A DNA stretch of 32,000 bases from assembly GCA_002794465.1 (NCBI GenBank), contig MTSL01000174.1:1-32000 (forward strand). The letters are read 5' to 3'. A program made the translations under genes and the position numbers. The notes beneath the pieces were generated by a model that ran no database searches, was not told the DNA's origin, and was given only the letters and a program-made list of their open reading frames with translations. Shown here piece after piece: positions 1-32,000 of the stretch; position 1 is the stretch's first letter, and every line of letters begins with the position of its first letter. This DNA is from Paramicrosporidium saccamoebae KSL3 (taxonomy: Eukaryota; Fungi; Cryptomycota).

Positions 1-258
1 TTTGGAAAGTCGCCCGAGTGGGTCGTCTACCACGAGCTCGTCCTTACCAGTCGCGAGTACATGCGCCAGGTGACGACCATTGAGCCCAAATGGCTGGCCG
101 AGGTAGCGCCCTCTTATTTCCAACTTGGTGATCCTCGAGAGCTGAGTCGCAAGAAAAAGGACGAAAAGATTGTTCCCCTGCACAGCAAACACGAGGCTCC
201 CGATGAATGGCGCCTATCCAAACGAAAGAGCTACTACAAAGGCAGTCGCAACAACTAA
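1..258 (+). CDS. PRP22: 3' end of pre-mRNA splicing DEAH-box helicase Prp22/DHX8 (partial, begins before the window)
   Basis: Frame is open from base 1: [40 protein letters not shown]...[19 protein letters not shown]. The [15 protein letters not shown]-fold tail and the KIxPL...DEWRLS tail are typical of Prp22/DHX8. Confidence 0.9.
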
Positions 259-535
259 TCCACACCAGTTAGGATTGCGCGTTTAGAAGGTTGGAATCCT
301 TCTATTGGAAATCCTGATGCGTGATTATATTATCTCATAGTGAAACCTTTACTAATAGATTATTGTGAAATATTATGGATCAACAACCTCAATCAAGTCT
401 ACTGATGGAACGGAAAGCTCATTGTTAGAGAACGTGATGCGTTTATAATGAGAACAGGCCTTATTAAATATGGGCCATCTTTTGTAGGGCGGGTTCTTCC
501 ATCCGACCATGGTTGCAAATAGGGGCCAAGATCCC

Positions 536-1525
536 TTAAGCGTAGCGGATGGACTTGACACGGGACAATGATTAGTTCATACCGAATCGCCATATGCCAG
601 TTCAAAGTGCTGCAGTGATAATCTGAACATGACCCGGAACACTGCCATCACCTCTAAAACTCGGATTGGGATCAGATCGAGAATTGGGTCGAGCTGTGGC
701 ATGGTACTAGCAAACTCTATTATGACGCGCACATCCTCCTCTCGCACGTCAAGAACTCGGAGCACGCGCTTCCATTCTTCCGGGCGGTCCGAATACCCAC
801 GCTGAAAATCTTGAATCCTGACAGCATTGTACATAACAAGCCCCCATCTGGTGATTCGATCCTCAATAGTGAGATATCCGTCCTGGAACATGTTGATGCG
901 CTGAAAGGCAGCACTAATGCCGTTCGAGAACGAGGCAACGTCAATTCTCCAACGTTGTCCGGGAACGCGCGTTTGGGGTTTAGAGCCGCCTCCCAGCCAG
1001 CCATTGTCCAGGAAATACTTGCGTGGCTCCGGGTAATCTTTATATTTTATGTCTAATCCAATGTTCCAGTAAATGGCGGTTTCTTCAGGAGCAAGGCGGA
1101 TGCCGGTAATACGGCCAAGCTCTTCATCTAACATACTTGGGACCTCGTCTTTTCGAAATGGTTTGTCTGGTAACCTACCGCATCGGTTCTTTTGAAATCC
1201 AAAAGGGTGGACATAGTATAGGATGCTGAACATTCCATCGTTCACCCTATACTGTCTAAAAACCTCATAATTTATACCTTTCCACCGACTCGAATGAATA
1301 CCCACCAAAGTGGTCCACTAGTCTACCCATTCTCCCCAATCGATGGCCGGCGTCTTCTTGGATCGCTCCAAATATCATCTTTTCAAGAAGACACAGGACA
1401 CCCTCCTCTTCTTCAAAGGAATCCGGCTCGAAATCAAAGGCAAGTCTGGCCTCTCTGTATAACTCTTCTTTCACCACTTGATTTGCAGCCCTGTGGTCTA
1501 CGAGAGAGCCAATGTCCTTATTCAT
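536..1525 (-). CDS. Hypothetical protein of about 309 aa; tentative model join(1525..1278,1246..583,553..536)
   Basis: ORFs 1265..1525 and 577..1308 join in frame if a 31-nt GTATAA..TATAG intron (1247..1277) is removed. A 29-nt GTATGA..CAAG intron (554..582) would extend the C-terminus to ...GDSSIRYA*. Both introns fit the size class seen elsewhere in the window. No family recognised; 5' end uncertain. Confidence 0.55.
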
Positions 1526-2221
1526 TATGTACCGCCAGTCTCTTGGCTTGGGGCTGAATGGCGCTTTGATAATTTTCTCAAACTCGGCTACCCATTTTCA
1601 TGATGGACCAATCGATTTGTGGCGTCCCAATACCATTGAACGTTCTACTTCCCTCTATGATGCGGAAACAGACATAAAGGCTGCTTCAATAAATAAGCGG
1701 TGATGGCCTGATATGTAAGTAACCATCTCATTGTAGAACCTGTGTGCTACGTCAAATCAGCTTGTAAAAGTTCAGGGATTGCTAAATTTCCTGTGGTGGA
1801 CTAGCACGCTACGTTTAAGGGGAAACAGACCCTATTTGCAACCATGATCAGACGGAAACATTCGATCCATAGATGGCGGCCCACATTTACCAAAACAAGC
1901 TCTCGCTCAGCGTGTGAGATAAGAGTTTCCTGTAATTAGATTGCTGTAACACCACGGAACACTGGATTGGTGCCGCCACCCAAAAGCGGATAGTTTCTTA
2001 CAGAGTCTTTATTACCTACCTGCATTGCAATACCCATGGATCGGAAGCTCTACTGAATAATAATAGATTTACTTATTTGTCATATCTCGAGAGTAAACGC
2101 GCAGCCAATGACTAACGAGGGATTTATTCGTTACCCCAAGCACAGATCAGTGAATACTTGATAACGCTAATGAATTTATTCGTTACATTGCGCGGGATTC
2201 TAGCACTCGAAACGACTCGAG

Positions 2222-3238
2222 ATGTTGGAAGAAGAAACAAACACAATGGAGCAGGCTGAGGAGATGGAGGTGGAGGGACCGACACTCATCCAGAAGCTGG
2301 AAGAGCACGGCATCTCTGCAGTTGACACCAAGAAGCTCATGGAGGCTGGCTACCACACCGTCGAGTCCATCGCATACACGCCCAAAAAGGCACTCCTCCT
2401 CATTAAGGGTATTTCAGAGGCCAAAGCCGACAAGATCATCTGTGAGGCAGCAAAGTTGGTTCCCATGGGCTTTACCACCGCCGCCGAGTTCCATCAGCGT
2501 CGAGCCGAGGTCGTCTTCATCACCAGCGGGTCGCGTGAACTCGACAAACTATTGGGTGGTGGCTTGGAGACGGGCTCTATTACGGAACTGTTTGGGGAAT
2601 TTCGTACTGGAAAGACGCAGCTCTGTCATACACTCGCCGTAACGTGTCAGTTGCCTATTGAGAATGGCGGTGGTGCTGGAAAGTGTCTTTACATTGACAC
2701 GGAGGGTACCTTCCGGCCTGAACGTCTTGAGCCCATTGCTCGTCGCTTCAACTTGAATCCCGACGAAGTCCTCGACAACATTGCTTATGCACGCGCCTAC
2801 AATTCAGACCATCAGACAGCTCTTCTGGCTCAAGCATCCGCCATGATGGCCGAGTCACGATATGCTTTGCTTATTGTTGACAGTGCCACCGCCCTCTATC
2901 GTACCGACTTTGCCGGTCGTGGGGAGCTCTCCGCCCGACAGATGCATTTGGCCCGTTTCCTTCGAAATCTTCTTCGTCTTGCTGACGAGTTTGGTGTTGC
3001 CGTCGTTTTGTCAAATCAGGTGGTAGCGCAGGTGGACGGCGCCAGTGCCATGTTCAATGCCGATCCCAAAAAACCCATTGGAGGGAACATTATGGCCCAT
3101 TCCTCCACCACCAGACTCTATCTGCGAAAGGGAAGAGGTGAGACTAGAATCTGCAAGATTTACGATTCTCCCTGTCTGCCCGAGGCCGAGGCAATGTTTG
3201 CTATTCTTCCTGATGGCATTGGCGATGGTAACGAATAA
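2222..3238 (+). CDS. RAD51: DNA recombinase Rad51 (intronless, 338 aa)
   Basis: Walker A GEFRTGKT, Walker [20 protein letters not shown] (Rad51 rather than Dmc1), and [13 protein letters not shown]. Confidence 0.98.
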
Positions 3239-3555
3239 GTGCAAATGGCTCAAAGAGTGCATTTCAGAATAGTACTCTTTTAAATAAACATGCACTTGGT
3301 ATATGTGTTGCGTGGTGGGGCGGGGCGGGAGTATTACCACGGTGACAATATAAATGAGCGACAGGGAGTTACTAGTTGGTATGGACTCGCCGACCATAGT
3401 GTCCAAACATTGGGGAGTCTATATTTCCGTCTCTCACCCTTGACTCTTCTTCTTTTTATACCTGGGCCAAATACTCAGCACCCAGCTAGACATTTCGTTA
3501 CCTCACCAGGCGGCTCATGCTCCATTAATTAGATCAAACTCGTCACAATAAAAAG

Positions 3556-3671
3556 TGCCCCTGCGGAGGATCGAACTCCGGACTTCGGCGTATCTTAGCA
3601 AGTAAATGCCACCAATCATAAGCAGGTCTTGCCTATAAGCACCGCACTCTAACCGACTGAGTTACAGGGGC
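3556..3671 (-). tRNA. tRNA-Ile(UAU) with a 42-nt intron at the canonical 37/38 position
   Basis: Minus strand reads GCCCCTG-TA-ACTC AGTCGGTTA GAGT-G-CGGTG CT TAT A [42 nt] A CGCCG ... CGGAG TTCGATC CTCCG CAGGGGC A. Acceptor, D, anticodon and T stems all pair; B-box GTTCGATCC is present; a TTTTT Pol III terminator follows 1 nt downstream. Confidence 0.95.
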
Positions 3672-3706
3672 TTTGTCGTAGGTGGGGAAATTAATTCATT
3701 TATTGT

Positions 3707-6530
3707 TCATTGACCAAAATCAATGGGATATCTTCGTTGCAGCTCTTGTGCACGTCCTTCGTACCAATTATCGGCCTTGAGTGATGAAGATCCTTTTCCG
3801 TACTTTTCAAGAGCCATTGCAGACAATTTGACGCCTAATTGGGATTCGTTTTGACTTAGGAATGGAGCAGAGGCGAGTAGCAAGAAATGCAAGTCCAACA
3901 ATAACTGCTGCAATCCTTGCGATCCAATATGTGTACTTTTCTCAATCATAGCCGTCATCTCGGCAAGTATGCATTCAAGCAGAGAGGGCATTAAGGATGT
4001 TCTTCGGTCGCCCGAATCGCGCGAAATCTTGCCATATAGCGGAAGCAAGGACACTAACCACGGCGACAAATCCGCCTCGTTTTCCATATTGCCCTCAGAT
4101 GCCAAGGACAGCTCTGGGACCATTCGCTTTGCAGTCTGCTCCGCAAACATGCGCTCCATTGCCCCAATTGTCGCATCCAAGCGGGCAAAAAGTCGGGCGG
4201 CATCGGCAAATGGTCGGTTAAAGCGTTCCTCGAGTTGTCGGGTGAGCGAGGGGAGGAATGAAGAGGAGATGAAGGAGAGATTGGCAATGATGTTAAGATT
4301 GGCAGTGGCAGGGATGGTGGAGTAGGTACGCTGGAGGAGTCCAGTGGCGTAGTTTTCAATGAGCGATGTCAGTCGCGTGACAAGGACTTCACTCGTTTCA
4401 TCCAATAACAATGGCTCCACGTCATTGAGGAAATCCACAACAATCCGATAGAATTGGACTGTTGAAATGGTAATCCCTGCTACACCATGGGCATTAAAGT
4501 CGGATTGCTGGCGGGCAGCCTCCACCTTGTCCTCCAAAAAGTCATCCTCGCTCAACGCCTCCTTTACCTTTTCCTCGCATTGGCTCTGATAGCCGAGGAG
4601 ACAGTGGTTAATGTGCGGCATTAGCTGATCGTCCAAATAAAAGTTGAAATCCAAACCAATGGAGCGCAGACTGGAACATTGGCGACGCGCGATGGAGACA
4701 CAATCGCCAATCAGACGGAAATCAATGTCATTTCCCTTGAACACTTGTTTGACAATCATGTTGACATAATGATTAATTTCCAGCTTGACCCAAAACACAA
4801 ACCCTATTCCGTCAGATACCACGGCAAGACTACCGGCAGTCATAGTGTGATCCTTGAACGACGACACGTACCAATCGGCAGAGGCGCTAATGCTGCTAAA
4901 AGTGGCAAATCCAATATCATTCACCGTCTTGGCCACGTCCCCCACATACCGCAAATGTCTACAAAAGATAATGTGCCATTGGTGTCACGATACTTTGTGC
5001 GCTCTTTGATAAAATCACTGCGAGCTGCCAGAAACTTTTCGCGAGCCTCGTCAGGGAATCCAAGCACAACCAATCGTTGGATATGCTTTGACATGGCCTC
5101 TTTTCCGATAATCAGATCAGAAATTTCATGATAGAGATAGTTTGCCAGCTTGGTTACTTGGTTCTGCAATCGCTGATTCAAAATGTGTAGAGATGAGGCT
5201 CGTGGATCCATCTGAGCAATTTCATACTTGATTTTGTCGACAATCTCCACTGCCTTATCGTAGTGGCATTTGTCAGTGTCTTCGTTCAGTTCATCCAACA
5301 GTCCCAGCATACCGCCAAACTTTTCAGGCGAAACATCGGGAAAGGGAGCGTCCATAGACTTTTTAACGACTGAAGATATGTTGGACGGACGACGACGGTG
5401 GGATCCGGCCGTGTCCTTGGGAGACTTGACACGCACGGGGACTGGGCTTGGAGACGAGGGCGCCGGCGGCAAATCAGTCTGGGCTTGCTGGGTTTTTCTT
5501 ATTTGCTGCAGCCAAAGCCGTTTTCCTGCAACATTTTCAGTCATTAAAATGACTTTTTCTCCTCCACGCACCACCTCGATTGCGTTTGAGAGATCTACAC
5601 CAATCATGGACAGGTGAAAGGGTTTACGTTTTGAATCGGGAAGATCAGTAATGGCAACTTCATTAATAAGCCACAATCTTTCAATCGACAATTTTTTTGA
5701 CGATCCCCCGCCAAGAGGTAATCGTGTCTTTTTGGCTGAGGCCATGGCAATTGAGTCATTAAAAAGGTACAGGGTGATGGATTTGGGGCTTGATGATCCT
5801 ACAATTTCGGTAATCCCACTTCCTTCAAAAACTACAAATCTCTCCAGCGTCATGTATTTCTAAGCTCATATTAACAATGGGTGGGGAGAGTACTTCAAAA
5901 TCAGTGATAGTCTCCACTAGGGACAGCATCTTTTGCCGTCTCCCTTCAATATCTGCATCACTAGTTGTTTTGGAAGGTACAACCTGCTGTTGTTGCTGCA
6001 CGGTAATTTCCGCGGGTTCTTCCTCCTCTTCCTGTTCCTGTGTCTCTTCTACAAACATTACCAACCATCCACTCGGCCATACCAAAGGAGACGAAATCAG
6101 CAACACCGGCAGAGCTAACCAAGGCGTTGGCCGCCGACCTCAATGCGCTCTGGATCCCCCTCAGCTCATTTAATCCACCCTCAAACTCCATGATACCCTT
6201 TCCCACCTCCAGAAATTCGCCATGGTTCTTCCACACAGCCCTCTGCAACTCTGACACACTCTTCTCACATGCCGCTGTCAGACTCCGTAGGGCACCCTGT
6301 ACTGCCTCGTCAGTGTCCGCTTCCATCGTGCTCTTTAGATAGACCTCGGGGCGGTAATTCTCGGCGGCGAAGCTGGCCACGTCGAGACGAAGCGAAGCCC
6401 GCCGGTTGGCGAGGGCTTGACGACGGTTTCCATGGTCTGTGCCAGCAGCAAAGGAAACGGGCGGTTTAGCACCCGTGGGAGAGTGGGCAGGACTTTTTCT
6501 AGATGTCTTGAATGATTGTGGACTGTCCAT
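3707..6530 (-). CDS. EXO84: Exocyst subunit Exo84/EXOC8, about 885 aa after removing 5 introns (6049..6082, 5860..5893, 5595..5627, 4959..4993, 4804..4833)
   Basis: Vps51-like N-terminal coiled coil (ELQRAVWKNHGEFLEVGKGI), PH domain (LYLFNDSIAMA) and Exo84_C region (LVVLGFPDEAREKFLAARS; CSSLRSIGLDFNFYL). Four ORFs join in frame through GT-AG introns; the spliced length of 2658 nt is divisible by 3. Confidence 0.88.
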
Positions 6531-6999
6531 CCAATTGAATTTAGTTGGTTAACAGATTTGCTGGCCCAAGAGTCTATGGCATGATTTCATTCTATGCATT
6601 GATGTTACGCGGCAATGTCAAAATGTTTATTTCTCGGGTGAATATCATGGCCGCAGTTATAGTTCAAGGGCCAGTCACTAATCCAAACTCAGTCACTCGC
6701 TCCTCTGCTATAGGAGTCTATCACTACAATTATCGTCTCTAATGTATGAACAGTTTTGTATCCAATATGTTAGAAATTATTCCCAGGTTGTGACAATCTC
6801 ACGAAGAATATTGTCAAGTAATTCGGGCTGCGACTATCACTCAATGGTGGCTGCGGTAACCATCACATCTACCCGCACTCATGATAATAGTAACTGTCTT
6901 GTATTTGCAAAGATTTCCATACCAAATCCAGTATTCTGATACCGTGGATAGCTAGCAATGTGTCATCCAATAAATATTGAAGCCGCGGTTGCAATTATA

Positions 7000-7899
7000 A
7001 TGTCAGCCACTGCAAGCACGCCCACCACGCCCACAACACCCACCACGCCTGCAGCTCTAACAGAAATCGGCTCATTGGAAGCCGCACTTGACCTCCTCCG
7101 TCGTCTTCCCCCACAGAACATTTCCACAAACCTGCTGCGGCTCCTTCGCCTGCTCCCCCACCATACCGCGTCTCTCCTAAACACTGTCGACCTGCCCACC
7201 AAGCCCGCAGTTTGTCCTGTCACGTCGCGCGAATACCTCGTTTGCGACTATAATCGCGACGGCGACAGTTACCGGTCTCCATGGAGCGGCGATTATGACC
7301 CACCGACTGAGGGGCTGAAGCCGTCTGAAGAGCGTCGCAAACTGGAGGTCGTTGCAAATGAGGCTTTTGATACGTACAGGAGCCTTTATTACGAAGGGGG
7401 CGTGTCTAGTGTATATGTGTGGGATGTGCCAGAGGGCGGCTTTATGGCCGCCGTGCTGATTAAAAAGGAGACAGAGGCAGAAGGTCTGCGGGGCGGACAA
7501 TGGGACGCAATCCACGTCATCGAGGTTAGTGTTGCTGACAACAATGCAACTTATAAGCTCACCACCACGGTCATTCTGCATTTGGATTCTGTGGTGCCAA
7601 AATTGGACGAATTCATGCTCGCCGGAAGCATCACTCGCCAAAGTGAGCAGACTATCCCGTTGAGCACTTCTTCCAACTCGGAGCATGTCGCCAACATGGG
7701 ACGACTTGTGGAGGAGATGGAATCGCGGATGCGTAACAATCTTCAGGAGATTTACTTTGGAAAGACGCACGATTTGGTCAATGAAATTAGACCAGTGATG
7801 CCGGCAGGATTCCTGAGACAGCAGGCTGACTTGCAGCGAGAGATGGCTGGCCGTCTCGCCGGGTCTTTGAATCTTCGATCAAGCAGAACTGAGGGCTGA
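7000..7899 (+). CDS. CAP2: F-actin capping protein beta subunit
   Basis: AALDLLRRLPPQ, YLVCDYNRDGDSYRSPWS and YYEGGVSSVYVWD motifs. The ATG at 7000 is preferred over 6958. Confidence 0.96.
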   Translation: MSATASTPTTPTTPTTPAALTEIGSLEAALDLLRRLPPQNISTNLLRLLRLLPHHTASLLNTVDLPTKPAVCPVTSREYLVCDYNRDGDSYRSPWSGDYDPPTEGLKPSEERRKLEVVANEAFDTYRSLYYEGGVSSVYVWDVPEGGFMAAVLIKKETEAEGLRGGQWDAIHVIEVSVADNNATYKLTTTVILHLDSVVPKLDEFMLAGSITRQSEQTIPLSTSSNSEHVANMGRLVEEMESRMRNNLQEIYFGKTHDLVNEIRPVMPAGFLRQQADLQREMAGRLAGSLNLRSSRTEG

Positions 7900-7924
7900 A
7901 GCTGTGCAAGTAACGGACAGGTTA

Positions 7925-8134
7925 TATAAAATACTGTAATATTATGGGACTAACAGAGCTAATATGGCTACTAATTTTGTGGATTGACCCGGATTCACAT
8001 GCTTCCCAAGGGCTTTGATTAAGCAAAACTATAAGGACGAGTTTATAAAATAGTGTAATATTGTGGAACTAACAGAGCCAATGTGGCTATCGATTTTATA
8101 AATTGACGCGGGTTCACATGCGCTCTAGGGGCTT
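7925..8134. repeat. Diverged tandem duplication with a 119-bp period (7925..8015 vs 8044..8134) covering the ArgRS last codons and 3'UTR
   Basis: tataaaatactgtaatattatgggactaacagagctaatatggcta...attgacccggattcacatgcttcccaagggctt aligns with tataaaatagtgtaatattgtggaactaacagagccaatgtggcta...attgacgcgggttcacatgcgctctaggggctt. Confidence 0.9.
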
Positions 8135-9883
8135 CAGACCGAGAAGTACCAGGCCATTTCCAAGAGTATATCGTGCAGACACATACAATGCCATGCGTGC
8201 CTTGGCCAATTCCTCCTTCTGTCCCATGACCCATAATCGATCCAATGCCGTGGACACTACTCTACTCAGACCCATCAGATACGCAACAATATTGCAGGGC
8301 TCCATGCTGAGACGTGCCTCTTGCACAATCTCTGGATATTGGGCGATCATGAGAGCAAGATCGACAGCTTCTTTCTCATTAAGCAACGAATAATCTATGG
8401 GACCGGTAATATCGATGCCGCTCTTGCGCTGGATGGAGCAGAGACGGGCGTGAGCATATTGCAGGTACGGACCTGTGTCGCCCTCAAACTTGGTGACACG
8501 TTCTATTTTGAATTCATAGTCTTTAATTCGACGTGCAGACATGTCTTGGATGACAATAGCAGAGACGGCCAGCGTGTCGGCAACCTCTTCGGGGTTCTCA
8601 ATCTGAGCATACTTTTCAGGATTCTCCTTCATCACAGCGTGCATCACATCGCGAGCATCATCCAAAATGTCTTCCAGGAAGACAACCTGTCCCTTGCGAG
8701 TCTTCATGCCAAGCACCATACCAAAGTTAACATGAAGCACATTATCAGCCCATGGCTTTTCCATCATTTCAAGAATACGGATCAGCTGTTTCATGTGATG
8801 ATCCTGCTGCATCGCAATCACGTAAATGCTCTTGGCCAGGTCGTACGTCTCAAAACGATACTGAGCAGCGGCAATATCACGGGTCAAGTAGAGAGTGGTT
8901 CCGTCCTTCTTTACCACAATTGCCTTTCCCAAACCGTCAGCCTCCAAATCCACAATTTGGGCTCCCTGCGATTCTTGCACAATTTTCTTATCCTTCAGCT
9001 CTTGGATACGGTCCACCATCAGCTTTTCAAAATGTGACTCGCCAGAGTATACGTCAAATGAAACGTTCAGACGAGAGTAAATTTCTTTGTATTTGACAAT
9101 ACTCAGGTCACAGAAACGGCGCCACAGCTTTAGTGTCTCTTCATCGCCACCTTCCATCTTTTTAAAGTATGCACGTGCCTCGTCGTCAATAGCGGGATCT
9201 GTCTCAATTTCCTTATTGATACGTACATAGACGTCGAATAAATGTCGAATGGGCTCCTTTACCAGCTCTTCCTCTGATCCATAACGGAGAAAACCCACTG
9301 CAAGCAACCCATACTGTTTGCCCCAATCTCCGAGATAGTTCATGCTGATCGTCTCAAATCCATTGGCGCGGTAGAGATGCGTCAGGAAATTTCCAATGAC
9401 GGTGCTACGCAAATGACCCGCATGGAAAGGCTTTGCAATGTTTGGAGAACTGTATTCAACCAAAACTTTACGACCAGCTCCAATAGTGTTGCAGCCATAT
9501 TTTTCTTTCTTTGCCAATGCATCACTGATGACCTCTTTTAGGACGTGGGCTGTATCCACGGCAAAATTTAAAAAGGGACCGACAGCGGTTACAGCTTTGA
9601 ATATCTCATCACGAGGAAAACGCTTCGCAAGGTCCTGCGCCAATGCCGCCGGATTTCCAGGCAGTCTCAATTGCGGTAATGGGAGGGAAAACTGTCCATG
9701 CTCCTCTTTCTTGGGTTTCTCAAGCATCAGGAATATTTTATCGGCAGGCTGCTCTAACAACTTTGATAGACGGCCAGCAAGGTCCTGGCGAAGGCTATTC
9801 AGAATGTATGTCGTGGGCCATACTCTATTGTCTACAGTGACCATAGATACCTCGCTGGTAGGTGTGAGAATGTTTGATGTCAT
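8114..9883 (-). CDS. RRS1: Arginyl-tRNA synthetase (yeast RRS1/MSR1, RARS2-like type), 589 aa
   Basis: VEYSSPNIAKPFHAGHLRST (HIGH), NYLGDWGKQYG, GMKTRKG (KMSKS equivalent), FEGDTGPYLQYAHARL and the C-terminal LGLKPLERM. Confidence 0.97.
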   Translation of the reverse strand: MTSNILTPTSEVSMVTVDNRVWPTTYILNSLRQDLAGRLSKLLEQPADKIFLMLEKPKKEEHGQFSLPLPQLRLPGNPAALAQDLAKRFPRDEIFKAVTAVGPFLNFAVDTAHVLKEVISDALAKKEKYGCNTIGAGRKVLVEYSSPNIAKPFHAGHLRSTVIGNFLTHLYRANGFETISMNYLGDWGKQYGLLAVGFLRYGSEEELVKEPIRHLFDVYVRINKEIETDPAIDDEARAYFKKMEGGDEETLKLWRRFCDLSIVKYKEIYSRLNVSFDVYSGESHFEKLMVDRIQELKDKKIVQESQGAQIVDLEADGLGKAIVVKKDGTTLYLTRDIAAAQYRFETYDLAKSIYVIAMQQDHHMKQLIRILEMMEKPWADNVLHVNFGMVLGMKTRKGQVVFLEDILDDARDVMHAVMKENPEKYAQIENPEEVADTLAVSAIVIQDMSARRIKDYEFKIERVTKFEGDTGPYLQYAHARLCSIQRKSGIDITGPIDYSLLNEKEAVDLALMIAQYPEIVQEARLSMEPCNIVAYLMGLSRVVSTALDRLWVMGQKEELAKARMALYVSARYTLGNGLVLLGLKPLERM

Positions 9884-9932
9884 TAGTCGTCTTATTGGTC
9901 GCAGTAATACTGCCAGTCTTATGAAACGCAGA

Positions 9933-9957
9933 GTGAGTCACCCCGGCCATGACTCAT
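9933..9957. promoter_or_regulatory. Two Gcn4/AP-1-type sites (GTGAGTCAC at 9933..9941, ATGACTCAT at 9949..9957) upstream of ArgRS
   Basis: Both match TGA(C/G)TCA, and ATGACTCAT is the optimal Gcn4 site. They lie 50-74 bp upstream of an aminoacyl-tRNA synthetase ATG, a known Gcn4/CpcA target class in fungi. Confidence 0.6.
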
Positions 9958-9983
9958 AATTACGTGGACAAGTGATTTTTATT

Positions 9984-11354
9984 TTATGCTTGGAATTGGC
10001 CGTACTTGGACACTATTTTGTTGTATAGCATCGGGTCATTCCTTTGTAAAGAAGCCGGATCCTCGGAAAGGCATACGAACAAAGCCGTCGACCCGGCCCC
10101 AATGACCTGTAAAGCCACCATGGGAATTAGCATGCCTAGTAGGAACATGGACAAAGACAAAAGGACTGACAGCCCCATGGTCTCTCGATAAATCAAATAG
10201 GACAGTAAGAATGACACGAATCCACAACAAAATCCGATAGCTAGGCTCAGCATTGAGGTCGTGGTGCCTGTCAAATTATCATTCACAATGGCGTCGACCC
10301 CGTGCCTCTTGATCAGCTCCCACGTATCCCGCGATGCCTGCACAAACGACTTGCCGTATATGGCAATCTGTGTGTACGCATAGTAGTTGAAATATGCTAC
10401 CAGGCTCTCAACCCACTCGAGGATGCAGTCAACGACTGCGCCAGCGATACTGTTCTTTTCCGTTGCCGATTTGAGGACGATGCGGAGTAGTTGTATTAGG
10501 GCGACTATCAATGACCCCAAACAGACGCTACCAAAGGAGTATGTGACGGCTCTACTGAAAGCACCAGAAGTGGCCTTGTCGGCACGCTGTCCACGAGGAG
10601 TGAAGTAATGCGTCGCAAATACTCCAGCAATAGTGGTTTGAAGAACGTTGGCAAGGACTTGTGATGACCAGAGGAATGAGAAGAGCACAAAAAACAGCAG
10701 TGCTCCATGCAGTGCGTCGTCATATTCGTTGTATAAGGCCGCTGCGGCGCTGAAAGTGACTGAGAACCACGAGGCGTAAACAATCGAGACAACCAAGACT
10801 CCCGCTACCACTGTGTAGATGGAAGGGTACATCTCAATACAGTCCATGACCTGCTTCAGGATCAATGCCGAGAAGGCAAACCTGGATCGGACCCAGAAGT
10901 AGACAATTGTAAGCATGACTGCAATGAACAGAAACGTACCACAAGCCATATAGCCAAAGATATTTGGACGCAAAATCGCGGCTAGCACGCCAAAAAGCGC
11001 TGTCAGGACGATATTCGCAATCATTGAGACATGTATCATCATTTCTGCCCTTGTACGCAGCATAAGCATGCTAATGGCGGTGAGGAGACCAGAAGTAAAC
11101 ACCATTCCCACTAACTGTGCTATCAAAAATCCGAGTAAACCATCGGGCAAGTCGAGGTGCTTTTTAATGACAAATAGGTGCTTGTACGACGCACGAATGG
11201 CGTATAATGAGCATGTCGCAAACCATGCAAGGTGGAGGTAGAAGAGAATTGCACACCAAAGGTCTTGCCATTTTGGGTTGGTGGGGCTCACTTGCTTGGC
11301 GGGGACAGTCGCGGGGACAGGAGAAGGGACTCCAACTGTGGGAATGGAAGACAT
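9984..11354 (-). CDS. PNS1: Choline transporter-like (CTL/SLC44, Pns1 family) protein, paralogue 1
   Basis: PKWQDLWCAILF, RAVTYSFGSVCLGSLIVALI and YFNYYAYTQIAIYGKSF motifs with about 10 hydrophobic segments. First ATG is at 11354; the ORF track starts at a TTG. Confidence 0.9.
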   Translation of the reverse strand: MSSIPTVGVPSPVPATVPAKQVSPTNPKWQDLWCAILFYLHLAWFATCSLYAIRASYKHLFVIKKHLDLPDGLLGFLIAQLVGMVFTSGLLTAISMLMLRTRAEMMIHVSMIANIVLTALFGVLAAILRPNIFGYMACGTFLFIAVMLTIVYFWVRSRFAFSALILKQVMDCIEMYPSIYTVVAGVLVVSIVYASWFSVTFSAAAALYNEYDDALHGALLFFVLFSFLWSSQVLANVLQTTIAGVFATHYFTPRGQRADKATSGAFSRAVTYSFGSVCLGSLIVALIQLLRIVLKSATEKNSIAGAVVDCILEWVESLVAYFNYYAYTQIAIYGKSFVQASRDTWELIKRHGVDAIVNDNLTGTTTSMLSLAIGFCCGFVSFLLSYLIYRETMGLSVLLSLSMFLLGMLIPMVALQVIGAGSTALFVCLSEDPASLQRNDPMLYNKIVSKYGQFQA

Positions 11355-11728
11355 CGTGGCGGTACTTACCGACACCCTGGTTGGATCCTTTCTGTATGCC
11401 AGAGCTCTGGTTATTGGTTCGCCACGCGCCACGAACCAATCCGCTATGCACAAGACAATAATTTGACCGTTCTTTAACAAAGCTCTGGCGTAAGGACTCT
11501 TGTAAGCAAGTTATTGATAAGGTTGGCCCAGATAGCGATCCCACAACTCTGAGGATGGTGGCCTATGCGCAATAAATATGCCTTTAATAAAGCTCATTCG
11601 CTTATCAACAAACTCTTCTACCTACGTACAGAGACTACCATCGTAAACGCTTAACAAAAGAGTTATTTTTGTAGAGTTTCCACTACGCATCACATTAGTT
11701 TGGCAAGCTCATTTATTCTTGGGACTAT

Positions 11729-13105
11729 TTAGAACGTAATCATCGAGTATTTTTCCATGATTGCATTATACAGGTGCGGTTTGGATCGTTGCAATGCCTC
11801 TGGATCCTCGGCCAAACAGACAAAGGTTGTCGTAGCGCCAGCGCCGATAACTTCAAAGGCTACGGCTGGGATGATGATAGATAAAAGTCCAAAGACGACG
11901 GCGATCACGAGCGATTCATCCCATGGTTTGGCATATATCAGGGTAGAAATTATATATACCACTAACCCGCTGGCAATCCCGATGGTAAAGGAGGAAATTC
12001 CCAGACAGGTCCCTATCAGATCGTCGTTGACAATGGCATCTACACCTCGGCTCTTGACAAGATTCCAGGTATCCTTTGCGGCCTGAATGTATGGCTTACC
12101 ATAAATGGCAATCTGCGTGTAAGCAAAGTAATTGAAGTATTCCACCAAGCCTTGCAAAAGACCTAGGATGCAGTCGACCACGGCACCGGCAATACTGTCC
12201 CGATTTGTGGCCATTTGTAGTAGGAAACGGATCGTCTGGATAATTGCCACAATCAGGGATCCAAAGCAAATGCTACCAAACGAGTATGTGGTAGCTCTAC
12301 GGAGGGAGCTGGCAACGGGATTGATGATGGCTTGGCCAGTCCCGTGCAGAAAATAGTATGTTGCATAGACACCGGCAATACTAGTCTGCGCAGTGTTTGT
12401 AAGCACCTGTGAGGTCCAGAAGAGCGAAAATGCAGAGTAAATCATCATAGCCTGCGCATATGGGTCCTTGGTCCTATCATGGAGCACGCCGAGAGCCCCG
12501 AAGGTCGAGGCAAAGTATGCCATGTAGATGACAGAGATGACTACAGAGCTGCTGGTCACTAACAACATGCTGGGATAGGCCTTTAAACAATCCAGAACGG
12601 TCTGCAACAGTATTGCTGAGAAGGGGATGCGATTCCGAAATGCGAAATAAAACACAATGGTTATCACCGCCATGATGCTCAGAATCACACCTGGTAGGAT
12701 GGCACCTGCCACAAACGCCCATACCGCTATCCCCACACTCAGTACGCAATTCATGATGAATGCGGTGTGTAGCATCGTCTCTGGGGCGCTCTTCATGAAT
12801 CCCAAGGTCAACACGGTTAGTCCAACAGCAGTGGCAGCTGCACTTGCAAAGCTGATCAAAAAATAGCGCAGCATGTTGCCGTCTATTTCTATTCCGCCGG
12901 GTTTCTCAGTAATCGGGACATTGCGTACCTGGATGAATGCATAAACAGAGACGGCGATGAACCCAATAAAATGTGCATAGAACAAGACGGCTGCCCATAG
13001 GTCGCGCCATTGAGGTATGGGAAACATATTGTCATGCTTATTACCCGTCTGCTTCTTATCGAGGGGAGGCACAAAGCGCTCACTCGGAGAGGCAGCACCG
13101 TTCAT
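11729..13105 (-). CDS. PNS1: Choline transporter-like (CTL/SLC44, Pns1 family) protein, paralogue 2
   Basis: PQWRDLWAAVLF, RATTYSFGSICFGSLIVAII and YFNYFAYTQIAIYGKPY motifs; colinear with paralogue 1. First ATG at 13105. Confidence 0.9.
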   Translation of the reverse strand: MNGAASPSERFVPPLDKKQTGNKHDNMFPIPQWRDLWAAVLFYAHFIGFIAVSVYAFIQVRNVPITEKPGGIEIDGNMLRYFLISFASAAATAVGLTVLTLGFMKSAPETMLHTAFIMNCVLSVGIAVWAFVAGAILPGVILSIMAVITIVFYFAFRNRIPFSAILLQTVLDCLKAYPSMLLVTSSSVVISVIYMAYFASTFGALGVLHDRTKDPYAQAMMIYSAFSLFWTSQVLTNTAQTSIAGVYATYYFLHGTGQAIINPVASSLRRATTYSFGSICFGSLIVAIIQTIRFLLQMATNRDSIAGAVVDCILGLLQGLVEYFNYFAYTQIAIYGKPYIQAAKDTWNLVKSRGVDAIVNDDLIGTCLGISSFTIGIASGLVVYIISTLIYAKPWDESLVIAVVFGLLSIIIPAVAFEVIGAGATTTFVCLAEDPEALQRSKPHLYNAIMEKYSMITF

Positions 13106-13733
13106 CCTTGTCAACAACAGAAACTCCGAGCCAGGAGTTATGCAGACAAGGGAAGACGATGATTGGCTGCTGTTGAAACTCTTTGAATTTAGTTGGTCTC
13201 CACTATTCTGACTTCCAATTATATTCGCTATTTGGACACTAAGAAAGTGTATGAGAGGTTAATGAATGAGTCAGTTTTATTAAAGGCGCCTTTATAGGCC
13301 ACCATTCTCAATATTAGTAGATTGTCGTGATGCGTGGTGTGGCGTGAGAATTGTCGCATAGTTGGGAATGTGACGTAGAGGATTGATTGCCATGGTCTTT
13401 GGAATAATCGATGAAAGCTAATGAAAGTTATATCTTTACCAACGTGGGATTGCTACGTTATTTGTGAGACTATAATTAGGCTGTTGGATTAACAGTGAAC
13501 AAGTTCCCGCATGACTTGATCCGTGGTATTATCCCACACTACACGACACTATAGCATGGGTAAAGCGCCAATCTTTCTGCTTCCGTGTCTAGCCTCTGAC
13601 ACCTCGTTCCACATTTGCTCGCATAATAAACACCCAGCTAGTTATCTCGTTACTTTTTATATGCGGATGCTGCTTAAAGGGGTCTTTTAACTCCACGAAA
13701 TATAAGTATTTATCAAACAATTACCTGCATTGA

Positions 13734-16452
13734 ATGCCATGCATTTTAAAGGTTCATGTGGAGGCGGCTCGCGGCCTTCCCGCCATGGACAGTACATCTG
13801 AAGTGGCCGACGCCTATGTTGAGATTCGCTTTTCCGACTCTCTCCAGCGCACCTCTGTCTGTCGAAAGACGCTCAACCCGGTGTGGCGTGAAGATTTTCG
13901 TTTTGAAGTTCCTGACGATACGCTCCTGCAGGATGCGCCGCTGGAGCTAAAAGTGTTTGATTTTGATGCGATTACAGCGGACGATTCGGTGGGGATGGTG
14001 ACAGTAGACTTGAATCCGCTAGTTTCCTTGGAGGGCCCAAGCCAGATGGCGGGATGGTTCCCTATTTACGACACTATCCGAGGAGCGAGGGGGGAGTTGT
14101 GGGTACAAGTAAAGGTAGAATTCTTTGAAAATACCAATCCATTCAAAGAGTCTTCAGCTGGAATCCATTTGTTCAGTAGCTCCGGCATACCCGTACCTTA
14201 TACCGTACGGCAACACGCTATGATTTGATTTTGCTTAGAATGCAATAATTGTGGGACTGGTGGACGAGGTCATTACGGAAATTGATCCCGACTATCACTG
14301 GTCCGATTCATTCCGCACCTCCCGTTCCTCTAATGAAGCTTCGCAGCGCATTCTGAGTCAAATGAGCTGTCGATTGCGCCGTCAGATGGGCAGAAAAGCG
14401 TTGGAGATGGGGGGCAATTCCATTCTTGCCTACTCACAATGGATCGATATTGAGCCGTATTCTCAGACCATAACCTTTCGTGGACTGGGCACTGCTGCGA
14501 TTATGCAACAGTCCGAGCAAGACAGCGATTCCAAAGACGCGATGGATGAGGAGATTCCACTCAAGCTGCATTCAAAGGGGATCGAATTGGCAACCATTAG
14601 CAAACTTCCGCCTGGGTGCATTTCAGGGATAGGAGGCGTGGTATCTGCAAAGAGCGTGAAATTGTTGTCTGATGAGACCGATTACAGTGACGCTATTACC
14701 CGCGATCGGTGGTTGTCAGAACTGAGAGATGAGATTAGATTACATGCCCGCAATCTTGGCTGTAATATCGTCCTCGGCTATCGCGAAAACATTTCAATTC
14801 ACGAGGATTTGTACATTTTGGCTGCAGAGGGGACCGCATGTAGAATCCGGGGAAGAGAGATGCGTCGTCATCAGTTGCGTGATGATCGTTCCTCAGAGGA
14901 TGAGACTTTAGTTTCTGAAAAGGCCGAAAGAGTAAAACGTGTAGTCAAGCGACTCAAGGAGTGTGCCTTTTGTCATCTACCCAGACGAAAGGCAATACAG
15001 AGAACTGTCATGGCCAACTCTTCGACTTGTAATATTTGTAGAAAAATGCTAGTCCCAGAAATGTTGCTAGCCACCACTGAACTTACCTCGGATGTTGAAG
15101 TTTTTAGAGATCAGCGTCTGGTTGAAAGTTTTGTTTGTAGGCCACTAAGGAGGAAGAAAGACGGCGAGCCCACTGCCGCTACAGTCAGCTTGAATCTTCC
15201 ATTTGTAGAGTATGACTTGTACCGACAGTTGCAATTTAAGCTTCGCTACTATGGATTTAATGCTGTCTTTGGATTGAGGTATCAAATACTGGCGAGTGAC
15301 ACTATGATTGTCGCATTGGCCAGCGGAACAGGCGCATGTTTGGCTGCTCTCCCTGAGCCGCAGGCTTTACAAATATCCCGTAACATTGACATTCGCGATG
15401 CAGAAGACGAGCAAATCTTTAGCTTCCAGGAACGGGTGGCCAAGGCATCCTCTTCTACATACGACATTATCCATGAAATGTATTCTGACCGCTTCCAGTC
15501 GACATCTTCGGAGAGTTCATCAGATGCAGAGGACTCTCCCAGCTCTTCATCAAGCTCGAGTTCTTCGGAGGGTGATTTATCTGACGATCAGTCTGTTGTA
15601 CAAATTGATGATGAAGCTGACGAGGACTTGTTGTTGACTCTGGTTGAGCCTAACATTTCCACTGCCGTCTTGGCAGGAACATTGGATACCCAGCCATCAG
15701 TGGATCCATCCCTGTCACCCTGCTCCTCTCTCCACCAAATATCCCATTTTGTGTGTCAATTCCGTCGAGTCAATATTGCCAAAGAGAACCATCATCCAAA
15801 TTCAGCTCTGTCAACGCAATTCAGCCGCCACTATGAAGAAATGATTGCTCAGCTCGATGGTTTGTTTACGGGGACGCCACGGATCCACTGCATTCGACAT
15901 CAACTGAATTTGGTCCGCAGTGTTGAATTGCAAATTGTGACTATTGCCACGGTATTTGGAACGGTCAATGTCCCTGTGGCATCCAGCAAGGACTTGCTTG
16001 AGCCGATCACATTCGACTGGGCGGAACAGGATGTCATCTCCAGTGACTCGGACGACGAAGATGCGGTTCCCACCCGTCCTGGTACGGATACTTCTCCAAC
16101 TGTTGTCCCGCCCGCTTCAATTTCCTTCACGACCGGCACCCACACCCCCAGCTCTGTCCTCGTCGACAACTGCGGCACCATCGCCGTACAGCTGTTTAAA
16201 GAAATCTATTCGCACGAAAGCGCTGGCGGCTTCCCTGGGTTCGTAAACTCTACCATCTCTGATGCATTCTCCATCACAAGAGCATATGCCGCCTCGCTAG
16301 GCGGAAACGCAGTGACAGCGGTTGCATTTAAGCCAGCGGCATTTTATGAAAATTTCAAAAATCAGATGCATGTAGTAATGTCTTTGACAGCGGACGTGGT
16401 GGAGGTGGAACATGACCGAGAAACGGCTTGGTCCTTGTTACAATCAATTTAG
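13734..16452 (+). CDS. C2CD5: C2 domain-containing protein 5 (C2CD5/CDP138/KIAA0528) orthologue, about 894 aa, intron 14205..14238
   Basis: The N-terminal C2 domain MPCILKVHVEAARGLPAMD..ADAYVEIRF resembles human C2CD5. DPDYHWSDSFRTSRSSNEASQR and YbjQ-like repeats (LRDEIRLHARNLGCNIVLGYRE) follow. A 34-nt intron joins the two ORFs in frame. Confidence 0.85.
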
Positions 16453-16791
16453 AACAATTAACGCTATAACGTCTGATTGCAGCCCAGACAAAGTGATGGT
16501 GCTTACTTAGGACCGGCATGTATTGGCAGAGTTTTTGTTGAGAATTGCGAGAGTCCATCCCCAGGCTCGAGATGGATAACGAGTCTTTCATTGAGCTAGA
16601 ATTTATTTTTATTAAAGACGTCATTATGGGATGTGATTTCTTAAACGCGACAGCGCCGCGTGTCACCTCACTCTTAATCCCATGGCCTTTAATGCTTGTT
16701 ATAGCAGCGTTGATCGGCCGATACGACATTTAATTTTCATTAGAATAATTTAAATCAATTGCATATTTGCCTTGCCGGGATTCAAATTTTA

Positions 16792-17028
16792 ATGAACTGT
16801 CTTGGTCTACTGTTAATACTTGTCATTTATGGCCATTGTTCAACGTTACCTGGAGAGAATGACGAGGCAACAACTACTATTGACTTGGGGCAAGGTGACT
16901 CTGAAGAGTTGCCGGCCTCAACGGGCGCTATCTCATGGATTCTCTCTTTGATGACTTGCAATAATAAGAATCCCCATCGCACAAAGACATATGAAGAACT
17001 ACTTGATGCACTCTCAAATGCCGTATAG
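16792..17028 (+). CDS. Small putative secreted protein, 78 aa
   Basis: ATG followed by a hydrophobic signal-like segment MNCLGLLLILVIYGHCS and an acidic mature region. No family recognised. Confidence 0.55.
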   Translation: MNCLGLLLILVIYGHCSTLPGENDEATTTIDLGQGDSEELPASTGAISWILSLMTCNNKNPHRTKTYEELLDALSNAV

Positions 17029-17389
17029 CATGGAATAGACTTATTAAGTCGTGTTTTGTAATCCAACACTTTTTGTTACATGTACGTTATTGCCCAAGTC
17101 TGGATTGCCGGTATAAATTACTGTTTACGGTTAGGCGGGAGGGTATCTCGTGTTCAACTGCAAATTCATAAGGACAATGGAAAGTGGGGCTTTTGGACAA
17201 AACATTTCATTTTTGTTAGACTTGCTCAACTTTGACAAAGACTTGGCCATGTCAAACTGGCCACAGTTAGTGTACATTCTTTCGACACTGTTGGATCACT
17301 AATCCAAGCTTGATTGTATATGTAGATTTTTATGCACATTAGTTAATGATTAAATGCAATTTTACAACTCCTGACATTGATCCTATTGA

Positions 17390-17989
17390 ATGTGGTCACA
17401 AATTCTCTTCATACTACCTGTCGTTGTGGCTTCGTACATTTCGAATGTACCGAATTGTAGATACGGCAGTACACCAGAGCTTCCTGTCCCAGTCCCCACT
17501 CCGAACTCTAGAGTGCCGAATTTATCGGGGTCCAGACGTAGTACTAGACCGTATCTTTCCTCAAACTCTATGCCGAGATCCGAACATGGCAATACATTGA
17601 ATACTATTATCCCCACCACCATTTCAAGCTCCACGCATAGCACTAGCGCGAATTCTACTGTCTCAAACCCCATTCCACGTTCTACGCGCAGTACCAGAGT
17701 GAGTGCTGTTGTCCCAGAGGCCTTTATGAACACTAAATCATCAGCCTGCCCATACTCGAGAAATTTATACACCAAAAACCCGCCAGGTTACCAACGCCCG
17801 AGCCTTTCAAATGCTGAATACAACCAGAAGCTGGATGCTATCGACCGCAACATTATGCTTATTGATACGCAGCTAGCCCTCGCTGTAACAACTGATTCTG
17901 GACATATGGTAGATAGGCAACAGGAGCTGATCCATTGTCTCGAATTCCTGTGTCGTGAGCGGCTTAGGGTGGTTGCTGCAGGCTACTAA
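17390..17989 (+). CDS. Putative secreted Ser/Thr/Pro-rich protein, 199 aa
   Basis: Signal-like MWSQILFILPVVVA, a long S/T/P/N-rich low-complexity middle, and a helical C-terminus (EYNQKLDAIDRNIMLIDTQLALA). Confidence 0.7.
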   Translation: MWSQILFILPVVVASYISNVPNCRYGSTPELPVPVPTPNSRVPNLSGSRRSTRPYLSSNSMPRSEHGNTLNTIIPTTISSSTHSTSANSTVSNPIPRSTRSTRVSAVVPEAFMNTKSSACPYSRNLYTKNPPGYQRPSLSNAEYNQKLDAIDRNIMLIDTQLALAVTTDSGHMVDRQQELIHCLEFLCRERLRVVAAGY

Positions 17990-18119
17990 CATTTGAATAA
18001 GGGACGATGCTCAAGTAATAGAATCCACGGAACCCAATAAACGCTCACCTCGTGCCAATTAAACCATATTTGGGAGGGGCCCGTCCTATTTTGGGCGGCA
18101 AAATACATTGGAACACGCC

Positions 18120-18392
18120 ATGCGGCATGCAATTCTATTATTAATACTAGTCAGTCTTGTTGCTGCTAGCCGACACCGCCGTCCGACCCCGCCATCAGCC
18201 TTCAAAATGGCAATGGTCCGCAAATACATGGTGGTCAATCCTGGCGATCATTTACGCAACCCAGAAACAACGCAAAAGTATCTGAGGGAGCTTTTGAGAT
18301 TAGTTAACGAAGGAAAAGCATACCTTGAACCCGAGGAAGAGCGTTATTTGCGTTCCTGGTTTGAAGACGACGATTGCTGTATCACTTTTTAA
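18120..18392 (+). CDS. Small putative secreted protein, 90 aa
   Basis: Clear signal-like MRHAILLLILVSLVAA followed by a basic SRHRRPTPP stretch and an acidic C-terminus ending in CC. Confidence 0.65.
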   Translation: MRHAILLLILVSLVAASRHRRPTPPSAFKMAMVRKYMVVNPGDHLRNPETTQKYLRELLRLVNEGKAYLEPEEERYLRSWFEDDDCCITF

Positions 18393-18427
18393 ATAAACCT
18401 GGGGTTGTTCAGGCCTGGGTGACCAGG

Positions 18428-18973
18428 ATGCGGGATGAGGCCAAGAATGGCGACTTTGCACCCGTTCAACTGGACAGCGCATTCAGCGAATCTGACGGCT
18501 TCTACGCACACTACAAGTCCATCCCCGCTGGTCAGCGAAAACTTGTGCTTGTTCGACTGCCCTGCAACATACCGACAAGCGCCATGAAAGACGTGTCGTT
18601 GCGTGCGTCAAAGAAACGTGCTATGGGCGAGTTTGAACATGACGGCGGACGATACGAAGTTCGATGCACAGGCGAAACGCCTGCTGCCGCACTTGTTGTT
18701 CCGGGGAAAAAGGGTTGTCACATCAGTATATATACTACAAGCGCTAATTTTGCAGATTCCGAGTTCCACGAGGTCTGGAGTGCAATACGTGTGAAAAACG
18801 ACAACGCCGAGGAGCAAGGCACTGAGCTGGATTTTGACGGTGACGTTGGTGGCAGTGAGGCGCTGATGGTGCAACCAAAAGGACTACGAACAAATCTGCG
18901 AGCCACTGATTTCTCCACTGTAATCAATAGGAAACGCAAGGCAGCCAGTCCTGCCAAGAAGAATAAAAAGTAA
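18428..18973 (+). CDS. RPA34: RNA polymerase I subunit Rpa34 (PAF49/CD3EAP)-like, probable in-frame intron 18726..18755
   Basis: KLVLVRLP (typically LWLIxxP), VQPKGLRTNL (typically xQPxGLKxRF) and a Lys-rich tail KRKAASPAKKNKK. A 30-nt GTATAT..GCTAAT..GCAG intron-like segment lies in frame. Confidence 0.65.
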   Translation: MRDEAKNGDFAPVQLDSAFSESDGFYAHYKSIPAGQRKLVLVRLPCNIPTSAMKDVSLRASKKRAMGEFEHDGGRYEVRCTGETPAAALVVPGKKGCHISIYTTSANFADSEFHEVWSAIRVKNDNAEEQGTELDFDGDVGGSEALMVQPKGLRTNLRATDFSTVINRKRKAASPAKKNKK

Positions 18974-18976
18974 CAC

Positions 18977-19130
18977 TAGACTGGCAATAAGCTAAGAGTA
19001 GGCTGATAATAGACTAGTAATAGACTGGTGATAGACTAGTAATAGATTGGTGATAGACTGATAATAGACCGGTAGTAGACTGATAATAGGCTGATAATAG
19101 ATTGACAATAGACTGAAAACAGACTGATAA
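18977..19130. repeat. 11-bp minisatellite, 14 copies, consensus TAGACTGATAA
   Basis: Units read directly: tagactggcaa/taagctaagag/taggctgataa/tagactagtaa/tagactggtga/.../cagactgataa. It lies between the convergent RPA34 and NDK stop codons. Confidence 0.95.
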
Positions 19131-19160
19131 AGAGGATGTATTAATGCTTCGAGGATCAAT

Positions 19161-19647
19161 TTACTCGTAGACCATAGGGCTAATGGCCATGGTGTAGGAG
19201 CACACGCCATTGGGGAACCAAAGGGCAATCTCCTTCTCGGCACTCTCCACACTGTCGGAGCCATGGCACACATTGCGTCCCAAATCAATTCCGTAGTCGC
19301 CACGGACGCTGCCGGGAGCACTTGCCAATGGGTTGGTCTCGCCGAGCATCTTGCGGCCAGTCTTGACGACATCCTTTCCCATAAAGACCATGGCCAGGAC
19401 GGGTCCTGATGCCATGAAATCGCAAAGTCCATTGAAGAAGGGCTTTGAGGAGAGGTCGGCGTAATGCTTCTCTAGATGCGCACGTCCGGGCTGCATCAAC
19501 TGCGCAGCAAGCAACTGGTATCCACGCTTCTCAAAACGGGCCATGATTTCACCAGCCTATGATTAGTGCGCCATGGATGGATGCTACCAGTCCGCGTTGG
19601 ACGCCGTCGGGCTTAATCATAAGGAAGGTACGTTCGGTGTTGGACAT
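19161..19647 (-). CDS. NDK1: Nucleoside diphosphate kinase, 151 aa, intron 19557..19587
   Basis: [16 protein letters not shown]|[12 protein letters not shown] and the catalytic His motif [10 protein letters not shown]. The 31-nt intron has a CTAAT branch site. Confidence 0.97.
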
Positions 19648-19944
19648 GTCTTTGGAAGGAGTGTAGAGACAAAAAAATGTTTTTTTTGTGATAATATATC
19701 TACGGACCAGGGATAAGGGTCTTATTATGTTCTCGTTATTATGAAATAATTAGTTGGGGATACGTGGTGGACCAAATGCAAAAAAGAGTCAGAGACCAAT
19801 AATGGAAACAGGCAGATTGGCACTACAATGCTATGTTAGCACACTGACACTATGCTGATGGCCAGTTCTCTTTCGCCTACTTGTATTGACAACAATCGCT
19901 CCCACCCCACATCACTATTACCACACAACGTCATTAGAGCCACG

Positions 19945-20056
19945 CAACACAATAACTAAACAAAATTATAACTAAACAACATTATAACAACACAACATTA
20001 TAACTAAGCAACATTATAACTGCACGACGTTATAACTGCGCAGCGTTATAACCTTA
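19945..20056. repeat. 16-bp minisatellite, 7 copies, core (A/G)TTATAAC, in the NDK/MUT divergent promoter
   Basis: caacacaataactaaa/caaaattataactaaa/caacattataacaaca/caacattataactaag/caacattataactgca/cgacgttataactgcg/cagcgttataacctta. Confidence 0.93.
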
Positions 20057-20105
20057 CAATTACTAAAAGTCACATATTTAGGGATCAGATAGACGGACCA
20101 ATCGC

Positions 20106-22375
20106 ATGAGGCATGCATTGCGGAGCATAAAAAGGTCTCAATTTGTAGCCCAAAAGAGCACCTTGGCCTTAAATCCGGCATGGTCCGAGTTGGTGGCGAA
20201 AGAGTTAAAGGGAAAGAAGGCTGATGAGTTGGCCCGGAAGACGGCCGAGGTAATGGCGGCCATGTTGGTTAATTGATAAGGGAATCACCATCAAGCCACT
20301 CTACACAAAGGACGACACTAAGAAGATAGCCGATGAGCTTCCTGGACAGTTCCCGTACACCCGCGGCCCATATGCTTCCATGTACACCCACCGTCCATGG
20401 ACCATCCGTCAATATGCGGGGTTCAGCACGGTGGAGGAAAGCAATGCATTCTATAAGAAGAATCTGGCAGCCGGGCAGCAGGGACTGAGTGTGGCTTTTG
20501 ATCTTGCCACTCATCGGGGCTACGACTCGGACCATCCTCGTGTGACTGGTGATGTAGGGATGGCGGGGGTTGCAATTGACAGTATCGAAGACATGAAGAT
20601 CCTCTTTGACGGAATCCCGTTGGATCGAATGTCTGTGTCAATGACAATGAACGGAGCTGTGCTGCCCGTAATGGCCATGTACATTGGAGCCGCCATCGAA
20701 CAGGGAGTAAAGACGGAACAACTGGCCGGCACCATACAAAACGACATTCTGAAGGAATTCATGGTCCGAAACACCTTTATCTATCCTCCCGAGCCGTCGA
20801 TGCGCATCATTTCCGATGTCTTTTCCTACACGGCCAAGGTATGGCGAGACTTTATGCTCATGCCGCGTAGAATATGCCGAAATTCCATTCCATCTCCATC
20901 TCAGGCTATCATATGCAGGAAGCTGGCGCCGATGTTGTTCTTGAACTCGGATTCACCATTGCCAATGGTTTAGAGTACATTCGGACCGGTTTGGCAGCGG
21001 GTCTGGCTGTGGATGAATTTGCTCCACGTCTGTCATTCTTTTGGGGGATTGGCATGAATTTCTACATGGAAATTGCCAAAATGCGGGCAGCACGCAAATT
21101 ATGGGCAGAGTTGGTGAAGGAAAAGTTCAAGCCGAAGAATGCAAAGTCGGTACAGCTTCGGACCCATTGTCAAACGTCGGGATGGTCGCTGACTGAAAAG
21201 GATCCATACAACAATGTGATTCGAACAACAATCGAGGCCATGGCAGCCGTGTTTGGTGGAACACAGAGTCTTCATACTAATTCGCTCGACGAAGCTGTGG
21301 CTCTGCCTACCGAGTTTAGTGCCCGGATTGCCCGAAACACCCAGCTGGTTTTACAATGTGAGACGGGAATCACTCATGCAGTTGATCCCTGGGGTGGGTC
21401 GTACTTGATCGAGTCGCTGACTAAGGACGTCTATGATGCAGCTAAAGCCTTGATTGAGGAAGTGGAGGCGATGGGAGGAATGGCCAAGGCAGTCGCATCG
21501 GGGATGCCCAAACTTCGGATCGAAGAGGCAGCAACACGGAGACAGGCCTTGATAGACTCTGGACAAGAAGTCATTGTAGGTGTGAACCGATACCAATCTG
21601 ACAGCAAGGACAATGTCCAAGTACGGCCATTTCCGTTCTCACAATGTAGGTGCTGTCGGTCGATAATGCCACAGTTTTGAAGAAACAGGCAGCAAGACTG
21701 AAAAAGATAAAATCTTCTCGAGACGAAAAGGCGACTGCAAAATGTCTTGCTGCTCTGACAAATGCGGCAAAGACAGGAAAGGGAAATCTATTGGAATTGT
21801 CTGTAAATGCTGCATTGGCCCGGTGTACTTTGGGCGAAATATCCAACGCTCTTGAAGATGTGTGGGGTCGACATCAAGCAAGCAGCACTGTCGTCTCTGG
21901 TGCCTACAAGTCGGCCTATGGCGATTCCGCCGCCATTGATGCCACGATTCGTCGTGCTAGCGAGTTTATGGAACGCCATGGTCGTCGTCCTCGCATTCTC
22001 GTTGCAAAACTGGGCCAGGATGGCCATGATCGCGGCGCCAAGGTAATTGCCAGCAGTTTTGCCGATTTGGGCTTTGATGTGGATATCGGCCCTCTTTTCC
22101 AGACTCCCGAAGAGGTATTGCGACAGGCATTGGACTCGGATGTACATGTGATTGGGGTGAGCACATTAGCAGCAGCGCATCGGACGCTTGTTCCCGAGCT
22201 CATCCGACTGCTAAAAAAGAACAAAGCAGGCCATATAGCAGTAATCTGCGGCGGTGTCATTCCGGAAAAGGACTACAAGGATCTGTACAACCAAGGCGTC
22301 GCTGCCATATTTGGGCCCGGCACGCCCATTCCCGAATCGGCCCTCAAGATTATTGATCTCATTGATAATTGTTGA
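20106..22375 (+). CDS. MUT: Adenosylcobalamin-dependent methylmalonyl-CoA mutase, mitochondrial, about 725 aa; introns 20250..20280, 20839..20870, 21621..21649
   Basis: [27 protein letters not shown] and the cobalamin-binding DxHxxG motif ([11 protein letters not shown]). The N-terminus [13 protein letters not shown] is presequence-like. The spliced length of 2178 nt is divisible by 3. Confidence 0.97.
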
Positions 22376-22467
22376 TATGCATTATTAATATTGATTGTTA
22401 ACATGGATCGTTAATGTGTACTACTAGCAGGAATCGTTATTATTGGCAAGTATTGTTGATATGCATT
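22368..22467. repeat. 16-bp direct repeat ATTGTTGATATGCATT (22368..22383, 22452..22467) that includes the MUT stop codon
   Basis: Exact match between the copies, 84 bp apart. Further G(G/A)ATCGTTA repeats lie in the same AT-rich stretch. Confidence 0.8.
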
Positions 22468-22602
22468 GTTGTGGGGATCGTTATTGGTATTTACTGTTAT
22501 TAGTATCTACTGGTGACATGTATCGCTATTATACATTGTTGGTCTGTGCTGTTGACTCTGAATCAAGACTTTGGGAGCATAATAAATGTTTAAACTTTAC
22601 CA

Positions 22603-22863
22603 ATGTTGACGGTGGAAGACGAAATTAGGACACTACAAAGTTTGCGGGATACTATCACTTTGGGTGAGGGGCCTGCGCAGATATCAACACACATACCCAC
22701 CTTGGCCACTTCCCTGTCCATCCCAGAGGACACTCTCACCGAATACCTCTTGCAGCTGTACCCTGAACGACCGCGACGCGGCAAACGGGTAACTGCCAAG
22801 CGCGAGGAAGAGAGTGTAGAATCTTCGCCAGTTAAGCGTCCACGTCGCACTCCAAGACGCTAA
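22603..22863 (+). CDS. Hypothetical protein, 86 aa, with a basic C-terminus
   Basis: ATG-initiated ORF in a GC-richer patch within AT-rich flanks. RPRRGKR...KRPRRTPRR resembles an NLS. No family recognised. Confidence 0.55.
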   Translation: MLTVEDEIRTLQSLRDTITLGEGPAQISTHIPTLATSLSIPEDTLTEYLLQLYPERPRRGKRVTAKREEESVESSPVKRPRRTPRR

Positions 22864-22890
22864 CTATGGTGACACGTTCTGCAAGCATGG

Positions 22891-23454
22891 TATATAACGT
22901 TGTATTAGCAAGTATTTTCTAAAGGTCATTTCAGTGCCACTCTGGTCGTCTTGCTAGTATATGTTGTATTAGTGTCGCGCAGTGGGGACAATACCACGGA
23001 CCTTGTCAGGCAGGAAGGGACGAGATGGAACGAGAGGAGAATTTATTCAGTCAATCCAACGACCCATTTATAGTCTCACAAATAATGTAATAGCCCCCAA
23101 ATGATAAAGATCTCATTATCTTTCATCGATTGTCCTGATTATCTCTTCTCCAAACTAGGGAATCATTTCCAAATACTCGACTAATCAGTCCTCTATATCA
23201 CATTAGCAACTCGTAGGAGTATGCTAAACCATAGGTGGGGCGTCAATCTTGTCTCACCTATTCCTCCTTCCACGTTCGGCCTTCCGCGTTTGGCCTACCA
23301 CGTATCACTCACTCAGCTAACTATTTCACATTTGATTCACCATTTATATAAAGTTGTATTAGCAAGTATTCTCTAAAAGATCAACCATGTGTCATGATGA
23401 TTGTCCCCGTTCGTATGTATTTTCGTCATGTTAAAAGATCAATTCAGTGTCACT
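22891..23454. repeat. Dispersed direct repeat (22891..22941 vs 23345..23383 plus 23439..23454) copying the LARP1 stop region and 3'UTR
   Basis: tatataacgttgtattagcaagtattttctaaaggtca matches tatataaagttgtattagcaagtattctctaaaagatca; tcatttcagtgccact matches tcaattcagtgtcact at 14/16 positions. Confidence 0.85.
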
Positions 23455-25307
23455 TTTGCAAATCCCTCGCGGAACGATTCCAAGCTGGAATGCTTTTGCA
23501 ATGCCTCTTGTAGTTCCGGTCGCACCTTCAAAACATTAACTTCCTTATCGGGACGGTAATGCATGAATGCCCAAAATTTTTCCAATCCATAGAGGAATCC
23601 CGCACGATAGTCGGCGAGGGCCAGTTGTTGGAAATCAATGTATATTTCGGAACGGAATTTGCGTTCCAGACCGTAACTGTAGAAGCGGAAGAGACATTCT
23701 AGGCCGTAGCGGTAGCCATATGTGGCGTCTTCAGTGGCCATGCCTCGGAATTCGTCATACATGCGACGGTTGAAATGGTCGCGGAGAAAGTGGGACCAGA
23801 AACGGTACAGTGTGTTCATTTCATGGGAGCGCCCAATGCCAAGACGAAGCCGCTCGTTGATGGCGCGGTCATGGTAGCGTTTGTATTTGTGCATTTCAAA
23901 GCCATTCTCACGTAGCAGCTCGTGGGATGGATGCTCGGCAATCAAGACAGACCGAGTCTCCTCCACCGGTGCCAAGGCTGCGCTTCCTTCAATGGAGGCG
24001 GCCACCTGAGCCCGTCTTTGCATACGAATACGATCCCACACGGGATGGCGAGGGGCAGCACCCAACACCCATCCGACGGCATGGTCAAATTCTTCCTTAG
24101 CTGGAACAGCCGGAGCCGGCACGAATACGATAGATTTTTTCCGTGAGGGCAAAGCAGATTCCTTGAGGAATTCTTCGGCAACTGCAGTTTTGAGTTGTTC
24201 AAAGACTTCGCGACTGACTACTCCCACCTTTGGCTCAGCCTTGACAACCTCAGTCGCTTCTTGGAAATGATCCATTCCGTCATTGATAGCCTCGGAAATT
24301 TCCTGAGAGGAAATGTTCCTGTCATAGTGAATAATATTCCGCTCTCTAATGCGACGTCTTAATAGCTTATGTTGAGGAGCGAAAATGACAATGCTGTCAA
24401 CATCATCGTCCTCCAGCTCGGACAAGTCAGAATCTCCCTTTTTCGCAACAGCAGCCGCCTTTAATTCGCGCAAATGTTCATAATCCTCTGCGTGGTGGCG
24501 GTCGGAATGCTCAACCGACATTGCTTCACGGGCAGCTTCCGGGATGACCCATTGTTGCCAATCTCCTTTCCTACGAATGCACGTCTCAACCACTTCCACA
24601 GTCTCGCTTCCAATCAGCGACTCCAACACAATGTATGGATCATTACATATGGACTTCATGCGATTAAACTGCAAAATCGACTCAATCTCCACCCAGCCCT
24701 CATTGTCCATTTTCAGACGAAGATGCACATCACGACACAAATTTTCTACGCTCAAATAATATTCAAGCTGAGCCCGGGCAGCCAACATTGTTTGGAGACG
24801 GCTCACAGAGACAATACTTTTCTCGGGACGTGGAGTGACGGAGGAGGAGCGTGAGGGAGACTCCTTGGTGGGAGAATTCCTCTTGGATTTCCGGGGAGCG
24901 GCGCGACGACCCTTTGAAGAGGGACTCGCCATGGCCGAATTTGCAGACCTTCGCTCCTTTGAGGAAGAGCGACTAGAAAAGGCAACGGACGCTACTTCAG
25001 GGAGCACCTCTCCGAGTGGCACCCATTGCTTCCGATTCCTCTTTTCTTTAGCCTCGCCTGCATCATGTTGCTGCTCATCCGGCGTCTCGGCTACAATGAC
25101 AACGGGCTCCACTTTCATTATGGGCTTCCACGGTCCACAGGCCGGCGACTCGACCCGCGAAACGCGCTCCTGTAAATCCGGCGACTCGGCCCCCAAAGTG
25201 CATTCTTGTAAATCCGGTGACTCGACACACGAAACGTTCTCCTGCGACTCGACACACGGAATGCTCTCCTGCGACTCTGAACTTTTCACCACCTCCAAGA
25301 TACTCAT
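23439..25307 (-). CDS. LARP1: La-related protein 1 (La motif plus DM15 repeats)
   Basis: La motif [30 protein letters not shown] and DM15 region [41 protein letters not shown]. The ATG at 25307 is preferred; an upstream in-frame ATG exists at 25379. Confidence 0.93.
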
Positions 25308-25386
25308 CTTTGTTGTCCCGGCACTTGGAACACGCACAAATGAAAACGCGCACCCTGGTCGGGTTTTTCTTGTTGACAATTAAGGC

Positions 25387-26595
25387 ATGAATGGGATAGC
25401 AGTCAATGGAGCGGCAGAATTGGCGCAGCTGCGAGAAGAACGACGCCATTTGCAGGGGGAGAGGGAGGTGCTGTTGAGGGAACATTACCCGTTGATCTTG
25501 GACACTTTGTCGATAGCTGATGAATTGGCCAAGCGGGTGAGAGAATTGCGTACCACCCTGAACACCTTCACCGGGGAGACCCTCCCACAGTTGGAAGCCC
25601 TCACAACCTTTGACCATGTTGAAAATAACATTGTGAGGCCCCATCGCGAGCGAAGTGAACGACTGCGTCAAAACATGAAGGAGGAACAGAAGCAGAGACA
25701 GAAATTGCTAGTGGAACGTTCGATCCAGCTGCTGCAATCAAATGTGTCGTTGAGCACCTGTCTGAGAGTGGTAAGCACACTGAAACAGCAGCGAGAGTTT
25801 ATTGAAGAGCCGACAAAGTTAGAACGCGTCTTTTTGGATGCGAGGAGACGACACTTGACAGTGATCATTGAGGAGAGTGTCATTAAGAAGAAGGACTTGA
25901 TGGACAATATCAAGCTGTTTGAGGCACTGGTAAAGGCGATGAGGGAGCCAGTTCTGGATGTTGTGACCCAATACAGGGCGGCGTTCTCTGACCTTTATCC
26001 ACTGAGCCGGTTTCTTGTGGCGCGGATCGACTGGTTCCTAGTGTCCATTGAGGCGCTAATCAAGAATGCGCGCAACACGTTGGTTCTGGCCTCTTTTTGG
26101 AACCAACTGGTCCTGCTGAATGCTGCCTATGTCGGCATCGGTGCCTCTTTTCTTCCACTGGTTGAGCCTGTCTTTGTCCAGCAGGCCATGCAACTGATCA
26201 ACGCCTCGGCGTCCGCCAGCTGGCAATACTTTCAGGCCAAGGGGACGGAGGTGTCCTTTCGACGGCCATCCAACAGTCTCAAAGTCCCAGCCTCTGCGGG
26301 AAAGGATATTATCCCACCCATGGAGATTACCGAGTTTCCATGGCTGGCTTTGATGATAAACTGTTTTGTCGATGTCTATGAGCAGATTCAGGTGTTTGCC
26401 ATCCCTCCCATGAAGAAGCCCATAAGCAGTGTGATAGATAAGCAATTGACTTTGTTCACCAACTACTTTGAGAATCGGTGCCGAAACGAGCCAGAGGAAT
26501 CTGTGCTCGCCTTCAAGCAGTGTCTGGACACTGTTGCACGGCCCTTTGTCGAGGCGACCCTTGAAGGCTATTTTGCGGCCATCTCATCTGTATAA
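25387..26595 (+). CDS. COG8: Conserved oligomeric Golgi complex subunit 8 (Dor1/Cog8), 402 aa
   Basis: LSTCLRVVSTL, VLDVVTQYRAAF, AAYVGIGASFLPL and PPMEITEFPWLALMIN follow the Cog8 pattern (LxxCxRxxxxL; DIITQYRAIF; SFSRVGADF; PPxxLLxFPxLAxxxN). Confidence 0.8.
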   Translation: MNGIAVNGAAELAQLREERRHLQGEREVLLREHYPLILDTLSIADELAKRVRELRTTLNTFTGETLPQLEALTTFDHVENNIVRPHRERSERLRQNMKEEQKQRQKLLVERSIQLLQSNVSLSTCLRVVSTLKQQREFIEEPTKLERVFLDARRRHLTVIIEESVIKKKDLMDNIKLFEALVKAMREPVLDVVTQYRAAFSDLYPLSRFLVARIDWFLVSIEALIKNARNTLVLASFWNQLVLLNAAYVGIGASFLPLVEPVFVQQAMQLINASASASWQYFQAKGTEVSFRRPSNSLKVPASAGKDIIPPMEITEFPWLALMINCFVDVYEQIQVFAIPPMKKPISSVIDKQLTLFTNYFENRCRNEPEESVLAFKQCLDTVARPFVEATLEGYFAAISSV

Positions 26596-26721
26596 ATTAA
26601 GCAACCAAATTTCCTTTTATGTAGCACATTAACCTCAAAACGGCGATAGCTCTGCCCCCAACCAATAATACGGTTGCATCTTTAGTGGCTGTCCAACAGA
26701 GCGGCACTGGGGACGACGATT

Positions 26722-27937
26722 ATGCTCGAGCAGCGCGAGCAGCAAGAAGAGGGGGTGACGGTGCCCTCCGCATCCACAACACTAAAGGAAGGATATCTCC
26801 GAAAACAGGCACATAATTTTGGACGTGACTGGGGACGAAGATACTTTGTGTTGTCCCCCACTCATCTCTCCTACTACCGCCATCATACTGTACCACAAAA
26901 GACATTGTAATGTGTAGGATCCGACGCCACGATGCACCATTGAATTGATCTCGGCAAGTGTCAAGTCGGCGGTCGGGGAAAAGTATCAATTGCGACGCTT
27001 CCGACTGCTGACGCCGGCGCGGGAGTATTTATTGGAGGCGGAGAGTGAGGAGGATGCACAGGAATGGAGCAGCACAATACATGCGACAATCATTTCTGCC
27101 ATTATGGGTGGATCACAGCAGGTTCCAGAGGGATTAGGCGGACTGGTCTGCGGCGGACGGATGTTGGTGGAGATGATTACAGCAATTGACGGGAACAATG
27201 TCTGTGCAGACTGTGGGACGACTAATCCAACGTGGGTTTCCATCAACCTGGGGATTGTGCTGTGCATTGATTGTTCGGGGATTCACCGCAGTCTGGGCTG
27301 CCAGATATCCAAGGTGCGGTCGTTGGAATACGATACATTTATGCCCGAGACCATTGATGTAGTCAAGGCCCTGGGAAACCGCATTATCAATGCATTTTGG
27401 GGTGCCGAGCTGTCCAATCCGCCCAAGATGAACAGTTCTGCGGAGCGATGCACTTTTATTGAGGAAAAATATCTCCATCGCGTCTATACAGGCGACAAGA
27501 CCAGTCTGCGTCGGCTCTCTCCAGTGGCTACCTCCAGGACGCCGTTTACTTCCCCCGAACTCTCTCTATTCTCATCTGTCCAGACACCATATCTTCCCTC
27601 CACAGCCGCGCTTCTCTTTCATCACGGCGTGTCGCCCCTCACCATTCACCATATAACCCGCACCAGCGCCTTGCATTGCGCGGCTGCTGCGAACCAGCTC
27701 CTCCAAGTGCATCTCTTGCTCCTGAATGGCGCAGAGGTAGTTGGACGAGATGGGGAGGGGAGGACGGCAGCCGAGGTAGCGTTGCGGTGTGGCAATGAAA
27801 AGGTTGCCGAACATTTGGTCAAGTTTATGGGGATGCAGGCGCGGGGATTGAAGCGGACAGGCTCTGTGCGGTCAGGCGGAATAATTCAATCCAATGCAGC
27901 TGTTGCGCAACGGATACGAAAAGGTTTGATGCAATGA
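26722..27937 (+). CDS. PH-ArfGAP-ankyrin protein (ACAP/Age1-like), about 395 aa, intron 26890..26917
   Basis: PH domain KEGYLRKQ..DWGRRYFVL; ArfGAP zinc finger CADC..WVSINLGIVLCIDCSGIHRSLG; ankyrin SALHCAAAANQ. A 28-nt intron joins the two ORFs in frame. Confidence 0.88.
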
Positions 27938-27990
27938 TCCTCTGTATAGAAAGCCGTAGTATAATCATGTAGTAAGCATATAAAAAGCTC

Positions 27991-28110
27991 GAGTTAGGGT
28001 GTAGGTAGGGTGAGTTAGGGAGAGAGCAGGGTGAGTTGGGGGAGAGTGGGATGAGTTATGATGGGTTAGTTGAGTTATGGCGAGGGAGTTGAGTGAGTTG
28101 AGAATTAAAA
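27991..28110. repeat. G-rich degenerate repeat (about 20-bp units starting GAGTT) with two TTAGGG and six G3+ runs
   Basis: gagttagggtgtaggtagggt/gagttagggagagagcagggt/gagttgggggagagtgggat/gagttatgatgggttagtt/gagttatggcgagggagtt, lying between convergent genes. Confidence 0.75.
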
Positions 28111-28234
28111 GGTCAAATTATGGTGAGAGAGTTGAGAACTAAAGGGTCGAGTGAAAAAATAGATTACTGTTGATCTAACGAGAGAGTAAAATGAAAACCA
28201 CAACATTTGTAGTACTAGACCATACATGATATAT

Positions 28235-29320
28235 TCAAAATGTTTCTAAGGAGACGAACCGCTTAATTAGAGCATCAGAGTCTTGTCCCTCAGGACACAC
28301 ATAGAACGGTAAAATGCCCCGCTCAATCTTTGTTACCAATTTCCCCAGCAACTCGCCTATATTTCGACTCTTTTTCACTTCCACCAGCCGTTCGTCATAC
28401 CAAAATACTCTCAACTTTTTGATATTGCGGTATTTGCCTTGTACATCCCATTCCGGCGGCTCCGTAAACACCATTTGTAGTAGCTCTTCGATTGTGCTGC
28501 TCTCATCCACGGCCTGAAGAATGTCCGACTGTGCCACTGCGGGATACAGAAGGAGAACAGGCCATAATCGGCGTTTTGTGCGACGATCCCGGAGTACAGT
28601 GGGAAGATTTTTGGGAGATTCAAAGTTGTTGAGGATGGTGGAATCCACTCCAGCAACCACCTCCACCCCACAGGAGCCAATTATACTGCGGATGCGCTCT
28701 AACTCGGCCTCTTGTGCTTTTCGTTGCAGCTCTTCTGCCGCCAGCTGTGCCTCCAAATGCTCCAACTCTTTCACTGTCTTTTCGTCAACCCGCACTTCCA
28801 GTTCAATTAATCTGCGATGGGAAATGCGTGCGACATCAACCTTTTGCAGGGCAACGGCAGCCTGGAATATCCTCCGATGAGCTTTGATTTCTGATGCAGC
28901 ATTGTCCAACTCCAGTGCCCTTTGGGCGTCACGGATGGCGTCCCCAAAGTTGCCCAGGCCCAAATTTGTTGCCGCCCGGTTGAGATGAAGAATGGCCTCC
29001 AATGGCCCATCTTCACAACCACAGGCCAGTCCTCTTGTGTAGAATGTCCGCGCATCAACGTATCCAGACGGTCCCAGCTGGAAACATTCGTTTCCTTGGT
29101 TCTTAAAGTTAAGCGCCTGTTCATAGGGCGTTCCCTCATGTAGCATCGCCTGGATGGCCGTCAAGGGAATGTTGGCGTCGGCATCCTGTGGGAGGTCCTG
29201 CATAAACAACGGAAACTCTTCTATCGGACGTGCATCAAGATCATTTATCTTGCTGCGCACCGCCTCGCGATCCATACCCGCAGCAAGCTCGTCCTGCCCC
29301 AGGTGTTCGTCGTCAGTCAT
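28235..29320 (-). CDS. CNS1: Hsp70/Hsp90 TPR co-chaperone Cns1/TTC4, 361 aa
   Basis: FPLFMQDLP..LTAIQAMLHEGTPYEQALNFKNQGNECF, TPR motif LHLNRAATNLGLGNFGDAIRDA and the C-terminal WPVLLLYP..QSD motif. Confidence 0.92.
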   Translation of the reverse strand: MTDDEHLGQDELAAGMDREAVRSKINDLDARPIEEFPLFMQDLPQDADANIPLTAIQAMLHEGTPYEQALNFKNQGNECFQLGPSGYVDARTFYTRGLACGCEDGPLEAILHLNRAATNLGLGNFGDAIRDAQRALELDNAASEIKAHRRIFQAAVALQKVDVARISHRRLIELEVRVDEKTVKELEHLEAQLAAEELQRKAQEAELERIRSIIGSCGVEVVAGVDSTILNNFESPKNLPTVLRDRRTKRRLWPVLLLYPAVAQSDILQAVDESSTIEELLQMVFTEPPEWDVQGKYRNIKKLRVFWYDERLVEVKKSRNIGELLGKLVTKIERGILPFYVCPEGQDSDALIKRFVSLETF

Positions 29321-29461
29321 GTCCCTACCCCGGAAAGGAGTCGATCGTTAAGACCCATTTCCAGCACAATTTAAACACATATCTAATACTATGACACTTT
29401 ACCGTTGCACTGTTAGCATGTTGTTGTAAACTGATTCATTGGAAAAGGATAATCTGGGATC

Positions 29462-29517
29462 GAGCTAATGAGTTAATGGGATAATGGGTTAACGGGCTGA
29501 CGAGTTGACGGGGTAGC
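29462..29517. repeat. 8-bp degenerate tandem array (6-7 copies) just upstream of the ATG7 start
   Basis: gagctaat/gagttaat/gggataat/gggttaac/gggctgac/gagttgac/ggggtagc. Confidence 0.8.
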
Positions 29518-29532
29518 CGCGGTGCGATAGTA

Positions 29533-31444
29533 ATGGAGGGACAGTTGCGATTTGCACCATTCACAAGTGCCATTTCAGTGTCGTTTTGGACCTCGCTAGC
29601 AAGGAAAAAAATTAACGAATGGAAGTTGGATGATGGTGACTTGGCTATCTGGGGATACTACGAGGCTGGAGTACAGAACCGTTCGCCCCGTTTACACATT
29701 ACGGAAGAGTGTCTGGAAGGAGGACAGCTCAGTAGTTCCAAGTACATAGAACCCTGTGCTTATGTGTAGTCTGAGCGTGAGGATGAATGGAACGCTGAGA
29801 TTGTACAACACACTGGAAGATTTCAAAGACGTCGACAAGGCCCAAATAATGGCCAATGTCAAGACGCAAGTAACGGCCAATGCCCAAATCACGACCGATA
29901 GCGCACAGTCCCTCCTGGGGTTTGTGATGATTGCATTTGCAGACTTGAAAAAACACAAATACTACTACCACATTCTATATCCCGCCCTCTTTGATCCGCA
30001 TGCAGTTGCTACCTGCATTCGGGAGACAATACCGGGAAATGTCGATTTAAAGCAGATTCGGAGAACGGCAATGGAAAACCGTCGGCCATGGTTCCGTATG
30101 ACCACTGAAGAGTATTCAATGTTGGTATTTGTGGATCCAGGACCTCTTCTGGAGGGAGTGTTGGGATGGCCGGCACGGAACATGATTTGGACGGAATGTC
30201 GGGACAAAACCAAGGTGCTCTGTCTGGCCCAAACCTTGAATGACACTAAGATGTTTTCTATTCAACAGAAATGCGCAAGTGATTCTCCCCAGGTGACGGG
30301 ATGGGAAAAGAACGAAACAGGTGCAGTGGCTCCCACAATAGTGGATCTGGCACCGCTCATGGATCCGCGACGATTGGCCCAAGAGGCAGCAGATCTTAAC
30401 ATCCGTTTGATCAAATGGCGTCTGCTCCCCGACCTAGATATTGACCGATTCAAAACGGCCAAAGTGCTGTTGTTTGGGGCTGGGACGTTGGGATGTAATG
30501 TCACGCGTCTGCTATTGGGCTGGGGAGTCCAGAACATTACGTTGGTGGACAATGGCCGCGTTTCCTTTTCCAATCCGCCACGCCAATCGCTCTTCCGCTT
30601 CGAGGATTGTGTAAATGGTGGGCGTCCCAAGGCAGAGACGGCGGCTCTGCGTGCCCTTGAAATTGATCCAAATGCAAAGGTGGTGGGTATTTCCACACAT
30701 ATTCCAATGCCCGGACATGTGATCACTGATAAGGCGACAACTCGGAAGGACGTGGAAAAGATTATGAAATTGGTGGATGAACACGACATTCTCTTTCTCC
30801 TGACAGATTCGCGAGAGAGTCGATGGCTTCCGGCGGTCCTCGGCTCAGCTGCCAACAAGACGGTCATTACCATTGCCCTCGGTTTTGATTCATATGTGGC
30901 CATGCGACACGGCTCCGGGGGTACTAAAGAACGATTGGGCTGCTACTTTTGTCACGACATTAATGCGCCAGGGGACTCGATGAAGAATCGCACGCTTGAT
31001 CAGCAATGCACCGTCACTCGTCCGGGTATCTCGTATCTGGCGGCAGCAACCGGGGTGGAATTACTAGCGGCGATCCTGCAACATCCTCTAGGCAATGCGG
31101 CTCCAGCTACCATGACCCCCAATGCCACTGATGCACTTTCTGCCGATACATCATTGCTGGGGGTGATACCGCATCAAGTGCGGGGTTATCTGTCCCATTT
31201 CCAAAACATGCAGCTGATTGGAGAGGCATTTCAATATTGCACCGCCTGTTCGTCATCCATCCAACAAGCCATCCACACCGATGGATGTGATTTCCTTATG
31301 AAGGCTCTCGAAGATCCCTCCACTGCTGCTCTCATTAGTGGTGCCTCCTCCCTCCAAATAGATCCCATCGAAGCAGATCCGATTGACAACGAAAACGACA
31401 TCAATAACGAGAGTGATAATGGGAATGAGTTTTGTCTACTCTAA
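29533..31444 (+). CDS. ATG7: Autophagy E1-like enzyme Atg7, about 627 aa, intron 29742..29769
   Basis: FAPFTSAISVSFWTSLARKK, DLNIRLIKWRLLP, GAGTLGC, SFSNPPRQSLF and the catalytic Cys in RTLDQQCTVTRPG. Confidence 0.97.
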
Positions 31445-31615
31445 GCCATGTGTGAAAGATGAGAGGAGAGTGTATTCAAGAGTATCTGTGATTCAAAGTA
31501 TGCAAGTAAGAGTGTATTTAATAATATATCCAAGTGTACATTTGTAGACTTGTTAAACGAATCATGATAAGCGAAATCACGAAAGTCGAGTAACATTTAC
31601 CCCACTTCATCCCCC

Positions 31616-31644
31616 CCACTCCACTCCACTCCACTCCACTCCAC
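31616..31644. repeat. (CCACT)n microsatellite within a C-rich tract
   Basis: ccact is repeated about 6 times, flanked by C-runs, between convergent genes. Confidence 0.85.
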
Positions 31645-31695
31645 CCAACTCAACCCCACCCATATCTAATATACTGATTTTTATCAACAATTTTA

Positions 31696-32000
31696 TCAGC
31701 GTCCACATCCAAACGACGTAGGTGAGGTCGTTGAATTACGGATGTAGGCATCTCGACAGCGGGCTGAGCACAATTCCACTACAAAAGGCACGGCCGGTTC
31801 GTCGGTGGTTTCCCGAAGATCGAGGAATCGTACGGGCGTCCGAAGATATACTCCCTGACACAACGTACATATCCGACCCGTCGTGCCTTCCCATAGCTCC
31901 ATGGCGTGCACCCGCAAATGTGGCGTCAATTGTTTAAAACTCGTTCGTCGCTCCCCTGGAAGACTTTGTCGTGCCAACAATTCCAAAGTGGCCGTGTGTA
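31696..32000 (-). CDS. C-terminal part of a gene extending beyond the window; Cys-rich tail resembling the LRRC58/LRRC28 family
   Basis: Frame is open to the window edge: ..TATLELLARQSL...ICTLCQGVYL..PVRF..VPFVVELCSARC. This parallels my recollection of the LRRC58 tail (SLLELAxR...CxxxxCxGVY...PL..YLCSxxC). Confidence 0.5.
   Translation of the reverse strand, partial: HTATLELLARQSLPGERRTSFKQLTPHLRVHAMELWEGTTGRICTLCQGVYLRTPVRFLDLRETTDEPAVPFVVELCSARCRDAYIRNSTTSPTSFGCGR

Follow-up and report, generated by a model that had tools for sequence, protein, structure and literature searches.

The arginyl-tRNA synthetase (ArgRS) gene in the window, by which we mean the whole 32,000-nt stretch of DNA that was analysed, probably gives two proteins from one mRNA, one of them begun at a near-cognate CUG codon and carrying a mitochondrial presequence. 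The features concerned are collected in Table 1. In the proposed scheme, a minority of scanning ribosomes would start at a CUG, most likely that at 9916-9914 (AGACUGG) and less likely that at 9931-9929, and about 11-16 residues, (M)AVLLRPIRRL or (M)RFIRLAVLLRPIRRL, would be added to the enzyme. The added stretch would act as a short, Arg-rich, acid-free amphipathic mitochondrial presequence, and the extended ArgRS would be imported to the matrix and serve in charging for the 23 mtDNA-encoded tRNAs. Most ribosomes would pass on to the AUG at 9883 by leaky scanning and make the cytosolic enzyme. We infer that the transcript covers the CUG, that import of the product takes place and that no further ArgRS gene exists. 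A second P. saccamoebae ArgRS does not occur among the best 120 homology matches listed, all of which are above 50% identity, a range in which a divergent copy would not show. That the extension is a presequence read from a near-cognate codon had been put forward in the first-pass annotation of the window, and the proposal is supported by comparative evidence and by a precedent for the same enzyme in fungi (PMC7049704).

Table 1. Features of the ArgRS locus, short introns elsewhere in the window, and extensions read upstream of the ArgRS AUG in related loci
Feature	Position	Strand	Sequence and remarks
ArgRS coding sequence, 589 aa plus stop	8114..9883	-	ATG 9883-9881, stop 8116-8114; proposed cytosolic isoform
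AUG-less in-frame extension, 18 codons	9884..9937	-	LTLRFIRLAVLLRPIRRL; proposed mitochondrial presequence, whole or 3' part
CTG codon -7	9902..9904	-	T at -3, poor context; unlikely start
CTG codon -11	9914..9916	-	AGA CTG G (A at -3, G at +4); favoured candidate start, (M)AVLLRPIRRL-MTSN...
CTG codon -16	9929..9931	-	ACT CTG C (A at -3, C at +4); alternative candidate start, (M)RFIRLAVLLRPIRRL-M...
Candidate 32-nt intron	9910..9941	-	GTGACT...TTCAT...CAG; disfavoured
Proximal TGA(C/G)TCA (Gcn4/AP-1-type) site	9934..9940	.	TGACTCA
In-frame TGA closing the extension	9938..9940	-	first triplet of the proximal TGACTCA site
Distal palindromic site (Gcn4-optimal type)	9949..9957	.	ATGAGTCAT; TGA(C/G)TCA at 9956-9950
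End of upstream choline-transporter-like gene	9978..9986	-	TAA 9986-9984, then AATAAA 9983-9978 directly
Exo84 intron	4993-4959	-	35 nt; 5' GTATCG, 3' TAG
C2CD5-like intron	14205-14238		34 nt; 5' GTACGG, 3' TAG
MUT intron	20250-20280		31 nt; 5' GTAATG, 3' AAG
MUT intron	20839-20870		32 nt; 5' GTATGG, 3' TAG
MUT intron	21621-21649		29 nt; 5' GTACGG, 3' TAG
L002 extension			...VTNILSRVLSK-M
L004 extension			LMIGWFTNRGRALAFRILTLCKRAGSRLAST-M
L006 extension			...KTRLFKVRLGAFLDRVTR-M
L007 extension			VIPGQPNKIRHLKTSIRSAFSLGR-M
L009 extension			PFTILSRIGAILSKLSSRPPSKHTRALSS-M
L010 extension			...RKIIRRLSSSLLVQVKRNLSRAINI-M
L090 extension			LITGTILSRITRRLL-M
L091 extension			...IVKIFLSRLRRGI-M
L092 extension			...FRIFHHFRKRLL-M
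L093 extension			...STIFSRLIRRGLT-M

Does this organism need an ArgRS in its mitochondria? The source contig, MTSL01000174.1 of assembly GCA_002794465.1, belongs to Paramicrosporidium saccamoebae, an intranuclear rozellomycotan (Rozellomycota) parasite of amoebae with a genome of 7.28 Mb and 3750 protein models. Its mtDNA is 25.4 kb long, with 23 tRNAs and a full respiratory chain (OXPHOS). Since the mtDNA encodes these tRNAs and respiration is full, ArgRS activity is needed in the matrix. The retention of full respiration is unusual for the clade of P. saccamoebae. The window also holds a B12-dependent methylmalonyl-CoA mutase (MUT) gene (20106-22375, plus strand) with three short introns and an AUG-initiated presequence, and this presequence was used as an in-genome reference for matrix presequences.

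What kind of enzyme does the gene encode? Pfam gives Arg_tRNA_synt_N (E = 6e-12), tRNA-synt_1d (E = 1e-106) and DALR_1 (E = 3e-25) on the protein, and the HAGH motif is seen in the ORF. The best solved structure is the yeast cytoplasmic ArgRS 1BS2 (E = 3e-184); the matches to the ArgRS of E. coli (E = 5e-69) and to the human cytoplasmic enzyme (E = 1e-59) are far weaker, that of E. coli being the closer of the two. By these matches the gene is the orthologue of yeast cytoplasmic ArgRS and codes for a fungal (yeast RRS1-type) class I arginyl-tRNA synthetase. Query residues 17-589 align with chain residues 21-607 of 1BS2, and therefore the N-terminus from the AUG at 9883 has the normal cytosolic length. 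The C at position -3 of this AUG is a weak context for a main start, which is evidence neither way. The yeast cytoplasmic ArgRS is stated to be of mitochondrial origin (PMC4615739), and this fits the earlier remark on the window that the enzyme is of the type serving mitochondria in animals.

The gene is closely packed with its neighbours. The spacer between the stop codon of the choline-transporter-like gene and the ArgRS AUG is 100 nt in total, and AATAAA abuts the upstream stop, so that these 100 nt accommodate the 3' end formation of one gene as well as the promoter, the leader and the putative presequence of the next. Upstream of ArgRS, on the minus strand, come two choline-transporter-like (PF04515) genes in tandem (9984-11480 and 11729-13117), and most metagenomic relatives have retained the gene order choline transporter, ArgRS, F-actin capping beta, Exo84.

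The extension LTLRFIRLAVLLRPIRRL holds five Arg, no Asp or Glu and no ATG, and it runs straight into the main ORF; the 66 nt upstream of 9883 contain no ATG in any frame. The first-pass annotation had described 18 open in-frame codons upstream of the ATG at 9883, having five Arg and neither acidic residues nor an ATG, and had placed in-frame CTGs at 9931 (A at -3), 9916 and 9904. A check against the sequence bore out every element of this description and located all three codons where they had been placed. Is such a frame exceptional? In the window alone, 18 open codons are at chance level, as 10/22 control frames taken from the orthologous loci likewise stay open over 15 codons or more. On a crude measure of helical moment, the window forms with the extension reach 0.86 and the MUT presequence 0.89, compared with 0.32 for the AUG form, and the relatives' extensions behave like that of the window in amphipathic moment. 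The N-terminus of the AUG form is acidic and non-amphipathic. RNA folding of 9945..9850 gave no structure beyond shuffles (z = -0.21), and a start-enhancing hairpin is therefore without support. A scan for sigma-70 promoters and terminators, which is not applicable to a eukaryote, gave nothing relevant.

The comparison with related loci is more telling. Ten loci (L002/L003, L004, L005, L006, L007/L008, L009, L090, L091, L092 and L093) were collected through their encoded ArgRS proteins, which are 61-76% identical, and an eleventh, L010 (57% identical), came from a metagenome scan with the ArgRS alignment. The contigs found by that scan were mostly distant or bacterial-looking loci at 35-39% identity, the useful ones being L010 and some AUG-extended fungal loci only. 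In all 11 further loci (ArgRS 57-76% identical, most with the same neighbours), the frame upstream of the matching AUG is open for 15-91 codons. The peptides read from it are basic, hydroxylated and acid-poor, and they have in common a motif I-[LF]-S-R-x-x-R-R with synonymous codon changes. Examples are ILSRITRRLL-M, IFSRLIRRGLT-M, IFLSRLRRGI-M and ILSRVLSK-M, and further ones are KIRHLKTSIRSAFSLGR-M, ILSRIGAILSKLSSRPPSKHTRALSS-M and RKIIRRLSSSLLVQVKRNLSRAINI-M. The end of the window extension, ...AVLLRPIRRL-M (LLRPIRRL-M), matches the pattern L-x-R-x-x-R-R-L.

Over the last 15 codons of the 11 loci, frame 0 has 38 K/R, 2 D/E and no stop in 165 codons, compared with 34 K/R, 35 D/E and 15 stops in 330 codons for the other two frames in the same span (Fisher P = 6e-6); the median open length is 30 codons in frame 0 and 12 in the other frames (P = 9e-4), and these P values overstate independence as the loci are phylogenetically related, the extension DNA being, however, too diverged to align. 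The Ser codons of the motif are TCG, TCA or AGC and its Arg codons CGC, CGT, CGG or CGA, and the 3-nt indel between L090 and L093 amounts to one whole codon. Such synonymous changes and a whole-codon indel mean that conservation is at the amino-acid level and not at the DNA level. As judged from these sequences, the pattern across the 11-12 orthologous loci is beyond chance. Conservation in relatives had been named in the first-pass annotation as a check on its proposal, and it is found as an open, basic, acid-poor frame with a common motif in 11 loci.

Two other observations came from the same loci. Met14 of ArgRS (9842-9844), the second in-frame Met, is semi-conserved in L002, L004, L006, L007, L090 and L010; the Met14-type residue sits 3-5 residues ahead of a conserved (L/V)D(S/N)R(V/I)WPT motif and could be a third start site. 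In L006 and L007, short uORFs (ATG ATT CAT CTA ATG GTG TGA; ATG ATG GAC ... TGG TGA) lie at about -111 to -73 from the ArgRS AUG and end exactly at the in-frame stop preceding the extension, which could be a reinitiation arrangement.

There is a further question, at which codon would the extended form begin? No in-frame ATG is present in 8/12 extensions (the window, L006, L007, L009, L010, L090, L091 and L092). In the 60 nt before the AUG, ATG is absent from every frame in the 11 loci tested, where about 6 out-of-frame ones are expected (P about 0.003). This absence is what leaky scanning requires, and the depletion suggests indirectly that the stretch is scanned. Meanwhile, an in-frame AUU or AUC with A at -3 occurs in 9/12 loci, compared with 4/12 and 0/12 in the other frames. 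It lies at codons -8 to -16 (-26 in L009) in L002, L004, L007, L009, L090, L091, L092 and L093, and L010 also has an A(-3)-AUU. The contexts seen are ACG ATT, AAC ATT, ACC ATT, AAA ATC, AGA ATT and AAA ATT. In several loci the AUU or AUC is the first codon of the conserved motif, and a start there would give M-L-S-R. An Arg/Ser-rich, acid-free, amphipathic N-terminus that starts with M-L-S-R is a classic matrix presequence.

The window lacks an in-frame AUU of the kind seen in its relatives; its sole A(-3)-ATT lies in another frame, and the peptide read from it is not presequence-like. We infer that the CTG at 9916 is the best candidate start, ahead of the CTG at 9931 as second choice, because its A-3/G+4 flanks are the best possible and its position is equivalent to that of the AUU of the relatives. 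The CTG at 9931 sits 3 nt after the conserved TGACTCA element, and a start there therefore needs a transcription start inside or upstream of the element. Of the earlier proposal of CTG candidates, the idea of a near-cognate start thus stands, while its listing of 9931 with 9916 gives way to a preference for 9916, which has the better flanks and the AUU-equivalent position.

This element and its distal partner bear on where transcription begins. TGA(C/G)TCA is present within 150 nt upstream in 6/12 orthologous loci (the window, L002, L004, L007, L090 and L093), whereas 55.6 kb of other sequence have 3 sites (P = 2e-10). Over the whole window TGASTCA is not enriched (5 found, 5.3 expected), and it is significant only as clustering and conservation at the ArgRS promoter. 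Gcn4/AP-1-type elements are known in the promoters of yeast aminoacyl-tRNA synthetase (aaRS) genes, and TGA(C/G)TCA here looks like a conserved promoter element of this type. The distal site holds two out-of-frame ATGs, at 9957 and 9950, which suggest that most transcripts would start downstream of 9948. If transcription starts downstream of TGASTCA, the CTG at 9931 is out and the leader before the CTG at 9916 is at most about 17 nt. In five loci (L001, L002, L004, L007 and L090), the TGA of the proximal site is also the in-frame stop of the extension.

Could the 54 nt be a promoter or 5' leader only, which is not translated, with the mitochondrial ArgRS coming from a separate gene or from an AUG-initiated protein? 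The intergenic distance is just 100 nt, and within it lie two conserved TGASTCA sites, typical of amino-acid-controlled gene promoters; open frames are also common here, at least 15 codons being open in 10/22 control frames. That the spacer also holds the upstream AATAAA and the two TGASTCA sites, and that the window is without the AUU of its relatives, are points against the CUG-started presequence. However, an untranslated leader fails to explain why a frame that is open, basic, acid-free and marked by a common motif recurs specifically in 12 lineages whose ArgRS proteins are 57-76% identical. It leaves the organism with an AUG form that is acidic and non-amphipathic at its N-terminus, and in Cryptococcus and Candida this enzyme does start at a near-cognate codon. 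We consider it unlikely that the 54 nt have a leader function only. Suppose then that the extension is translated, but for another role, for example regulation of main-ORF translation or some other localisation. Import is indeed argued from composition and amphipathicity only. Yet Arg/Ser-rich, acid-free, amphipathic M-L-S-R starts are classic matrix presequences, the organism must provide ArgRS to its mitochondria, and the homologous extensions of other fungi have been predicted to be, or classed as, mitochondrial, so that a different role seems very improbable.

Another route to a mitochondrial form would begin at the AUG at 9957-9955, with a 32-nt intron (9941..9910) spliced out to give MSHGR/VLLRPIRRL-MTSN.... 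The candidate has GT...AG ends and a length in the range of the local introns (29-35 nt), a TTCAT branch-like element lies 12 nt from its 3' end, the frame is restored exactly, and the product is presequence-like with a moment of 1.01. Its details are less convincing, for position +3 is G, position +6 is T and the 3' end is CAG, whereas the five introns in the window have GTA, G at +6 and TAG or AAG. Moreover, GTGACTCA is the conserved TGASTCA element and no intron start in the relatives, a route through an upstream ATG and an intron is absent from L009, L010, L090, L091 and L092, and the transcript must begin no more than 27 nt from where the upstream gene stops. Splicing of this kind is therefore given little credence, and the near-cognate CUG remains the preferred start of the mitochondrial form. 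The introns of the window are of interest in themselves. They show that spliceosomal introns of P. saccamoebae are ultra-short: those in the window (5/5) measure 29-35 nt, begin with GTAnnG and end in TAG or AAG. Introns are not mentioned in the main text of the eLife genome paper.

How does the proposed CUG start compare with known systems? In Cryptococcus, the mitochondrial isoform of the single-copy ArgRS starts at an AUU (cccaccAUU), as seen by ribosome profiling (Wallace et al. 2020, PMC7049704). The enzyme (CNAG_03457 / CNG01310) is, like that of the window, orthologous to the YDR341C type, and it too has an upstream near-cognate codon in good context with the cytosolic AUG downstream; its AUU resembles the A(-3)-AUU of the window's relatives. 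The Cryptococcus case has been profiled and its MitoFates score is above 0.95, whereas the window would use CUG for a much shorter extension of 11-16 aa in a 100-nt spacer. The table of that study puts the ArgRS of C. neoformans, C. deneoformans and C. albicans in the DualNCC (near-cognate dual) class and that of N. crassa in the DualAUG class (PMC7049704). Candida albicans (C1_01530C_A, DualNCC by table entry) and N. crassa (NCU08195, DualAUG) each supply both compartments from a single ArgRS gene by means of an N-terminal extension. N. crassa, unlike the window, has an upstream AUG and a long presequence, as do most fungal metagenome loci.

In S. cerevisiae, ALA1 (ACG ACG) and GRS1 (UUG) make non-AUG mitochondrial isoforms by leaky scanning (cited in PMC7049704), which is like the present proposal. 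The synthetases are other ones, however, with extensions of about 23-25 residues. The same yeast has RRS1 (YDR341C) and MSR1 (YHR091C) of the ArgRS family, and this pair is a product of the whole-genome duplication (PMC7049704). RRS1 and the window protein can be aligned over their full length. Yeast thus has two genes for two jobs after duplication, while the window would have the pre-duplication arrangement of one gene with an extension. Among other fungal ArgRS loci from metagenomes, an upstream AUG is followed by an MTS-like stretch and then an internal Met, and the R. irregularis (Rhizophagus) protein P0061 likewise has an AUG-initiated MTS-like extension and then an internal Met.

The mechanism is thus already known and is ordinary for fungal aaRS, and the known picture of their dual targeting is unchanged by the window. 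What is new is the deep-branching lineage, where it was previously unnoted. The GenBank-style 589-aa model probably omits the isoform meant for the mitochondria of this reduced parasite, and where presequences in compact genomes start at non-AUG codons, gene callers will miss members of the mitochondrial proteome. Then why is a near-cognate codon kept, and not a weak AUG? The 8/12 lineages with an AUG-less presequence offer a natural series for this question. One speculative scenario is that a near-cognate start for the ArgRS presequence is an old state across the Rozellomycota-like clade, with AUU swapped for CUG in Paramicrosporidium, that it is perhaps shared by descent with Dikarya (Cryptococcus, Candida), and that it is physically coupled to the conserved Gcn4-type element, the TGA of which ends the frame a little upstream. 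We regard this scenario as distinctly doubtful; if it were true, amino-acid starvation would shift both transcription and start-codon stringency, and hence the ratio of mitochondrial to cytosolic ArgRS.

Extensions of a different kind were also seen at the N-terminus of fungal ArgRS. In the proteins P0064, P0086, P0111 and P0120 (Mucor, Dissophora, Rhizophlyctis and Polychytrium), an N-terminal domain of 150-200 aa is present that is not presequence-like. The domain occurs in Mucorales, Mortierellales and chytrids, whereas the Rozellomycota-like clade, Umbelopsis, Basidiobolus and Kickxellales lack it.
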